In this document: positions 1 through 64,000 of the stretch, piece after piece | How positions within the stretch are numbered: the first letter of the stretch is position 1 | How the letters are laid out: each line of letters starts with the position of its first letter | Assembly (NCBI RefSeq): GCF_947497915.1 | Contig: NZ_CANMIJ010000001.1 | Coordinates: forward strand, 925,611 to 989,610 | DNA from: an uncultured Erythrobacter sp. | Lineage (GTDB): Bacteria; Pseudomonadota; Alphaproteobacteria; Sphingomonadales; Sphingomonadaceae | DNA: 64,000 nt | Direction of reading: 5' to 3' | Program-made: the position numbers and the translations under genes | The notes under the pieces: generated by a model | Told to the model about the DNA's origin: nothing | Database searches by the model: none | Seen by the model: the letters and a program-made list of their open reading frames with translations, nothing else

Positions 1-604
1 TAATCGCAGGATCGCGTGTCTCCGCCCATTTTCTGGCCGTGTGACTGAACGGCGCGTCCCAGCTCCACGCATCCGTGCCGACGACTTCGACACCGTGCTC
101 GGTCAACCAAAGCGTCGCTTCCGCGCCCAATCCGACACCCTGATCGGTGAAGTTTTCAGTGCCATAGATCGCGCCCGATTGGATCAGGACAATGTCGAGT
201 GGCTGAAGTTCGTATCCGATGGCCGCAAACGCCGCTTCAAGCTGCGCGGCTGTGACAACATGGCCATGCGGCAGGTGTGAGAAATCCAGCTTAACGCCGG
301 GGCGGAAGAACCGATCGAGTGGTGCCTCGTCGATGCTGGGCGCAGGGGTTGCTCCGTCATCGGTGGTCGAATGATAGTGCCACGGCGCGTCCATATGGGT
401 GCCATTGTGGGTCGATAGCTCCAGCATCTCGACGGCCCAGCCTTCGCCATCCGGCAAGTCGTCCTTTTCCAGCCCGGGAAAGAACATTGCGATCTGCTCC
501 CACGTATTCTCATGGGTCATATACTGGATTCTGGGGCGCATCACCTCGGGATCGGAAATCACATCATTGGTGATCGGGATCGAGAGATCGACAAAGCGGG
601 TCAT
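1..604 (-). CDS. Cyclase family protein (kynurenine formamidase-like metal-dependent hydrolase), 3'-truncated by window edge
   Basis: Not in ORF track. Manual minus-strand translation from ATG at 604: MTRFVDLSIPITNDV...STHNGTHMDAPWHY...VGTDAWSWD, open to base 1. Contains the cyclase HxGTHxDxPxH motif. Start overlaps the aroB stop (ATGA). Confidence 0.88.
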   Translation of the reverse strand, partial: MTRFVDLSIPITNDVISDPEVMRPRIQYMTHENTWEQIAMFFPGLEKDDLPDGEGWAVEMLELSTHNGTHMDAPWHYHSTTDDGATPAPSIDEAPLDRFFRPGVKLDFSHLPHGHVVTAAQLEAAFAAIGYELQPLDIVLIQSGAIYGTENFTDQGVGLGAEATLWLTEHGVEVVGTDAWSWDAPFSHTARKWAETRDPAI

Positions 605-1740
605 TGCGCGGCCATCTGCTCGTCAAGAAATGCCGCGATATCGGCCAGTTCAACATCGCGGGCGAGATAGGCCTCGCCGATCTGTTTGAGCAGAAGGAAA
701 GGCAGGGTGCCGCCCTCCATTTTCTTGTCATGCCGCATATGATCGGCAAGGTTTGAACCGCTGCAATCCATGCCAAGCTTTGCAATATCCGCTGGCAATC
801 CGGCATCGCTGATGGCCTTGGCTGCGCGATCCGCGTCGACTTTTGGCAATTCGCCGCGCCGCGCAGAATATTGCGCGGCAAGGACCATCCCCGTTGCCAC
901 AGCTTCACCATGGAGCAGCCGGACAGAAAAGCCTGTTTCTGCTTCCAGCGCATGGCCGAATGTATGGCCTAGATTCAGTAAGGCGCGAACGCCCGTCGTC
1001 TCGCGCTCATCCTCTGCAACGATCCGAGCTTTTGCCCGAATGCTAGTTGCGATTGCGTGGGTAAGCGCCTCTGGCTCACGGGCGAGGACAGCTGTCCCAT
1101 ATTCTTCGAGCCAGTCGAAAAATTCCGCATCGCCGAGCAACCCGTATTTGATCACTTCGGCATAGCCCGCGCGCATCTCGCGATCGGGCAAGCTGTCCAG
1201 TACAAGCGGGTCGATCAGCACGGAGGCGGGCTGATGAAATGCTCCGATCAGGTTCTTACCAGCACGTGTGTTGATCGCGGTCTTCCCGCCAACAGAGCTA
1301 TCAACCTGCGCGAGCAGGCTCGTCGGAATTTGCACAAATTCACAGCCACGTTTCAGCACAGCGCAGGCAAATCCCGTAAGGTCCCCGACAACGCCTCCGC
1401 CCAGTGCGAAGACATGATCCGAGCGTGTGATGCCAAGCGCAAGCAGCCAATCGGTCAGTTTCTCAAGCACGCTCCAGCTTTTGGCGGCTTCACCCGGTTC
1501 AACCACAAACCAGTCCGCTGCGAGGCCTTCTGCCAAGAGGCTTTGTTCAATCGATTCCTGAAAAATGCGGTGTGTGTTGGTGTCAGCGACAAAGGGAATT
1601 TTGCGCCCGTCGGATTTCTCACTGGTGCGATAGCTGGCGAAATATGGCTTTGCATGATCCGCAAAATTTTCGAGCACGCATCCGCGCTCAATCGTCACAT
1701 TGTAACTGCGTCCGGCCAGAGAGACTGGGATCACATCCAT
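601..1740 (-). CDS. aroB: 3-dehydroquinate synthase
   Basis: GGGVVGDLTGF, QIPTSLLAQVDSSVGGKTAIN, GKNLIGAFHQP and LNLGHTFGHALE motifs. Confidence 0.97.
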   Translation of the reverse strand: MDVIPVSLAGRSYNVTIERGCVLENFADHAKPYFASYRTSEKSDGRKIPFVADTNTHRIFQESIEQSLLAEGLAADWFVVEPGEAAKSWSVLEKLTDWLLALGITRSDHVFALGGGVVGDLTGFACAVLKRGCEFVQIPTSLLAQVDSSVGGKTAINTRAGKNLIGAFHQPASVLIDPLVLDSLPDREMRAGYAEVIKYGLLGDAEFFDWLEEYGTAVLAREPEALTHAIATSIRAKARIVAEDERETTGVRALLNLGHTFGHALEAETGFSVRLLHGEAVATGMVLAAQYSARRGELPKVDADRAAKAISDAGLPADIAKLGMDCSGSNLADHMRHDKKMEGGTLPFLLLKQIGEAYLARDVELADIAAFLDEQMAAQ

Positions 1741-2297
1741 TGGTCAATCGCCTCTATTATAGCTTTCGCAGTGTCACTGTGCGGGCTGTCTACACTTAGG
1801 ACGCGAACCTGCGCCTGAGAATAAAACTCGCGGCGTTCGTTTAGCAATTTGCCAAGGATTTCGCGCGGGTTGCCGTTGCGCAGAAGCGGGCGATGGTTGC
1901 GCCGCGATGTCCGCTCCACCAGCGTGTCGAGGTCACAATCAATCCATACGGCAATGGCTTGATCAAGGATAAGAGCGCGCGTTTCTGCATCGACAAAGGC
2001 GCCGCCGCCGGTTGCGATCACGCCGCTATTCTCCTCCATCAGCCGTGCGATCACACGCCGCTCTCCATCGCGGAAATACGCCTCGCCAAACTCTTCGAAA
2101 ATTTCGGAGACTTTGCGCTGCGCCGCCTCTTCGATTGCATCGTCAGCATCGACAAAACCGCGCCCCAGCAATCCGGCGAGCCTCCGCCCGACGGTCGATT
2201 TACCCGCGCCCATCAGGCCAACAAGCACAACCGGACGATCAATCCGGGCGGCGATCTGGCCAATATCCTTGCCGTTTAAAGAGGTCGATGCAGTCAT
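1731..2297 (-). CDS. aroK: Shikimate kinase
   Basis: Walker A GLMGAGKSTVG, GEAYFRDGE, ATGGGAF and RPLL motifs. Start taken at ATG 2297 (MTASTS). Upstream of aroB. Confidence 0.95.
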   Translation of the reverse strand: MTASTSLNGKDIGQIAARIDRPVVLVGLMGAGKSTVGRRLAGLLGRGFVDADDAIEEAAQRKVSEIFEEFGEAYFRDGERRVIARLMEENSGVIATGGGAFVDAETRALILDQAIAVWIDCDLDTLVERTSRRNHRPLLRNGNPREILGKLLNERREFYSQAQVRVLSVDSPHSDTAKAIIEAIDQWM

Positions 2298-2353
2298 TGC
2301 GGCATGGCCTATAGATGGGGTAGAGCGCGCGCAATATGGGAAACAGGACGCAT

Positions 2354-2542
2354 ATGCCTCTTGCACAGAAGAAACCCATGAAATCGGGTGGCCGCCAGCG
2401 GATTTGGCTGCTTGCTGCCGCAATTGTGGTTGGCATATTGGTGCTGGCCTATATTGATGGCGGTGAAGAGCCGATCCGGCCTATGGTTCAAACGGTGACA
2501 TTGCCGGGCGAACCTGGCACCGCGGCGACAGGGAGCGAGTGA
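2354..2542 (+). CDS. Small single-pass membrane protein of unknown function
   Basis: Basic N-terminus, hydrophobic IWLLAAAIVVGILVLAYI, then DGGEEPIRP. Stop overlaps the next start (GTGATG). Start could be 2354 or 2378. Confidence 0.7.
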   Translation: MPLAQKKPMKSGGRQRIWLLAAAIVVGILVLAYIDGGEEPIRPMVQTVTLPGEPGTAATGSE

Positions 2543-4425
2543 TGCAGCGGAATACATGGCTGGCAAGCGCAGCAGTGCTGGGCATCATCGGTGCTACCGG
2601 CGGCATGCTTGCTGGGGGTTTTGCGAACGCACAAGACGCACCGGAATCGCTCTTGCCACCGGGCTTTGACGATCCTGCGCCCGCGCCGACGCCAACTGCC
2701 GCCCCAGCAGCTTTGCCGACAGCGGCGCCTGCCACGGCCCCGACGGGCGCGCCGCCTGCCAATCCAGGTGTGCCGACGGCGCCTGTACCGGGCGTTCTGC
2801 CGCCTGTGCCAACTTTGTCGGGCGAAGACCTGCAGGGACTGCCTACGCTGGAGGAGCTTGAAGAGCTTACCCCGGATGAACTGGATGACCGGCTTGGCCT
2901 GAAACCCAAATTCGATATTCCGCCCGCTGCGCGCCGTTCGCTTGCGCAAGTGGGTGTGCTTTCGCCGGAAGAAGGTGGCTTGCCGACAGGCTCACTGGGT
3001 AAGCAACCGGAAAACCTCGTGCGGGCTGTATTGGCGGGCACCCAAAAACCGATGGTTTCGCGCTGGGGTCACATTCTGGTGCGCCGTGCCTTGGCAAGCC
3101 GTTTGGCTGCGCCTGAAGGCATGAGTCCTGTTGAATTTGCAGCACTGCGCGCCGGCGTCCTCAACCGGATGGGCGAATTTACGGTTGCACGGGCAATCGT
3201 TCAGGATGTCGATACGGGCAACTGGAGCAAAGCGCTCACCAGTCAGGCTTTGACTGCATATGTCGGCGCGAATGATATCAGCGGTGCGTGTCCGGCGGTG
3301 CGTCTTCAAGGGTCAGAACGCGACGATCCGCAATGGGTGATGATGCAGGCTATCTGTAATGCCTATGCGGGCGAGGGCGCTCTTGCCGCATCACAGTTGG
3401 ATCGCGGAATTGAAAACGGGATTGCACCGGAAATCGATCTGCTTTTGGCTCAGCGTTATGCGGGCGCTGCGGGACGCGGTCGGCGCGCGGTGGAAATCGA
3501 GTGGGACAGTGTGGAAGACATCAATCCGTGGCGATTTGCCCTTGCCAACGCGGTGGGTGAGACGGTGCCGCAGGCGCTGTTGAACGATGTGATGGATGGC
3601 CCCTATGCTGCGTATTATGCGCAGTCGGCCTCCACTGCTCCGATGTTGTCACTGGCCAGCCGGGAGCCATGGGTTCAACAGGCAGCAAGCGGCGGCATTT
3701 TCTCCGCGCGCGCGATGGTCGATTTCTACAGTCAGGTTTACGCCGACAATGCGATTGGCGGGGATGCAGGCGATAAAGCGGCTGCTTTGCGGCAGGCTTA
3801 TGTAGGTGCGAATGCGCAAGAGCGGATCAATTCTATGCAGCAGATTTGGGGTGAAGGCGGCGATTATGCTGGCTTCGTCACCACAGCCTTCGCCGCAGCG
3901 CGCATCGCGCCTTCGGAAGACTTTGCAGGCTATTCGGGTGATTTGATCACGTCGATGCTTTCCGCCGGGCTTGACCGGGATGCCGCCGCATGGCGCGGTA
4001 TGATCGCGGAGGGCAGTCTGGGCTGGGCATTGATCGCGGTGGGTACAGCCGGCGATAGCAGAGCGAGCGCAGACGCGCTTGAAACCTTCACTGGCAATGA
4101 TGACAGCACGGATCAGCGCGCCTCTGGATTCCTGGTTGCGGGACTGGCCGGTCTTGATCGCCTGAGCGCAGCCGATCTTGAGGCGATGCAAGGCGAGCTT
4201 GATATCGATTTGAGCCGCGCAACGCGCTGGACGCAGATGATTGGTAAAGCCGCCGATGCCGATAACCGCACTCTTGTGACGTTGCTTGCGGGGCTGGGGA
4301 TGCAAGGGACAGATTGGTCGCAAATGACCCCGCTGCACCTCTATCACATCACCTCTGCGCTTCGCCGCGTTGGGTTGGAGGCGGAAGCACGGATGATTGC
4401 AGCAGAAGCGGTCGCGCGGGCCTGA
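2539..4425 (+). CDS. Exported, largely alpha-helical protein of unknown function with Pro/Ala-rich N-terminal linker
   Basis: 628-aa ORF with signal-peptide-like N-terminus (...GFANA|QD) and PAPAPTPTAAPAA linker; sits between aroK and xerD. Confidence 0.8.
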   Translation: MMQRNTWLASAAVLGIIGATGGMLAGGFANAQDAPESLLPPGFDDPAPAPTPTAAPAALPTAAPATAPTGAPPANPGVPTAPVPGVLPPVPTLSGEDLQGLPTLEELEELTPDELDDRLGLKPKFDIPPAARRSLAQVGVLSPEEGGLPTGSLGKQPENLVRAVLAGTQKPMVSRWGHILVRRALASRLAAPEGMSPVEFAALRAGVLNRMGEFTVARAIVQDVDTGNWSKALTSQALTAYVGANDISGACPAVRLQGSERDDPQWVMMQAICNAYAGEGALAASQLDRGIENGIAPEIDLLLAQRYAGAAGRGRRAVEIEWDSVEDINPWRFALANAVGETVPQALLNDVMDGPYAAYYAQSASTAPMLSLASREPWVQQAASGGIFSARAMVDFYSQVYADNAIGGDAGDKAAALRQAYVGANAQERINSMQQIWGEGGDYAGFVTTAFAAARIAPSEDFAGYSGDLITSMLSAGLDRDAAAWRGMIAEGSLGWALIAVGTAGDSRASADALETFTGNDDSTDQRASGFLVAGLAGLDRLSAADLEAMQGELDIDLSRATRWTQMIGKAADADNRTLVTLLAGLGMQGTDWSQMTPLHLYHITSALRRVGLEAEARMIAAEAVARA

Positions 4426-4432
4426 CGCAAAC

Positions 4433-5308
4433 GTGTCGGCAGCTGTCCAAGCCTTCCTTGAGATGCTCGCGGCAGAGCGCGGCGCAGCGCCGAACACGCT
4501 TTCTGCCTATTCCCGCGATCTGGCAGGCGCAGAGGAATGCGTTGGCGATTTGGCCAGCGCCTCGCGCGCAAAAGTTGGCACATTGGCCGGGGAATGGAGC
4601 TCGCTTGCTCCGTCAACAGTCGCGCGTAAATCATCGGCATTGCGGCAGTTTTTCGGCTTTGCTGTTGATGAGGGATGGCGCGATGACGATCCTTCGGGCG
4701 CGTTGCCCAATCCGCGCAGCAGTCGTCCGCTTCCTAAAGTGCTCTCTCACGATCAGGTCGAGGCGTTGATGTCCCGTGCGGAAATGGAAGCGGAAAGCGG
4801 AAAGCTGACTAGCGTCCGTCAGCTTGCATTGCTGGAAATGCTGTACGGATCAGGATTGCGTGCGACAGAGCTTGTCTCACTCCCGCTAAGCGCCGTTCCG
4901 CGCGATGCTCCGCTGATTACGGTAACGGGCAAGGGCGGGGTCGCCCGCATGGTGCCTGTTAGTGAAAGAGCGCGGGAAGCGTTGCAGGAATGGTTGAAAA
5001 TCCGTCCGCAAGACCCGGCTTCGCGTTTCCTGTTTCCCTCGCGCGGGGGAAAGCATCTTAGCCGCGTGCGGCTTTACCAGATGCTCAAAGAACTCGCCGC
5101 TCGCGCTGACCTTGATCCCACTGGCATCAGCCCGCACGTTTTGCGCCACGCTTTTGCAACACATTTGCTCGAAGGCGGGGCGGACTTGCGGGTTTTGCAA
5201 ACGCTGCTGGGCCATGCCGATATCGCCACGACGCAGATATACACGCATGTCGATGCTGCGCGTCTAGTTGACCTTGTGAATGCGCGCCATCCACTGGCGA
5301 GCCGTTAA
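4433..5308 (+). CDS. xerD: Site-specific tyrosine recombinase XerD
   Basis: FLEMLAAERGAAPNTLSAY N-terminus. Catalytic R (GSGLRATEL), K (TGKGG), HVLRH, LLGH and TQIY present. GTG start at 4433. The xerD-accA synteny is typical of alphaproteobacteria. Confidence 0.9.
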   Translation: MSAAVQAFLEMLAAERGAAPNTLSAYSRDLAGAEECVGDLASASRAKVGTLAGEWSSLAPSTVARKSSALRQFFGFAVDEGWRDDDPSGALPNPRSSRPLPKVLSHDQVEALMSRAEMEAESGKLTSVRQLALLEMLYGSGLRATELVSLPLSAVPRDAPLITVTGKGGVARMVPVSERAREALQEWLKIRPQDPASRFLFPSRGGKHLSRVRLYQMLKELAARADLDPTGISPHVLRHAFATHLLEGGADLRVLQTLLGHADIATTQIYTHVDAARLVDLVNARHPLASR

Positions 5309-5371
5309 TCACGCAACATTCAAACACCATTCCCCTTGCTACGCGCGCACTATGAGATTAGCGGAATAGCC

Positions 5372-6316
5372 ATGACTTCTTATCTCGATTTCGAGAAACC
5401 CGTCGCTCAACTCGAAGAGCGCATCGCCGAACTGCGTAGCGCCAGCGAGAGTGATGAGGTTGATATTTCCAGTGAGATCGCGCGGCTCGAAACTAAGAGC
5501 GCCGATCTTCTTGCCAGCACCTATGCCTCGCTAACGCCGTGGCAGAAAACGCAGGTTGCCCGCCATCCGGAGCGTCCGCATTTCCGCGATTATGTAGAGC
5601 ATGCGTTCGAGGAATTTCTGCCGCTGGGCGGAGACCGGTATTTCGGTGATGACCTCGCGATTATGGGCGGCTTTGCAAAGCTGAATGGTCGGCGCGTGAT
5701 GTTGATTGGCCATGAAAAAGGCAACGACACTCAAAGCCGGATCAAGCACAATTTTGGGATGGGTAAGCCAGAGGGATATCGCAAAGCGATCCGCCTGATG
5801 GAAATGGCGGGGCGTTTCGGCCTTCCAGTGGTGACTTTGGTCGATACGTCTGGTGCGTTCCCTGGTATCGAAGCCGAGGAGCGCGGTCAGGCGGAGGCGA
5901 TTGCCCGCTCGACAGAGGCATGCCTCGCGCTGCCGGTGCCGATGGTTTCTGTCATCGTCGGTGAAGGTGGATCGGGCGGTGCGGTGGCGTTGGCCAGCGC
6001 AGAACGCGTCCTGATGCTCGAACATTCGATCTATTCGGTGATTTCGCCCGAAGGCTGCGCCTCGATTCTTTGGCGCACATCGGAAAAAGCGTCGGAGGCC
6101 GCACAGGCCATGAAGGTGACGGCGCAGCATCTCAAGCGGCTGAAAGTGATCGACCGGATTGTTAAAGAACCCTCCGGCGGTGCGCACCGCGATCCGACGG
6201 CGATGGCAGCCAATCTTGGCAAAGCTCTGAGCGAGGAAATCGACGCGCTTGCTGACTTGCCGAGTGAAACATTGATCCGCTCACGCGAGGAACGGTTTCT
6301 CCAACTCGGCGGCTAA
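5372..6316 (+). CDS. accA: Acetyl-CoA carboxylase carboxyltransferase subunit alpha
   Basis: [10 protein letters not shown] start, [29 protein letters not shown] and [14 protein letters not shown] motifs. Confidence 0.97.
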
Positions 6317-6452
6317 CACGCTGCCAAATTTTACAGTTTGTCATTTGGGTCAAAGGGTTGCCGATAGGCTTCGCTTGCCCGATAGTCATAGCATAAACAC
6401 GGCGGGATAGGCGCGGGGTGGAACGCGGCGCCTGCTTGCAAGGAGAGAGCAA

Positions 6453-7934
6453 ATGCCGAAATTATCACGCAAATTCCTGATCGCGGGCACCGCTCCGCTG
6501 GCTCTGGCGCTTAGCGGATGTATGGGGGGAGGCGGAGCAGTTCCGTCGGCATCAACACCGATTACGCAGCAAGAGGCGCAGCAAGGCGCGAAATATCACC
6601 CGCAGTTCTTGCAGGAATTCGGCGGCGCGATGACTGGGCCTCAGGCGGCCTATGTCGAGCAGATTGGTAAGAATATCGCGGTGCAATCGGGCCTCGGCAA
6701 TGCGCGCGATAGCTTCACGGTAAGCTTGCTCAACAGCCCGGTGAACAACGCTTTCGCGATTCCCGGCGGCTATATCTATTCCACACGTCAGCTCGTTTCG
6801 TTGATGAATAACGAAGCCGAGCTTGCAGGCGTCTTGGGACATGAAGTCGGTCACGTCGCCGCGCGCCATTCCCAGCGCCGGCAACAGGCCGCGCAGCGCA
6901 ATTCGCTGCTTGGCGGTCTTGGAGCGATTTTGTCGGGTGTTGTGCTTGGTGATTCCGGTATCGGTCAAACCCTCTCACGCGGATTTTTGCAGGGATCACA
7001 GCTGCTTACACTGCGGTTCTCGCGCAAACAGGAATTGGAGGCTGATGATCTCGGGATCCTTTATCTCCAACGTGCGGGCTACGATCCGAAGGCCATGAGC
7101 ACAGTTTTGGCAAGCCTTGCTGCGCAAAATTCGCTCGACGCACGGCTTCAGGGACGGGGTAATGCGACCGCACCGGAATGGGCGTCAACACACCCTGATC
7201 CGGCAAGCCGTGTCCGCACCGCTCTTGCGAAAACAGAAGGTCTCGCCAGCGGTGTGACCAATCGTGACACGTTCCTCTCCCGAATTGACGGAATGGTTTA
7301 CGGCGATGATCCAAAGCAAGGGGTGATCGAAGGCAGTCAGTTCATTCATCCCGAATTGATGCTGTCATTCACCGCGCCGCAGGGTTTTTACATGGTCAAT
7401 AGCACCAGGGCGGTGAGCGTGAACGGCCAAAGCGGAAAGGGACAGCTGACGGTTGCGCCGTACAACGGCGATCTCGACAGCTATATTCGTCAGCAATTCT
7501 CGAAATTGGGCGGCGAAAAGAACAATCTTGCGCCGTCCAACATTCAGAGAACCACTGTTAACGGGATTCGCGCGGCCTATGGCACCGCGCGGGTTAACAA
7601 TGGCAGCAGTCAGGTTGATGTGGTGGTCTTTGCCTATGAGTTTTCGAACAATCAGGCTTATCATTTCCAAACAATTACGCCTGCCGGACGGTCAAATCCG
7701 TTTACATCGATGTTCCAATCAATGCGGCGCATCTCTCAGCGGGAAGCCAGCGCTGTGATTCCGCGGCGAGTCGATGTGGTAACGGTGCAGCGCGGTGACA
7801 CCGTCAGCTCGCTCGCGCGCCGGATGGCATATGATTCGGGGCAGGTTGATCGCTTCCGCGTGCTCAACGCGATGGGATCCAGCGACACTTTGCGCGCAGG
7901 CCAGAAAGTTAAACTGGTCGTTCGCGGGCGCTGA
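6453..7934 (+). CDS. M48 family zinc metalloprotease lipoprotein with C-terminal LysM domain
   Basis: Lipobox ALSGC, NAFAIPGG, HEVGH zinc motif, FSRKQELEAD, STHP, and C-terminal VTVQRGDTVSSLA...LRAGQKVKLV (LysM). Confidence 0.9.
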   Translation: MPKLSRKFLIAGTAPLALALSGCMGGGGAVPSASTPITQQEAQQGAKYHPQFLQEFGGAMTGPQAAYVEQIGKNIAVQSGLGNARDSFTVSLLNSPVNNAFAIPGGYIYSTRQLVSLMNNEAELAGVLGHEVGHVAARHSQRRQQAAQRNSLLGGLGAILSGVVLGDSGIGQTLSRGFLQGSQLLTLRFSRKQELEADDLGILYLQRAGYDPKAMSTVLASLAAQNSLDARLQGRGNATAPEWASTHPDPASRVRTALAKTEGLASGVTNRDTFLSRIDGMVYGDDPKQGVIEGSQFIHPELMLSFTAPQGFYMVNSTRAVSVNGQSGKGQLTVAPYNGDLDSYIRQQFSKLGGEKNNLAPSNIQRTTVNGIRAAYGTARVNNGSSQVDVVVFAYEFSNNQAYHFQTITPAGRSNPFTSMFQSMRRISQREASAVIPRRVDVVTVQRGDTVSSLARRMAYDSGQVDRFRVLNAMGSSDTLRAGQKVKLVVRGR

Positions 7935-7985
7935 TCCGATAATCTTTCGAGAGTTTTGCGCGCGGCAAATTTACTGCGCGCAAAA

Positions 7986-8021
7986 GAAAAGCGGCGGGGA
8001 AATCCCCGCCGCTTCCTTTTT
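7986..8021. terminator. Bidirectional intrinsic terminator
   Basis: GAAAAGCGGCGGGGA-AA-TCCCCGCCGCTTCCTTTTT between the convergent M48 protease and pilin genes. Confidence 0.8.
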
Positions 8022-8037
8022 CCGTAAGTCGTTAGAC

Positions 8038-8202
8038 TTAGGCAGCCATTTCGGTCTGAACTTCCGAGAAAGTATCCGAAAGAGTCGAACCGAGGCTCTG
8101 CATTGCAGTGATTGCAGCAACAGCGATCAGAGCAGCGATAAGGCCGTACTCAATTGCAGTTGCGCCTTGTTCGTCACGTGCGAGTTTGTTGAAAAATGTC
8201 AT
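8038..8202 (-). CDS. Flp/PilA type IVb (Tad) pilin, 54 aa
   Basis: Below the ORF-track cutoff. Manual translation MTFFNKLARDEQG|ATAIEYGLIAALIAVAAITAMQSLGSTLSDTFSEVQTEMAA gives the canonical Flp G|ATAIEYGLI motif. RBS AGGAG 7-8 nt upstream. Confidence 0.95.
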   Translation of the reverse strand: MTFFNKLARDEQGATAIEYGLIAALIAVAAITAMQSLGSTLSDTFSEVQTEMAA

Positions 8203-8330
8203 TAGTAGTCTCCTGGTTTGGTCTTAATTACCCGTTGTTCAAATCACATTTGCGATCCGGACAATTGAGGTTTTAGGCAGTAGCTCTTGAAAAATTCCTA
8301 ACTCGGAGCCTTTCGAAAAGCTTAATTTGG

Positions 8331-8513
8331 TCAACTGCTTGCCTCCTCAGCTGCCGTCTGAACTTCGCTCCACATATCAGTGGTCTCTTGGGCTACACCC
8401 TGGAGAGCGCTAATCATGGCGATGACGATCAGACTTACAATCAGGCCGTACTCAACGGCAGTCGCGCCCGATTGATCGGATGCAATACCTTTGAAAAATG
8501 TCGCTAACTTCAT
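8331..8513 (-). CDS. Second Flp family type IVb pilin, 60 aa
   Basis: DQSG|ATAVEYGLIVSLIVIAMI prepilin cleavage and Flp motif. Confidence 0.9.
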   Translation of the reverse strand: MKLATFFKGIASDQSGATAVEYGLIVSLIVIAMISALQGVAQETTDMWSEVQTAAEEASS

Positions 8514-8563
8514 GCTTCACCTTGCCATACGTCCCTGACGAGAACCGATATCGTGGCAAGGAC

Positions 8564-8578
8564 TTAAGAAAAGGTTGA
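8564..8578. promoter_or_regulatory. Candidate CtrA box (TTAA-N7-TTGA)
   Basis: TTAA GAAAAGG TTGA, one mismatch to TTAA-N7-TTAA, 51 nt upstream of the pilin start. Flp pilin genes are established CtrA targets in Caulobacter. Confidence 0.5.
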
Positions 8579-8609
8579 TGCGAGGCTCCAAAATGGAAAG
8601 AATCCCGAC

Positions 8610-9014
8610 ATGACAACAGTGTGGCTTCCCGTAGTTGCTGCCGCTCTTCAGAGGGCCGATGGCCTGTGGCTGATGCATCGCAGACCAAAGGGAAAGCATC
8701 ATGCCGGCCTTTGGGAATTCCCCGGTGGCAAGGTGGAACCATCGGAAATTCCAATAGAATCTTTGGTTCGCGAATTGCATGAAGAGCTTGGCATTATTGT
8801 CAGCCCTGAGAATTGTCTTCCCGCAGGCTTCGCGCAAAACGCCTCGAGCGAAGCCGGGATTCCAATTGTCATCCTTCTTTACAAAATCGAAGAATGGGAA
8901 GGGGAACCGGACGCATTGGAAGGCGGCGCAGTGGATTGGTTTACCCCGGAAGCCATCGCACAACTTGAAAAACCACCGCTGGATCGCGCTCTTGCCGCGA
9001 ACCTTTTCGGATAG
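8610..9014 (+). CDS. MutT-like NUDIX (d)NTP pyrophosphohydrolase
   Basis: WEFPGGKVEPSEIPIESLVRELHEELG Nudix box. Confidence 0.9.
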   Translation: MTTVWLPVVAAALQRADGLWLMHRRPKGKHHAGLWEFPGGKVEPSEIPIESLVRELHEELGIIVSPENCLPAGFAQNASSEAGIPIVILLYKIEEWEGEPDALEGGAVDWFTPEAIAQLEKPPLDRALAANLFG

Positions 9015-9049
9015 CGCGCAATAATCATGAATTTGCGCGCAATGAGAGG

Positions 9050-9078
9050 TTGCCAAGCGGTTCAACCCCCCGTATGTG
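9050..9078 (+). promoter_or_regulatory. Candidate sigma70 promoter of tRNA-Arg
   Basis: TTGCCA-N17-TATGTG ending 12 nt before the tRNA. Confidence 0.5.
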
Positions 9079-9090
9079 CCCACTTCTCGC

Positions 9091-9167
9091 GCGCCAGTAG
9101 CTCAGCTGGATAGAGTACCTGACTACGAATCAGGCGGCCGGAGGTTCGAATCCTTCCTGGCGCGCCA
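9091..9167 (+). tRNA. tRNA-Arg(ACG)
   Basis: Acceptor GCGCCAG/CTGGCGC, D arm GCTC/GAGT, anticodon arm CCTGA-CTACGAA-TCAGG, T loop GTTCGAATC, encoded CCA. Confidence 0.97.
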
Positions 9168-9168
9168 A

Positions 9169-9200
9169 AAAAGCCCATCCCCACCGGGGGTGGGCTTTTT
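9169..9200 (+). terminator. Intrinsic terminator after tRNA-Arg
   Basis: AAAAGCCCATCCCC-ACC-GGGGGTGGGCTTTTTT hairpin plus U tract. Confidence 0.8.
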
Positions 9201-9285
9201 TGTTGGGGTTTGCAGTCAGTAGCTCTGGGTTGCGGAATTCATCTGTATTTCAGGCGGTCGAGCAAGTGTCTCAGCGCAAAATTTC

Positions 9286-9310
9286 GGAACAACATCGCAA
9301 GTTGGCCATT
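9286..9310 (+). promoter_or_regulatory. Candidate EcfG (general stress response sigma) promoter
   Basis: GGAAC-N16-CATT 27 nt upstream of the hemerythrin ATG; the consensus is GGAAC-N16/17-CGTT. Confidence 0.55.
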
Positions 9311-9337
9311 GATTTTCAAAGATATCAGGAGCCAATT

Positions 9338-9829
9338 ATGAACGACCAATCCACAGTTTTGAACCGATTGAAGAGCGACCATGCCCGTCAACGCGACCTG
9401 CTTGACCAGATTGCACAGACGCAAGCCGATACAGACGAGCGCCGCGACCTTTTCACCGAACTGACCAAAGAATTGAAGAGCCACGCGTCGGCAGAAGAGC
9501 AGGCCGTTTATTCCGAAATGCTCGCTGATCCCGAAGTCAGTGATGAAACGCGGCACTCGGTTGCAGAGCATCACGAAATTGACGAGATGCTTAATGATCT
9601 AGCCGCGACAGATATGTCATCCCCGGGTTGGCTGCAAAAGTTTAAGCAGCTCGATGATCGCTACCGGCACCATATCAACGAAGAGGAAGACGATCATTTT
9701 CCCGATTTTGCCGAGCAGATTGACGCGGACATGGATAAGAAGATGACCGACGTCTTTGATGAGCGGAAGCAAGCTGAAAAGGCTGAAGCCGAAGTCACTC
9801 CGGTAAAGGCGGACGACGCCAAGGAATAG
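9338..9829 (+). CDS. Hemerythrin (HHE cation-binding) domain protein
   Basis: LKSDH, ELKSHASAEEQAVY, AEHHEIDEML and RHHINEEEDDHFP motifs; AGGAG RBS before ATG 9338. Confidence 0.88.
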   Translation: MNDQSTVLNRLKSDHARQRDLLDQIAQTQADTDERRDLFTELTKELKSHASAEEQAVYSEMLADPEVSDETRHSVAEHHEIDEMLNDLAATDMSSPGWLQKFKQLDDRYRHHINEEEDDHFPDFAEQIDADMDKKMTDVFDERKQAEKAEAEVTPVKADDAKE

Positions 9830-9860
9830 AGTGATTGACTCTCTCGGACCCTCGTTAACA

Positions 9861-9895
9861 AGGGCGCCTCCCACATAGCATGGGAGGCGCCCTTG
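9861..9895. terminator. Hairpin terminator after the hemerythrin gene
   Basis: AAGGGCGCCTCCCA-CATAGCA-TGGGAGGCGCCCTT perfect 14-bp inverted repeat. Confidence 0.7.
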
Positions 9896-10044
9896 TCGTT
9901 TTATTGCGGCAGTCCGAGCCATTGTCAGATGCAAAAAACGCAGGGAACCCTTTGTAGATGGAAGGATTTTTACCATTGGGATCATGTTGAAGACTGAGAA
10001 GGCCACGCACCGGGCCTGCCTTTTTGCGTAGAAAGACGTTAGCC

Positions 10045-10668
10045 ATGAACTACATGAACGTGCATGATCACGATGAATTTGATCCGGAGAATCCTTTGAG
10101 CAAGCCTGATGTTCCTGAAGACGTACAAGATGCGGTGCGCACCTTAATCAAATGGGCTGGGGACGATCCCACTCGTGAGGGGCTGATCGATACGCCAAAG
10201 CGTGTTGGCCGAGCGTGGCTGGAATATTGCGCCGGTAATCAAGAAGATCCAGCGGTCCACCTGTCGCGCATCTTTGAAGAAGTTGGTGGCTATGACGAAA
10301 TTGTTCTGCTGAAAGATATCCCGTTCCATTCGCATTGCGAGCATCATATGGCGCCAATCAAAGGCAAAGCGCATATCGCGTATCTGCCCGACAAAAAGAT
10401 CACCGGCATTTCTAAACTTGCACGCGTGCTGCACGGCTTTGCGAACCGCCTTCAGGTTCAAGAGCGTCTGACAGCCGAGGTCGCAGAATGCATTTGGAAC
10501 AATCTGGAGCCGCGCGGCGTCGCCGTAGTGATTCAGGCGGAGCACGGCTGTATGACGGGCCGCGGCGTTAAAGTGCATGAGGTGGAAATGCTCACCAGCC
10601 GCATGATGGGTTGTTTCCTAGAAGATCACCGCAGCCGCAAGGAAGTGATGAGCCTGATGGGGTTCTGA
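10045..10668 (+). CDS. folE: GTP cyclohydrolase I
   Basis: REGLIDTPKRV, SHCEHHMAP, GISKLAR, RLQVQERLT and AEHGCM motifs. Start could be 10045 or 10054. Confidence 0.96.
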   Translation: MNYMNVHDHDEFDPENPLSKPDVPEDVQDAVRTLIKWAGDDPTREGLIDTPKRVGRAWLEYCAGNQEDPAVHLSRIFEEVGGYDEIVLLKDIPFHSHCEHHMAPIKGKAHIAYLPDKKITGISKLARVLHGFANRLQVQERLTAEVAECIWNNLEPRGVAVVIQAEHGCMTGRGVKVHEVEMLTSRMMGCFLEDHRSRKEVMSLMGF

Positions 10669-10687
10669 TTCATTTTATCACGGCAAT

Positions 10688-10718
10688 AAAAAGGGCGCCT
10701 CAATCGAGGCGCCCTTTT
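10688..10718. terminator. Bidirectional intrinsic terminator
   Basis: AAAAAGGGCGCCTC-AATC-GAGGCGCCCTTTTT between convergent folE and the peroxiredoxin gene. Confidence 0.85.
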
Positions 10719-10740
10719 TGTATCTGCTGTATGGTGAGCT

Positions 10741-11220
10741 TTAGAGCTGTCCCAGCATGTGCTCCGCGCTGGAGACTTTGAAGTCGCCTGGCTCTTCGAC
10801 GTTCAGTTGTTCGACAACGCCGTCATTGATCACCATTGAGAAACGCTGGCCGCGTTTGCCCATGCCGAAACCGCTGCCGTCCATTGTAAGGCCAACGGCC
10901 TCTGCAAAGTCGGCATTGCCATCGGCCAGCATTGTGATGTCATCACTGCCTGCGGCGTTGTTCCATGCGCCCATAACGAATGCGTCATTGACGGCAGTGC
11001 CGACAATCTCATCAACGCCTTTGGCTTTCAGGTCTTCTGCCTTCTCGACAAATCCGGGAAGGTGTTTTGCCGAGCATGTTGGCGTGAAAGCGCCGGGCAC
11101 AGAAAAGAGCGCCACTTTCTTACCTGCGAAATACTCGCTTGCCTGAACCTGCTGCGGACCTTCGGCTGTGGCTTTCACCAGTGTCGCCTCGGGAAGTTTG
11201 TCGCCTACCGAAATTGTCAT
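10741..11220 (-). CDS. Peroxiredoxin (Prx5 subfamily)
   Basis: VPGAFTPTCSAKHLPGF peroxidatic Cys motif, VNDAFVM, and RFSMVINDGVV. Start ATG 11220. Confidence 0.95.
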   Translation of the reverse strand: MTISVGDKLPEATLVKATAEGPQQVQASEYFAGKKVALFSVPGAFTPTCSAKHLPGFVEKAEDLKAKGVDEIVGTAVNDAFVMGAWNNAAGSDDITMLADGNADFAEAVGLTMDGSGFGMGKRGQRFSMVINDGVVEQLNVEEPGDFKVSSAEHMLGQL

Positions 11221-11296
11221 GTTGGTATTTCCTTTCGTGTGCGGGATGCTGTGCGACACGATATAGGGCATGTCATCCATTCAGCAACAATTACAC

Positions 11297-11316
11297 ATAT
11301 AAAGATAACTTTATAT
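11297..11316. promoter_or_regulatory. 20-bp palindromic operator, SahR-type, upstream of ahcY
   Basis: ATATAAAG-ATAA-CTTTATAT perfect 8-bp inverted repeat in an AT-rich spacer 65 nt before the ahcY ATG. Resembles the palindrome I recall for SahR, the proteobacterial regulator of ahcY/met genes. Confidence 0.7.
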
Positions 11317-11381
11317 TTGATTGTCTGCGGTGCAGTCGCTAGGTGCGCGGTAACGCAAATTACCCCCCTATGGAGACGACA

Positions 11382-12800
11382 ATGGCGACTGCCGCTCACA
11401 CGCACGAATATATCATCAAAGACATCGCTCTCGCACAATTTGGTCGTGACGAGATCCACATTGCCGAGACTGAAATGCCCGGCCTGATGGCTTTGCGCGA
11501 AGAGTATGCAGCATCGCAGCCTCTTAAAGGCGCGCGCATCACTGGCTCGCTGCACATGACAATCCAAACCGCGGTTCTGATCGAGACACTGACCGCTCTC
11601 GGTGCGGAAGTGCGCTGGGCAACCTGCAACATCTTCTCGACACAGGATCACGCCGCTGCCGCGATCGCGGATCAGGGCATCCCCGTATTCGCAATCAAAG
11701 GCGAAACGCTGGCGGATTACTGGAACTATGTCGGACGCATTTTCGACTGGTCGACCGATTCCGATCCTGACCTGACCACCAACATCATCCTAGATGATGG
11801 CGGCGATGCGACGATGTTTGCGCTTTGGGGCGCGCGCATTGAAGCTGGCGAAGAAATGCCTGCTCCGCAGAACGCCGAAGAGATTGAGATGCAAAAAGCT
11901 CTCAAAGCCTATGTCGCTGAAAAGCCGGGCTACCTCACGAAAACCGTGAAGAACATCAAAGGCGTTTCGGAAGAAACCACCACAGGCGTTATGCGCCTTT
12001 ACCAAATCGCCAAGCAGGGCAAGCTGCCTTTCCCGGCGATCAACGTGAACGACAGTGTTACCAAGTCGAAGTTCGACAACCTCTATGGATGTAAAGAATC
12101 GCTGGTCGACGCGATCCGCCGCGCAACCGACGTGATGCTGGCCGGTAAAGTTGCCTGCGTCGCTGGTTACGGTGATGTCGGCAAAGGCTCTGCTGCGTCA
12201 CTTCGCGACGGCGGCGCCCGCGTAATGGTCACCGAAATCGATCCGATCTGCGCATTGCAGGCGGCCATGGACGGCTTTGAAGTCGTATCGATGGACGAAG
12301 CGACCGAGCGCGCTGATATCTTTGTAACCGCGACCGGCAACGAAGACGTCATCACTGGCGAGCACATGAAGAACATGAAAAACATGGCGATCGTGTGCAA
12401 CATTGGTCACTTCGACAGCGAGATCCAGATCTCGGCGCTCGACAATTACGACTGGAAAGAGATCAAAGAAGGCACCGACATGGTCACCTTCCCGGATGGC
12501 AATTCTCTGCTGATCCTTGCCAAAGGCCGCCTCGTGAACCTCGGCTGCGCCACCGGCCACCCGAGCTTTGTGATGTCAGCCAGCTTCACCAACCAGACGC
12601 TGGCTCAGATTGAATTGTTCACCAAGTCAGAAGAATACGGCAACGACGTTTACGTTCTGCCTAAGCATCTCGACGAGAAAGTGGCTGCGCTGCACCTCGA
12701 AAAGCTTGGCGTTCAGCTGACCGAATTGAGCCAGAAACAGGCCGATTACATCGGTGTGCCTGCAGCTGGCCCGTTCAAGCCGGATCACTACCGCTACTAA
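11382..12800 (+). CDS. ahcY: Adenosylhomocysteinase
   Basis: [54 protein letters not shown] and GHPSFVMS motifs; GGAGA RBS. Confidence 0.98.
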
Positions 12801-12842
12801 ACCAGACAAGCCGGGCAAAACTCGGTTTATCGACGATACAGG

Positions 12843-12880
12843 GAAGCCCCGCGCAAATCATCGAATTTGCGGGGGCTTTT
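12843..12880 (+). terminator. Intrinsic terminator after ahcY
   Basis: AAGCCCCGCGCAAAT...ATTTGCGGGGGCTTTT imperfect hairpin plus U tract. Confidence 0.7.
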
Positions 12881-12929
12881 CCGTATACGGGCAGTTGCAT
12901 CCACGCCCGTGGCGGCATAGCTGCATTGT

Positions 12930-15293
12930 ATGGAATTTTCGCCGCTCGCTCTTGCTATCATAGGACTGGTGCTGGCCGCCTGGACGGTGGCTGCGGCAGT
13001 GCTGATGATCCGCGCGAGCGCAAAGACGCGCCGCACCAAGGCTTTGCAAACCTCGCTTAAGCGGATGCAGCGCATGCTTGATCTGGCACCGGCGATCCCG
13101 ATGCTGGTGCGGGTTGATGGCCGGATCGAAGCGCCAGAGCGGCTCGCACGCTGGCTCGGCCTGGATACGATGCCCAATTACCTGAGCGAGCTGGCGGCAG
13201 AAGATGACGCAGCAGGGCAGCAAGGATTGTCTGACGCTCAGGTAAAGACTTTGTCTGAAAACGTGCGCCTGACGCAGAAAAGTGCCGCCCCCTTTCAACT
13301 CGCGATGACGCCTCCGGGCTCTGGGCGCAGCCTCGCGTTGCAAGGGGCGCTTGCCGATCCGCAGGTTTCACCGGGCGGCGCGGCGCTCGTTTGGGTTTTC
13401 GATTTTTCCGAGAGCGAGGACGAGCTGTCGCGGCTGCGCCATGCGGCATCACAGGCAGAGGGTGATTTTGCCGCGCTCGTCGGCTTGATCGAGGCAGCGC
13501 CTGTACCGATGTGGTTCCGCGGACGCGATATGCGCTTGCAACTGGTCAATCAGGCATACGTCGATGCGGTCGATGCACAAGATGCTGCATCTGTCATTGA
13601 GAGCCAGATCGAGCTGCTGGAAGACGAAGACGGTAAAAGCCCGGCTCAGCAAGCGCGCGGCGTGTACGAGGCGCTTGAGGAAAAAGAGCGGATCACTGCG
13701 GCAACGCTGCATGGCGAGCGGCGCACGTTGCGGGTCAGCAATCAGCCGCTCGGAAAAGAGGGTGTCACCGGATACGCCATCGACATCGAAGAGCAACAGC
13801 AGGTCCGCCGAGAGTTTCGTGCATTTCGAGAGGCTCAGCGGCAGCTCCTTGATCAGCTTTCCGTAGGCGTGGCGCAGTTCAGCGATGCCGAAGAGCTGAC
13901 CTTTGCCAACCAGCCATTCCGCCGTCTGTTTGAATTGCCCGATGGCGCGGTGCGGGAAAACACCCCGTTCGAACGTTTCCTTGCCGATGCGCGCGAAAAA
14001 GGGCTGACGCCGGAAGTGCGTGACTTCCCCGAATGGCGGCGCGAACACACGGCATGGTTCGATTCTCCCGACATGCAGGAAGAGGCATGGCCGTTGGCGG
14101 GCGGGGTGCATTTGCGCATCGTCGCGCAGCCAATGCCCGATGGCGGCATCATGCTGATCGCGGAAGACCAGACGGAAAGCCTCGCATTGTCCGCAACCCG
14201 CGATACGCTGCTGAGAACGCGGACGGCCACGCTCGACAGCTTGTTTGAAGCGCTTGCGATCTTTGCTCCTGATGGATCGATGCAGCTTTGGAATCGCAGT
14301 TTTGCCGGAACTTGGGGTCTTTCGAGCGAATTTCTCGACACCCATCCAAGCGCAGATGCGTTGCTGGAGGCGATTGGCAAAAACCTGAGCAGACCCGCGC
14401 AAACCAAGCAAATTGGCGCGGTGGTGCGTGCGGCGACGCTTGATCGCAAAGAGAAAGAGGGGCGGGTGCAGCTCGCCGATGGCCGCAGCTTACGCTTTGC
14501 CGGTGTGCCTCTGCCAGATGGCAACGGCCTACTGACTGTGCTCGACATTACCGATTCTCAAAAGGCCGAGCAGGCGCTGCGCGAACGTGCAGTTGCCTTG
14601 GAAGAGGCGGATGCTGTGAAAGCGCGTTTCCTCGCCAATATGTCTTACGAATTCCGTACGCCGCTCACAACGATTGGTGGCTATGCTGAGTTGCTGAAAA
14701 GCGGTGCGGCGGGCGAGATGGACGAAGGCGCAGGCGAATTTGTCGATTCCATCCTGACCGCCGTCGCGCGTCTGACAGAGCAGGTCGAAAACGTCCTTGA
14801 CCTGTCGCAAAGCGAAGCGGGTCTGTTGCCGATCCACAAAGAAGAAACCGACCTCCTCAAATTCCTCACCACGATGGTGCGGGAACGCGAAACTGCCATT
14901 GTTAAAGCCAAGCTGGGCTTGGATTTAAAAGGCAAACGCGGGCGCATGGTCGATATCGATCCGCGCCAGTTGGGCCGCGCGGTTGGCAATTTGCTCGACA
15001 ATGCGATCAGCGGCACGGATGTCGACGGACACATCCTGATCGAGATTCTCAAGACTGATCCGGAAAGCGAATGGTCCACCAGCTTTGTCATAACCGATAA
15101 CGGAGCGGGCATGAGCGCAGAGGAATTGGAGCTCGCGCTGGATGGCGGACGCTCTGCAGAGGAAGGCGACACCGGAACGCGCACCGGCCTAGGCATTCCG
15201 CTCGCACGGCAATTGATCGCGGCACATGGCGGATTGCTGGAGATATCCAGCGAGCAAGGCGTGGGCACAATAGCGCTGATCCACCTTCCGTGA
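12930..15293 (+). CDS. divL: DivL-type PAS-domain pseudo-histidine kinase
   Basis: N-terminal TM helix, several PAS-like segments, DHp with Tyr replacing the phospho-His (FLANMSYEFRTPL), and a C-terminal HATPase (NLLDNA, DNGAG, GLGIPL). Lies in the ahcY-divL-tsaE context. Confidence 0.85.
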   Translation: MEFSPLALAIIGLVLAAWTVAAAVLMIRASAKTRRTKALQTSLKRMQRMLDLAPAIPMLVRVDGRIEAPERLARWLGLDTMPNYLSELAAEDDAAGQQGLSDAQVKTLSENVRLTQKSAAPFQLAMTPPGSGRSLALQGALADPQVSPGGAALVWVFDFSESEDELSRLRHAASQAEGDFAALVGLIEAAPVPMWFRGRDMRLQLVNQAYVDAVDAQDAASVIESQIELLEDEDGKSPAQQARGVYEALEEKERITAATLHGERRTLRVSNQPLGKEGVTGYAIDIEEQQQVRREFRAFREAQRQLLDQLSVGVAQFSDAEELTFANQPFRRLFELPDGAVRENTPFERFLADAREKGLTPEVRDFPEWRREHTAWFDSPDMQEEAWPLAGGVHLRIVAQPMPDGGIMLIAEDQTESLALSATRDTLLRTRTATLDSLFEALAIFAPDGSMQLWNRSFAGTWGLSSEFLDTHPSADALLEAIGKNLSRPAQTKQIGAVVRAATLDRKEKEGRVQLADGRSLRFAGVPLPDGNGLLTVLDITDSQKAEQALRERAVALEEADAVKARFLANMSYEFRTPLTTIGGYAELLKSGAAGEMDEGAGEFVDSILTAVARLTEQVENVLDLSQSEAGLLPIHKEETDLLKFLTTMVRERETAIVKAKLGLDLKGKRGRMVDIDPRQLGRAVGNLLDNAISGTDVDGHILIEILKTDPESEWSTSFVITDNGAGMSAEELELALDGGRSAEEGDTGTRTGLGIPLARQLIAAHGGLLEISSEQGVGTIALIHLP

Positions 15294-15745
15294 GCGAGGC
15301 GGCGCGACACGAACTGCCAGATTTGGCAGCGATGGCGGCGTTCGGCGCGCGCCTTGCCGAAAGGCTAAAGGTTGGTGATGTGATTGCGCTTGAGGGCGGG
15401 CTTGGAGCGGGCAAAACAACATTGGCGCGCGGCATCATCGCAGCGCTCGGCTATACCAGCGAAGTTCCATCCCCGACATTCACTATCATCGAGACCTATG
15501 ATGCTCCGCCAGTGCGATTGCCCATCGTGCACGCCGATTTTTACCGGCTGAACGATCCGGCGGAGGTCGAGGAGATTGGCCTTGATGATTACCGGGAAGG
15601 CGCCGCGATGATTGCAGAATGGCCCGATCATGCGGGCGGATTTTCGCACGAGGCTGCGTGCCTCTCGATATTGTTGGAAACCGCAAAAACGGGGCGAATT
15701 GCGATTGCCCGTGGCGGCGGTGATTGGCTAGGACGGATGCCATGA
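15290..15745 (+). CDS. tsaE: tRNA threonylcarbamoyladenosine biosynthesis ATPase
   Basis: GGLGAGKTTLARG, VPSPTFTI, HADFYRL and IAEWP motifs. Confidence 0.95.
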   Translation: MSEAARHELPDLAAMAAFGARLAERLKVGDVIALEGGLGAGKTTLARGIIAALGYTSEVPSPTFTIIETYDAPPVRLPIVHADFYRLNDPAEVEEIGLDDYREGAAMIAEWPDHAGGFSHEAACLSILLETAKTGRIAIARGGGDWLGRMP

Positions 15746-16731
15746 GCGAACTTCCCGACGGGCTGCACAATTTCCTTAGAGGCGCTGGCTGGGAAGGGGC
15801 GGAGATTGATCCGATCCCGGGTGATGCCTCGTTCCGCCGCTATTTCCGATTGCGCGGTGCCGATGGGGCCCGGGCGATGTTGATGCATGCTCCGCCGCCG
15901 CATGAAGATCCCGTGCCGTTTCTGAAAGTCGCTGAATGGCTTACAGCGCAGGGCCTGCGCGCGCCTGTGATCCACGCCGCGAATGCGCCTCAGGGATGGG
16001 TCCTGACCGAGGATTTCGGTGATGACCGGATGCGTGACTGGCTTGATGATCACCCCGATCGAGAGACGCCTGCCTATGAAGGCGCGATTGATGCTCTGGT
16101 GGAGCTTCATACGAAGCCTGCCGGGCCGTTTCCCCCCTATGACATGCGAACCTATGCGCGCGAAGCGGCGCTGCTGACTGAATGGTATGCGCCCGCTCAG
16201 AGTCTTGATGTGGACGTTGAGGGATACGCCGCCGCTTGGGATGCTGCGCTGGCCCCGATGATGGCGCGCCAGCAGCCCGGTGTAACGGTTCTGCGTGATT
16301 ACCATGCTGAAAACATAATGCTGTTAGGCGATCCGGCGAAGCGCGCACCGCAAGGATTGATCGACTTTCAGGACGCGCTTGTTGGTCACCCAGCTTATGA
16401 TTTGGTGTCGCTGCTTCAAGATGCGCGGCGCGATGTGTCTGAGGAATTGGAGGCGGCGATGCTGGCCCGCTATGTCGAGCGCGCGAATGCCGATGCGGAT
16501 TTCGCCGCGGATTATGCGCGGTTGGGCGCGCAGCGTAATGCCAAAATCGTGGGCATCTTTACGCGGCTCTACAAGCGCGATGGGAAGCCGCGTTATCTCG
16601 ATATGATCCCGCGGGTTTGGGATGCGATGGAACGCGATCTGGCGCACCCCGCGCTCCAACCGGTCGCGGATTGGTTCTCTGTAAACATCCCGTCGGAGCT
16701 GCGGAAAAACGGCGGAGGAAAGATCACGTGA
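15742..16731 (+). CDS. amgK: Anomeric MurNAc/GlcNAc kinase (aminoglycoside phosphotransferase family)
   Basis: GDASFRRYFR, LTEDFGD, LRDYHAENIM and IDFQDALVGHPAYDLVSLLQD motifs; tsaE-amgK-murU synteny. Confidence 0.85.
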   Translation: MSELPDGLHNFLRGAGWEGAEIDPIPGDASFRRYFRLRGADGARAMLMHAPPPHEDPVPFLKVAEWLTAQGLRAPVIHAANAPQGWVLTEDFGDDRMRDWLDDHPDRETPAYEGAIDALVELHTKPAGPFPPYDMRTYAREAALLTEWYAPAQSLDVDVEGYAAAWDAALAPMMARQQPGVTVLRDYHAENIMLLGDPAKRAPQGLIDFQDALVGHPAYDLVSLLQDARRDVSEELEAAMLARYVERANADADFAADYARLGAQRNAKIVGIFTRLYKRDGKPRYLDMIPRVWDAMERDLAHPALQPVADWFSVNIPSELRKNGGGKIT

Positions 16732-17450
16732 GCAAAGACGGATTGGTCAGTGACACCGCCATGGTGATGGCTGCTGGCATGGGCAAACGGATGCGTCCAC
16801 TGACCGCGAGCCAGCCCAAGCCGATGGTGCGCGTCGCGGGAAAGCCCTTGATCGATCATGCCCTCGATAGGTTGGCGGATAACGGCATCACAAAGGCCGT
16901 CATCAACGTTCATTATATGGCGGATGCGTTGGAAGCGCACGTGCTTGAGCGAAAAAATCCCAAAGTGGTCGTTTCCGATGAGCGCGATGCTTTGCTGGAA
17001 ACGGGCGGCGGTTTGATCCGGGCGCAGAGCCATCTGCCTGATCCGTTTTTCTGCCTCAACGCCGACAATATCTGGCTCGATGGGCCACGTGATGCGTTTC
17101 GCGATTTGTCCGAGCTTTGGAACCCGGACAAAATGGACGCACTGCTGCTGGTCGTGCCCCATACAAGAGCTGCCAATTTTCACGGGCAGGGTGATTTTTA
17201 CATGGACGGCAATGGCAAGCTTTCGCGCCGCCTTTCTGGCCGGATCGCTCCGTTTATCTACACAGGAATCCAGCTTATTTCGCATCGCCTTTTACGCGAT
17301 GCGCCTGAGGGCAAATTTTCGACTAACATCCTGTGGAATCGCGCGATTGAGGAAGGGCGGCTCTATGGCGCAGCCTTCACCGGGCAATGGTTCGAAGTGG
17401 GCACTCCGCAAGCAATCGGCCCGACCGAAAATGCTCTAAAGCGTGGGTGA
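16728..17450 (+). CDS. murU: MurNAc-alpha-1-phosphate uridylyltransferase (nucleotidyltransferase)
   Basis: MVMAAGMGKRMRPLTASQPKPMV, VINVHY and LLETGGG motifs; GTG start overlapping the amgK stop. Confidence 0.85.
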   Translation: MSKDGLVSDTAMVMAAGMGKRMRPLTASQPKPMVRVAGKPLIDHALDRLADNGITKAVINVHYMADALEAHVLERKNPKVVVSDERDALLETGGGLIRAQSHLPDPFFCLNADNIWLDGPRDAFRDLSELWNPDKMDALLLVVPHTRAANFHGQGDFYMDGNGKLSRRLSGRIAPFIYTGIQLISHRLLRDAPEGKFSTNILWNRAIEEGRLYGAAFTGQWFEVGTPQAIGPTENALKRG

Positions 17451-20400
17451 AGCCGCCGCGCCAGCGATCTATTCTATAGCTGCACATCGCGGCTTTGCCG
17501 ATGCGTTGGTTGCGGGCCTGATCCCGCGCTACTCAGAGGACACGTTCGGCCTTGCACGGCTGACCCTATTGGTGCCGAGCTCGCGCGCGGCGCGCACTTT
17601 GTCAGAGGCATTCGTGCGCCATTCAGGTGAGACAGGTCTCCTGATGCCGCGCATGGTGACAGTCGGCGATCTCGACCTTGATGAGGCGCTGGGCAACCTG
17701 CTCGACCCTCTCGGCGCAACCGACATACCGCCCGCAGTTGAACCGACACAGCGCTGGCTCGAACTGGCGGCGTTGATTGAACGCGAAATTGCCGAGGAAG
17801 GCGGGCCGGATTTACCTGGCGCGGCGCGCCTAAGGCTGGCGCGCGATATGGCCCGCGCGATGGACCGTTTGCTGGTGGAGGATGTTTCGCCATCTGATCT
17901 GACGAGTGATGCGGTGCTCGATATGCTTGGCAATCTGTCGGAGCATTGGAAGAAATCACTTAGACTGTTTGCTCGTGTTCAGGCGCGATGGTTGGAGCGG
18001 CTTGGCGAGCTCCGCATGGTGGATGCCGCCACCCGCCGGAATATGCTGTTTGAACGGGCGGCAAAGAAATGGCGCAGCGATACGCCCACCCATTCGATCA
18101 TCGCAGCCGGTGTCACCAGTGCATCCCCTGCGCTTGCGCGAATGTTGCGCGTTATTGCCGATCTGCCGAATGGGGCTGTGATCTTGCCCGATCTCGATTT
18201 GATGATGTCGGATGAGGCGTGGGACGAACTGGGCCGCGCTGGCGCCGCACTGGAGCCGGGCGGCGATGTGTTCGGCAAAAGCGACGCGCTCACTCACCCG
18301 CAATATCACCTGAAGCTGCTGCTTGGCAGAATGGGAATTGCGCGCGAGGAGGTTCGCCCGTGGCACCGAAAAGGCGATGCCGCGGCCGAGCCTGCGCGCA
18401 GCCATGCGATCAGTTCCCTGTTCCTGCCCCCGCAGGCGAGCCAGTCGTGGATCACTATGCCCGCCGACAAACGCCGCCTATCGGGTGTGCGGATGATGAC
18501 GACTGCAACAGGCGGCGAAGAGGCTCAGGCCATCGCCATGATGGTGCGTGAAGCGTTGGAAGAGCCGACAAAGCGTGTTGCCGTGGTCACCGCAGACCGG
18601 TCGCTTGCGAGGCGCGTAACGCAGCATCTTGAACGCTGGAATATCGCAGCGGATGATACGGCGGGTAAGCCGCTTTCGCTGACGCCGGCTGGACGATTGT
18701 TCGGATTGCTTGCGGGAATTGCTTCGGATGGGTTGGAGCCTGCCCCGCTCATCGCGACGCTTGGCCACCCACTTGTCCAGCGCGAGGAACCCGACGCGCG
18801 CGGCGTGTGGCTAAAGGCGCTGCGCCGATTTGAGCGGGAATTGCGCGGCCCATCGCCAGCACCCGGCTTTGCACCGCTCCGCTCAGTCGCAGACAAGGCG
18901 AGCGTGCGCGAATGGTGGGACGGGGCCGAGACAGTTCTGACACCGCTTTTGACCGAGGCGGATGATATCTCGCTGGCCGATGCGCTCGACCTGCTGACGA
19001 CAGCGGCGGAAGCTCTTGCCGGTGAAGCTGTGTGGGCGCGCGAAGATGGCCGCGCGTTGTCGGCGATGGTCGAAGACGTGCGCCTGCATGCCCGCGCTCG
19101 CGGCACTATGATTGCGCCGGGTGATCTCGCTGGAGCGTTGCGTGATTGCATGGACGCGGTTTCGGTGCGTCCGCCCTATGGCGGACACCCGCGTGTGAGC
19201 ATTTACGGTCTGCTGGAGAGCCGCATGGCGCGCGCGGAATTGATCATTTGCGCCGGCCTTAATGAAGGCACTTGGCCGCAACCTCCCGGCGCCGATCCGC
19301 TGCTAGCGCCGGGGATTTTGCGCGCATTGGGCGTGCCGGGCGCGGAATTTCGCATTGGCCTGTCGGCGCACGATCTTGCCGGGGCGATGGGCGCACCTGA
19401 AGTCGTGTTGAGCCGCGCGCAGCGTGACACAGAGGGGCCGACGCTGGCTTCGCGATTCTGGTTGCGCGTCGAGGCACTGCTTGGCGAAAAGATGGCCGCG
19501 GATCACCGTGAGACGGCAATTCCGGCGATGATGCCGCTGCTTGACCGAGATCCTGAAGCTTCGTCAGAACCGTATCCGCGGCCCCGGCCAAAGCCGAGCG
19601 AAGCGCAGCGGCAGGTGAAGATCAGCGCAACCGCACTAGACCGCCTGCTGGGCGATCCATATCAGTTTTATGCGCGCGAAATTCTGGGGCTGCAAAGCCT
19701 CAATCCGCTGGCCGCCGATCCGTTTGGCGATCCGGCATTGCGCGGCACTTTAGTCCACGACATTCTGGATGCATGGCACAAAGCGCGCATTGATTATCCG
19801 ACGCTTGAACTGGTTCCGTTTGCTGAAAAGCAGCTCACCGAAAAGCAGGTGCACCCGCTGTTTTGGGGACTGTGGCGGCCGCGCATTTGCTCCGCGCTAG
19901 AACGGTTCGAGGAATGGGTTGATGATGCCGCCAATGAAGGCCGAGAGGTCATCGCAACCGAGGTGTGGGGCGAGATGATGTTCGAAGGCGTTCGGGTCGG
20001 CGGTAAGCCTGACCGGATCGACCGTCTGCCCGACGGGACGCTGGCGATTGTCGATTACAAAACCGGTAGTCCGCCCACTGCGTCTCAAGTTGAAGCAGGC
20101 TATGCCTTGCAGCTCGGATTGCTCGGTTTGATTGCGGATATGGGCGCGTTCAACACCGATGATGGCCCGTTGTCAGGTGACGCGACGGGTTTTGAATATT
20201 GGTCTCTTTCCAAGAAGGCTGGCGAGTTTGGCTTTGTCGATGTGCCGATGAAGGTCGGAAACAAACGCTCCGGCCTGCTTCCCGAGGATTTCTTGCATGA
20301 GCACGAACGATATCTGCGCGAGGCGATCAGTAAATATATCAAGGGCGCGGAACCGTTCACGGCAAAGGAGAACCCGGATTACCCCGGCTACACCGATTAC

Positions 20401-20469
20401 GATCAGTTGATGCGTTTAGAGGAATGGCAGATAGGTCTTGCTTCTCAAGACAAAGAGCAAGGCGCGTGA
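17443..20469 (+). CDS. addB: Double-strand break repair protein AddB
   Basis: LLVPSSRAAR, SIYGLLESR, AGLNEGTWP and C-terminal PD-(D/E)XK nuclease GKPDRID...IVDYKTG; upstream of addA. Confidence 0.93.
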   Translation: MGEAAAPAIYSIAAHRGFADALVAGLIPRYSEDTFGLARLTLLVPSSRAARTLSEAFVRHSGETGLLMPRMVTVGDLDLDEALGNLLDPLGATDIPPAVEPTQRWLELAALIEREIAEEGGPDLPGAARLRLARDMARAMDRLLVEDVSPSDLTSDAVLDMLGNLSEHWKKSLRLFARVQARWLERLGELRMVDAATRRNMLFERAAKKWRSDTPTHSIIAAGVTSASPALARMLRVIADLPNGAVILPDLDLMMSDEAWDELGRAGAALEPGGDVFGKSDALTHPQYHLKLLLGRMGIAREEVRPWHRKGDAAAEPARSHAISSLFLPPQASQSWITMPADKRRLSGVRMMTTATGGEEAQAIAMMVREALEEPTKRVAVVTADRSLARRVTQHLERWNIAADDTAGKPLSLTPAGRLFGLLAGIASDGLEPAPLIATLGHPLVQREEPDARGVWLKALRRFERELRGPSPAPGFAPLRSVADKASVREWWDGAETVLTPLLTEADDISLADALDLLTTAAEALAGEAVWAREDGRALSAMVEDVRLHARARGTMIAPGDLAGALRDCMDAVSVRPPYGGHPRVSIYGLLESRMARAELIICAGLNEGTWPQPPGADPLLAPGILRALGVPGAEFRIGLSAHDLAGAMGAPEVVLSRAQRDTEGPTLASRFWLRVEALLGEKMAADHRETAIPAMMPLLDRDPEASSEPYPRPRPKPSEAQRQVKISATALDRLLGDPYQFYAREILGLQSLNPLAADPFGDPALRGTLVHDILDAWHKARIDYPTLELVPFAEKQLTEKQVHPLFWGLWRPRICSALERFEEWVDDAANEGREVIATEVWGEMMFEGVRVGGKPDRIDRLPDGTLAIVDYKTGSPPTASQVEAGYALQLGLLGLIADMGAFNTDDGPLSGDATGFEYWSLSKKAGEFGFVDVPMKVGNKRSGLLPEDFLHEHERYLREAISKYIKGAEPFTAKENPDYPGYTDYDQLMRLEEWQIGLASQDKEQGA

Positions 20470-23400
20470 GCGGCGCTATCGAAAATCAGGGTAAAGTCTA
20501 TCCGCTTGCGGGTGAGCAGCGGCTCGCTGTCAATCCAGAGGACAATGTCTGGCTGTCAGCCTCCGCTGGCACTGGCAAAACGCAGGTGCTTTCGGCGCGT
20601 GTACTGCGCCTGCTTTTGCGGCCCGATGTCGACCCATCAGAAATCTTGTGCCTGACCTTTACAAAGGCTGGCGCGGCGGAAATGGCGACACGGATCAACG
20701 CCGTCCTCGCGCGCTGGGTGCGGATGGATGAGGCGCCGCTGGCAAAAGAACTGGACCACCTCGGCGCGGATATGGGCAAAGCGACGATAGACCGCGCGCG
20801 GACTCTATTCGCGCAGGTGCTCGATTGCCCCGGTGGCGGATTGCGGATCGATACGATCCATGCATTTTCGCAGTGGTTGCTGGCCAATTTCCCCGAAGAA
20901 GCGGGACTGACGCCGGGCGCGCAGCCGATGGAAGACCGCACCCGCGAATTGTTGGCGCGCGATATCCTCACAGAAATGTTGAGCGAAGCGCGGCGGACAG
21001 ATGATACGCGTGTGAACGATGCAGTAACGATGTTTACGACCGCGAAAGACCCCGGCGCGCTGCATGGCTGGCTGATGCGCTGTGCCAAGGCGGAGGACAT
21101 GTGGGTCGGCGAAACCGCATGGCAATCACCGATGGACGCGCGCGTACGGTCCTTGCTGGAGATACCGGCGGACGCCGACGATGCATGGGCGTTCGAAGGG
21201 CTGGGAGCGAATTTCTTTCCCGATGATCAGCTGCTGAGTATGATTGCGCCGCTGGAAGAATGGGGCACGAAGACGGCGAATAAATGCCTCGTTTTCATGC
21301 GTGATTGGCTCTCTTTGGATCATTCTTTGCGGATCGAAGCGTTTGGGGGGTTCAAGGGCACGCTGCTCAAAGCGGATGGCACGCCGAGCCTGCAAATCAA
21401 GAAGCCGCGCGAGAACCATCCTGGCTTCGCCGATGCGCAGGATATGGTGTCGCAGGCTGTCTTGCAGGTCGAAGAACGCCAAGCCCTGCTGAAGCTCGCA
21501 ACGTTCCTTACAGCTGCGCTGGAAATCGGGCGGGCGTTTGCGCTGCGCTGGCAAGAGGCAAAACGGCGCGAGGGACTGCTTGATTTTGACGATCTAATCC
21601 GCCGCGCTGCTGGGTTGCTTAAAGACAGCGTGACGGCTGACTGGATCCGCTACAAGCTTGATCGGCAATTTGATCATATCCTGATTGACGAGGCGCAGGA
21701 CACCAATGGAGCGCAATGGGACATTGTCTTCGCGCTGATCGATGATTTTTTTGCAGGCGACGGCGCGAGCGGGGACAGGCTGCGCACGATCTTCACCGTG
21801 GGTGATTACAAGCAGGCAATCTTTGGCTTTCAGGGCACCAGTCCAGAAAACTTTGCGCGCGCCAAATCAAAGGTTGCCAAAGCGATTGAGGATGCGCGCG
21901 AAAGCGCCGCTGACCTCCGCGATGGGCGGCGGATCCCGGGCTGGCAAGACCTCGATCTGGGCCGGTCTTTCCGCACATCGAAGCCTGTTCTCGATTTCGT
22001 GAACCGCGCGATCGCAATGATCGGATATGAGGAATTTGGCCTACAAGATGCGCCGTCCGATCATATTGGCGCGGCGCGGCCCGGCCTGGTGACTCTATGG
22101 AAGCCCGTCACGTCGGCAAGCGCCTTTGAAGATGACAATTCCGACGATCAGGATTGGCTGCCCGCGCATGACACTTTGCTGGCCGAAAAAATCGCCGAGC
22201 AAGTGCGACGCTGGGTGAAAGGAGACGAACCATTCGTGCTCGCCAAGTCCGAACCCCGCCGCGAAGCGGCAGCGGGCGACATCATGGTGCTGGTGCGTAA
22301 GCGCGGCGCGTTGGCGGCTCAGATTGTTGCAAAACTCTATGCAAAAGGTGTGGCTGTCGCAGGTGTTGATCGGCTGCGTCTGGGGGCGCCTTTGGCGGTC
22401 AAAGACTTGCTCGCGGCATTGCGTTTTGCCGCGCAGCCGCTGGATGATTTGTCGCTCGCCAATTTGCTGTCATCTCCCCTGATCGGGTGGACGCAGGATG
22501 ATCTGCTGGCGCATTTGCCTCGCGGGAAGAATGACGAGCGCAAGAAACCGGTTCAGCTTTGGGGCCACCTTAAACAGAGCGATGATCCGTTCGTTATAGC
22601 GACTTGCGAGACGCTGAAGACACTCCTCGCGCTGACGGATTATCAGACCCCGCAGAGCTTGCTGGCGTGGCTGCTTACTGGCCCGTGGCGCGGGCGCGAA
22701 AAACTGATCGCTCGATTGGGGCGCGAGGCGAATGATCCGATTGATGAATTGATCAACGCCGCGTTTGCTTATGAAAGCGCGCACACGCCGAGCCTCACCG
22801 GATTTATTGAGTGGTTTGATGCCTCGAACGAAGACTTGAAACGCGATGCCGATGGCGCGGGCGGTCAGGTGCGGGTTATGACAGTTCACGGTTCGAAAGG
22901 GTTGCAAGCGCCCATCGTCATCCTCGCCGATGCTACCGGAGCGCCGGGGCAGGGCGGCGATCTGGAACTGGCCGATCTAGAGCTGGGCAACGACACCGCG
23001 CGCGCCGTGCCGCTGCCACCGCTTTCGAAAGATCAAAGACGCGGGCGGGTTGAAGAGGCTGAGGCCACAACCAATGCGGCTAGTATGCAAGAACATTGGC
23101 GGCTGCTTTACGTCGCGATGACCCGCGCGGAAGAGGCACTGTATATCGGTGGCTCGCTCGGCCCTAAAACTGAGAAAAAGGGCCCGCCAGAGGACAGTTG
23201 GTTTGCCCAGCTGGAGCAAGCCTTTAACGGTGATGAGTTGGACGATGGCCTATGGGGGATGCGCCGCGAATGGGGCGAGCGCGCTGATCCAATTGTTACC
23301 GCGCATGACACGGTGTCCGTTGGCGAGCGCGCTGCGCTGCCAGCATGGGCGACCACCGCTATTGGCCCAGAGCCCAAGCCGCCGCGTCCGCTTTCGCCGA

Positions 23401-23996
23401 GTTCTGCCGGTGAAGAACTAGCCGCTGATCCGCCGTTGCCAGCCGATGCCGCCAAAGTCGCGGCGCGGCGAGGGGTGCTGATCCACCGATTGCTGGAACG
23501 ATTGCCCGATATTGCAGCTGATACTCGCAGAGAGGCTGGGGCAACTTGGCTCGCACGGCAGGGCCAAGACCTACCCGAAAAGACGCGGGGTGAAATGCTG
23601 CAAAGCGCCGTGGACGTGCTTGCCAAACCTGCATTTGCTGACATCTTTTCACCGGATGCGCTGGCCGAAGTGCCGCTAACCGCGACAATCGGCGGCACTG
23701 TGATCGCGGGCACGGCCGACCGGTTGTTAGTAACAGATGAGGCCGTGACAGTGGTCGATTTCAAAACCACGCGCCGCCCGCCGCGCAGTGTCGATGCAGT
23801 ACCGGCGGCCACGATGAGGCAGATGGCGGCATACATAGCGGCGCTCGAAGTGATCTTCCCCGGCAAAACGGTGCGCGCGGCGGTGCTTTACACCCAGACG
23901 CCGCAATTGATCGAAATCCCAGCGGTTACACTGGCACCGCACAAGGATCATTTGGGGGATACGCAGGAAAGCTATGCCCCGATCGATATTGAGTAA
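20466..23996 (+). CDS. addA: Double-strand break repair helicase/nuclease AddA
   Basis: SASAGTGKT, CLTFTKAGAAEM, ILIDEAQDT, VGDYKQAIFGFQG, MTVHGSKGLQAP, RLLYVAMTRA and nuclease GTADRL...VDFKT. GTG start at 20466. Confidence 0.96.
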   Translation: MSGAIENQGKVYPLAGEQRLAVNPEDNVWLSASAGTGKTQVLSARVLRLLLRPDVDPSEILCLTFTKAGAAEMATRINAVLARWVRMDEAPLAKELDHLGADMGKATIDRARTLFAQVLDCPGGGLRIDTIHAFSQWLLANFPEEAGLTPGAQPMEDRTRELLARDILTEMLSEARRTDDTRVNDAVTMFTTAKDPGALHGWLMRCAKAEDMWVGETAWQSPMDARVRSLLEIPADADDAWAFEGLGANFFPDDQLLSMIAPLEEWGTKTANKCLVFMRDWLSLDHSLRIEAFGGFKGTLLKADGTPSLQIKKPRENHPGFADAQDMVSQAVLQVEERQALLKLATFLTAALEIGRAFALRWQEAKRREGLLDFDDLIRRAAGLLKDSVTADWIRYKLDRQFDHILIDEAQDTNGAQWDIVFALIDDFFAGDGASGDRLRTIFTVGDYKQAIFGFQGTSPENFARAKSKVAKAIEDARESAADLRDGRRIPGWQDLDLGRSFRTSKPVLDFVNRAIAMIGYEEFGLQDAPSDHIGAARPGLVTLWKPVTSASAFEDDNSDDQDWLPAHDTLLAEKIAEQVRRWVKGDEPFVLAKSEPRREAAAGDIMVLVRKRGALAAQIVAKLYAKGVAVAGVDRLRLGAPLAVKDLLAALRFAAQPLDDLSLANLLSSPLIGWTQDDLLAHLPRGKNDERKKPVQLWGHLKQSDDPFVIATCETLKTLLALTDYQTPQSLLAWLLTGPWRGREKLIARLGREANDPIDELINAAFAYESAHTPSLTGFIEWFDASNEDLKRDADGAGGQVRVMTVHGSKGLQAPIVILADATGAPGQGGDLELADLELGNDTARAVPLPPLSKDQRRGRVEEAEATTNAASMQEHWRLLYVAMTRAEEALYIGGSLGPKTEKKGPPEDSWFAQLEQAFNGDELDDGLWGMRREWGERADPIVTAHDTVSVGERAALPAWATTAIGPEPKPPRPLSPSSAGEELAADPPLPADAAKVAARRGVLIHRLLERLPDIAADTRREAGATWLARQGQDLPEKTRGEMLQSAVDVLAKPAFADIFSPDALAEVPLTATIGGTVIAGTADRLLVTDEAVTVVDFKTTRRPPRSVDAVPAATMRQMAAYIAALEVIFPGKTVRAAVLYTQTPQLIEIPAVTLAPHKDHLGDTQESYAPIDIE

Positions 23997-24045
23997 CTGC
24001 GAAATCTGCCTAGATAGAATGCAACCGATCTACAGGAGATAAATC

Positions 24046-24366
24046 ATGGCCACGATCAATGTGACCGACGAAAATTTCAAAACCGACGTCCTCGAAAGCG
24101 ATAAGCCTGTGCTGGTCGATTTCTGGGCGGATTGGTGCGGGCCATGCAAGATGATCGCACCGGCGCTGGAAGAAATCAGTGACGAGCTGGGCGAACAGGT
24201 GACTATCGCCAAGATGGACATTATGGAAAACACCGGCATTCCGGCGGAAATGGGCGTGCAGTCGATCCCGCTGATGGTGCTGTTCAAAAATGGTGAAGCG
24301 ATTGCGCGAAAAGTTGGCGCCGCGCCGAAAAACCAGCTTAAAGAATGGCTTGAAGGCGAAATTTGA
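24046..24366 (+). CDS. trxA: Thioredoxin
   Basis: VDFWADWCGPCKMIAP motif; AGGAG RBS. Confidence 0.97.
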   Translation: MATINVTDENFKTDVLESDKPVLVDFWADWCGPCKMIAPALEEISDELGEQVTIAKMDIMENTGIPAEMGVQSIPLMVLFKNGEAIARKVGAAPKNQLKEWLEGEI

Positions 24367-24401
24367 TCGCCTGATGGCTTGATAGATTTTTGGGGCGGGC
24401 C

Positions 24402-25199
24402 TTACATCCGCTTCACGAATTCATCCCAAATAACCGGGCTGGCCGCACCGACCAGCCCGGTTTTTTCGTGCTCATCGACGCGGTATTCGCTGCCATCGGG
24501 CCGCGCGGCTTTTCCGCCTGCTTCGTTAAGCCATAAAATGCCAGCCGCATGATCCCAGGCCAACGTCCGCTCAAATGTCGAGACATCATTTTGCTCCATT
24601 GCAAGGCGTGGATATTGCTCTGCGGCGCAGCGCGGAATGTCCACCAATGTGTAATGCGGCGCGATATTCGCATCGATGCGCGCCTTTTGCTCTTCATCCA
24701 TAAAGCCACGCGCTATGGCCGCGATGGGCGGGTTCTCGCCGCTTGCGCGTGCCATAACTTTATCGCCATTGATGAATGCGCCTTCGCCTGATTTTGCGTG
24801 GCACAAACGGTCGGTGACCGGATCATAGAGCCAGCCTGCAATGGCTTTGCCTGCATCCGCCAGCGCGATGATGATCCCGAACGGCCCTTTACCTTCGGTG
24901 TAGTTTGCGGTGCCATCCAACGGGTCGATGATCCAGCATTGTTCGGATAGTCTATCGAGAACCGCCGCATCAGAATGAACGGCCTCTTCGCCAACAACAG
25001 CAACGCCCGGCGCGAGCTTGGTCAGCGCATCGGAGAGAAAACTCTCCACTTCGCGATCAACGATTGTAACGGGGTCATCATCGCCCTTCATCTCGATCTC
25101 GTCATCGGCCAGCGCTCGGAAACGCGGCAGCATGCTCCGCTCCGCTGCAAAACGCAGCAGATCGCGAATTTCGGCGTCAAGAGCAGATAGCTCGCTCAT
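24402..25199 (-). CDS. Inositol monophosphatase family protein
   Basis: VTIVDREVE, VVGEE, WIIDPLDGTANY and WDHAAG motifs. ATG 25199 lies right after the argJ stop. Confidence 0.92.
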   Translation of the reverse strand: MSELSALDAEIRDLLRFAAERSMLPRFRALADDEIEMKGDDDPVTIVDREVESFLSDALTKLAPGVAVVGEEAVHSDAAVLDRLSEQCWIIDPLDGTANYTEGKGPFGIIIALADAGKAIAGWLYDPVTDRLCHAKSGEGAFINGDKVMARASGENPPIAAIARGFMDEEQKARIDANIAPHYTLVDIPRCAAEQYPRLAMEQNDVSTFERTLAWDHAAGILWLNEAGGKAARPDGSEYRVDEHEKTGLVGAASPVIWDEFVKRM

Positions 25200-25200
25200 A

Positions 25201-26427
25201 TCAGCTCCGGTAATCGGCGTTAATGGAGATATATCCATGGGTGAGGTCGCAGGTCCAAACGGTTCCGGCTCCGTCTCCCATGCCCAGCTCAACCGCGAGA
25301 TCGATCTCTGCGCCTTTCAGATGCTCGGCAACGGGCGCTTCGTCGTAATTCTCGACAGGAACGCCGCCGCGCGCGGCCCAGACACCGCCAAATGCGATGG
25401 AGAGCTTGTCGCGGTCAGCCGGCTCGCCAGCTTTGCCGACGGCCATGACAACGCGGCCCCAGTTTGCATCCTCGCCAGCGATGGCGGTTTTGACCAACGG
25501 TGAGTTGGCGATGGAAAGGCCCACGCGGCGTGCGCTGGCATCGCTCACCGCGCCGGAAACGCGCACCGCAATAAATTTGCTCGCTCCTTCGCCGTCACGC
25601 ACGACCAATTGCGCGAGGCTTCGGCATATATCGGTGAGAGCTGCTGCAAATGCGTCTGCACCTGCGCTATCCCAGCTTTCGATCTGTGCATTGCCTGCTT
25701 TGCCGGTCGCGAAGGCGAGCACGGTGTCGCTTGTCGACGTGTCACCGTCGACGGTGATGCAGCTGTAGGTTTTGCCATTCGCCTCGGCCAAAATTTCTTG
25801 CAGGAAAGCGGGCGCGATAGCGGCATCGGTAAAGATATAGCCGAGCATGGTCGCCATATCGGGCGCTATCATGCCGCTGCCTTTAATGATCCCGCAAAGC
25901 TCGACGCGTGTTTCGCCAATCATGGCGGAGCTGTGCGCCCCCTTGGCAAAAGTGTCGGTCGTCGCGATGGCATCGGCTGCGTCTTTCCAGCCGCAAGGCG
26001 CTGAGTTTAGCACTGCTGCAACGCCTTCGCGGGCGCGGTCTTTGGGTAGCGGGACCCCGATGACGCCGGTTGAGGACACGAACACCTGATCCGGCGCGCA
26101 GCCAAGGCCTTCGCCAACCTGTGTCATGATCTGCTCCACCGCTTCCGCGCCTCGATATCCGGTGAAAGCGTTCGAGTTGCCTGCGTTCACGATCAATGCG
26201 CGCGCGGTTCCGCCGTTCACTTGTTTACGGCCAAGTTCCACCTCTGTGGATGCGCAGGCGCTTTGCGTGAAAACACCAGCGACGGACGTGCCTTCGCAAA
26301 GTTCGACAAAGGTCAGATCGCAGCGATCCCAATCCTTATACCGAGCACGCGCCACGCGCAGCGTCACGCCTTCAATCGGTGGCATTTCGGGGAAGGGCAG
26401 GGCGAGGGGAGAAGTTTCCAGTTCCAT
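25201..26427 (-). CDS. argJ: Bifunctional glutamate N-acetyltransferase/amino-acid acetyltransferase
   Basis: NAGNSNAFTG, SSTGVIG, TTDTFAK, KGSGMIAPDMATML, DGDTSTSD, DGEGASK and WTCDLTHGYISINADYRS motifs. Confidence 0.97.
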   Translation of the reverse strand: MELETSPLALPFPEMPPIEGVTLRVARARYKDWDRCDLTFVELCEGTSVAGVFTQSACASTEVELGRKQVNGGTARALIVNAGNSNAFTGYRGAEAVEQIMTQVGEGLGCAPDQVFVSSTGVIGVPLPKDRAREGVAAVLNSAPCGWKDAADAIATTDTFAKGAHSSAMIGETRVELCGIIKGSGMIAPDMATMLGYIFTDAAIAPAFLQEILAEANGKTYSCITVDGDTSTSDTVLAFATGKAGNAQIESWDSAGADAFAAALTDICRSLAQLVVRDGEGASKFIAVRVSGAVSDASARRVGLSIANSPLVKTAIAGEDANWGRVVMAVGKAGEPADRDKLSIAFGGVWAARGGVPVENYDEAPVAEHLKGAEIDLAVELGMGDGAGTVWTCDLTHGYISINADYRS

Positions 26428-26513
26428 GGCAAGCGCATTAGTGATGATCGAGCGGCCTCGCAATTGGCCACAAGAGCTTTCAATCGATCGATTGAGCATA
26501 TAGTTCTCTTGTA

Positions 26514-27209
26514 ATGAAAAAAATTGCACCGCTTTTCGCCCTATCGCTCGCCGCTTTGGCTTCTCCCGTGTTTGCCCAATCCACTGCTGAAGAGGCTGCT
26601 GAAGATGCGATAGAATTGGCAGTTGATGCTGCCCAAAGCGCGGCGCGCCCTGCCGATTGGTCCGCTTCTGTGCAAAGCCCGCGCCCCGTCGATTACATGG
26701 CGCTGGAGCTTAGGCCTGCTGACTATCCCGCTTCCTCATGGGTTGCAGACGAAGAGGGTATGGTTGAATACGAATTGAGCGTGGACGCAGATGGCAAGGT
26801 GAGTGATTGTTCAATCACACAGAGCTCGACTTTCGCTGCTTTGGACGCCAAGACCTGCGAAATCGCGCTATCCCGCGGAGTGTTTCAGCCCGCAACGAAT
26901 GATGACGGTGAGGTGATTGCAGGCGTTTACCGCGATCGGATGATCTGGACTAAGCGCGAGCCCGAATTCGCTGGCACAGCAACAATCCATGTCCGCTATA
27001 ACGTCGCGAAAGACGGGGAAGTCACCGATTGCGACGTTGTGGAATTGAGCGGAGCTATCTCCGATCGCATGCGTCAAACGTTCGAACGTGAACCATGCCC
27101 GGGGATGAATCGACCTGCCCGCGCACTTTACCGAGACGAGAATGGCAACCCTGTGGCGAAAACGATCGAACTGCAGGTGATTGTTAAAGCCGAAACTATT
27201 GAAGAGTAG
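26514..27209 (+). CDS. Signal-peptide protein with TonB C-terminal-like domain(s)
   Basis: MKKIAPLFALSLAALASPVFA|Q signal; DYPA...EEGMVEYELSVDADGKVSDC...SS...LDAKTC...FQPA matches TonB_C; second partial repeat GTATIHVRYNVAKDGEVTDC. Confidence 0.8.
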   Translation: MKKIAPLFALSLAALASPVFAQSTAEEAAEDAIELAVDAAQSAARPADWSASVQSPRPVDYMALELRPADYPASSWVADEEGMVEYELSVDADGKVSDCSITQSSTFAALDAKTCEIALSRGVFQPATNDDGEVIAGVYRDRMIWTKREPEFAGTATIHVRYNVAKDGEVTDCDVVELSGAISDRMRQTFEREPCPGMNRPARALYRDENGNPVAKTIELQVIVKAETIEE

Positions 27210-27285
27210 GGCGGCGAAATCGGTTCACCGCTGTGTATAGCAACGCAGTGGACGTTTGATCCCAATGTCCCTATCTAGGAACACT

Positions 27286-27561
27286 ATGACGCGTAAGCTA
27301 TTCGCCTTCCTGGCCATGCTTTCAGGCCTTGCCGCACTCGGCGGCACGGCAACTGCGTCCTATGCTCACACCACATCTGCATGCAATGCGAGCGTTTCGG
27401 CGAGCGCTGAAAACGTTGGCGTTGATCGGCGCGCCCAATCGAAAGCGACGCCTACCAAGGCGGCGGCTCGTAAAAAGGGCGCAAAGAAAAAGGCACCTAC
27501 GCCTCGTCCGCAATCGCTGCGTATGCCAGTGCTTATGGGTATTGATCGCGCTTACGAATAG
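27286..27561 (+). CDS. Small exported protein upstream of secA; candidate secretion-monitor (arrest peptide) leader
   Basis: AGGA RBS, ATG 27286, Sec signal peptide MTRKLFAFLAMLSGLAALGGTATASYA, Lys/Ala-rich linker, C-terminus PVLMGIDRAYE-stop 117 nt before secA. The monitor function is inferred. Confidence 0.75.
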   Translation: MTRKLFAFLAMLSGLAALGGTATASYAHTTSACNASVSASAENVGVDRRAQSKATPTKAAARKKGAKKKAPTPRPQSLRMPVLMGIDRAYE

Positions 27562-27678
27562 CGTTTGATCCTTTGAATTTTCCGCGCGCCTGATTGGGCT
27601 GCGCCCACGCTCCTTACATCCTCAAATTGCATTGGCCCCCAGCGCGCGGGCCGCATCCATATTAAGGCACCCTGTTCC

Positions 27679-30453
27679 ATGTTTGAATCCCTCATGAAAT
27701 CGGTCTTCGGCTCTTCGAATGATCGTTACATCAAATCGGTCGGAAAAATCGTCAATGAAATCAACGCGCTTGAGCCGCAGGTTCAGGCGCTCACTGATGA
27801 TGAATTGCGCGGTCAAACCGACAAATTCCGCGGTCTTCTGGATGCGGGAAGCTCGCTTGATGACATAATGCCGGAAGCATTTGCGACCATTCGTGAGGCA
27901 TCGGTGCGCGTGTTTGGCATGCGCCACTTCGATGTCCAACTGATTGGCGGCATCGTGCTGCATCGCGGCGAGATCGCCGAAATGCGCACGGGTGAGGGTA
28001 AGACCCTGATGGCGACGCTTGCCGTGTATCTCAACGCGATTGAGGGCAAGGGCGTGCACGTTGTGACCGTCAACGATTACCTCGCTGCGCGCGATGCGGA
28101 ATGGATGGGCCAACTGTATAACTGGATGGGCCTCACCATCGGTATCGTCGTTCCGAATATGGACGAGCTTTCCAAACGCGATGCTTACAATGCCGACATC
28201 ACATACGGCACAAACAACGAATACGGTTTCGATTATCTGCGCGACAATATGAAGCACGAACGCGCCCAGATGGTGCAGCGTCCATTTAACTTTGCGATTG
28301 TTGATGAGGTCGATTCCATCCTGATCGACGAAGCGCGTACCCCATTGATCATTTCCGGCCCGACAGAAGACAAGTCCGACCTTTACGTCGCGCTTGATGA
28401 AGTTGCGAAGGAGATCCCGGAGGATTGGTATGACAAGGATGAAAAAGCCAAAAGCATCCAACTCAACGAAGACGGTCTCGACAAGGTCGAAGCGCTGCTG
28501 ATCGAAAAAGGCCTGCTGGAAACAGAGAACCTTTACGACGTGGAAAACACGCAGGTCGTCCATCACCTCGATCAGGCTCTCAAAGCCGTCCACATGTTCA
28601 AACGCGATGACAGCTACATCGTGAAAGACGACAAAGTCGTTATCATCGACGAGTTTACCGGTCGGATGATGGACGGTCGCCGTTGGTCCAACGGTCTGCA
28701 TCAGGCTGTCGAAGCCAAAGAAGGTGTGAAGATCGAGCCTGAAAACCAGACAATGGCATCGATCACATTCCAGAACTTTTTCCGGATGTATCCGAAACTG
28801 TCCGGCATGACCGGCACAGCCGCCACCGAAGCGGCGGAATTCTGGGACATCTACAGCGTCAATTGCGTTGAGATCCCCACCAACCTTCCCGTCGCGCGGA
28901 TCGATGAAGAAGACGAGTTCTACAAGAACACGATGGATAAGTTCGCTGCTATTGCGAAGGCGATCAAAGAAAAGAACGAGATTGGTCAGCCGGTTCTGGT
29001 TGGTACGGTTTCAATCGAGAAATCCGAACTGCTCAGCCAGTTCCTCGATAAAGAGAATGTGAAGCACGAAGTGTTGAACGCACGCCAGCACGAGCGTGAG
29101 GCGCATATTGTGGCGCAAGCAGGCCGTTTGGGCGCGGTGACCATCGCGACCAACATGGCGGGCCGAGGCACCGATATTCAGCTTGGCGGCAACCTCGATT
29201 TCCGGATTGAAGACGAAACTGGCGGCATGGACGACGGCGCTGAAAAAGACGCTGCAATCGCCAAGATCAAAGAAGTCGTCGCTGAAGAAAAGCAGAAGGT
29301 GCTCGAAGCGGGCGGCCTGTTCGTTCTCGGCACAGAGCGGCATGAAAGCCGCCGCATCGACAATCAGCTGCGCGGCCGTTCTGGCCGTCAGGGTGACCCC
29401 GGTCTTTCGCGGTTCTACCTCTGCCTCGAAGACGATCTGCTGCGCATCTTTGGCCCGGACACGCTGTTTTCCAAAATGATGAATTCCAACCTCGAAGATG
29501 GCGAGGCGATTGGCTCCAAATGGCTTTCAAAAGCCATCGAGACCGCTCAGAAGAAGGTTGAGGCCCGCAACTACGACACGCGTAAGCAAGTCGTGCAATA
29601 CGACGATGTGATGAACGACCAGCGCAAGGTCATTTATGAGCAACGCGGTGAGATCATGGAAGCCGAAACGGTCGATGAGGTCGTGCTGGATATGCGCCAC
29701 GATTCGATCAATTCGATTGTTGCGACCTCGTGCCCTCCCGGCTCCTATCCCGAGCAATGGGATGTTGAAGGGCTGAAGGCCAAAGTTCAGGAAGTCTTTG
29801 GCTTCACGTTGCCATTTGATGAGTGGATCAATGAAGATCAGGTTGAACCGGAAATCTTTGAAGAGCGTCTCCGCGAAAAAACCGATGCGATGATGGAAGA
29901 AAAGGTCGCGAAAAACGATTCCGCGATCTGGCGTCTCGTTGAAAAAGACGTGCTTCTGCGTCAGCTCGACTTTCACTGGAAAGAACACCTCGCGACGCTT
30001 GATGCGCTGCGTCAGGTGATCTGGATGCGCGGCATCGCTCAGAAACAGCCGATCAATGAATACAAGCAGGAAGCGTTCGGCCTGTTCGAGACGATGCTGG
30101 ATAACCTGCGCGAGGAAGTGACCAAGATCCTGTTCAAATCGGAACTGCAGATTGCTCAGCCTGAAACCGAGGCGCTGCCTGATCTGCCAGACTTCCTGAC
30201 CGGGCACATCGATCCTCTGACGGGGCTCGACAACTCCAATGATGGCGATGGTTCGGCTGAACGACCCGAACTGTTCGGATCGCTTGCGGGATCGCCGCGC
30301 GCGGGCTCCGGCCCGGGCGGTGCGAACCCGGATAACCCGTATGCGAACCTGAATGTCAGCCGCAATGCACCATGCCCATGCGGCAGTGGCAATAAGTATA
30401 AGCATTGCCACGGCGCTGCGACTGGCACGGGCGCAAAGCTCAACGCGGAATGA
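27679..30453 (+). CDS. secA: Preprotein translocase ATPase SecA
   Basis: [73 protein letters not shown] and [18 protein letters not shown] motifs. Confidence 0.99.
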
Positions 30454-30476
30454 TGGGCTAAGGGAGCGCGGACGCA

Positions 30477-31241
30477 ATGATCGGAGCGGTTCCGGCGCTA
30501 TTGGCGCTCGCCTTTCTGATCACCGCGCTGCTTTATGCCAGCGTCGGATTCGGCGGGGGGTCAACCTACGCCGCTTTGCTGGCGATTTCTGGCCTTGATT
30601 ACCGGCTGCTGCCGATGGTCGCACTCGCGTGTAATATCGTCGTGGTGGCTGGCGGAACCGTGCGATTTGCGCGGGCCGGCATCATTCCGTGGCGCGCCGC
30701 TTTGTTGATGACGGCGTTTGCCGCGCCCGCTGCGCTGCTAGGCGGCCTCACACCAATTGGTGAGGGCAGTTTTATGCTGTTGCTCGGTGCGAGCCTTGTC
30801 CTGACGGCTATCACGATGCTGATCCCTGTCCGCGAGGGGCAGAAAATGGTGGCAGACGGCCCAAGCCGTGTCGCAGCCGCCATGCCAGTCATCGCTGCGC
30901 CGCTGGGCTATTTGGCGGGTCTTGTTGGCATAGGGGGCGGCATTTTCCTAGCACCATTACTGCACCTGACACGATGGAAAGACGCGCGCGCCATCGCCGC
31001 AACTGCGAGCTTGTTTATCCTCGTCAATTCGATGTTCGGATTGATCGGTCAGCTTATAAAGCAAGGCCCCGGAGCATTTGGCGGCGCTATTGGCGCGGCG
31101 CTCCCCTTACTGATCGCGGTCGCTATCGGTGGGCAAATCGGCAGCCTAATGGCCGTAAAAGTGCTGCCCGGGCGCTGGATCAGGTGGCTAACCGCGGCGC
31201 TCGTTCTGGTGGTGGGCGTGCGATTGTTGGCCGAGAGTTAG
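30477..31241 (+). CDS. Sulfite exporter TauE/SafE family membrane protein
   Basis: Hydrophobic; repeated GFGGGS / GLVGIGGGIFLAP motifs. Confidence 0.85.
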   Translation: MIGAVPALLALAFLITALLYASVGFGGGSTYAALLAISGLDYRLLPMVALACNIVVVAGGTVRFARAGIIPWRAALLMTAFAAPAALLGGLTPIGEGSFMLLLGASLVLTAITMLIPVREGQKMVADGPSRVAAAMPVIAAPLGYLAGLVGIGGGIFLAPLLHLTRWKDARAIAATASLFILVNSMFGLIGQLIKQGPGAFGGAIGAALPLLIAVAIGGQIGSLMAVKVLPGRWIRWLTAALVLVVGVRLLAES

Positions 31242-31268
31242 CCCGCCCAATCGCTTGCAAATTGTAAG

Positions 31269-31317
31269 AAAATGGCTCCCCGAGTTGGATTCGAACCAAC
31301 GACCAAGTGATTAACAG
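31269..31317 (-). repeat. att-site direct repeat: 49-bp copy of the tRNA-Asn 3' half
   Basis: AAAATGGCTCCCCGAGTTGGATTCGAACCAACGACCAAGTGATTAACAG is identical to 32518-32566; identity ends exactly at the anticodon loop. Confidence 0.95.
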
Positions 31318-31513
31318 AGAGTCTGGTCGCTTATATGAAACAGCGGGTTATGCTGACAATATGATTCACGCGCATATGGTCTTCGGCAGCAAGGTTTTGA
31401 AACTAAGCGAGAAAAGTTGAACCCGTCCAGCGAACGGATTTTAGCGACTAGAAAAGCGACTAATCCACAACCCTCAGTTGCAGGATTTCTGATGTGTGAT
31501 TCAATGGAATCAT

Positions 31514-31879
31514 ATGAAAAGAGAAATCAAATTTAGGGTTTGGGACAAAGCTTCAAATCAGATGTTAGATAACGATTGCCTGCTTCATGGTGATTATGGG
31601 GAGTGGCCACGCATAGTTTTTGCATTAAATGGCGAAGACGCGGACTACACCCTTATGCAGTTCACCGGCCTGACCGACAAGAACGGCACTGAGATTTATG
31701 AAGGCGACGTTGTAGAGCTGCACGGTCAGCTATTTGCTGCCGTTTATGATGCACCACAGTTTTGGCTTTCAAAAGATGGTTCTCCCGACGGACTAGAAGA
31801 CACTTTCTACTCAGACAGTGGGATGCTCTACGAGGTTGTCGGAAACGTCTACGAGAACCCGGAATTACTTAGAACATAA
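31514..31879 (+). CDS. YopX family phage protein
   Basis: MKREIKFRVWD...LMQFTGLTDKNGTEIYEGDVV...EVVGNVYENPELL is the characteristic YopX signature. Confidence 0.9.
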   Translation: MKREIKFRVWDKASNQMLDNDCLLHGDYGEWPRIVFALNGEDADYTLMQFTGLTDKNGTEIYEGDVVELHGQLFAAVYDAPQFWLSKDGSPDGLEDTFYSDSGMLYEVVGNVYENPELLRT

Positions 31880-31936
31880 AAACAAGCCCCGATTTTTGGT
31901 TTATCGGGCCCGTACTGCTTGTGACTGTAACAGGTT

Positions 31937-32140
31937 TTATGTGAGGCTCTTTTCGCCTGCAGCGATTCGAGCTTCGACTTCCATAATCAGGATGTCATCT
32001 TCAACCTGCTCCAACAAAGATTTGTCGTCAATCACCTGACTGTCTGTGACTTCAAACGATGAGTCTTCTTTTTGTTCTGTACATGAAGTGAGCGTGAACG
32101 CGCTGCCGATGATCGCAGCCGCAACTTTGATGTTACGCAT
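31937..32140 (-). CDS. Small putative lipoprotein (element cargo)
   Basis: MRNIKVAAAIIGSAFTLTS|C lipobox and acidic mature part; 67 aa from ATG 32140. Confidence 0.6.
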   Translation of the reverse strand: MRNIKVAAAIIGSAFTLTSCTEQKEDSSFEVTDSQVIDDKSLLEQVEDDILIMEVEARIAAGEKSLT

Positions 32141-32521
32141 ATTGCTTCCACTGTTGGGCACCATTGGTGCAGTTGAAAAACGAAGCTATTCTTTATCTTA
32201 CGACCAACCAGCAATAATGCAATGTCAATACTCTATCCGCTCTTTTGGAGAAGATCGCAGAGAATGTGGTTCCTATCCTTCCTGAGTGGACTGAGCAAAT
32301 CAGCAACTCCAAAAAGGGCAATCTTAGACCGCTTCATTGTCACAGGTAGGTCCGGAGCTCTCTACCCACCAGACATGGTTGCCATCCGTCCCCATGTCAA
32401 AGGTGAAATAAGCACAGTGGGATATGATGATTTTGCGGCAGAGAGGTCTGTCCCGCCCCTGAATTCCAGCGACTAAAATGAGACTAGGCTCACTCTTTTC
32501 CTCGCTAAGCCTCTGAAAAAA

Positions 32522-32596
32522 TGGCTCCCCGAGTTGGATTCGAACCAACGACCAAGTGATTAACAGTCACCTACTCTACCGCTGAGCTATCGGGGA
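32522..32596 (-). tRNA. tRNA-Asn(GTT)
   Basis: Reverse complement TCCCCGA-TAGCTCAGCGGTAGAGT-AGGTGA-CTGTTAA-TCACT-TGGTC-GTTGGTTCGAATCCAAC-TCGGGGA-GCCA. Confidence 0.97.
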
Positions 32597-32630
32597 ACAT
32601 CACCGGGTTGTCTCTCCGGTGCGAGCAGCG

Positions 32631-32659
32631 CCTATATGGGGCTGCGGATTTCAATGCAA
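32631..32659 (-). promoter_or_regulatory. Candidate sigma70 promoter of tRNA-Asn
   Basis: TTGCAT-N17-TATAGG on the minus strand about 35 nt upstream of the tRNA. Confidence 0.55.
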
Positions 32660-32680
32660 GAGGATTTGGCTGGAAAAAGC

Positions 32681-33499
32681 TCAATCCGTGGCAAATTGTT
32701 CGGAGACAATCCGTTCTTCCAGCGACTGGCCGGGATCAAACAGCAATTCTAGCTCCGTATCACGCGCAATTTCCAGCGTAACTTCGGAAATATCGCGCAA
32801 TTCTTTCTGATCGGCCACGGCAGCGACAGGACGCTTTTCGTGATCCAGTACGCGTAGCTTGATGCGCATCCGGTCCGGCAGGATCGCTCCGCGCCAGCGT
32901 CGGGGCCGGAACGGGCTGATTGGGGTTAGTGCGAGCAGCTCACTGTCCAGCGGCAGAATCGGGCCATTGGCGGAGAAATTATAGGCGGTTGAGCCAGCGG
33001 GCGTGGAAACCAGCACACCGTCGCCCACCAATTCTTTAATCCGTACGCGGCTGCCAACGGTAATCTCGATTTTCGCCGTCTGGCGCGTCTCACGAAGGAG
33101 GGAGACTTCGTTGATTGCACAGAGGGTCTGCGTCTCGCCCCCTTGCAACACCGCCTCCATACGCAGCGGCGCGATGCTTTTGCGGTGCGCCTTTGCCAAA
33201 CGGTTCGCGATAACGGCGCGCTTGTCATAGCGGTTCATGAGAAAGCCGACTGTGCCCAGATTCATCCCGTAGGCAGGAATGATCCGGCCGGCATCCAGCA
33301 TCGCATGGAGTGTCTGCAGCATGAAGCCATCACCGCCTAGAACAACGGCAACGTCCGCTTCCTCAATCGGAATCCATTCAGTCTGGCCGAGCAGCGCCTG
33401 ATACGCCTCCTGCGCGCGCGGCGTGTCTGATGCCAGCAGAGCCATTTTGGCGAACGGATTGGTAAGCCCGTTGGTCGCGCCATTGGTCGCAGTTGTCAT
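32681..33499 (-). CDS. NAD kinase
   Basis: VLGGDGFML, GMNLGTVGFLMN, AINEV, GDGVLVSTPAGSTAYNFSANGP motifs. Start uncertain (33499 or the downstream MALLAS). Confidence 0.93.
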   Translation of the reverse strand: MTTATNGATNGLTNPFAKMALLASDTPRAQEAYQALLGQTEWIPIEEADVAVVLGGDGFMLQTLHAMLDAGRIIPAYGMNLGTVGFLMNRYDKRAVIANRLAKAHRKSIAPLRMEAVLQGGETQTLCAINEVSLLRETRQTAKIEITVGSRVRIKELVGDGVLVSTPAGSTAYNFSANGPILPLDSELLALTPISPFRPRRWRGAILPDRMRIKLRVLDHEKRPVAAVADQKELRDISEVTLEIARDTELELLFDPGQSLEERIVSEQFATD

Positions 33500-33673
33500 A
33501 AGCCTCGTCCGGCTCCCCTCAATCATAGTCCCGCTGCCTGTCATACAGGCCCTATCAGCCGCCGCGATCCCAAACGGCCCCGAAAACCTATAGTCACTTA
33601 TCCTGATGTTCCAATTTCGGTCGGATTGCAATTGATGTGAGTATTCGCAAAACTATGCCACTATAGCGAACCT

Positions 33674-34516
33674 ATGAAATCGAACCCGACCTCTTTGACC
33701 CATTCCTTGCGCGAGCCGACCCGTGGGTCGTTTCCCGGCGTGAAGGAATCGGCGCTGGATAGCGATTTGCTGCGCGCGCTCGACCGGTCAGAGATCGAAG
33801 TTCTGTTCCAGCCGCAATTCTCCGGCGCAACGGGCGCTGTTGTTGGTGCAGAGGCGTTGGCGCGATGGCAGCATCCGACTTTGGGAGAGATCGGTGCACG
33901 CGATCTGTTTGCGATTGCAGAGAGGGCCGCGCTGGTCGCGCCGTTATCTCGCCACGTGGTCGCCCGCGCTCTTGATGATGCGCAAAGCTGGCCTGAACAT
34001 TTGAGCCTATCGCTCAATATTACTCCCGAGGAAATGGGCGATCCACGCTTTGCATCAGACTTTGCGGAATTAATCGGGAAAAGCGAAATCGCGCCATCGC
34101 GGTTGATGCTGGAGATCACAGAGGATTTGCTGCTGCGTAACCTTAAGCAGGCGAGTGAGGCGCTGGGGGCGCTGCGTTCGCTTGGCTTTCGCACGGCGCT
34201 CGATGATTTTGGCGCGGGTTTCTGCAATTTTCGGTATCTGCGCGAATTGCCGCTCGACGCGATTAAGCTCGACAAGATTATGGTCGACGGTGTTCCGGGT
34301 GATCACAAAGCGCTTGCCGTGCTGCGCGCTATTATCGCGCTCGCCAGGGCGCTTGAACTCGATATCTATGCAGAGGGCATCGAAAGCGAGATCCAGCGCG
34401 CCGCTATTATTTCCGAAGGGTGCGAGTATTGGCAGGGATTTCTACGCGCACAGCCAATGAAAAGCGGCGATGTGCTTGAACTGGCCAAGACGGCGCGCGG
34501 ACGCGGGCACGGATAG
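33674..34516 (+). CDS. Stand-alone EAL domain c-di-GMP phosphodiesterase
   Basis: FQPQ, GAEALARW, LNIT, LEITE, ALDDFGAG, IKLDK, AEGIE and QG motifs; no GGDEF or sensor domain seen. Confidence 0.9.
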   Translation: MKSNPTSLTHSLREPTRGSFPGVKESALDSDLLRALDRSEIEVLFQPQFSGATGAVVGAEALARWQHPTLGEIGARDLFAIAERAALVAPLSRHVVARALDDAQSWPEHLSLSLNITPEEMGDPRFASDFAELIGKSEIAPSRLMLEITEDLLLRNLKQASEALGALRSLGFRTALDDFGAGFCNFRYLRELPLDAIKLDKIMVDGVPGDHKALAVLRAIIALARALELDIYAEGIESEIQRAAIISEGCEYWQGFLRAQPMKSGDVLELAKTARGRGHG

Positions 34517-34615
34517 ATCGGAAAGATCAATCCGGTAACTTGACCAGCGCGGACCACTCTTTTGGTTGCTAGACCACGCAATTAAGACCTAAGTTCGATT
34601 GAAACTATAGGTGTA

Positions 34616-35713
34616 TTGATGGCCGATACTCGACCGACTTATCAGATTTCATCGCCGTCGATCCGGCCTTACGTTCAGCCATTATGGCCCGGAGCACTGG
34701 TGACGCCGTTTGAATCGCGCGATTCTGATGGCCGCAGGATCGGCCCGAATGATGATCACGTATCCGGGCGGCATTTGCTGCTGATGTTCCTGAGCGATCC
34801 GCAAGGCGAGCAGGCAGTTCAATTGCTGCGATCTCTGGCCGAGCTTGAACCACAATTCGATGCTGCGAACATTACAGTGATCGCGATGAGCGCGTCGAGC
34901 GACGCCGCGCGAAACAAGGAGTTAAAGCGGGTAGCAGGTTTCCCATGGCCGATTGCGTGCGATTCATCAGGCGCCATTTTTGCCGCGTTCGGGCTTCATA
35001 AGGGAGGCGATCTGGCGAGCCGTCTTGTGCTGGTAACGCCATACCGCCAGATTCGCGCGTGGTTTGATCTAGAGGGGGAGGCCGGCGCATCGCTGGCTAC
35101 GATTATGGATTTGGTGAAAAACACTCAGGCTTCCGAAGAATTACGCTGGAGCACGCCGCACGCACCCGTCCTGATGGTACCAAATGTATTGTCTGCCGAA
35201 GAGTGCGCCAAGCTTGTCGAATCGGTTGAAACGGACACTCCCTTTCTGGTCCGACCTCCGCAAGCTGGAGAGGTTGCAGGCAATTACACAATCCCGGTCT
35301 ATGAATATGACCGGCAAGACCGTGTGGATCTGATCTTGAAGGACCAGAACACATTGGCGCTCCTCGATGAGCGGATCTTTGGACGAGTTGCACCGATGAT
35401 CAAGAAGGCGTTCGCGTTCGATGTGACCCGCCGCGAGCAGTTACATATCGCCCGTTATGTCGGCGCGCGTGAAGGCTTTGCGATTGGCCACCGCGACAAC
35501 ACCAGTCCGGCTGGCGCGCACCGGCGGTTCGCTTTGTCGATGAGCCTGAATGACGATTACGAAGGCGGCGGAATCGCGTTCAAGGAATTCAGTCCGAATG
35601 GATACAGAGTGCCTGCGGGCACAGCGATGGTGTTCTCTTCGTCATTGCTTCACGAAGTGCAGGAAACGACATCTGGCGTTCGCTACAACCTGATATCCCA
35701 CCTTTTCAGCTAA
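34616..35713 (+). CDS. Fusion of an AhpC/TSA-like redoxin fold and a 2OG-Fe(II) oxygenase domain
   Basis: N-half PGALVTPF...GRHLLLMF...FPWPIACDSSGAIFAAFG...LVLVTPYRQI is redoxin-like. C-half HRD...FALSMSLNDDYEGG...FSSSLLHEV...GVRYNL has the HxD...H triad plus the 2OG-binding Arg. Confidence 0.8.
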   Translation: MMADTRPTYQISSPSIRPYVQPLWPGALVTPFESRDSDGRRIGPNDDHVSGRHLLLMFLSDPQGEQAVQLLRSLAELEPQFDAANITVIAMSASSDAARNKELKRVAGFPWPIACDSSGAIFAAFGLHKGGDLASRLVLVTPYRQIRAWFDLEGEAGASLATIMDLVKNTQASEELRWSTPHAPVLMVPNVLSAEECAKLVESVETDTPFLVRPPQAGEVAGNYTIPVYEYDRQDRVDLILKDQNTLALLDERIFGRVAPMIKKAFAFDVTRREQLHIARYVGAREGFAIGHRDNTSPAGAHRRFALSMSLNDDYEGGGIAFKEFSPNGYRVPAGTAMVFSSSLLHEVQETTSGVRYNLISHLFS

Positions 35714-35742
35714 GGCGGGTAATCAGGCGCCTAAGCCACCGC

Positions 35743-38700
35743 TCAGTTTGCTTTGCGATATTTGCGCACAATCCCTGATAGCCCTTTGGTCAGCTGGAAC
35801 AGCCCGTTGAGACGGCTTTCCGGATCGCCCCATGCGCGATTGATGACTAGCTTCATGTCTGGCCGCAGTTTTGCTGTGCCGGCGAGCCGGTCAACATAAG
35901 CGATCAGGCCGGGGCCATCGGGGAAGTCGTCATTATGGAACGTGACGAGGGTGCCGCGCGCGCCGACATCAATCTTTGCGATGTTAGCACCAATCGCCTG
36001 ATGCTTGATCTCGATCAGACGGATCAGGTTCTTCGTCGGCGACGGCAAATCGCCAAAGCGGTCGATCATTTCAGCGGCAAGGCTTTCGATCTCGGCCTTG
36101 TCCTGCGCTTGGTTGAGGCGGCGATAAAGCGCCATCCGCACTGCAAGATCAGGCACGTATTCCTCTGGAATCATGATCGGCGCATCGACGGTGATTTGTG
36201 GTGAGACTTTATCCTTAGCCGCTTCCAGCCCCATTTCGCCCGCCTTGGCAGCGAGGATCGCGTCTTCGAGCATGGATTGGTAGAGTTCGAACCCAACCTC
36301 GCGGATGTGGCCCGATTGTTCATCACCCAGCAGATTGCCTGCACCGCGAATGTCGAGATCGTGGCTGGCAAGCTGGAAGCCTGCGCCCAGACTGTCGAGG
36401 TCGCCAAGCACCTTGAGGCGCTTTTCCGCGATTTCGGAAAGCTGCACGTCTTTCTCATACGAGAGATAAGCATAAGCGCGCAGTTTTGACCGGCCGACGC
36501 GTCCGCGCAATTGATACAGTTGCGCGAGGCCAAAACGATCTGCGCGGTGGATGATGATCGTATTTGCGCTCGGTAGATCGAGGCCGCTTTCGACGATTGT
36601 GGTCGATAGCAGGACTTCGTATTTGCCCTCGTAAAACGCGCTCATGCGCTCTTCGATCTCGCCCGCGCCCATTTGCCCGTGCGCGGAGATTGGTTTCACT
36701 TCGGGTACATTCTCGCGCAGCCATTCTTCGACATCGGCCATATCGGAAATGCGCGGCACCACGATAAAGCTTTGCCCGCCGCGGTGGTGTTCGCGCAGCA
36801 ACGCCTCGCGCATCACCATATCGTCCCACTCCATCACATAAGTTCGCACCGCGAGCCGGTCGACCGGAGGGGTCTGAATGGTGGAAAGCTCGCGGAGACC
36901 CGTCATCGCCATTTGCAGCGTGCGCGGGATCGGAGTGGCGGTGAGCGTCAACATATGCACGTCGGACCGTAGCTGTTTGAGCTTCTCCTTATGCGTCACG
37001 CCAAAGCGTTGTTCTTCGTCCACAATCACAAGGCCGAGATTACCGAACTCGGTCGATTTGGAGAGGATCGCATGGGTGCCGACGACAATGTCGATATCGC
37101 CACTGGCCAGGCCTTCGCGTGTCTCGGTCATTTCCTTCGACGAAACGAGGCGGGATAGGCGGCCTACTTTCAAAGGGAAGCCGGCAAAGCGTTCGGAAAA
37201 ACTCTGGTAATGCTGACGCGCAAGTAGAGTGGTCGGAGCGACAATGGCGACTTGCTGCCCGCTCATCGCAGCCACAAATGCAGCGCGCAGGGCAACTTCG
37301 GTTTTGCCAAACCCGACATCGCCGCATACGAGGCGGTCCATCGGTTTACCGCTTTCCAGATCACGAAGAACATCGGCGATAGCCGCGTCCTGATCGTCGG
37401 TTTCTTCCCAAGGGAAACGGTCAACGAATTGGTTGAAACTGGCTTCTTCCGCTTCAAATACCGGCGCTTTTTTCAGAGCACGCTCGGCGGCGACTTTCAT
37501 CAACTCACCAGCGATGGCGGTGATGCGCTCTTTCAGTTTGGCGCGGCGTTTCTGCCATGCCTCGCCGCCGAGGCGGTCCAGCATTACGGCCTCTTCGGAA
37601 GATCCATAGCGGCTGAGGACGTCAATATTCTCGACCGGAATAAACAGCTTGTCGCCGCCCTTATATTCCAGTTGCACACAATCGTGTTGGCTTTTGCCGA
37701 CAGGGACAGGCTCAAGGCCGAGATATTTGCCGATGCCGTGTTCGACATGGACAACCAGATCACCGCGCGTGAGCGCCTGAAGTTCGGCCAGAAACGCGTC
37801 GGAATCTTTGCGCTTCTTCTTGCGGCGCACGAGTCTGTCACCCAGCACGTCTTGCTCTGTCAGGATTTCCAGATCGTCATTGGCAAAGCCCGCTTCTAGC
37901 GGGAGCACCATTGCAGCGGTTTTGCCCTTGGCAGCGAGGCCTAACGCTTCCTGCCACGTTTCCGCAGGCACGCTCTCGCAGCCCGCTTCGGACAAGATCG
38001 AGGCGATGCGCGAGCGGCTGCCGGTGGAATAGGCGGCGAGCAAAGGCTTGCGCCCAGATTTGGCGATCTCTTTGAAGTGCTTTGCGGCGGCTTCGTAAAC
38101 ATTGTCGCCGCGACCGCGCTCAGGTGTGAAATCGCGCGCAGCTTTGAAACCGAAATCGATATTCGCGCCGCTTTCCGGTGCGGCAAAGATACTCGCGCGG
38201 TGGGCGGGGGCAGAGGCAATCGCGGCCTCAAATTCGTCCTTACCCAGATAGAGCGCGGTCGGATCAATCGGGCGGTAGCTGCCCGCTTTTTCGCCCGCGA
38301 TACGCTCGCGCTGTTTGTGATAATCGACGATGTCGGTGATCCGTTCATCGCCTGCGCCAATCGCGGCCTGATCGATCACCACCAGATCATCATCGGCAAG
38401 GTGGTCAAAGATCGTCGCGAGGCGCTCCTCAAAAAGCGGGAGCCAGTGCTCCATGCCTGCAAGCCGCCGCCCGTCGCTCACCGCTTCATAAAGCGGGTCC
38501 TGTGTTGCCGTCGCGCCGAACATCTCTCGATAACGCGAACGGAACCGTTTGACGCTGTCATCGTCGATCAAAGCTTCAGAAGCGGGCAGTAGCAGATGCG
38601 AATTGAGCCGCCCGATGCTGCGCTGTGTGCTTGGATCGAACAGGCGCAGGCTTTCCAGTTCATCGCCAAAGAAATCGAGCCGAAGGCCGGATTCTAGGCT

Positions 38701-39222
38701 GGATGGGAAAATGTCGACAATCGACCCGCGCACCGCAAATTCACCGTGATCGATAACGGTGTCGGTGCGCGAATAGCCCTGACGGGTGATCAGCGCGGAT
38801 AGGGTGTTGTGCCCGATTATCGTGCCGGGCTTGAACTGGCGCACGCTTTCCCGAATGCGGAACGGTGTAAGCACGCGCTGCAAGGCGGCGTTTACGGTCG
38901 TCACGAGCAATTGCGAACCACCGGATGGGTGCTGCAACTTGAACAGCGCAGAAAGCCGCGCTGCGCTTACTGATAGTGCAGGGGATGCGCGGTCATACGG
39001 CAGGCAATCCCATGCGGGCAGTTCGAGCACTTCAACCTCGGGCGCGAAATACCGCGCCGCCTCGGCCATAGCCTTCATTGACGCATCGTCGGGCGCAATG
39101 AACACCGCACGCTGTTTCGCCGCCCGCGCTAGATCACCAAGGATCAGCGGAACCGCGCCGCGCGGAAGCGACGATAGAGTCAGCGGAGAATCCGCCACCA
39201 GAATGCGGTTCAGATCAGGCAT
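35743..39222 (-). CDS. mfd: Transcription-repair coupling factor
   Basis: GEFAVRGSIVDIFP, GDLVVHVEHGIG (CarD-like), CGDVGFGKTEVA, DEEQRFG, TATPIPRTL, QLRGRVGRS and TRCF C-terminal domain. Confidence 0.98.
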   Translation of the reverse strand: MPDLNRILVADSPLTLSSLPRGAVPLILGDLARAAKQRAVFIAPDDASMKAMAEAARYFAPEVEVLELPAWDCLPYDRASPALSVSAARLSALFKLQHPSGGSQLLVTTVNAALQRVLTPFRIRESVRQFKPGTIIGHNTLSALITRQGYSRTDTVIDHGEFAVRGSIVDIFPSSLESGLRLDFFGDELESLRLFDPSTQRSIGRLNSHLLLPASEALIDDDSVKRFRSRYREMFGATATQDPLYEAVSDGRRLAGMEHWLPLFEERLATIFDHLADDDLVVIDQAAIGAGDERITDIVDYHKQRERIAGEKAGSYRPIDPTALYLGKDEFEAAIASAPAHRASIFAAPESGANIDFGFKAARDFTPERGRGDNVYEAAAKHFKEIAKSGRKPLLAAYSTGSRSRIASILSEAGCESVPAETWQEALGLAAKGKTAAMVLPLEAGFANDDLEILTEQDVLGDRLVRRKKKRKDSDAFLAELQALTRGDLVVHVEHGIGKYLGLEPVPVGKSQHDCVQLEYKGGDKLFIPVENIDVLSRYGSSEEAVMLDRLGGEAWQKRRAKLKERITAIAGELMKVAAERALKKAPVFEAEEASFNQFVDRFPWEETDDQDAAIADVLRDLESGKPMDRLVCGDVGFGKTEVALRAAFVAAMSGQQVAIVAPTTLLARQHYQSFSERFAGFPLKVGRLSRLVSSKEMTETREGLASGDIDIVVGTHAILSKSTEFGNLGLVIVDEEQRFGVTHKEKLKQLRSDVHMLTLTATPIPRTLQMAMTGLRELSTIQTPPVDRLAVRTYVMEWDDMVMREALLREHHRGGQSFIVVPRISDMADVEEWLRENVPEVKPISAHGQMGAGEIEERMSAFYEGKYEVLLSTTIVESGLDLPSANTIIIHRADRFGLAQLYQLRGRVGRSKLRAYAYLSYEKDVQLSEIAEKRLKVLGDLDSLGAGFQLASHDLDIRGAGNLLGDEQSGHIREVGFELYQSMLEDAILAAKAGEMGLEAAKDKVSPQITVDAPIMIPEEYVPDLAVRMALYRRLNQAQDKAEIESLAAEMIDRFGDLPSPTKNLIRLIEIKHQAIGANIAKIDVGARGTLVTFHNDDFPDGPGLIAYVDRLAGTAKLRPDMKLVINRAWGDPESRLNGLFQLTKGLSGIVRKYRKAN

Positions 39223-39281
39223 ACATGCTCAGTCAAAGATCGGGAAACACAGCCGTTCCCGAATAAGGCAGGATGCAGCGC

Positions 39282-39560
39282 TTAGCGGGGGATATCGACG
39301 TAGTCGAGCGCCTGCATCTTTTCGATCTGCTCACCCTGAAATTTCTCGGGAACAGGCGCCGTTTTCAGCGCCCATGCCATCACGTCCACGTCGTCTTCCG
39401 CCAGCAGGTCTTCGAACCATTCCAAGGTAGGAACGTCCCATTCCGCCGAATAGCGATCGAAGAAACCGCCGATCATATAATCGGCTTCGCGTGTGCCGCG
39501 GTGCCATGCGCGGAACTTGGCACGAGCGAGGCGGGCTTCGAATGTGGGCATATCCGTCAT
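39282..39560 (-). CDS. sdhE: Succinate dehydrogenase assembly factor 2 (SdhE family)
   Basis: KFRAWHRGTREADYMIGGF (RGxxE motif); lies between recG and mfd. Start could be 39560 or 39551. Confidence 0.9.
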   Translation of the reverse strand: MTDMPTFEARLARAKFRAWHRGTREADYMIGGFFDRYSAEWDVPTLEWFEDLLAEDDVDVMAWALKTAPVPEKFQGEQIEKMQALDYVDIPR

Positions 39561-39615
39561 GCCGCGCCAAGTAAGGCACTCGGCTTTCGCGTTCAAGACG
39601 GTATAGAGTGAAGCC

Positions 39616-41679
39616 ATGCGTCCAGAGGCACTCAATCCGCTGTTCATCGAAGCCCGCGATCTTGATGGGGTCGGGCCAAAGATGATGAAGCCGTTGGAGA
39701 AGCTCGGCCTGACGCGGGTGAAGGACCTCGCCTATCACCTGCCGGAACGGTTTGTGACACGGCGCGTGATCAATGATCTGGATGAGGGCAGCGAGGGTGA
39801 GCAGGTCATTATCGGCCTCACTCCGACAGAGCATCGCGCGAGCCGCAACCCGGGCCGCGGTCCGTATAACGTTTTGGCTGCGGACGATGCGGGCAACATC
39901 TGTTCGCTCACATATTTTGGCCGCGCCTCTTACACCGCGAAGAAACAGCTTCCTGTGGGTGAAAAACGCTGGGTTGCAGGGCGATTGGACCGGTATGGTG
40001 ACATGCTGCAAATCGTCCATCCCGATCATATCGAGAAAGACAGCGCAGCCCATCTCGCGCGGCTTAACGAGCCGGTTTACCGCCTGTCAGAAGGGCTGAC
40101 CCAGCCGCGCGTCGCATCGATCACCGCGCAATCGCTAGAACGTTTGCCCGAACTGCCGGAATGGATCGAGCCGGGGCAATTCGACAGCTCCGGCTGGCCG
40201 GTGTGGCGCGATGCATTGCATCTGGCGCATAAAGATATGAATGAGCGCGCGCGGGATCGGCTGGCTTATGATGAGCTGCTTGCTAACAGCCTCGCGCTGA
40301 TACTGGTCAAAGCGGAAGGACGGCGGCGTAAGGGACAGGCACTGGCGGGCGATGGTAGTTTGCGGGCTAAACTTGATTTGCCGTTCGAAATGACAGGCGC
40401 GCAGAAACGATCAATCGACGAGATCGAAGGCGATTTGCAGCAGGAGGCACCGATGCTGCGCCTGCTGCAAGGCGATGTGGGCGCGGGTAAGACGGTGGTT
40501 GCGCTTGCCGCAATGTTGGTTGCGGCGGAGGCAGGCAAACAGGCCGCAATGCTCGCGCCGACCGAGATTCTCGCGCGTCAGCATTTTGAAACATTGCGCA
40601 AGATGGCCGCACCAACCGGCGTTGAGGTAGCAATCCTCACGGGCCGTGCGAAGGGTAAGGAGCGCGAAGGCATTCTGATGGGTCTGCTCGATGGCTCGAT
40701 TGACATTCTCGTCGGCACTCATGCGATTTTTCAGGATACCGTTGGCTATAAAGACCTCGGTCTGGTGGTGATTGACGAGCAGCATCGTTTTGGCGTGCAG
40801 CAACGTCTCGCGCTGGCGGCAAAGGGTAAGCGCGCACCTCACACTCTGGCGATGACGGCCACGCCGATCCCGCGCAGCCTTACGCTCGCCCAATATGGCG
40901 AGATGGATGTGAGCCGCCTCGATGAATTGCCACCGGGCAGGCAGGCGATTGATACGCGGGTGATCCCGCAAGAGCGGCTTGAGGATATGATCGCAGGCGT
41001 CGAACGGCACATTGCAAGCGGTCAGCAGGCCTATTGGGTGTGCCCGATGGTGCGCGATAGCGAGACGGACGATATTGCCGCTGCCGAGGCCCGTTACGCC
41101 TTGCTGAAAGAGCGGTTTGGCGATGATGTGGTGATGGTTCACGGGCAGCTGGCACCGGATATCAAAGACGCGAATATGGAACGCTTTGCCAGCGGCGGCG
41201 CGAAATTGCTCGTTGCGACTACGGTGATCGAAGTTGGCGTGGATGTGCCGTCTTCTACTCTGATGGTGATCGAGCAGGCCGAGCGGTTTGGCCTTGCGCA
41301 GCTTCACCAATTACGCGGCCGAGTAGGACGCGGGTCTGAGAAATCGGTGTGTGTGCTCCTGCGCGGCAACGAGTTGTCGGAGACTGGGCGAAAGCGGCTC
41401 GCGCTGATGCGGGAGACGCAGGACGGTTTCCGCATCGCTGAGGAAGACCTCGAACTGCGCGGAGGCGGCGAATTGCTTGGCACGCGGCAATCAGGCGAAG
41501 CCGCGTTTCGGATCGCCAATCTGGAACAGGTGCAAAAACTGCTTCCCATCGCCCACGCCGATGCGCGGCTTCTAATCGAACGCGACGGCGGGCTTACCAG
41601 CGAGCGCGGCGAGGCAGCGCGCCTGCTGTTATATTTGTTTGAGCGGGATTGGGGTGTACAACTGCTTAGGGGGGGATAG
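39616..41679 (+). CDS. recG: ATP-dependent DNA helicase RecG
   Basis: MRPEALNPLF, LQGDVGAGKT, IDEQHRFG, MTATPIPRSL, QLHQLRGRVGRG and DLELRGGGELLGTRQSG motifs. Confidence 0.97.
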   Translation: MRPEALNPLFIEARDLDGVGPKMMKPLEKLGLTRVKDLAYHLPERFVTRRVINDLDEGSEGEQVIIGLTPTEHRASRNPGRGPYNVLAADDAGNICSLTYFGRASYTAKKQLPVGEKRWVAGRLDRYGDMLQIVHPDHIEKDSAAHLARLNEPVYRLSEGLTQPRVASITAQSLERLPELPEWIEPGQFDSSGWPVWRDALHLAHKDMNERARDRLAYDELLANSLALILVKAEGRRRKGQALAGDGSLRAKLDLPFEMTGAQKRSIDEIEGDLQQEAPMLRLLQGDVGAGKTVVALAAMLVAAEAGKQAAMLAPTEILARQHFETLRKMAAPTGVEVAILTGRAKGKEREGILMGLLDGSIDILVGTHAIFQDTVGYKDLGLVVIDEQHRFGVQQRLALAAKGKRAPHTLAMTATPIPRSLTLAQYGEMDVSRLDELPPGRQAIDTRVIPQERLEDMIAGVERHIASGQQAYWVCPMVRDSETDDIAAAEARYALLKERFGDDVVMVHGQLAPDIKDANMERFASGGAKLLVATTVIEVGVDVPSSTLMVIEQAERFGLAQLHQLRGRVGRGSEKSVCVLLRGNELSETGRKRLALMRETQDGFRIAEEDLELRGGGELLGTRQSGEAAFRIANLEQVQKLLPIAHADARLLIERDGGLTSERGEAARLLLYLFERDWGVQLLRGG

Positions 41680-41682
41680 CAG

Positions 41683-42390
41683 GTGAGTGAAATTCGATTG
41701 TTCGGGCCTGATCCGATCGAATTTCTCGATCCAGCTCCGTATTCTGCGTTGGAATATCAGGGGCACATGATCGCCGGAACGGTATGGTTTGTTGCAGCGA
41801 TCATCGCATTGTTCGCAATGAAAGGCGGGAAACTGCATATTCGCGCTGGGCAGATTTGCGTGATTTCCGTTCTGCTTGTCGCTCTATCTGCCGTCATTAT
41901 GCTTGCGGTTGAATGGGTAAACCCGCTGTTCCTCAATTCGGTGACAGCCACCTATGCGGTGGGAACGGCGTGGCTTGCCTTGAAGCCGGGGACGAAGCGG
42001 GTTCGGGGGTTAGAATATGGCCTGAGCCTGTTTGAAATAGCCGGTCTCGCGGTGTTTCTGTCCCTTGCTATTCCGGCGGTTACAGCGGGCAATGTGCCGC
42101 TTATCGGCCCTGCCATCGTTGCGGCCTTGCCAATCATATTGTTGCTGGGAGATTTGAATTTTCATTCAAAGCCCGATCAACGTGCAAAGCTGCGCGTCAG
42201 ACGGCATCTGGCTCGGATGGTTTGGGCATTTGTCATCGTCCTGCGCGCGCCGCTGGTCGAATTCGAAACGGGTGGTTTCTACGATGTGCCTGATCCTTTG
42301 TTAGTAGCAGGTCCGCCGCTATTGGGAATAGCCATGCTAATTTACTTCCAACGCAAATTTGGTGGCTTTGAAGTTGGAAAGCAGTCGTAG
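41683..42390 (+). CDS. Multi-pass membrane protein (DUF2306-like)
   Basis: About six hydrophobic helices; HMIAG...KGGKLHIRAG...RRHLARM resembles DUF2306. GTG start. Confidence 0.65.
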   Translation: MSEIRLFGPDPIEFLDPAPYSALEYQGHMIAGTVWFVAAIIALFAMKGGKLHIRAGQICVISVLLVALSAVIMLAVEWVNPLFLNSVTATYAVGTAWLALKPGTKRVRGLEYGLSLFEIAGLAVFLSLAIPAVTAGNVPLIGPAIVAALPIILLLGDLNFHSKPDQRAKLRVRRHLARMVWAFVIVLRAPLVEFETGGFYDVPDPLLVAGPPLLGIAMLIYFQRKFGGFEVGKQS

Positions 42391-42414
42391 AGTCAGCGCA
42401 GATTTGTCGTTGAT

Positions 42415-42882
42415 TTAGTCCTCGAACAACTTGACCAATGCGGCCGCCGCGTCGCTGACTTCGGCCCAAGTGCGATCAAATCCATCATCACCGCCGTAAT
42501 ACGGGTCGCCCACTTCATCGCCTGTACGATCAGGCAGCAGGTCAAGCAGTAGCGAAATTTCGGCAATCGCATCATCGGGGGCGCAGGCTTTGATATTGCG
42601 CAAATTGTCTTGGTCCATTGCGAAGATGTGGGTGAATTCGTGAAAGTCGCGTGTTTGCAATTGTCGCCCGCGATAATGGGTGATGTCGATCCCGCGCGCC
42701 GCGGCTGTGCGGATGCTTCGCGGATCAGGCGGCTCGCCGATGTGATAGCCGGCTGTGCCGACGCTATCGACATGCACGTCCAGTCCCGCTTCATCGGCTG
42801 CGGCGCGAAACGCCGCCTCCGCGAGCGGAGAACGGCAGATATTACCAAGGCAAACGAACAGAACAGATGCGGTGTGGCTCAT
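42415..42882 (-). CDS. Low molecular weight protein-tyrosine phosphatase
   Basis: VLFVCLGNICRSPLAEA and DPYYG motifs. Confidence 0.95.
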   Translation of the reverse strand: MSHTASVLFVCLGNICRSPLAEAAFRAAADEAGLDVHVDSVGTAGYHIGEPPDPRSIRTAAARGIDITHYRGRQLQTRDFHEFTHIFAMDQDNLRNIKACAPDDAIAEISLLLDLLPDRTGDEVGDPYYGGDDGFDRTWAEVSDAAAALVKLFED

Positions 42883-42947
42883 TCGGGTAAGCTACTAGAC
42901 CTCGCGCAGCGCGCGCAATAGGAAGCATCGCCAAGAGGAGAATATTC

Positions 42948-44717
42948 ATGCGTCATTTCATCGCTGCACTGGCCGCCACCACTTTGCTCTCTAGCCCGCT
43001 GATCGCTGGCCCGGTTGAGGATTACGAGGAGCTGCGCGAGGAAGTGTGGGAAGCCACGCTGGTTAGCTCGCCATCGCTTGCGACCAGCATCGGTGACAGA
43101 CGCGGTGACGGCAAGATCGGCGATCTTTCGCTCGAGGAATATGACCGCTCAATTGCTGAATCCAAAGCGTTTTTGGCACGGCTCAATGCGATCGATTCAG
43201 AAGCCTTGCCGGCTGATCTTCAGGTCGATTACGCGATCCTGAAAAGCAGTTTTGAAGATGGATTGGCGGGCGCGAAGTTCGATCACAACCGCTATATCCT
43301 CTTCACCAATCGCGGCGGCTGGTTCTCCGGTTTTGCCTCGCTGCCATATCGCTCTCCGTTTTTCACCAAAGCGGACTACGAAAGCTACGTTTCACGGCTT
43401 GGCGCGTTCAGAGCGTTCAACGCGCAGGGGATTGAGCGCAGCAAGAAAGCCGTCGAACTCGGCCTGACCCAGCCATGCGAGCCGATGAAGGGCTTTGACA
43501 ACCGGATCACTCAGCAGCTTGTCGATGATTACACCACATCGCCATTCTGGCAGCCATTTGCAGGCGAGAAACCCGGTTCGATTACGGATGAGGATTGGGC
43601 CGCGCTCAAAGCGTCTGCCGCAGAAACGATCCAGGGCGAAGTTCTGCCCGCCTATGAAGAATTTCTGAGCTTTTACCGGTCCGAATACGAACCGAACTGT
43701 CGCGCGGGCACGCCGGGTATCCTCGCAACGCCAGGTGGCGAAGACTACTACGCATACCGCGTTCGTAGTTTCACCACGACAGATATGACGCCGGACGAGG
43801 TCCACAATCTGGGCCTGTCCGAAGTCGCTCGCATTCGCGCCGAAATGGTCGAGGTCGCGACCGAAGCGGGCTTCGACACGCGTGAGGCCTTTATCGAGCA
43901 CCTGCGCACTGATCCGCAATATTACATGACGGATGAGCAGGAATATCTGGAATACACGCAGGCTCTGGCGAAGAAGATCGACGGGTTTATGCCGAAACTG
44001 TTCGGCCGTCTGCCGCGCCAGCCATACACTGTGTTGCCGATTCCTGCGGCGAATGCGGCTGGCAACACGACCGCCTATTATGAGCCCGGTTCGCTGGAAA
44101 CAGGACAGGCCGGTATTTACCGCCTGAACCTGACCGAGCTTGACCAGCGCCCGCTGTGGGAATTGCCCGCGCTTGGCGTGCATGAGGCGGTTCCCGGACA
44201 TCATCACCAGATCGCGCTTCAGCAAGAGCTCGACATCCACCCGCTGCGCGCCAACGGCACGTTTTTCACTGCCTTTGTCGAAGGCTGGGGGCTGTATTCG
44301 GAGCGTCTCGGGATTGAGATGGGCCTGTATGATACGCCCGCGAAACAGATGGGCCGCCTGTCTTACGAAATGTGGCGCGCCACCCGCCTTGTGGTTGATA
44401 CCGGCCTGCATTCCAAAGGTTGGAGCAAAGAAAAAGCGGTCGTCTATATGCTCGACAACACCGCGCTTTCGCCCGGTAACATCGATGCCGAGGTCAACCG
44501 GTATATGACGTGGCCAGGACAGGCGCTCGCTTACAAAATCGGCGAGCTAAAGATCCGCGAATTGCGCACTCGCGCCGAGGAAAAGCTGGGCGCTGATTTC
44601 GATCTGCGCGCCTTCCACGACACAGTGCTGGAAAACGGATCGATTCCGCTTTCGGTGCTCGAAGCCTATGTCGATAATTGGATTGAGGCCGAGCTCGCCA
44701 GAGTTGTAACCGACTAA
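42948..44717 (+). CDS. DUF885 family exported protein (putative metallopeptidase)
   Basis: Signal peptide; HEAVPGHHHQ, AFVEGWGLYSE and RYMTWPGQALAYKIG motifs. Confidence 0.9.
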   Translation: MRHFIAALAATTLLSSPLIAGPVEDYEELREEVWEATLVSSPSLATSIGDRRGDGKIGDLSLEEYDRSIAESKAFLARLNAIDSEALPADLQVDYAILKSSFEDGLAGAKFDHNRYILFTNRGGWFSGFASLPYRSPFFTKADYESYVSRLGAFRAFNAQGIERSKKAVELGLTQPCEPMKGFDNRITQQLVDDYTTSPFWQPFAGEKPGSITDEDWAALKASAAETIQGEVLPAYEEFLSFYRSEYEPNCRAGTPGILATPGGEDYYAYRVRSFTTTDMTPDEVHNLGLSEVARIRAEMVEVATEAGFDTREAFIEHLRTDPQYYMTDEQEYLEYTQALAKKIDGFMPKLFGRLPRQPYTVLPIPAANAAGNTTAYYEPGSLETGQAGIYRLNLTELDQRPLWELPALGVHEAVPGHHHQIALQQELDIHPLRANGTFFTAFVEGWGLYSERLGIEMGLYDTPAKQMGRLSYEMWRATRLVVDTGLHSKGWSKEKAVVYMLDNTALSPGNIDAEVNRYMTWPGQALAYKIGELKIRELRTRAEEKLGADFDLRAFHDTVLENGSIPLSVLEAYVDNWIEAELARVVTD

Positions 44718-44720
44718 GGT

Positions 44721-46088
44721 TTAAGCGGCTTTGGCGGGGAGGGGGGTGGTTGATCCAAGCACCTCCTCGGTCAGCCGCCGGATGTTGACCTGCGCCGCCA
44801 AGCGCGCGCCAAGCAGAGCGGTGCCGCTGACTTTGCGTTGCACAAACAGGGTCTCAATCGGCGGAAATGCCCACGTGTCTTTGTCCTGAGCGATGGCCAT
44901 ACCTTCATCGCGTAGCAGCGGGATAAAGGCGCGGTCGCCGAAATCAAATGGCTTGTCCTCACGCATTTCGTTGATGACAATGTCGATCATGCGATTGACC
45001 CGTTCGAGGTGCTTTTCCGCGACTATAGGCATCATAAAGCCGGATTCGATGGTCGCTTTCAGCACTTCCTCACGGTCTCCATTCAACCCCGCGATCAGCA
45101 TCTTGCGATAGCCGTTCGACACATCGGGATCGACATCGCGGCATGCACCGAAATCGAGCAAGATGATCTCACCCGTTTCGCGGCGATAGCGGAAGTTCGC
45201 AAAGTTCGGATCGGTTTGCATCACGCCGAATTCAAACAATTCGCGCGCCACCAATCGCATCAGCTGCGTCATTGTTTCATCGCGGCGCTCATCTGTCTCG
45301 TTCTCAAGTTCCTCGATGCCGCTGCCTTGCTCGAAACTCATCGCCAGAATGCGGTCACGCGTTAGCTCTTTGTGGAGGGTCGGGACGACAAAGCCCGGCA
45401 CATCTTTCAACTTTTCGCGGTACATCTCCATCTGCGCGCCTTCGCGGTGATAGTCGGCTTCCTCGTGCAGTTGTTTCTTGGCCTCGGCCAGCAGTGCGTC
45501 GATCTCCAGCTCTGGCGGAGCAAATCCTGCCACTTTGAGCAAAGTCATCACATTATCGACATCGCTGTCGATGCTTTCCGCGATGCCGGGATATTGCACC
45601 TTGATCGCCAATTCCTGACCATCGCGGGTAAGCGCCTTATGCACCTGGCCGATGGATGCGGCGGCGATAGGGCGCGGGTTGAACCATTTGAATTGCTTGC
45701 GCCAGTCCGGCCCCCATTCTGCCCGAAGCACCGTATCGAGCTGTTTGGCGGGCATGAAATTCGCCTGATCGCGCAGGGTCGCGAGGATATCGGCAAGTTC
45801 CTTTGGCAAAAAATCGCCCGAATCCATGCTGATCATCTGACCCATTTTCATGGCTGCACCGCGCAAATGCGACAGGCGGTCTGTCATCCGCTGGACATTG
45901 CCGGGGGTTAGCACAAGATCGCGCGCGGAAATCCCTTCGCCCTTGGCCAGACGGCGCGCGCCCTCGGCAACCATACCGCCCGCAACGCCGCTGGCGAGCC
46001 GCCCAAAACTGGCAAAGCGCGAAACCCGGCCGGAGGGGACGGAGCGTTCGCGTGAGCGATCATTTGTGCGGCTTTTATCGTCTGTCAT
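44721..46088 (-). CDS. ABC1/UbiB (AarF, COQ8-like) atypical kinase
   Basis: LRGAAMKMGQ, AAASIGQVH, AIKVQYPG, QTDPNFAN and LLDFGA motifs. Confidence 0.93.
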   Translation of the reverse strand: MTDDKSRTNDRSRERSVPSGRVSRFASFGRLASGVAGGMVAEGARRLAKGEGISARDLVLTPGNVQRMTDRLSHLRGAAMKMGQMISMDSGDFLPKELADILATLRDQANFMPAKQLDTVLRAEWGPDWRKQFKWFNPRPIAAASIGQVHKALTRDGQELAIKVQYPGIAESIDSDVDNVMTLLKVAGFAPPELEIDALLAEAKKQLHEEADYHREGAQMEMYREKLKDVPGFVVPTLHKELTRDRILAMSFEQGSGIEELENETDERRDETMTQLMRLVARELFEFGVMQTDPNFANFRYRRETGEIILLDFGACRDVDPDVSNGYRKMLIAGLNGDREEVLKATIESGFMMPIVAEKHLERVNRMIDIVINEMREDKPFDFGDRAFIPLLRDEGMAIAQDKDTWAFPPIETLFVQRKVSGTALLGARLAAQVNIRRLTEEVLGSTTPLPAKAA

Positions 46089-46137
46089 CACACGTCCCGT
46101 AGCGGGTTTTGAAAGGGCTTGGCACTAAAACGACGAA

Positions 46138-46159
46138 GGCCCGGGAATGATCCCGGGCC
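46138..46159 (-). terminator. Terminator hairpin after the Pmp3 gene
   Basis: GGCCCGGGA-ATGA-TCCCGGGCC, followed by a T-rich tract on the minus strand. Confidence 0.6.
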
Positions 46160-46198
46160 TCGGCCGCTCGATAATCGTCGAGAGAATGTCTTGTGGTG

Positions 46199-46381
46199 TT
46201 ACGCGATCGACCGCGTTCCGCCTGCAATGTAGTTCACATACACGGCGTGGATGAGGCCGGGGATGAAGAACAGCAGCGTCAGGACCAGGTTGATCCAGAA
46301 ATCGGCGCCCAGACCCTTCTTCAATGCAACGCCAAGCGGCGGAAGAAGAACAGTGGCGATAAGAGCGATAAGTTCGAGCAT
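46199..46381 (-). CDS. YqaE/Pmp3 family small membrane protein
   Basis: LLPPLGVALKKG...FWINLVLTLLFFIPGLIHAVY motif. Confidence 0.93.
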   Translation of the reverse strand: MLELIALIATVLLPPLGVALKKGLGADFWINLVLTLLFFIPGLIHAVYVNYIAGGTRSIA

Positions 46382-46441
46382 GAATGGTTTTCCTAAATTG
46401 GTTTTCGCGAGGCGCTGTTTTGCGCCGTCGTATGACCAATC

Positions 46442-46467
46442 AACGGGTAGGGTGGTTCAAATGTTCC
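46442..46467 (-). promoter_or_regulatory. EcfG-type promoter driving the Pmp3 gene
   Basis: Minus strand GGAAC-ATTTGAACCACCCTACC(17)-CGTT, a perfect consensus about 60 nt upstream of the ATG. Confidence 0.75.
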
Positions 46468-46479
46468 GGAAAAATCTTT

Positions 46480-46504
46480 GGAACCAATTGCTTGCCTGTG
46501 CGTT
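46480..46504 (+). promoter_or_regulatory. Second, divergent EcfG-type promoter
   Basis: GGAAC-CAATTGCTTGCCTGTG(16)-CGTT, a perfect consensus pointing into the 3' end of the minus-strand SDR gene. Confidence 0.6.
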
Positions 46505-46516
46505 ACGGGTTGATTG

Positions 46517-47290
46517 CTAACTAATACTAAGCCCGCCATCGACGGGCAGGCATTGCCCGGTGATATAATCGCTGTGCGGTGAGGCAAGAAAGACAGCGAG
46601 CCCTTCCAGTCCGGAATGATCGCCGAACCGGCGCAGCGGGATGCGCTTCTCAATCCATTCTGTAAATCTCGGGTCGGCCTTTGCGGTGATTTCTGTCTCG
46701 TAAAATCCGAACAACAGAGCGTTGGAGGTAATCTGATGCGGTGCCAGTTCAAATGCTGCGCCTCGCGTCAGGGCGGTGACGGCTGCTTTGGATGCTGCGT
46801 AGTCGCTCGATCGGTTTACGCCCATTATCGCCTGAGCGGAGGAGGTCACGATCAGTTTTCCTCCCGCATCGCCAGTTTTCGCGCGCTCGATCATGTGGCG
46901 GGTCACGTGTTTGTAAGTGAGGGCGGGGCCGCGCGCATTCACGGCCATTGTGTGATCCCACCCTTCCTGCGTAATATCAGGGATTGCAGCACCAGCGCCA
47001 GAAATCCCGGCGTTGGCGAAACAAGCATCGACGCGGGCGAATTTTGCCAAAGTCGCGCCCATTGCATCCTCGATCTGGGTGTCTTCGGATACATCGCATT
47101 GGATCGCGATGGCCTCTGCGACGCCGATAGATTGCAGTTCTCGCAAAGCGGCGGCGTTCTTGTCCTCATTGCGCGCCCAGATTGCGACATTCGCGCCTGC
47201 TTTGATAAGGCCGCGCGCCATGCCTAGGCCAAGGCCGCCATTGCCGCCGGTTATTACCGCAACGCGGCCTGAAAGATTAAACAGTTCCAT
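46517..47290 (-). CDS. Short-chain dehydrogenase/reductase
   Basis: ITGGNGGLGLG, ANAGI, YAASK motifs. ATG 47290 (MELFNLSGRV). Confidence 0.93.
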   Translation of the reverse strand: MELFNLSGRVAVITGGNGGLGLGMARGLIKAGANVAIWARNEDKNAAALRELQSIGVAEAIAIQCDVSEDTQIEDAMGATLAKFARVDACFANAGISGAGAAIPDITQEGWDHTMAVNARGPALTYKHVTRHMIERAKTGDAGGKLIVTSSAQAIMGVNRSSDYAASKAAVTALTRGAAFELAPHQITSNALLFGFYETEITAKADPRFTEWIEKRIPLRRFGDHSGLEGLAVFLASPHSDYITGQCLPVDGGLSIS

Positions 47291-47366
47291 GGGGCATTGG
47301 TGGCGCAAAGCGCGCTGTGCCGCAAGCACGCGGGAACCGGAGGCGCTGTCTGACGATTGGGCTGGC

Positions 47367-47822
47367 ATGGACAGATCAACCTCACTCACACCTGCATCGC
47401 GCTGGCTCGGCTATGCCGGGTTGCTGCCGCAAATCATCTGCCTCTCATTGGCGGCGGTGCAGCATGAATATGCCTATACGGCGCTATCAGGCGGGTTCGC
47501 CTATGCCGCTGCGATATTCAGCTTTCTCGGCGGAGTTTGGTGGGGACAGGCGATCGCGAGCGGTAAGGCCGGTGCCGGTTCCTATCTGATCGCGGTCATG
47601 CCCAGCCTGATCGCGGTTGCGCTGTTCCTGCCTTGGAGTTTCGGGTGGGAATGGCCGGGGCCTGCGCTGATGTATCTCGGCGCATTCATCCTCGTATCTC
47701 CGCTGGTGGACCGTGAGCTTGGCCTAGCCACACCGGATTTCATGCGGCTACGCATTCACCTGTCTGTCGGACTTGGTATTCTGACAATCGCACTCGGATT
47801 TGTCGCCGAGGCTATTGTTTGA
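47367..47822 (+). CDS. DUF3429 family membrane protein
   Basis: LGYAGLLP, YAAAIFSFLGGVWWG and MRLRIHLS motifs. Confidence 0.85.
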   Translation: MDRSTSLTPASRWLGYAGLLPQIICLSLAAVQHEYAYTALSGGFAYAAAIFSFLGGVWWGQAIASGKAGAGSYLIAVMPSLIAVALFLPWSFGWEWPGPALMYLGAFILVSPLVDRELGLATPDFMRLRIHLSVGLGILTIALGFVAEAIV

Positions 47823-47834
47823 TCATTCATTATC

Positions 47835-47874
47835 AGAAATTGGGCGCACCGAACCAAACGATGCGCCCGTTTCT
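47835..47874. terminator. Hairpin between convergent genes
   Basis: AGAAATTGGGCGCA...TGCGCCCGTTTCT imperfect inverted repeat. Confidence 0.55.
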
Positions 47875-47880
47875 GAAGGG

Positions 47881-48504
47881 TTAGAACTTGCCCAGCAACG
47901 TTAGAACGCCCTGATGACGAGATAACGTTACGTCGTCGGTCAGACCTAAGCCAGCCGTGTCGACATCGCCGTAGTTTGAATACCGATACTCAAGGCGCAC
48001 AGCGAATTCGCCGCCCAAGTCGATTTCTCCGCCAGCGCCAATACGAAATCCGCCGCGATCGACGCTGTCTGAAACGACAGCGATCCCGTCATCATATTCG
48101 CCTTCGACCGAGGCGTTGGTGTAGCCCACCTTGGCGTATAGCAATCCGTTTGGTCCGGTGCGCATGCCAGCGCGCAGGCCTACATAGATGTCTCGTCCCG
48201 CATTCACCGAGGCACGGTCGCCGGCGACAAGGACATCATCGAAATCAAACCCGATGCTGGAGTCGGTAAATTCTGCCTCTACGCCCAGCACCATTCCGCT
48301 TTCAAATTCGAAGTCATACCCGATTACCGCGCCGACAAGCAGGTCTTCGCTGCTGCCGGATACGCCGCCGGATTCGGCTTCGATACTATCAACACCGATC
48401 ACCGCGCCGACAACGAACTTGCCGCCCGATGTGTCGTCCTGCGCCAGAACCGGGGCACTGGAAAGCGCCATTGCAGCGCCGCAGATCAAAGTCAGTTTTT
48501 TCAT
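47881..48504 (-). CDS. Outer-membrane beta-barrel protein (OmpA-like transmembrane domain)
   Basis: Signal peptide ...PVLA|Q, alternating beta-strands (GYDF, GVEAE, LYAKVGY, RLEYRYSNY) and C-terminal Phe. Confidence 0.88.
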   Translation of the reverse strand: MKKLTLICGAAMALSSAPVLAQDDTSGGKFVVGAVIGVDSIEAESGGVSGSSEDLLVGAVIGYDFEFESGMVLGVEAEFTDSSIGFDFDDVLVAGDRASVNAGRDIYVGLRAGMRTGPNGLLYAKVGYTNASVEGEYDDGIAVVSDSVDRGGFRIGAGGEIDLGGEFAVRLEYRYSNYGDVDTAGLGLTDDVTLSRHQGVLTLLGKF

Positions 48505-48702
48505 TATATTTCCTACCTTTACCGTTGGGGGTGTGGGAAATGGCAGGCATAGTTTGCAATGAAGCGATCACGGTATCCGGTACAATACTTACGTGGGGTG
48601 CATCGCGGCTTCGACGATTGCGCTAACGAAGATGTGTAAGATGCAGTCGCTATCGGCGTGCGCGGGGTGGCAAGCGGCCAAATGCCTCCTATAGCTTTGC
48701 CT

Positions 48703-49644
48703 ATGGCCAGCGCAGCGATTCACAGCATTCATCCCGAACACCAATATCTCAATCTGATGCGTCAGATTTGGGAAAGCGGCAGCCAGCGCGAAGACCGCAC
48801 GGGTATCGGTACTCGCTCAATTGCGGGCGCGATGCTGCGGTATGATCTGGCAGATGGCGCGATGCCTTTGCTGACAACCAAGCGGGTTTACTGGAAAACT
48901 GCGACGCGCGAGATGCTGTGGTTCCTGACGGGTGAGACGAACATCCGCCCGCTGGTGCTGCAAGGCGTCAAAATCTGGAACGAATGGCCGCACGACCGCT
49001 ACGTCAAAGAAAGCGGCGAGGATGTCTCCCTCGAAGAGTTCGTCCAGCGTATCGCCGATGATGAGGATTTCGCGACCCGCTGGGGCGATCTTGGCCCTGT
49101 CTATGGCAAGCAATGGGTCGATTGGCCGACCTACCGCTATCGCAAAGATGGCCTGTATGAGCGCGGCAAGGGTATCAATCAGGTTGCCGATCTGATCGAT
49201 AGCCTAACGAACAATCCGGGCAGTCGCCGTCACATTCTGGAAGGTTGGAACGTCGCCGAGCTTGACCAGATGGCTTTGCCGCCGTGTCATAAGACGTATC
49301 AATTCCATGTCGCAGGGGGCCGCCTCAACTGCATGCTGTATCAGCGCAGCTGCGATGTGGCGCTGGGCCTGCCGTTCAACCTGTGGTCGGCTGCTTTGCT
49401 TCAGCGGATGATCGCGCAGCAAGTCGGGCTAGAGCCGGGCGAACTGGTGTGGATGGGCGGTGACGTTCACCTCTATATGAACCACGAACATTTGATCACA
49501 GAGCAACTGACTCGTGAGCCGTCCGGTGCGCCGACTCTTGAAATCACCCGAAAGCCTGAAACAATTTTCGACTACAAAATTGAGGATTTCGTGGTGCATG
49601 ATTACGCGCCGCAGGCCCCAATCAAGGCACCTGTTGCGGTTTGA
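48703..49644 (+). CDS. thyA: Thymidylate synthase
   Basis: EDRTGIGT, PLLTTKRV, GDLGPVYGKQW, ALPPCH, LYQRSCDVALGLPFN and GDVHLY motifs. Start uncertain. Confidence 0.97.
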   Translation: MASAAIHSIHPEHQYLNLMRQIWESGSQREDRTGIGTRSIAGAMLRYDLADGAMPLLTTKRVYWKTATREMLWFLTGETNIRPLVLQGVKIWNEWPHDRYVKESGEDVSLEEFVQRIADDEDFATRWGDLGPVYGKQWVDWPTYRYRKDGLYERGKGINQVADLIDSLTNNPGSRRHILEGWNVAELDQMALPPCHKTYQFHVAGGRLNCMLYQRSCDVALGLPFNLWSAALLQRMIAQQVGLEPGELVWMGGDVHLYMNHEHLITEQLTREPSGAPTLEITRKPETIFDYKIEDFVVHDYAPQAPIKAPVAV

Positions 49645-49753
49645 TCCGCGCCGCTTGACCGCAGTAAAAGCCTGACATACCCGACCTCTCAGATGCACGG
49701 GGGAGCGCTGCCTTCCCGCCGTGCCCACGGACTATATGTGGGAGAGCACAGCC

Positions 49754-51058
49754 ATGGCCGATCAGGCCGATACTACGCCGCAATCCGGAGACAACCGGCC
49801 CGCGCTCGCACTGCACGTGCCAGAGCCGCGCTCGCGTCCCGGCGATCCAGTCAACTTTGCCGATGTTGTTGTCGGCAAGGCAGGCGATCAACCGCGTCCC
49901 GACGAAAGCACCAAGCCGGAAGAGATGAAGGACCTCGCCTATGATCTCGTCCGCGTGCTGGGCGATGATAACAAGGCGCATGGTCCTTGGGATCCGAAGC
50001 TTGATCCCGACACTCTGCGCACAATGCTCGGCCACATGGCTATGGTTCGCGCTTTTGATGAGCGCATGTTCCGCGGTCAACGTCAGGGTAAAACCTCGTT
50101 CTATATGAAATGCACAGGCGAGGAAGCGACCAGCGTCGCGGCCTCCATGGCGCTCGCAAGCGACGACATGGTGTTTCCGTCATACCGCCAGCAGGGCATC
50201 CTGATCGCGCGCGGTTATCCGCTGATCGAAATGATCAACCAGATCTATTCAAACAAGGGCGACAAGCTGCTCGGCCGCCAATTGCCGATCATGTATTCCA
50301 GCCGCGAACACAGCTTTTTCAGCATCTCCGGCAACCTTGCGACGCAAACCCCGCAAGCTGTTGGCTGGGCGATGGCAAGCGCGATCAAAGGCGACAGCCG
50401 GATTGCGGCGACTTGGGTGGGCGAGGGTTCGACCGCTGAGGGCGATTTCCATTCCGCCTGCACATTCGCGACCGTTTATAACGCGCCTGTGATCCTGAAT
50501 GTGATCAACAACCAATGGGCAATCTCGAGCTTCTCCGGCTTTGCGGGCGGTGAACGCACAACCTTTGCTGCGCGTGCGCTGGGATACGGCATTGCCGGTC
50601 TTCGCGTGGACGGCAACGATGCGCTTGCCTGTTTCGCAGCCCAGCAATGGGCCGCCAACCGCGCCCGCGCCAATCAGGGACCAAGCCTGATCGAATACTT
50701 CACCTACCGCGCAGAGGGGCACTCCACATCGGATGATCCGTCTGGTTATCGCAGCGCGCAGGAGCGCGAAGAATGGCCGCTGGGCGATCCGGTTATGCGC
50801 CTGAAAAACCACCTCATCGAAATCGGTGAGTGGGATGAGGAACGCCAAGAGGCGATGGACCTCAAATGCGCCGAGGAAGTGAAAGCGACCACCAAAGAAG
50901 CCGAGAAAAACGGCATCCTTGGCCACGGCATGCATCACCCGTTCCACACCATGTTCGAAGACGTGTTCGAAGAGCTGCCTTGGCATCTCAAAGAACAGGC
51001 CGAACAGGCGACGCGGGAACGGATCACGAAATTCGGTTCGGAAAGGCCATACGAATGA
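49754..51058 (+). CDS. Branched-chain 2-oxoacid dehydrogenase E1 alpha
   Basis: RQGKTSFY, FPSYRQQG, GEGSTAEGDFH...NN (TPP motif) and YRAEGHSTSDDP; GGAGA RBS. Confidence 0.93.
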   Translation: MADQADTTPQSGDNRPALALHVPEPRSRPGDPVNFADVVVGKAGDQPRPDESTKPEEMKDLAYDLVRVLGDDNKAHGPWDPKLDPDTLRTMLGHMAMVRAFDERMFRGQRQGKTSFYMKCTGEEATSVAASMALASDDMVFPSYRQQGILIARGYPLIEMINQIYSNKGDKLLGRQLPIMYSSREHSFFSISGNLATQTPQAVGWAMASAIKGDSRIAATWVGEGSTAEGDFHSACTFATVYNAPVILNVINNQWAISSFSGFAGGERTTFAARALGYGIAGLRVDGNDALACFAAQQWAANRARANQGPSLIEYFTYRAEGHSTSDDPSGYRSAQEREEWPLGDPVMRLKNHLIEIGEWDEERQEAMDLKCAEEVKATTKEAEKNGILGHGMHHPFHTMFEDVFEELPWHLKEQAEQATRERITKFGSERPYE

Positions 51059-52113
51059 GCACCGAAACCAAATCGGACGCGTCAGCAGAGGCAATCGAAG
51101 ACCGCCGGATCAACATGATCGAGGCGATCAACGAAGCGCTCGACATCATGCTTGGCCGCGATGAAAATGTCGTCGTGATGGGCGAGGATGTCGGCTATTT
51201 CGGTGGCGTGTTCCGCTGCACTGCCGGTCTTCAGGAAAAGCACGGCAAAACCCGCGTGTTCGATACGCCAATCAACGAATGCGGCATTATCGGCGCGGCT
51301 GTGGGCATGGGCGCATATGGCCTGCGCCCTGTCCCTGAAATCCAGTTTGCGGATTACATTTATCCCGGCCTCGATCAGTTAATCTCCGAAGCGGCGCGCC
51401 TGCGATACCGCTCAGCCACAGAATATATCGCGCCGATGACCGTGCGTTCGCCCTTTGGCGGCGGCATTTTTGGCGGGCAGACGCACTCTCAGTCTCCCGA
51501 AAGTCTGTTCACGCATGTGGCTGGCCTGAAAACGGTGATCCCCGCGACGCCTTATGATGCGAAGGGGCTTTTGATCTCCTGCATCGAAGACAACGATCCC
51601 GTGATCTTCTTTGAGCCGAAACGTATCTATAACGGCCCGTTCACCGGCTTTTACGACAAGCCTGTCGAGCCGTGGAAGAAGCACAAGGATAGTGTTGTGC
51701 CGGAGGGGTATTACAAGATTCCGCTGGGCAAAGCGCGCCATGTGACAGAGGGCGAGCAGCTGACCATCGTGGCTTACGGTACTATGGTGCATGTGGCCGA
51801 AGCGGTGGCCAAGGCGAAGGGTGTGGAGGCCGATATTCTCGATCTGCGCACGCTCGTGCCGCTCGACATCGAAGCCATTGAAGCATCGGTGAAGAAAACG
51901 GGCCGCTGCCTGATTGTTCACGAAGCCACCCGCACAAGCGGCTTTGGCGCGGAGCTATCGGCGCTGGTGACAGAACGCTGTTTTTATCACCTTGAGGCGC
52001 CAGTTGAGCGCGTCACAGGCTTTGATACACCATATCCGCACAGCCTCGAATGGGCCTATTTCCCTGGCCCGGTTCGCATCGGCGAAGCAATCGATTCAAT
52101 TCTTAAGGACTGA
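51055..52113 (+). CDS. Branched-chain 2-oxoacid dehydrogenase E1 beta
   Basis: GEDVGYFGGVFRCT, FDTPINE, EIQFADY, THSQSPE and FFEPKRIY motifs. Confidence 0.95.
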   Translation: MSTETKSDASAEAIEDRRINMIEAINEALDIMLGRDENVVVMGEDVGYFGGVFRCTAGLQEKHGKTRVFDTPINECGIIGAAVGMGAYGLRPVPEIQFADYIYPGLDQLISEAARLRYRSATEYIAPMTVRSPFGGGIFGGQTHSQSPESLFTHVAGLKTVIPATPYDAKGLLISCIEDNDPVIFFEPKRIYNGPFTGFYDKPVEPWKKHKDSVVPEGYYKIPLGKARHVTEGEQLTIVAYGTMVHVAEAVAKAKGVEADILDLRTLVPLDIEAIEASVKKTGRCLIVHEATRTSGFGAELSALVTERCFYHLEAPVERVTGFDTPYPHSLEWAYFPGPVRIGEAIDSILKD

Positions 52114-52117
52114 CCCA

Positions 52118-53404
52118 ATGGCTAAGTTCACATTCAACATGCCCGACGTGGGCGAGGGCGTTGCCGAAGCCGAGATCGTCGAGTGGATGGTCAAGGTCGG
52201 GGACACTGTGTCCGAAGACCAGCATCTGGTCGACGTGATGACAGACAAAGCGACGATCGACATCGAAAGCCCAGTCGACGGCAAAGTGGTCGAGGTTGCT
52301 GGTGAGGTTGGCGATGTAATCGCGGTCGGTTCAATGTTGCTCGTCGTTGAAGTCGAAGGCGAAGAGGCCGAGGAACCCAAAGCCCAAGCGCCTGCGCCTG
52401 AACCAGCCCCTGCATCTGAGCCAACGGCAGAGACAGCGCCAGAATCTGCGCCGAAGCCAGCCCCCGAGCCCGCAAAGGTCACCGAGCCTGCGCCAATCAC
52501 CGGCGGCAGCGAAGCCGAGGCAGCAGACGCAGCCAAAGTGCTCGCGACCCCCGCTGTGCGCAAACGGGCCCGGGATCTTGGCGTTGATCTTGCCCAGGTG
52601 AAACCGGCCGAGGATGGCCGCGTACGTCACGGCGATCTCGACCAGTATTTGTCTTATAATTCCGGCGGCGGTTTCTCCGCTGCTGGTGCGACCCGCGAAG
52701 ACGAAGCGATCAAGGTGATCGGCCTGCGCAAACGCATCGCGCAGAATATGAGCGCGGCGAAACGCAACATTCCGCATTTCACCTATGTCGAAGAATGTGA
52801 CGTTACCGAGCTGGAGCGGATGCGCACGCAGCTTAACGCGGATCGCGGTGACAAGCCTAAGCTCACTATGCTGCCGCTGCTTATCTCTGCGTTCTGCAAA
52901 CTGATCCCGGACTATCCGATGATCAACGCTCGCTTTGATGACGAAGCAAACGTCGTGACCCGTCATGGCTCTGTCCATATGGGCATGGCGACGCAGACCG
53001 ATACCGGTTTGATGGTGCCAGTGATCAAAGACGCGCAAAGCCGCAATCTGTGGCAGCTTGCGCGAGAAATCGGCCGTCTGGCGGGCGCTGCGCGCGATGG
53101 CTCGGCGAAGTCGGATGAGCTTTCCGGTTCGACGATCACAGTGACATCGCTTGGCCCGCTCGGCGGCGTAGCAACCACTCCTGTCATCAACCGCCCTGAA
53201 GTCGCAATTATCGGCCCGAACCGCATTATCGAGCGTCCGATGTTCGTCACCGGCTCCGATGGTGTGGAGCGAATCGAGAAGCGCAAGCTGATGAATATCT
53301 CGATCAGCTGCGATCACCGCGTCGTTGATGGATTTGATGCAGCTAGCTTTATTCAGGACGTTAAAAAGCTGATCGAAACGCCAGTTTTGCTGCTTGCGGA
53401 TTGA
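52118..53404 (+). CDS. Dihydrolipoamide acyltransferase E2 of the branched-chain complex
   Basis: Lipoyl domain MTDKAT, PAE-rich linker, LATPAVRKRAR E3-binding domain and catalytic DHRVVDG. Confidence 0.95.
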   Translation: MAKFTFNMPDVGEGVAEAEIVEWMVKVGDTVSEDQHLVDVMTDKATIDIESPVDGKVVEVAGEVGDVIAVGSMLLVVEVEGEEAEEPKAQAPAPEPAPASEPTAETAPESAPKPAPEPAKVTEPAPITGGSEAEAADAAKVLATPAVRKRARDLGVDLAQVKPAEDGRVRHGDLDQYLSYNSGGGFSAAGATREDEAIKVIGLRKRIAQNMSAAKRNIPHFTYVEECDVTELERMRTQLNADRGDKPKLTMLPLLISAFCKLIPDYPMINARFDDEANVVTRHGSVHMGMATQTDTGLMVPVIKDAQSRNLWQLAREIGRLAGAARDGSAKSDELSGSTITVTSLGPLGGVATTPVINRPEVAIIGPNRIIERPMFVTGSDGVERIEKRKLMNISISCDHRVVDGFDAASFIQDVKKLIETPVLLLAD

Positions 53405-53442
53405 ATGGAGAAATAAAAGCGCATTTGATGGCTCAACAGCCG

Positions 53443-53471
53443 TTGACAGCTTTCATCGCGGGGCTTAGAGG
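53443..53471 (+). promoter_or_regulatory. Candidate sigma70 promoter of tRNA-Asp
   Basis: TTGACA-N17-TAGAGG followed by a GC-rich discriminator. Confidence 0.55.
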
Positions 53472-53519
53472 CCCTGCTTCCCAAGCGGTGCAAACCACAG
53501 TTTGAACGGTCAAGTTTAA

Positions 53520-53596
<77 letters not shown>

Positions 53597-53664
53597 CTTG
53601 GGAATATCTTACAACTTAGATGATTGCCTGCTCCGGCGCGTTTCGGCGCCTTGGCACACTATTG

Positions 53665-53910
53665 TCAGTCTTCGGGGCTGCTTTGCGGCTCCGGCGCACT
53701 CCAGCTGCCTGTTTCCATCCAGATGAGCAGCGGCTTGAGTGGCAGCAGCCAGATCAGGCCGAGGATCAGGTAGACTATGGTCTGCGCCCAGCCGGGCCAG
53801 CCGCCGATGATGTCAGGTGCATATCGGGCGATAATGATGCCGTAGATCATCAGGAACACAAATAAACCGATAATGCCGACGGGAATGCGCCAGGTGGGTG
53901 TTTCTCTCAT
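53665..53910 (-). CDS. DUF2842 family small membrane protein
   Basis: PTWRIPVG...WAQTIVYLILGLIWLLPL...WMETG; lies downstream of the 5-formyl-THF cyclo-ligase. Confidence 0.8.
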   Translation of the reverse strand: MRETPTWRIPVGIIGLFVFLMIYGIIIARYAPDIIGGWPGWAQTIVYLILGLIWLLPLKPLLIWMETGSWSAPEPQSSPED

Positions 53911-54485
53911 CAATCGGTTCCGTAAATTCGCGTTGGGGTGACAATCGCATCGAGGGCAATGTCGTGCGGCTCTGTTGGCAGGGCATCGCAAAGCTGCGCG
54001 TCCCATGCCAGCCCAACCGCCATCCGGCCCGGATGTTCCGACAGCCAGCGGTCATAGTGGCCGCCGCCTTGGCCCAGCCTGTCTCCATCAGCAGTAAAGC
54101 CGACAAGCGGCACGAACAGCACGTCTGGCAAAATCTCGGCGGCGTCGCCTGCTGGTTGCGCGATATCGAATGGCCCAGGCGTCAGATCGCTTTCGCCGAA
54201 GGGGTCGGCGTGCTCACGGAATGTCATAGGTGCGTCTGCAGCGCTGAAATGGGGCAATGCAAGGGTGTGGCCCGCCTCGTGAAAGAACTTCGCATATCCG
54301 CCTGCAGGCGCCTCCCATGGATTGGCGGAGTAAAGGCCAATCACGGCATCCGCTATTATTTTATTTAGAAGCGGCGCAGGAGGACGATGGAAGAGCAAAG
54401 CGCGTATCGCATCAGGCTGCGCCGCAAGATGCTCACGCCGCGCCTTACGGAGCGATTTTCGGAGGTCTGATTTGGAAAGCGTCAT
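53910..54485 (-). CDS. 5-formyltetrahydrofolate cyclo-ligase
   Basis: KSDLRK, LFVPLVGF...RLGQGGGHYDR and EPHDIALDAIVTP motifs. Confidence 0.93.
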   Translation of the reverse strand: MTLSKSDLRKSLRKARREHLAAQPDAIRALLFHRPPAPLLNKIIADAVIGLYSANPWEAPAGGYAKFFHEAGHTLALPHFSAADAPMTFREHADPFGESDLTPGPFDIAQPAGDAAEILPDVLFVPLVGFTADGDRLGQGGGHYDRWLSEHPGRMAVGLAWDAQLCDALPTEPHDIALDAIVTPTRIYGTD

Positions 54486-54634
54486 CACACCCAAAGTAAG
54501 GCTAGGGCTCTGCACCCGCAAGAGGACGCAACGCGCACCAAGGAAAGAGGCCAAGCGGCTAGAAAGGCCGCAAGGGCGACCGCCCGCCCGCCCGCAGGGA
54601 AGCGAGGAAATCGCTCTTTCAATAAAGCGCGCAA

Positions 54635-54815
54635 ACAAATGAGTGACGGGACCACCATGGGTCGTTGCCAGAGAAATCCACTGACGCGAAAACGTCAGGT
54701 GGGTGCCGTATGCCCAAGCTCCCAGGTTCCATTCCGAAAAATGCAGGGGCCCATAAACTCAGACAGGGACAGCTCCCGATTGGATTGCTTATAGCCTCAG
54801 GGATGTTCAATCGGC
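54635..54815 (-). ncRNA. ssrS: 6S RNA
   Basis: Canonical zapA-ssrS-5-formyl-THF cyclo-ligase position. Minus strand carries GGGAGCTGTCCCTG and CGGCACCCACCT blocks resembling alphaproteobacterial 6S. Ends are approximate. Confidence 0.8.
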
Positions 54816-54845
54816 TCGTGCCGGGCAGCCCCGCCGTGCCTAGAC

Positions 54846-55337
54846 TTAGGACGACTGAGCCGTTCCTTCAAGCGCGCTGGCTGTCTCTTCAGCCCGCGCG
54901 GCGAGCGCTTCAAGCTTTTGCACGATGTCATCGCCGACCGACGGAGCGCCAAAAAGGTCATGCTGATGGCTTGCCGCCTCGCGCATTTCTGCAAGAGTGG
55001 CCTTCAATTCGCCAATCTCTTCGCGGGCGCGGGCCTCGGCCTTGGTCAGCGTTTCGATCTCCGACTTAAGCTCGGCCTTTTTTCCGCCGGACTTCGCCTT
55101 TTCGTGTTCGACGTTCTCGGAGGATTTTTTGGCTACCTTACGGGTCTCTGACAATTCATCGGCGAGGAATAAGGCTGCGAACAGCATATTCTGCGCCTCT
55201 TGCGGAGAGCGTGCAGAGCCAAGCTGCGAATATTTCTCGTCAATGATCGCGGCGAGTTTGCGGATGTGGTCTTCTTCCCCGTCGCCGCAGACGAAGGGGT
55301 AGGATTTAGGGCCGATCTTAATGGAGATTTCGCTCAT
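54846..55337 (-). CDS. zapA: Cell division protein ZapA with C-terminal coiled-coil extension
   Basis: IKIGPKSYPFVCGDGEEDHIRKLA...LFAALFLADEL motif. Confidence 0.88.
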   Translation of the reverse strand: MSEISIKIGPKSYPFVCGDGEEDHIRKLAAIIDEKYSQLGSARSPQEAQNMLFAALFLADELSETRKVAKKSSENVEHEKAKSGGKKAELKSEIETLTKAEARAREEIGELKATLAEMREAASHQHDLFGAPSVGDDIVQKLEALAARAEETASALEGTAQSS

Positions 55338-55558
55338 GCTTCGAGATCCTCGATCAAATCGTCGAGTTCGCGCATTGTATCAGCAACGTCCTCGCGCAAT
55401 TTCTCATGCGCATTGACGAGGGCCATTACCTTGGCCGAGCTGCCTGTATCTTCGGCAGATGCCCGCGTAGGCGAGGGGGCATTGGCGCGTGCCTCTGCTA
55501 TCCGCTCCATCGCGGCTTCGATACGCGCTATTGCAGTGACGATCCGGCCTTCGCTCAT
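55334..55558 (-). CDS. Small coiled-coil protein upstream of zapA
   Basis: MSEGRIVTAIARIEAAMERIA...LREDVADTMRELDDLIEDLEA; overlaps the zapA start (ATGA). Confidence 0.75.
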   Translation of the reverse strand: MSEGRIVTAIARIEAAMERIAEARANAPSPTRASAEDTGSSAKVMALVNAHEKLREDVADTMRELDDLIEDLEA

Positions 55559-55842
55559 AAACCATAAATACCAAGAATGCCGAGCCTGCGCAAAGCCTTG
55601 GCGCGGCCTGTTGATAAGTGATCTTGCAGAAAGGCTCATGCCAAGATGCCAGCACGATTGTTCCAGTTCTGGGGAGCAACGCAAAAGAGCGCCTCTCCGC
55701 CGCTTGACCTGCCCCTGACGCTCGGCAATGGCATGCGGACAGATCGAATCGAGCGCGGGCGCGAGACGGGCCGGGGCTTGCGAGAATTGCGCGGCCACAA
55801 TCACAATCCCATCCGCGCGCCAGCAGGAGGCAAAAGACCCGC

Positions 55843-57822
55843 ATGACGATTGATACTTCGCGCTTGCAGAATATGGCCAACGCCATTCGCGCGCTCTCGA
55901 TGGACGCTGTGCAAGCAGCCAATTCCGGCCACCCCGGTATGCCGATGGGCATGGCGGATGCGGCGGCGGTGCTTTTCCAGAACCATCTGAAGTTTGATCC
56001 ATCGCGCCCTGATTGGGCCGACCGTGATCGCTTTGTCTTGTCCGCCGGTCACGGCTCAATGCTGATTTACAGCCTGTTGCACCTGAGCGGTTATGCGCGT
56101 CCGACGATGGATGACATCCGCAATTTCCGTCAGATCGGCAGCCCGTGCGCCGGTCACCCGGAAAACTTCCTGCTCGAAGGGGTCGAATGCACCACCGGCC
56201 CGCTGGGTCAGGGTATCGCAATGGCTGTCGGCATGGCGATGGCAGAGCGCAATCTCAACGCGACGTTTGGCGACGATATCGTCGATCACCGGACTTGGGT
56301 TGTTGCAGGCGACGGGTGCCTGATGGAAGGCGTGAATCACGAAGCCATCGGCCTAGCCGGACATCTGCACCTTGGCCGCCTCAACGTGCTTTGGGATGAT
56401 AACAACATCACAATTGACGGCCCGGCCGATCTATCCACCAGCGAAGATGTGAAGGCCCGGTATGAAGCGACCGGCTGGCACGTTGTCAGCTGCGATGGCC
56501 ATGACTTTGACGATATTGAGCGCGCTTTGAATGAAGCGAAAGCCGATGAGCGCCCTTCATTGATCGCGTGCAAAACGGTGATCGGGAAAGGCGCGCCGAC
56601 CAAACAAGGCACCAGTGCGACACACGGTGCGCCTCTGGGCGATGAAGAAATCGCTGGAGCGCGTGAGGCACTGGGCTGGAGCGCGGCTCCGTTTGAAGTG
56701 CCCGCCGATGTTCTTTCCGATTGGCGCGCGACTGGCGATGCTGGCCGCGATGCGTCCGGTTCCTGGAATGCCCGCTTGGCAGCGTCCGAGCATAAGAGCG
56801 AATTTGAGCGCCGGATGGCTGGAAATCTGCCAGACACTAATGTGATCGAAGACCATATCGCTGGATTGATCGCCGATCCTCAAGGTGTGGCGAGCCGAAA
56901 GGCCAGCGAAATGGCTTTGGCCGTGATCAATCCGGCAATGCCCGAAACTGTCGGCGGCAGCGCCGATCTTACAGGATCGAACAACACCAAAGCTGGCGGC
57001 ATCGAAGCGTTCACAGCTGATAATTACGGCGGCCGCTATGTCTATTACGGCATCCGCGAATTTGGCATGTCAGCTGCGATGAACGGCATGGCGCTGCACG
57101 GCGGCGTGATCCCGTATGGCGGCACCTTCCTCGTCTTCACCGATTATGCGCGCGGCGCGATCCGGCTTTCGGCCTTGCAAAAAGCGCGGGCGATCTATGT
57201 CATGACGCATGACAGCATTGGACTTGGCGAAGATGGCCCGACGCACCAACCGGTTGAGCATCTCGCTTCGCTGCGGGCTATGCCGAACCTGCTTGTTATG
57301 CGTCCGGCGGATTCAGTTGAAACTGCTGAATGCTGGCAGGTTGCTTTGCAGCAGGCTGATCGTCCGACGATCCTAGCGCTGTCGCGTCAGGGCTTGCCTC
57401 AGGTCCGCTTGAGCGATGCTGGTGAGAACCTGTCGGCCAAAGGCGCATACCGCCTGAAAGCAGCGGGCGCAGACCGCAAGGTTGTGATCCTCGCCACCGG
57501 CGCGGAGATCGGCGTCGCGATGGAAAGTGCAAAGGCGCTTGAAGAAGCGGGCATTGGCACCGACGTTGTCTCTATGGTCTGCACCGAACTTTTTGACGAG
57601 CAGGATGACGCATACCGCGCCGACCTGTTGCCGTCAGACGCTGTGATCGTATCAATCGAGGCAGCAAGCACTTTCGGGTGGCAGCGCTATACTGGCACCG
57701 GCGGTCTGAATATCGGCATCGACAGCTTTGGCGCGTCGGCACCGGCGAAAGACCTGTTCGCCCATTTCGGTTTCACTGCGGAGGCTATTGTCCCGCAAAT
57801 TCACAGCAAATTGAACGACTAA
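55843..57822 (+). CDS. tkt: Transketolase
   Basis: [37 protein letters not shown] and THQPVEH motifs. Confidence 0.98.
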
Positions 57823-57837
57823 GCAGGAGCTTCTCTC

Positions 57838-58845
57838 ATGGCTACCAAAGTTGCAATTAATGGTTTTGGCCGCATTGGCCGTCTTGTCGCCCGCGCTATT
57901 CTGGAACGGAGCGATCACGATCTGGAACTGGTTTCGATCAACGATCTGGCCGACACAAAATCGAACGCCTTGTTGTTCAAATACGACTCCACTCATGGCC
58001 GCTTCCCTGGCGAAGTGGATGTGAAAGACGGCGCGATTGTCGTCGGCGGCAAATCAATTGCTGTCACGAGTGAACGCGATCCGGCCAACTTGCCGCATGG
58101 CGAACAGGGCGTCGATATTGTGCTGGAATGCACCGGCTTCTTCCAAAGCGACGAGGCCTGCCGTCCGCACCTTGCTGCGGGTGCAAAACGTGTCCTGATT
58201 TCGGCTCCGGCCAAGAATGTCAGCGCGACTGTTGTTTACGGCGTGAACCACGATGTGCTCACTGCCGAGGACGTAATCGTCTCCAACGCAAGCTGCACCA
58301 CCAACTGCCTGTCGCCGATTGCGAAAGTTCTCAACGACACCGTCGGTATCGAGCGCGGCTTTATGACGACGATCCATTCCTACACCAACGATCAGCGTAT
58401 GCTGGATCAGATGCACGGTGATATGCGCCGTGCCCGCGGCGGTGCGCAGAACATGATCCCGACGACTACTGGCGCTGCGCGCGCTGTTGGTCTGGTGCTG
58501 CCTGAACTGGCTGGTAAGCTGGACGGATCGTCTGTTCGCGTTCCAACCCCGAATGTCAGCCTAGTCGACCTCGTATTCCAGCCCGGCCGCGACACGTCAG
58601 CAGAAGAGCTTAACACCGCGCTGAAAGCGGCGGCTGATGGCGCGATGAAAGGTGTGCTTGATTACACGGACGAGCCGCTGGTTTCGTCTGACTTCAACCA
58701 CCACCCTGCCAGCTCGACTGTCGACAGCCTTGAGACAAGCGTGATGGAAGGTAAACTTGCCCGCGTCGTTTCGTGGTATGACAACGAGTGGGGCTTTTCC
58801 AACCGCATGATCGATACTGCCGGTGTGATGGCAAAATTCCTCTAA
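57838..58845 (+). CDS. gap: Glyceraldehyde-3-phosphate dehydrogenase type I
   Basis: [19 protein letters not shown] and [11 protein letters not shown] motifs. Confidence 0.98.
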
Positions 58846-58884
58846 TCTACGCTTCGATCGGGCGCGACCCTTAAAGGACAACAC

Positions 58885-60084
58885 ATGGCCGCATTCAAAA
58901 CACTCGATGATTTGGGCGATGTGACCGGCAAGGTCGCGCTTGTTCGGGTTGATCTCAATCTGCCGATGAAAGACGGGTCTGCGACGGATGTAACCCGTGT
59001 CGAGGCGATCAAGCAGACCGTGCTGGAACTGGCGGAAAGGGGCGCGAAAGTGCTCATGCTGGCGCATTTCGGGCGTCCGGGCGGAAAGCGTTCATCTGTG
59101 CTTTCCACCAGTATGGTCGTTGGCGATGTTGAAGCGGTGCTCGGCAAAGAGCTGATGTTCATCCCTGAAGTCGCAGGGCCTGTGGTTGAGCAATCTATTG
59201 GTATCTTGCGCAATGGCGATATCGGACTGCTCGATAACACCCGTTTTTGGCCAGGTGAGACGGATAATGATCCGAACTTTGCGCAGGTCATCGCCGCGCA
59301 TGGCGATTTCTTCGTGAACGACGCCTTCAGCGCCGCGCACCGCGCTCACGCTACCACTGAAGGCATCACACATCATCTCCCGTCCTATGCGGGCCGCGCG
59401 ATGGAACGAGAGCTTACCGCGCTCGAGGCCGCGCTCGGCAAACCCGAAGCACCGGTTGCTGCGGTTGTGGGCGGGGCGAAAGTCTCAACCAAGCTGGCCG
59501 TGCTCGAAAACCTTGTTGGCAAGGTTCAGCACCTCATCATCGGCGGCGGCATGGCGAACACGTTCCTAGCCGCGCGCGGTGTGGATGTCGGCAAGTCGCT
59601 GTGTGAGCATGATCTGACGGACACTGCATCGAAGATCATGGATCAGGCCGATCATGCGGGCTGCACTGTACACCTTCCATATGATGTTGTGGTTGCGAAG
59701 GAGTTTGCCGAGAACCCATCCAGCTTGCGTACATGCAATGTCCACGAAGTGGCCGAGGATGAGATGATCCTCGACATCGGACCGCTCGCAACCGAAGCGC
59801 TCGCCGATGTTCTGAAGACGTGCCGCACGCTGGTGTGGAATGGCCCGTTGGGCGCGTTCGAGACTGAGCCGTTTGACACCGCAACAGTTGCGCTTGCCCG
59901 TCATGCTGCGGCTCTCACGCAGGAAGGCTCTCTAATCAGCGTCGCGGGCGGCGGAGACACCGTTGCCGCGCTGGCGCAGGCCGCTGTGACAGAAGACGTG
60001 ACTTATATCTCAACCGCTGGCGGCGCCTTCCTTGAATGGATGGAAGGCAAAGAGCTTCCCGGCGTCGCGGCGTTGAGCAAGTAA
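58885..60084 (+). CDS. pgk: Phosphoglycerate kinase
   Basis: VRVDLNLP, AHFGRP, NDAFSAAHRAHA, GGAKVSTK and STAGGAFLEWMEG motifs. Confidence 0.98.
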   Translation: MAAFKTLDDLGDVTGKVALVRVDLNLPMKDGSATDVTRVEAIKQTVLELAERGAKVLMLAHFGRPGGKRSSVLSTSMVVGDVEAVLGKELMFIPEVAGPVVEQSIGILRNGDIGLLDNTRFWPGETDNDPNFAQVIAAHGDFFVNDAFSAAHRAHATTEGITHHLPSYAGRAMERELTALEAALGKPEAPVAAVVGGAKVSTKLAVLENLVGKVQHLIIGGGMANTFLAARGVDVGKSLCEHDLTDTASKIMDQADHAGCTVHLPYDVVVAKEFAENPSSLRTCNVHEVAEDEMILDIGPLATEALADVLKTCRTLVWNGPLGAFETEPFDTATVALARHAAALTQEGSLISVAGGGDTVAALAQAAVTEDVTYISTAGGAFLEWMEGKELPGVAALSK

Positions 60085-60086
60085 GA

Positions 60087-60512
60087 ATGGCGGATATCGA
60101 AGCGATGATTGAGGCGCAGGAACTGCGCTTTTTACAAAGCTGGATGCACCGCGATGCGGGCGCAATCCGCGATATCGCTGCGCGCGATTTCATGATGATG
60201 GTGGGTAGCAATCCGCCCGAACTGCTTGATCGGCCAAGCTTCGTAGCCGCCGCAGAAGATGGATTTCGCTGCACCGGCTTCCGGCTTGGTCAGGCATTTG
60301 TCCGCCGGCACGGCCGCTGCGCATGGTATGCGGCGGGCGCGAAGCTTGATCTGGAGCTGGGCCGCACCGAATGGACCGGTGATTTCATGCTGACAGGTCT
60401 GTGGCGCAAATCCCGTTTCAAAGGGTGGAAGCTGGCGGAACACTCGGTTTCGCAAACATCCAAGGATGAACGCTTCACTCAGGCTGTACGCAGCTTGCAA
60501 ATGTGGACCTGA
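60087..60512 (+). CDS. NTF2-like (DUF4440/SnoaL-like) protein
   Basis: AQELRFLQSWMHRDAGAIRDI...TGLWRK...WKLAEHSVS pattern; starts 2 nt after the pgk stop. Confidence 0.65.
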   Translation: MADIEAMIEAQELRFLQSWMHRDAGAIRDIAARDFMMMVGSNPPELLDRPSFVAAAEDGFRCTGFRLGQAFVRRHGRCAWYAAGAKLDLELGRTEWTGDFMLTGLWRKSRFKGWKLAEHSVSQTSKDERFTQAVRSLQMWT

Positions 60513-60513
60513 A

Positions 60514-60981
60514 ATGAGCGAACCAACCACCGAATATGGCTATTACAACGCTGTAGAATGCACTGAGGGCGAATTCGCCGGATGGCACCATTGGAACCAC
60601 GATCCGTATGAGATGCGCAGCGGGCCGTTTTTTATGCGACGCGAGGATGACGGCACGTATCTAAGTGCGTTCCGCGCCGAGGCTCAGCATATGAACGGCG
60701 CAGGCTCGATGCATGGCGGCTGTTTGATGACTTTCGCCGATTTCGCGCTTTTCGCAATTGCGACGGATGAACTTGCCGGTGCAGATGCAGTCACAATGAA
60801 CCTGTCCAGCGATTTTCTTGGCGGTGTGTCCGAAGGTGCATTGGTTGAGGCCCGCGGTCAGGTTACGCGGGGCGGGGGCAAGACGGTGTTTGTTCGCGGC
60901 CTGATTACCGGAGACGGCAAACCCGCGCTGAGTTTTACCGGCATCATCCGCAAGTTTAGCCCGCGCAAAGCCGAAAAATAG
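60514..60981 (+). CDS. PaaI family thioesterase (hotdog fold)
   Basis: HMNGAGSMHGGCLMTFAD, VTMNLSSDFL and GGKTVFVRG motifs. Confidence 0.9.
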   Translation: MSEPTTEYGYYNAVECTEGEFAGWHHWNHDPYEMRSGPFFMRREDDGTYLSAFRAEAQHMNGAGSMHGGCLMTFADFALFAIATDELAGADAVTMNLSSDFLGGVSEGALVEARGQVTRGGGKTVFVRGLITGDGKPALSFTGIIRKFSPRKAEK

Positions 60982-60991
60982 AGAACCAGCA

Positions 60992-61627
60992 ATGACGCAG
61001 AGCAACCCTCTTTTTCCCACGCCGTTCATCGTTGATCGGCTGCAAAGCGAGGAGGGGATTGAGGCACTTCGGAGCGCGATTGCAGAAGAGCGCGCCCGCG
61101 ACAATGAGGGGCTCAAGATCTCGAACCTCGGAGGGTGGCATTCCAACACACAGATGATCGATTGGGGCGGCGCAGCGGCAAAGGCGCTTGCATACAAAGC
61201 CATGCAGATGGCGGACACCTACACTCTCGATGTGAAAAGCCCTCAAGACAGCCGCTTTGGCTGGGTCCCGGAAATGTGGGCCAATGTTTCGGGAAAGGGC
61301 GATGCGAACCAGTACCACACCCATCCGGGCAGCTTTTGGTCCGCCGTGGCTTATATCGATGACGGCTATAGTGGTGACAGCGACGCCGGGCTGGGCGGGC
61401 AATTGCAGGTGCTGGACCCGCGTATGCCGATGGTGCGTATGACTGCCCCGGATCTGCGGATCACAGATGGGAAGGGCAATGCCCAACAATCCGAGATGAG
61501 CATCCGTCCGGCCACAGGCATGATCGTGATGTTCCCAAGCTGGCTGCAACACGCTGTTCGCCCGTTTCACGGTGTGGGAACGCGGATTAGCATCGCAATC
61601 AACCTGACGCCGGGATTGAAGGCGTAA
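60992..61627 (+). CDS. Putative 2OG-Fe(II) oxygenase (TIGR02466-like)
   Basis: LFPTP, SNLGGWHS, WANV, HTHPGSFWSAVAYI and FPSWLQHAVRP...RISIAIN motifs. Confidence 0.85.
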   Translation: MTQSNPLFPTPFIVDRLQSEEGIEALRSAIAEERARDNEGLKISNLGGWHSNTQMIDWGGAAAKALAYKAMQMADTYTLDVKSPQDSRFGWVPEMWANVSGKGDANQYHTHPGSFWSAVAYIDDGYSGDSDAGLGGQLQVLDPRMPMVRMTAPDLRITDGKGNAQQSEMSIRPATGMIVMFPSWLQHAVRPFHGVGTRISIAINLTPGLKA

Positions 61628-61718
61628 AACACAGTTTATGCCGTTGCCCCGCGCCGCGGCGCTGGGTAAAGGCGAACGGACAAATTCTGCATAGGTATGC
61701 ACACCAGAGGGACGAGTG

Positions 61719-62609
61719 ATGAACACCGAAGAAATGACCGCCAAAATTGCCAACGGACAAGGCTTTATCGCGGCTCTCGATCAGTCGGGCGGTTCCACGC
61801 CAAAGGCGCTGCGCGGTTACGGTGTCGAAGACGGCGAATGGTCTGGCGATGATGAAATGTTCGCACAAATTCATGCCATGCGCAGCCGTGTAATCACCTC
61901 GCCCTGTTTCGGCAGCGGCAAAGTGATCGGCGCGATCCTGTTTGAAAAAACAATGGATGGCAGCGTCGATGGCAAATCCACCGCAGACGCTTTGAAAGCG
62001 CGCGGCATCGTGCCGTTTATCAAAGTCGATCAGGGCCTCGCCGATGAGGAAAACGGCGCGCAGGTGATGAAAACGCTCGATAAACTTCCTGCGTTGCTCG
62101 AAAAATCAGTCGCCAACGGAATGTTCGGCACAAAAATGCGCTCAGTGATCAAATCGGCCAATGCAGCCGGTATCGCTGCCGTGGTTGAACAACAATTCGC
62201 GGTTGGCAATCAAATCGCTGATGCTGGCCTGATGCCGATGTTGGAGCCTGAATTCGACATCACAGCAGAAGACCGCGAGGCAGGCGAAGACATCCTGCTT
62301 GCGGAGATTATGAAGGGCCTTGATGCGTTGCCAGAGGGCCGCAAGGTCATGCTGAAACTGTCGATCCCGGTGAAGGCTGGCCACTATACACCTGCAATCA
62401 ACCACCCCAATGTGCTGCGCGTCGTTGCGTTGTCGGGCGGGTATTCCACCGATGATGCCTGCGGGCACCTTGCGAAGAACCCGGGTATGATCGCAAGCTT
62501 TAGCCGCGGCCTGCTTCAGGATCTGCGCAAAGGGCAGTCGGATGACGAGTTCGACGGAACTTTGGGCAAGGCGATTGATCAGATCGCAACTGCGAGCTGC
62601 GCGGGATAG
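61719..62609 (+). CDS. Fructose-bisphosphate aldolase class I (bacterial type)
   Basis: FIAALDQSGGSTPKAL, PFIKVDQG, GTKMRSVI, LEPE and VALSGGYS motifs. Confidence 0.95.
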   Translation: MNTEEMTAKIANGQGFIAALDQSGGSTPKALRGYGVEDGEWSGDDEMFAQIHAMRSRVITSPCFGSGKVIGAILFEKTMDGSVDGKSTADALKARGIVPFIKVDQGLADEENGAQVMKTLDKLPALLEKSVANGMFGTKMRSVIKSANAAGIAAVVEQQFAVGNQIADAGLMPMLEPEFDITAEDREAGEDILLAEIMKGLDALPEGRKVMLKLSIPVKAGHYTPAINHPNVLRVVALSGGYSTDDACGHLAKNPGMIASFSRGLLQDLRKGQSDDEFDGTLGKAIDQIATASCAG

Positions 62610-62618
62610 CGTGACCGC

Positions 62619-63095
62619 ATGAACGCGCCCCGACACTTCGACTATTATCGAGGTGTGGCACCTATGATGTGGGTGATGTTCGCTCTTTCACTGCTTGAAT
62701 TGATCGCGGTGCATTTCTTCGTTGCGATCAAATGGCCCTATGTCGGGTGGCCTTTGACAATCATCTCGGCCATCGGCGCGATTGGAATTTTGGTCTGGAT
62801 ACGCTCATTCCGCAAGAAACCTCATCGGCTGGCTGATGGGCAACTGACGCTCAATTTCGGCTCTCTCAAATCGGTGACGCTCGATCTTGCAAACATAGCC
62901 CGTATCAAACGCGGTTGGGAGCAAGGTGCGCTTGAAAAGAAAGGGCACATCAATTTGGCTGGAATTGCCTTTCCTAATCGCTGCATCGAATTGGTGGAAC
63001 CTCTAGAGAAAGGCAAAACCCGCGTGTTTGTGCGCCTTGATGATCCGGGGGCCTTCGATGATGCCCTAAGCGATTGCAGTGTGGTGTTTGAGTGA
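62619..63095 (+). CDS. Hypothetical membrane protein
   Basis: Two N-terminal TM helices followed by a soluble PH-like region. Confidence 0.7.
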   Translation: MNAPRHFDYYRGVAPMMWVMFALSLLELIAVHFFVAIKWPYVGWPLTIISAIGAIGILVWIRSFRKKPHRLADGQLTLNFGSLKSVTLDLANIARIKRGWEQGALEKKGHINLAGIAFPNRCIELVEPLEKGKTRVFVRLDDPGAFDDALSDCSVVFE

Positions 63096-63164
63096 ACGCG
63101 TCTTGCTGGTTTGGGCAAAAGCTGCGCTTGGCGTTCACGCGAAGCCTCGCTAAGCGCGTAAGCG

Positions 63165-63812
63165 ATGATTGAAACACAGCTTTATCTGATATCCCCAGAA
63201 GAGGTCGGCGGCGATTTCCCCGCCCGGCTTGAACGCGCGCTTGAGGCGGGCAGCGGGGCCGTGACAGCATTCCAATTCCGCGTGAAAGGCGCGCAAGACC
63301 AGCATGAACTTGCCGATTTGGCGGCCCCTCTGCAGGCGATCTGCGCCGCGCATGATGTCGCCTTTGTCGTGAATGACAGCGTGCCGCTTGCCAAACGGCT
63401 TAAAGCGGACGGCGTGCATTTGGGGCAGGGCGACGGCGATCCGAAAGAAGCACGCGAGGAATTGGGCCGCGATGTCCAGATCGGTGTGACCTGTCATGCC
63501 TCCAAGCATATGGCGATGGATGCCGGTGAGGCGGGCGCGGATTACGTGGCCTTTGGCGCGTTTTTCGACAGCACGACGAAAGACAAAGGCGACGCGGAGC
63601 GCCCGACTATAGAGACGATCGAATGGTGGGCTACCTTGTTTGAGATCCCCTGCGTTGCCATTGGCGGAATTACGCCGGAGAATTGCGCTCCTTTAATCGA
63701 AGCGGGTGCGGATTTCCTCGCCGTTTCCGGCTCCGTCTGGAACGGAGATGAAGTAAAGGCTGTCGAAGCCTTCGCCAAAGTTATCAGTAAAACGAAAAGG
63801 CCAACGCCATGA
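63165..63812 (+). CDS. thiE: Thiamine phosphate synthase
   Basis: QFRVK, VVND, GVHLGQGD, DYVAFG, STTK and VAIGGI motifs. Confidence 0.88.
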   Translation: MIETQLYLISPEEVGGDFPARLERALEAGSGAVTAFQFRVKGAQDQHELADLAAPLQAICAAHDVAFVVNDSVPLAKRLKADGVHLGQGDGDPKEAREELGRDVQIGVTCHASKHMAMDAGEAGADYVAFGAFFDSTTKDKGDAERPTIETIEWWATLFEIPCVAIGGITPENCAPLIEAGADFLAVSGSVWNGDEVKAVEAFAKVISKTKRPTP

Positions 63813-64000
63813 AATTTTTCGATAGAATTCTGACAATCGTCATCACGGCCACTTTGACATCGGCCGCGTGGATTATCTTTGGCGGAACGGCATTTCAAAT
63901 GGCGAATGATCGTCAGGATACAGCCGAGCCGGCGGTAGAGGAACCTGCGCCAGCGCTTCCCGCGCCCGCGCCAGTGATTGCTCCGTCTGCGCCGCCGGTT
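63809..64000 (+). CDS. Membrane-anchored protein with Pro-rich linker, truncated by window edge
   Basis: Not in ORF track. ATG overlaps the thiE stop; MKFFDRILTIVITATLTSAAWIIFGG...EEPAPALPAPAPV is open to the end of the window. Confidence 0.7.
   Translation, partial: MKFFDRILTIVITATLTSAAWIIFGGTAFQMANDRQDTAEPAVEEPAPALPAPAPVIAPSAPPV

Follow-up and report, generated by a model that had tools for sequence, protein, structure and literature searches.

A secretion-monitor-like uORF and a predicted three-hairpin leader upstream of secA in the Erythrobacter group

Introduction

Arrest peptides that serve as monitoring substrates match Sec and YidC capacity to demand in several bacteria. In the tnaC-tnaA leader, whose spacer is ~220 nt long, arrest of TnaC at the stop codon blocks Rho. 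The experimentally studied Sec/YidC monitors SecM, MifM, VemP and uDF_RQH_Enterobacterales all unmask a Shine-Dalgarno (SD) sequence, and other Sec-linked uORFs are documented to arrest ribosomes whose A site holds a stop codon (PMC10987492). The criteria of Fujiwara 2024 require that a uORF precede a sec gene, encode a localisation signal, carry a motif abutting the stop and have a spacer longer than 30 aa (PMC10987492).

Here we describe the secA leader in a 64,000-nt stretch of DNA from an uncultured Erythrobacter sp. (the window, to which all coordinates refer) and in related loci. An earlier note on this DNA had drawn a nested RNA structure, in which the secA SD is buried by a helix P1 that closes a junction with P2 and P3, and a ribosome stalled on DRAYE at the end of the uORF frees the ribosome-binding site (RBS). 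The comparison of leaders points to a different arrangement.

Results

A conserved uORF directly upstream of secA

The coding features of the locus are the following.

27287–27561, + strand: uORF of 91 aa from the list of open reading frames, with its TAG stop at 27559–27561
27517–27558, + strand: codons L78–E91 (LRMPVLMGIDRAYE), invariant C-terminal motif and presumed arrest module
27679–30453, + strand: secA, 924 aa, from the ORF translation, with SecA Pfam domains in homologous genes

The uORF leads from a signal peptide (MTRKLFAFLAMLSGLAALGGTATASYA) through a variable middle rich in Ala, Pro and Lys to a conserved C-terminus. The signal peptide, assigned by inspection, consists of M-T-R-[KRHQ], a hydrophobic core of 15–17 residues and A-x-A, and is kept in all members. 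A set of 24 close homologues measures 90–91 aa, a profile extends the family to at least 338 protein clusters, and the length and both ends of the uORF are the same across related loci. Residues P81, V82, L83, M84, G85, R88, A89 and E91 are invariant in the homologue alignment (A1), and the C-terminal consensus reads LRxPVLMGI[DE]RA[YF]E-stop. This motif abuts the stop exactly in 56/56 leaders. The residues that follow R88-A89 are Y, F, H or L and then E or K, never Pro, and the stop is TAG in 55 of the 56 leaders, as against 11–21% among long ORFs. The 40 residues of the middle show no constraint, in contrast to the last 14 residues and to the position and identity of the stop, which hardly vary. 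Many members additionally conserve a Cys after the signal peptide and a mature N-terminus, ASLAEALAC.

Searches of Pfam and NCBIfam with the uORF returned no family at E ≤ 1, and the uORF and leader family has no entry in Rfam, Pfam or NCBIfam and was not found in the searchable literature. The strings DRAYE, ERAYE and VLMGI were found neither in the text and supplements of PMC10987492 nor in the full-text literature searched.

The earlier note had likened the arrangement to secM-secA, and a secretion-monitor-like uORF does lie directly upstream of secA in all 56 distinct leaders, with secA 105–137 nt downstream on the same strand (~117 nt from the uORF stop in the window). The secA start lies 10 codons ahead of G-S-x-N-D-R in all loci. 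Contigs from RNA runs of relatives, which may contain DNA, cover the uORF, the spacer and secA unbroken, and one of them starts 16 nt 5′ of the uORF ATG; nothing obvious therefore excludes the uORF from the secA transcript. Only marine metagenome DNA runs, and no RNA runs, contain the window's own sequence. Scans of 27100–27720 gave no sigma-70-like site and no terminator-like site on the + strand, and the sequence 3′ of the hairpins H2 and H3 described below is C-rich rather than U-rich as in an intrinsic terminator or attenuator. Rfam gave no match on the + strand of this region even at E ≤ 1 and none at gathering score in six related loci. On the minus strand, a weak match to Atu_Ti3 was below threshold.

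At the level of sequence, the uORF does look like a secretion monitor, its signal peptide being followed by a variable middle and then by an invariant C-terminus that ends at the stop, and a SecM-like role is plausible. Gene architecture alone is the reason for reading the uORF as arresting.

Three hairpins separated by pyrimidine-rich linkers

Between the end of the uORF and the secA start we distinguish the following RNA features, listed together with the 5′ strands of P1 and P3.

27529–27540, + strand: 5′ strand of P1, codons V82–G85; the complementarity is real, the helix unsupported
27544–27570, + strand: H1 (P2 of the earlier note), GAUCGCGCU at 27544–27552 with AGCGUUUGAUC at 27560–27570
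27571–27583, + strand: linker 1, pyrimidine-rich and G-poor
27582–27589, + strand: 5′ strand of P3, which pairs with 27642–27649; a window-specific fold, mutually exclusive with H2 and H3
27584–27604, + strand: H2, GC-rich GCGCGCCU/GGGC-u-GCGC, 8 bp with a one-base bulge
27605–27633, + strand: linker 2, pyrimidine-rich and G-poor, including CCUUA at 27612–27616
27634–27652, + strand: H3, GGCCC/GGGCC with a 9-nt loop, CCAGCGCGC
27653–27678, + strand: linker 3, carrying the secA SD, AAGG at 27664–27667, 11 nt before the ATG at 27679

H1 takes in the last four or five sense codons (D87–E91) together with the UAG stop and extends 9 nt into the spacer. A hairpin around the last codons and the stop, as the earlier note had drawn it, is predicted, beats shuffles and is conserved in 55 leaders: its energy of −8.7 kcal/mol was matched by 6 of 200 shuffles (z −2.18), and its pair probability in the ensemble of 27500–27700 was 0.78–0.98. 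The counterpart of H1 in the family reaches 11 bp (−17.3 kcal/mol, z −3.83, in leader L002), the inner helix is paired in 91.9% of the cells of the family alignment, and covariation links the non-coding arm to codon 87 at its synonymous third base (AU 12, GC 10). H1 is supported as a genuine, conserved hairpin, and any ribosome that reaches the uORF end must melt it. Its non-coding arm is, on the comparison of leaders, selected to match the codons of the putative arrest motif.

H2 has an energy of −12.4 kcal/mol (z −2.09), and its helices are 81–92% paired in the family, with both-sided changes in 10/10 pairs. The family helix of H3 is 92.5% paired, with both-sided changes in five of six pairs (e.g. 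GGCC to CGCC), and is 81.8% paired on a structure-blind alignment. In the window itself, H3 folds no better than shuffles (z −0.35) and competes with P3. Both H2 and H3 are present, with differing sequences, in 8/8 members of the window's clade, and the two stems are kept while loop sequences and lengths vary.

A covariance model comprising H1, H2 and H3 only detects 55 of the 56 leaders and one single site in the 64-kb window. In its alignment, which yields the stronger H1–H3 covariation figures and is itself fitted to the structure, 85.7% of cells are paired, compared with 22–44% for slid partners, both-sided changes occur in 19 of 26 pairs, and covariation is 0.147 versus 0.070, a value reached by 0/500 shuffles. 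On a structure-blind MAFFT alignment, 75.6% of cells are paired versus 29–49% for slid partners, and covariation is modest (0.099 versus 0.087; 13/500). RNAalifold run on the MAFFT alignment of 50 leaders returned only 10 trivial pairs, with the spacer misaligned, and the covariance-model alignment was used instead. The fold of the entire 201-nt region does not stand out from those of shuffles (z −0.36). The SD itself, AAGG, is nearly invariant in 50 leaders, with an AGG-to-ATG distance of 10–16 nt. Taken together, it is highly probable that the selected RNA structure consists of three independent hairpins on C/U-rich, G-poor linkers, not of nested P1, P2 and P3 helices.

The nested structure and the Shine-Dalgarno sequence

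The pairings drawn in the earlier note can be read in the sequence: GUGCUUAUGGGU of P1 (27529–27540) is complementary to AUCCAU (27655–27660) and AGGCAC (27665–27670), P3 joins CCGCGCGC (27582–27589) to GCGCGCGG (27642–27649), UGGGC/GCCCA lies at 27595–27607, and both CCUUA and the AAGG ahead of the secA ATG stand where they had been placed. As a helix that buries the SD, P1 nevertheless had an ensemble pair probability of 0.00 and found no statistical or comparative support. As a duplex it reaches −12.4 kcal/mol where dinucleotide shuffles give −8.5 ± 2.3 (p 0.064), and a register-free test in the window gave z −1.12 (p 0.14). Family-wide, 57.0% of P1 cells are paired, compared with 57.0% for shuffled and 57.8% for slid (+1) partners; the register-free test gave a mean z of +0.13 and p ≤ 0.05 in 0/56 leaders; and where Val GUC replaces GUG, in 16 leaders, P1 is compensated in only 1. 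The whole P1/P2/P3 structure has an energy of −39.8 kcal/mol, 18 kcal/mol above the minimum free energy (MFE) fold at −58.2.

P3 does occur in the MFE fold of the isolated spacer, a fold that is no better than those of shuffles (z −0.67; 38/200), but in the ensemble of the 201-nt region it has a probability of 0.00, as against 0.86–0.99 for the competing H2, and it is lost in the nearest relatives. In leader L056, a G-to-A change in the 5′ arm of H2 is matched in the 3′ arm of H2 and not in the H3 loop that P3 needs. CCUUA, which had been put forward as an alternative anti-SD, is idiosyncratic: 29 of 55 leaders have no upstream 5-mer complementary to their own SD, and a scan across the 55 leaders found no conserved anti-SD 5-mer. 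Two further results were set aside as uninformative about any helix. Pairing of 'GCCU' from the Ala-Tyr codons with AGGC reaches 90.9% in one register, with all four positions fixed by coding or SD function, and in single-sequence partition functions the partner of the SD differs between leaders, lying now in the uORF, now in the spacer and now in secA downstream.

By the established size of the ribosome footprint, a ribosome whose P site holds Y90 or E91 would cover ~27538 or 27541 to 27570. Such a stalled ribosome would cover P2, as the earlier note had it, but would reach only 0–3 nt of the P1 5′ strand. Nor did the predicted release of the RBS appear in the models: with 27530–27575 forced single-stranded, the SD G residues stay paired (probability unpaired 0.03–0.04, versus 0.06–0.07 when free), and a modelled footprint at −66 to +12 never lowers the RBS opening energy. 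SD unmasking through P1 is accordingly not supported by these models, folding of a 200-nt GC-rich RNA in silico being weak ground for dismissing SD unmasking as such.

Base composition of the leader

Across the family, linker 1 has a composition of C 0.37, T 0.35 and G 0.16 (C/G 2.4) and linker 2 a C/G of 3.1, the linkers being ~70% pyrimidine. The best 78-nt segment of the spacer has a C/G of 2.0, the 99.8th percentile of the 64-kb window. Spacers of the family have a mean C/G of 1.56, compared with 1.03 for the background, and 82% of them exceed the background 95th percentile. In composition only, the leader therefore has the features of a TnaC-type system: C-rich, G-poor, rut-like RNA adjoining the uORF stop and a long spacer.

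Discussion

A possible mechanism

In the mechanism that we propose, the nascent uORF peptide, as long as it is not pulled by the Sec machinery, would arrest its ribosome at the last codon or the stop. Such a ribosome would melt H1 and sit at the head of the C-rich leader, and secA expression would rise because the naked leader is kept free of a negative factor, not through SD unmasking. The likeliest candidate for that factor is Rho, which would, as in tnaC-tnaA, load on the linkers with their C>G skew. The SD in this proposal is unmasked, with no conserved anti-SD, no P1 and no effect of the footprint on RBS opening. The Rho-blocking, TnaC-like route, read from base composition and spacer length only, is put forward tentatively, as a suggestion that could well prove wrong; the C-rich tracts are broken by two G-rich hairpins, and a ribosome at the uORF stop would cover just the first few bases of linker 1, both of which count against it. 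For the explanation as a whole, combining a monitor-like uORF, a three-hairpin secA leader and a Rho-blocking output, we regard the chances as evenly balanced.

Alternative explanations

An argument for unmasking is the prior, which favours it because all studied Sec/YidC monitors act in this way. It speaks for P1, for which complementarity exists: of ~340 upstream windows of 12 nt, the P1 5′ strand pairs best with the SD region, P1 with H1, H2 and H3 would form a tidy four-way junction of −41.4 kcal/mol, and the P1 codons also have, averaged over the family, the lowest duplex energy with the segment ahead of the AUG (−9.6 kcal/mol). That low mean is a composition effect, however, as shuffled partners give −8.9, and a nested structure that has zero probability, lies far above the MFE and is conserved neither in the family for P1 nor in the nearest relatives for P3, that leaves the SD closed when 27530–27575 is masked, and whose P1 5′ strand would barely be reached by a ribosome that has Y90 or E91 in its P site, is very unlikely to be the regulatory device. 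SecM-type unmasking might instead work through lineage-specific, kinetic or downstream pairings, such as a hairpin with secA codons 9–10 that occludes the SD, or a switch between two hairpins and long-range H2:H3 pairing. A conformational switch is possible because 18 of 55 leaders, from several clades and with the window included, are predicted to prefer long-range H2:H3 pairing; the H2 5′ arm of the window is also a closer match to its own H3 region than to any of 49 foreign ones (z −4.07), with the L002–L005 clade likewise standing out in cognate fit. Overall, though, cognate H2:H3 pairing is no better than non-cognate (mean z −0.07), GC palindromes (GGCC, GCGCGC) cross-pair by construction, and the SD is untouched by either fold. 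Downstream, AAGGY finds its best conserved complement in GUCUU at secA +24 to +28, with all five pairs possible in 57% of leaders, and the SD pairs downstream in several single-sequence ensembles; against this, codons V9 and F10 are dictated by the protein, and five base pairs closing a loop of ~35 nt make a weak helix. With a footprint scan that shows no RBS opening and pairings that lie wholly beyond the reach of a ribosome at the uORF end, unmasking of this kind seems unlikely, even given the prior from known monitors.

Two further readings dispense with a regulatory stall. The hairpins might be unrelated to stalling, with H2, H3 and the linkers serving in mRNA stability or processing, as the 5′ hairpin of a secA-only transcript, as a 30S standby or S1 platform or as a SecA autoregulatory site, and H1 being a by-product or pause element. 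Loops that vary while stems are kept would suit structural elements, the SD is not masked, and the A/T-rich patch 5′ of H3 could be a −10 box (TATAAT in L057, CATATA in L059, GATATT in L001). The promoter scan of 27100–27720 yielded no sigma-70-like site there, however, RNA contigs run continuously from the uORF into secA, the leader always occurs with the uORF at fixed spacing, and the H1 non-coding arm appears selected to fit the arrest-motif codons; we consider this reading quite unlikely. It is more improbable still that the uORF is an ordinary small secreted protein whose leader lacks arrest-based regulation. The conserved Cys and the ASLAEALAC of many members speak for such a protein; a middle of 40 free residues next to 14 nearly invariant ones and a nearly invariant stop speaks against it, as do a gene position always immediately 5′ of secA and a pattern that satisfies the screening criteria for monitoring substrates (PMC10987492).

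Should the proposed arrest prove true, RA[YF]E-UAG would be a new, proline-free arrest motif, and the locus a tractable case for signalling by a stalled ribosome across ~100 nt; if the Rho-blocking reading also holds, a TnaC-style output would be wired to a SecM-style input. Should arrest prove false, an attractive but unsupported hand-drawn structure has still been corrected. This large and uniform uORF family supplies the input side of a monitor, paired with a different, conserved leader as output, in which a stop codon set in a hairpin is followed by two more hairpins and C-rich spacers, with no SD-masking helix.

Comparison with known systems

The secM-secA leader of Escherichia coli shares with this locus a signal-peptide uORF with a conserved C-terminus directly upstream of secA on the same transcript, a hairpin overlapping the uORF end and a G-I-x-R-A sequence that resembles G-I-R-A-G-P of SecM. 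In contrast, the uORF has no homology to SecM (no Pfam SecM match) and no FxxxxWIxxxxGIRAGP motif, its motif runs to the stop whereas that of SecM ends five codons before it, and its arrest point has neither Pro nor Gly. The ~120-nt spacer here holds three hairpins, and the SD lies outside any conserved stem-loop; a SecM-type, SD-sequestering stem-loop was not found in silico. With the RAPP/RQH peptides ApdA and ApdP, the latter occurring in Alphaproteobacteria, the uORF has in common a context of protein-localisation genes. It precedes secA rather than secDF, however, and its motif is R-A-[YF]-E-stop, with no Pro-Pro or [RQH]-[AG]-P-P (RAPG/RAGP).

In tnaC-tnaA, as here, a conserved peptide ends at the stop, the untranslated spacer is long, no structure masks the SD, and C-rich, G-poor RNA starts beside the stop codon. 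The signal here, by contrast, would be the Sec pulling force, with no ligand of the free-tryptophan type expected, GC hairpins break the C-rich tracts, and a role of Rho is suggested by composition only. The stop-codon-arrest uORFs of Fujiwara 2024, upstream of secA or secDF, likewise combine a localisation signal with a motif abutting the stop, and the present uORF has all the features by which they were recognised. It differs from them in carrying RA[YF]E instead of NSP, NAP or DGMK, in belonging to the Erythrobacter group of Alphaproteobacteria instead of Bacteroidota or Firmicutes, and in ending almost always on a UAG inside a hairpin. The locus might represent an undescribed monitor class of the Erythrobacter group, in which arrest at a UAG within a hairpin would control secA by blocking Rho or another factor rather than by SD unmasking, a possibility that we rate as low but worth stating.

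The uORF family and its conserved stop codon

[quoted passage not shown]

Features of the uORF-secA leader
27287-27561, + strand: uORF, 91 codons, ending ...LRMPVLMGIDRAYE-TAG
27544-27570: H1, in most members an 11-bp stem, GAACGCGCCUA-CGAA-UAGGCGCGUUU, with UAG within the stem
27562-27678: spacer, 117 nt between the uORF stop and the secA ATG
27584-27604: H2, a GC-rich hairpin
27634-27652: H3, GGCCCG...CGGGCC, directly 5' of the SD (AAGG, 27664-67)
27679: ATG of secA, 924 aa

The 24 close homologues of the uORF protein are 90-91 aa long, all 'hypothetical', and come from Erythrobacter, and a profile search extended these to 338 clusters, of which the named ones belong to Erythrobacter, Porphyrobacter or Sphingomonadales. 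No family in Pfam or NCBIfam matched the protein. In the alignment the signal peptide is conserved, the middle varies freely and the C-terminus is invariant, P-V-L-M-G-[IV]-[DE]-R-A-[YFHL]-E, a motif absent from the accessible text and supplements of Fujiwara et al. 2024 (PMC10987492) and from the searchable full-text literature. The family has the features by which that article (PMC10987492) screened for 'monitoring substrates'. An invariant Cys (Cys33 in the window, codon at 27385; uORF residues ~24-33 in the loci) lies ~6-10 residues past the predicted signal-peptide cleavage site and, in the metagenome clades, within a conserved A-S-L-A-E-A-L-A-C stretch, which is unusual if the peptide serves as a regulatory spacer only.

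One genome scan, one metagenome scan and six look-ups yielded 60 uORF-secA loci with 56 distinct leaders. The last residue of the motif directly precedes the stop in 56/56 of these, and the uORF lies 105-137 nt from the secA ATG in all 56. At the stop itself (27559-27561 in the window, the same position in all 60 loci), TAG is used in 55/56 leaders, TAA in 1/56 and TGA in 0/56, compared with a TAG share of 11-21% among long-ORF stops in the same DNA. Within H1 the UAG pairs with C-U-A, formed by the third base of Ala89 and the first two of Tyr90, and its conservation could be structural or RF1-related.

Three local hairpins define the leader

Hairpin H1, proposed in the earlier note as helix P2, exhibited pair probabilities of 0.78-0.98 and alone folded at -8.7 kcal/mol (z = -2.18, 6/200 shuffles as good), while H2 reached ensemble pair probabilities of 0.86-0.99 and -12.4 kcal/mol alone (z = -2.09). 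The three hairpins recur in single-sequence folds of the leaders, with H1 of locus L002 at -17.3 kcal/mol (z = -3.83). A covariance model (CM) built with H1, H2 and H3 only recovered 55/56 leaders and gave one match in the 64-kb window, at 27526-27681. Paired cells amounted to 85.7% in the CM alignment and 75.6% in a structure-blind MAFFT alignment, against 22-44% and 29-49%, respectively, when the partners were slid. Covariation was 0.147 versus 0.070 for shuffles in the CM alignment (0/500) and 0.099 versus 0.087 in the MAFFT alignment (13/500), with 19/26 and 8/26 pairs, respectively, changed on both sides. Codon 87 covaries at its synonymous third position with the non-coding arm of H1 (A-U 12, G-C 10). 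This covariation and the conservation of the hairpins confirm and extend P2 and show that the middle of the leader consists of H2 and H3.

The earlier note had instead paired 27582-89 with 27642-49 (P3), a helix that excludes H2 and H3 because its strands come from the 5' arm of H2 and from the loop plus 3' arm of H3. P3 had a pair probability of 0.00 in the 27500-27700 ensemble, and 38/200 shuffles matched the P3-containing fold of 27578-27656. Compared with 49 foreign H3 regions, the window's own H3 region is an unusually good fit for its H2 arm (z = -4.07); across the family, cognate H2:H3 combinations were no better than non-cognate ones (mean z = -0.07). Within the clade of the window, the long-range fold is preferred in the window and L060 only and the two hairpins in six other members, and in L056, where the 5' arm of H2 carries a G-to-A substitution, the matching change is in the 3' arm of that same hairpin and not in the loop of H3. 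Since H2:H3 pairing is predicted to be preferred in 18/55 leaders from several clades, H2 and H3 may form a conformational switch, although GC palindromes alone would give the same predictions.

Access to the secA SD

The bases of P1 (uORF codons with the secA SD region), P2, P3, the inner UGGGC/GCCCA hairpin, the AAGG 11 nt 5' of the ATG and CCUUA are all present as described, as complementarities. The full structure of the earlier note folds at -39.8 kcal/mol; RNAfold gave -58.2 kcal/mol for 27500-27700, itself no better than dinucleotide shuffles (z = -0.36), and P1 had a pair probability of 0.00 in that ensemble. Forcing 27530-27575 to be single-stranded, the check proposed in the earlier note, left the SD G residues paired (probability of being unpaired 0.03-0.04 masked versus 0.06-0.07 free). 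Of ~340 upstream 12-nt windows, the P1 strand forms the best duplex with the pre-AUG segment (-12.4 kcal/mol); shuffled partners equalled this energy in 6.4% of trials, and a register-free test in the window gave p = 0.14. Across the family, 57.0% of P1 cells are paired in the model alignment, which is the shuffled mean (57.0%; reached by 302/500 shuffles), and a +1 slide gives 57.8%. When each leader was re-anchored on its own AGG to undo a one-column misalignment of the window, a pyrimidine stood opposite in 37/37 GUG-Val leaders and GUC-Val leaders were compensated in 1/16; the position opposite the Val third base is plain Y rather than a covarying partner. Register-free duplexes of codons 81-86 with the 27 nt 5' of the AUG had a mean z of +0.13 versus dinucleotide shuffles (p <= 0.05 in 0/56 leaders). 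The mean duplex energy at the P1 codons (-9.6 kcal/mol; shuffled partners, -8.9) is low because G-rich codons meet a C/U-rich leader. In L013 and L042, the first ~20 nt after the stop (CGUUCGCCCAUC) are complementary to more of the uORF end, GAUGGG included, so there the P1 5' strand is engaged by an extended H1 and not by the SD region. The best reading of P1 and P3 is that GC-rich sequence yields such complementarities by chance or in particular lineages.

The footprint of a bacterial ribosome extends over about -12/-15 to +13/+15, counted from the first base in the P site. Placed with Y90 or E91 there, the ribosome would cover ~27538/27541 to 27570; of the two helices that the earlier note has covered by a ribosome stalled on DRAYE, this takes in P2 completely and hardly any of the P1 5' strand. 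As this footprint reaches nothing else in the leader, a single ribosome arrested at the uORF end can do no more than open H1 and cover the start of the spacer.

The earlier model, in which P1 buries the SD and the stalled ribosome frees it, is thus very unlikely, and the output probably operates without P1-mediated unmasking. Unmasking of the SD in other forms also appears unlikely. Among complements of AAGGY, the one conserved best is GUCUU, at codons 9-10 of secA (27703-27707; secA +24 to +28, V9-F10), with all five pairs possible in 57% of leaders in a helix that would enclose the start codon; this helix would be weak and its codons are protein-constrained, so it may be a coincidence. No upstream 5-mer complementary to the leader's own SD was found in 29/55 leaders, the existing matches were scattered, and the proposed alternative anti-SD CCUUA had a counterpart in L059 only among 55 leaders scanned. 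When a modelled 26-nt 'ribosome' was moved along the 56 leaders, with its P site placed from -66 to +12, counted from the end of the stop codon, the RBS opening energy did not leave 5.2 +/-0.2 kcal/mol as far as the stop and was slightly higher past it; in the window, the footprint raised it at most positions.

A Rho-blocking, TnaC-like output route is rated somewhat above both of these, though it too is more doubtful than not. The linkers between the hairpins are ~70% pyrimidine (C/G 2.4 and 3.1), and the best 78-nt segment of the spacer, with a C/G of 2.0, ranks at the 99.8th percentile of the 64-kb window. The mean for family spacers is 1.56 versus a background of 1.03, with 82% above the background 95th percentile. 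In its C/G skew, its strictly maintained length of at least 105 nt and its stop-adjacent position, the leader would resemble a tnaC-type, rut-like leader. The spacer keeps this strong skew, and with it a rut-like composition, in spite of its two GC hairpins.

Transcription of the leader

A scan around the leader found no sigma-70-like promoter and no + strand terminator. A search for sequencing runs of the window's own organism turned up none from RNA. In relatives ~90-95% identical to L003, contigs from RNA runs continue unbroken from the uORF into secA, and a 686-nt RNA-seq contig (L003:1485-2170; run X17, record 2) begins 16 nt 5' of the uORF ATG and continues through uORF and spacer into secA. 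These contigs, which can contain DNA, are compatible with co-transcription, and the 686-nt contig may begin close to where a uORF-secA transcript starts. Between divergent argJ and the uORF, the window, L054 and L056 encode a 231-aa protein (26514-27209) that carries a signal peptide and a TonB_C domain (E = 5e-14). In L055, L057, L059 and L060 divergent argJ is the immediate neighbour of the uORF, and the promoter must therefore be within ~100 nt of the uORF there. No Rfam family matched the leader system; a weak match to the Rhizobiales sRNA Atu_Ti3 within the uORF coding region (27443-27495, minus strand; 23.9 bits against a gathering score of 50, E = 0.014) is most likely due to chance.

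Comparison with known arrest systems

The observation in the earlier note is partly confirmed and its interpretation partly supported, and a SecM-like input, in which secretion would relieve arrest, is plausible. At the putative arrest, by analogy, Y90 would occupy the P site, with the A site holding E91 or the stop; for a stop codon in that position during arrest, uA_NSP-stop and its relatives offer a precedent (PMC10987492). By sequence, the system is no member of SecM, of the RAPP/RQH families or of the described '-stop' families; its C-terminus (27538-27558, G85-E91), G-I-[DE]-R-A-[YF]-E, recalls the G-I-R-A-G-P of SecM and shares R-A with the RAPP peptides, but without the proline.

Follow-up and report, generated by a model that had tools for sequence, protein, structure and literature searches.

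Elements that carry no genes for integration or transfer but keep both attL and attR are known as CIMEs (PMC5704250, PMC6323972). The gene-carrying ('classical') CIMEs of S. salivarius span 1.2-13 kb, and in S. agalactiae 215 CIMEs have been counted at a single tRNA-Lys(CTT) (PMC7563491). Decayed elements of this kind, att-flanked, without an integrase and 1.2-13 kb long, are common (PMC7563491, PMC5704250, PMC6323972). [quoted passage not shown] Here we describe a very small insertion in a tRNA-Asn gene of an uncultured Erythrobacter, and compare it with these systems.

The window, by which we mean the whole 64-kb stretch of DNA that was analysed, contains three tRNA genes according to ARAGORN. 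One of them is the integration target, an intact and now reconstituted tRNA-Asn(GTT) at 32522-32596 on the minus strand (Rfam RF00005, 69.4 bits); many Erythrobacter relatives carry the same tRNA-Asn at 100% identity. A repeat search identifies a direct repeat of 49 nt with 100% identity, at 31269-31317 and 32518-32566, the two copies being spaced by 1,249 bp. In the orientation of the tRNA, the repeat starts at tRNA position 31, which is the first base of the 7-nt anticodon loop CTGTTAA, and it ends 4 nt (TTTT) past the CCA, with the identity breaking off sharply on both sides. A 49-nt perfect match is impossible by chance, and apart from this repeat the 64-kb window has no further partial copy of any of the three tRNAs. 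The duplication of the tRNA-Asn 3' half had been recognised in an earlier reading of the sequence alone (here called the sequence-only reading) as perfect and as having its edge at the anticodon loop, and this proves to be exact. That reading had also stated that tyrosine integrases which target tRNA genes often cross over in the anticodon loop; the block seen here matches the anticodon-loop sublocation pattern as the preprint describes it.

The two copies have different surroundings. The proximal, attL-like copy (32518-32566, minus strand) lies within the functional tRNA gene, and this gene runs into element DNA (GCCA-TTTTTTCAGAGG...). The element now provides the 3' 45 nt of the functional tRNA-Asn gene, together with the TTTT. 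[quoted passage not shown] Between the repeats is an interior of exactly 1,200 bp (31318-32517) with a GC content of 0.463. No other 1,200-bp window in the 64 kb goes as low; their mean is 0.576 (sd 0.027), about 4 sd higher. The interior is therefore compositionally foreign.

By means of the flanking NAD kinase (NF003406), 80 Erythrobacteraceae loci were fetched. The order NadK, tRNA-Asn, TauE-family membrane protein (PF01925), SecA is kept in roughly fifty of the 80. The closest locus is that of Erythrobacter crassostreae WH158, with 94% amino acid identity in NadK and approximately 80% nucleotide identity in the flanks. Here the TauE stop codon is only about 30 bp past the tRNA-Asn, and the downstream flank reads GCCA-TTTTCTTACA..., which is the flank found in the window beside the distal repeat copy. 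Both repeat copies of the window align to the one tRNA 3' half of this locus, while the interior has no counterpart there. Among the 78 relatives whose locus showed the tRNA-Asn, none has DNA or translated similarity to the interior. Given that the interior is absent from 78 of 78 loci, and that E. crassostreae WH158 has a clean empty site, the clear conclusion is that this is an integrase-type, site-specific insertion into tRNA-Asn, in which the element supplied a new 3' part for the tRNA and pushed the resident one aside. The interior is thus not vertically inherited DNA shared by all relatives, a possibility that had been raised at the outset. The sequence-only reading had also proposed to look at the tRNA-Asn of relatives for larger elements with the same ends, or for cassettes of the same size with different cargo; the 80 loci show no full-length prophage with these ends and no sister element. 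As an observation on the flank itself, the mechanically called NadK ORF of the window (32681-33631, minus strand, 316 aa) has a TTG start and begins about 45-60 residues before the family profile and before most relatives; the true start is probably further downstream.

The interior contains two credible ORFs, both intact, and no conjugation or mobilisation genes; Rfam finds nothing on the element except the tRNA. The description of the interior as merely AT-richer DNA was thus right as to composition and needs to be extended as to content. The first gene (31514-31879, plus strand, 121 aa) belongs to the YopX family, matching Pfam PF09643 at 2.1e-20 over profile positions 1-127 of 128, phrog_98 at 7e-35 and TIGR01671 at 3.7e-15. 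Its structure matches are PDB 2qyz (2.9e-16) as well as 2p84 and 2ox7, all structural-genomics entries. The family is typical of phages and of unknown function. Among 5.8 billion proteins no homologue comes closer than 40-45% identity, and in INPHARED the DNA of the element matches only in stretches of about 60 bp, all of them inside phage YopX genes. The phage-family gene content characteristic of a prophage remnant is present through YopX, by its PF09643, TIGR01671 and phrog_98 matches.

The second gene (31937-32140, minus strand, 67 aa), identified from the ORF list and by reading the sequence, encodes a small lipoprotein. It has a signal peptide, MRNIKVAAAIIGSAFTLTSC, with the lipobox L-T-S-C, and a GGAAG ribosome-binding site 6 nt upstream. 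Among 5.8 billion proteins it has no homologue but itself, and its profile matches are weak and of the signal-peptide type. Its role may be in lysogenic conversion or exclusion. An intergenic hairpin at 31880-31936 (fold -16.1 kcal/mol, z = -1.98) separates the two genes, which are transcribed towards each other; on the minus strand it reads GCCCGAT...ATCGGGGC followed by TTGTTTTT. The U-tract is on the strand of the lipoprotein, and the hairpin is likely to be the terminator of that gene. YopX and the lipoprotein are probably expressed accessory genes.

Searches of Pfam, PHROGs and NCBIfam give no tyrosine or serine recombinase match for any ORF or frame of the element. For comparison, two IMG/VR provirus contigs (L084 and L082) have an integrase next to an identical tRNA-Asn, within about 120 bp of it. 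The L084 integrase is P4-like, with Arm-DNA-bind_3, Phage_int_M and Phage_integrase domains, and the L082 integrase has only Phage_integrase. Since these integrases lie so close to the tRNA-Asn, the absence of an integrase from the element is best understood as a loss rather than as a different layout. A tblastn search with both integrases gave no match in the 64-kb window. Run over all six translations of the element, an HMM built from the C-termini of six P4-like integrases gave only non-significant alignments, with negative bit scores and a best E of 0.26. It does pick up a distant XerD-like recombinase of the window at 2e-6, and the test therefore has power. This gene, of the XerD/XerC type (4397-5305, plus strand; NF001399, 5.8e-92), is the sole recombinase in the 64 kb. 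It lies 26 kb from the element, and its role is presumably the housekeeping one at dif. Neither the element nor the 64-kb window contains a cognate tyrosine integrase of the matching subfamily, and no integrase targeting tRNA-Asn is found within the window. The earlier statement that the roughly 1,200 bp of AT-richer DNA hold no integrase ORF agrees with this, no integrase ORF or remnant being detected.

One candidate remnant was considered and rejected. ORF84 (32222-32476, 84 aa) is a mechanically called ORF without a real homologue, whose C-terminus, PHVKGEISTVGYDDFAAER, resembles by eye the H-x2-G-x6-Y...ER motif of the P4-like integrases of the relatives. BLASTP gave E values of at least 1.4, the HMM of C-termini aligned only elsewhere, and Pfam, PHROGs and NCBIfam gave nothing. 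A phmmer search of 1.84 billion proteins returned a single match at E 2e-27, to a 953-aa tandem-repeat protein (P0122; …IKPIIPPSVTSVGYNNKKTEISI…). This is an artefact of summing over repeats, the score being inflated by about 14 of them. The case shows that it is worth checking how many matched stretches lie behind a low E-value.

The gap between tRNA-Asn and TauE has been used by other integrases. Among the relatives its length varies between about 30 bp and more than 10 kb, and in three of them it contains islands of 3.5-7 kb, whose ends are marked by repeats, 14-21 bp long, of the extreme tRNA-Asn 3' end (L046:10994-14480, L036:10956-18051 and L068:4782-11936). Each has a P4-like integrase at its distal (attR) end; that of L046 is truncated, without the central domain, and this island also contains a ParA-like ATPase. 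A fourth locus, L029, which is from a MAG, has two P4-like integrase genes in series downstream of tRNA-Asn (1465-2739 and 5404-6588), which suggests tandem accretion of islands. Among the relatives, P4-like integrases were found in these four loci only. Other gap ORFs beside the tRNA in relatives were read by eye only; none looked integrase-like, and several looked like ordinary cargo (an ABC-F ATPase, MFS and SulP transporters, a phosphatase, an HsdR-N-like protein and an acyltransferase). The sublocation of the relatives' islands is not that of the 49-bp anticodon-loop block, and the insertion in the window was therefore made by a different type of integrase. The tRNA-Asn-to-TauE gap is thus an integration hotspot of the Erythrobacteraceae, where integrases of at least two types, differing in their sublocation, have acted.

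Taken together, we consider, with a probability of roughly 0.7, that the element is what decay has left of a temperate phage or of a phage-like integrative element, and that it has kept attL and attR and is CIME-like. The label of phage-derived and CIME-like is given because the only classifiable gene, YopX, is of phage type. In the proposed mechanism, a tyrosine integrase would have recombined the attP of the element with tRNA-Asn, the attP sharing with the tRNA an identical stretch of 49 bp, which begins at the anticodon loop and ends 4 nt beyond the CCA. The crossover was probably within the anticodon loop. Integration would have rebuilt the tRNA-Asn from element DNA and moved the original 3' half to the far end. 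A later internal deletion would then have taken the integrase and nearly everything else, leaving both att sites with their arms and two intact accessory genes, those for YopX and the small lipoprotein. We infer this deletion rather than observe it, since no parent prophage with these ends was found. By the logic that applies to CIMEs, an element without an integrase would be a passive passenger, able to recombine only if a compatible integrase arrives in trans.

Two features of the locus do not sit easily with a deletion relic. There is no pseudogene or integrase fragment that would mark a deletion scar, and the two intact ORFs, with a motif repeated in both arms, would fit a maintained functional unit equally well. 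The most serious rival, although rather unlikely, is a non-autonomous miniature integrative element, maintained as such and consisting of an attP of about 250 bp and two cargo genes. Its excision and integration would depend in trans on a tyrosine integrase from a helper phage or island, whether resident elsewhere in the genome or infecting the cell. In its favour, neither att copy carries a mismatch, no debris of pseudogenes is seen, and the two non-coding arms share a motif. The left arm (31318-31513, 196 bp) contains two exact copies of AGCGACTA, at 31443-31450 and 31455-31462, which are 12 bp apart, and weaker AGCGA variants at about 31405 and 31429. The right non-coding stretch (32141-32517, 377 bp) has one exact copy at 32468-32475, followed after 11 bp by a degenerate version, TGAGACTA, at 32479-32486, and by an inverted degenerate copy at about 32488-32509; the motifs on this side are 10-50 bp from the core. 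The 8-mer has four copies in the 64 kb, where 0.82 would be expected in the whole window, and three of the four fall within the 549 bp of the arms. When the arms were shuffled with their dinucleotides preserved, only 17 of 3000 shuffles produced an 8-mer common to both arms in three or more copies. The presence of motifs near both ends, as claimed in the sequence-only reading, is therefore real. On one side of the core the motifs lie at a distance of 31-50 bp, on the opposite side at 126-145 bp, so that the outermost sites span about 244 bp across the core. This is the size of a classical attP such as that of lambda. We read the AGCGACTA sites as candidate arm-type sites for integrase binding.

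The arms have some further features. In the left arm, upstream of YopX, there is a promoter-like site at 31353-31380 and a hairpin at 31420-31440, which looks like a terminator with its T-tract on the minus strand, where there is no gene to terminate. On the right, directly downstream of the tRNA-Asn 3' end, the segment 32466-32509 forms an imperfect palindrome of the AGCGA(C/G)-type motif. This could be a protein-binding site, or else a terminator for the tRNA, replacing the displaced native downstream region.

Against a miniature element that is actively spreading, both genes are orphans and no second copy or sister element was found. The cargo proteins are singletons among 5.8 billion proteins, and neither a second copy nor a sister element appears among those proteins, in IMG/VR or in the JGI metagenomes; shared arms are likewise absent from IMG/VR, the JGI metagenomes and the loci of the relatives. 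Furthermore, the only integrase in the 64-kb window is the XerD-like one, from a family without an arm-binding domain. In IMG/VR, five contigs contain the 45-nt core, all of them with a full tRNA and unrelated flanks. A pattern for the arm motifs has 41 matches there, roughly what chance would give; no match is similar beyond the pattern or has a tRNA core close by. A 20-mer across the junction has no match. Two core-plus-arm patterns have no matches in the JGI metagenomes. Just one sequencing run has words in common with the region; it comes from a plastic metagenome with a diverged Erythrobacter and gives no coverage of the element. Nor was any full-length prophage with the same ends found in the 80 Erythrobacteraceae loci, IMG/VR, INPHARED or the pattern scans of the JGI metagenomes, a result that covers these collections and not all of nature. 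As an aside, two of the IMG/VR contigs have a complete, identical tRNA-Asn in mid-contig with identical flanks (L081:5562-5606 and L083:8964-9008); this could be a phage-encoded tRNA, or host DNA within the provirus call.

The deletion relic is favoured because nothing related exists elsewhere in these collections, no integrase is nearby, and decay is the documented route. The sequence-only reading had offered a choice between a prophage or ICE reduced by deletion and a mini-cassette mobilised in trans. The first of these is favoured, indirectly, in that nothing related was found, and the second is disfavoured. A functional mini-cassette that depends on the integrase of a helper phage would be a phage-side counterpart of CIMEs and microCIMEs, and the smallest gene-carrying integrative hitchhiker described in Alphaproteobacteria; we regard this as unlikely. 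If the element could be mobilised in trans, it would be a compact natural attP cassette that reveals the att and arm sites of an Erythrobacter phage integrase, which would be useful rather than surprising.

A further alternative is that the element was never a large prophage. It would have arisen by a single integration of a small, attP-bearing circle, produced by aberrant phage recombination, with the integrase supplied by an infection that did not lead to lysogeny. This would lead to the same end state, with attL and attR both intact, no genes but those near the att sites, and no scar of a deletion, and on present data it is indistinguishable from deletion. It is nevertheless quite unlikely, in that it calls for an extra rare event and has no direct evidence, whereas the decay of full elements is the documented route (PMC5704250, PMC7563491). 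An origin without any integrase, either as an assembly artefact or by segmental duplication of the tRNA 3' half around unrelated DNA, is hardly credible, since one edge of the repeat is the anticodon loop, the outer edge is the ancestral flank seen in E. crassostreae WH158, the interior is unique, compositionally foreign and phage-related, and misassembly at a 49-bp repeat cannot yield 1.2 kb of unique sequence.

The perfect repeat has been taken to suggest recent acquisition or continued mobility. However, 49 bp escape substitution with a probability of 0.61 when neutral divergence is 1%, of 0.38 when it is 2% and of 0.09 when it is 5%. The repeat therefore does not date the insertion and is only weak evidence for recency, and for continued mobility there is no cognate integrase in the 64 kb. 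The insertion may have occurred after the split from the nearest comparison genome, which is about 20% diverged, or it may have been lost in that lineage.

The value of the finding is mostly one of annotation. Two small foreign genes, for YopX and an ORFan lipoprotein, can be assigned to the element, as can the working 3' half of the tRNA-Asn and the region downstream of it. The displaced fragment at 31269-31317 should not be labelled as a tRNA gene.

Finally, we compare the element with known systems. Two candidates do not fit. In IMEX, which are Xer-dependent and dif-flanked, the flanks would be dif-like XerC/D sites, whereas here they are halves of tRNA-Asn. For an IS or MITE, no terminal inverted repeats were found, and the duplication is 49 bp of tRNA. 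Phage satellites (PICI, P4-like, PICMI) are similar in being small, phage-related and helper-dependent, with a specific att site, but they are several kb long and encode an integrase together with replication or hijacking genes, none of which is present in the element. Integrations of the anticodon-loop sublocation have the same geometry, with a block that begins at tRNA position 31 and reaches the 3' end and an element that restores the 3' part of the tRNA; the difference is that the integrase of this element is missing.

Cryptic or defective prophage remnants at tRNA genes have phage genes, a tRNA att duplication and low GC, and have lost their integrase and structural modules. The element shares all of these features, having a phage gene, a duplicated tRNA att site, low GC and neither integrase nor structural modules. 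It differs from such remnants in being unusually small, with an interior of 1.2 kb, and in having two perfect att copies and two intact ORFs with no pseudogenes.

The resemblance to the CIMEs of streptococcal ICEs and IMEs is also close. The element has intact attL and attR at the 3' end of its target gene, no integrase, excisionase or transfer genes, and few cargo genes. Its size is at the lower end of the published range. Like a CIME, it is interpreted as the product of decay from a larger integrative element, and it would need a compatible integrase in order to move. On the other hand, its sole classifiable gene is of phage type, which makes descent from a prophage more probable than descent from an ICE or IME. 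In addition, the host is an alphaproteobacterium and the element stands alone rather than in tandem with a helper. It would behave as a CIME does, although it may not be one in the sense of ICE or IME ancestry. The element is in this sense an ordinary case of a known genomic scar, unusual only in combining a tiny size with a complete att architecture and two intact orphan genes.
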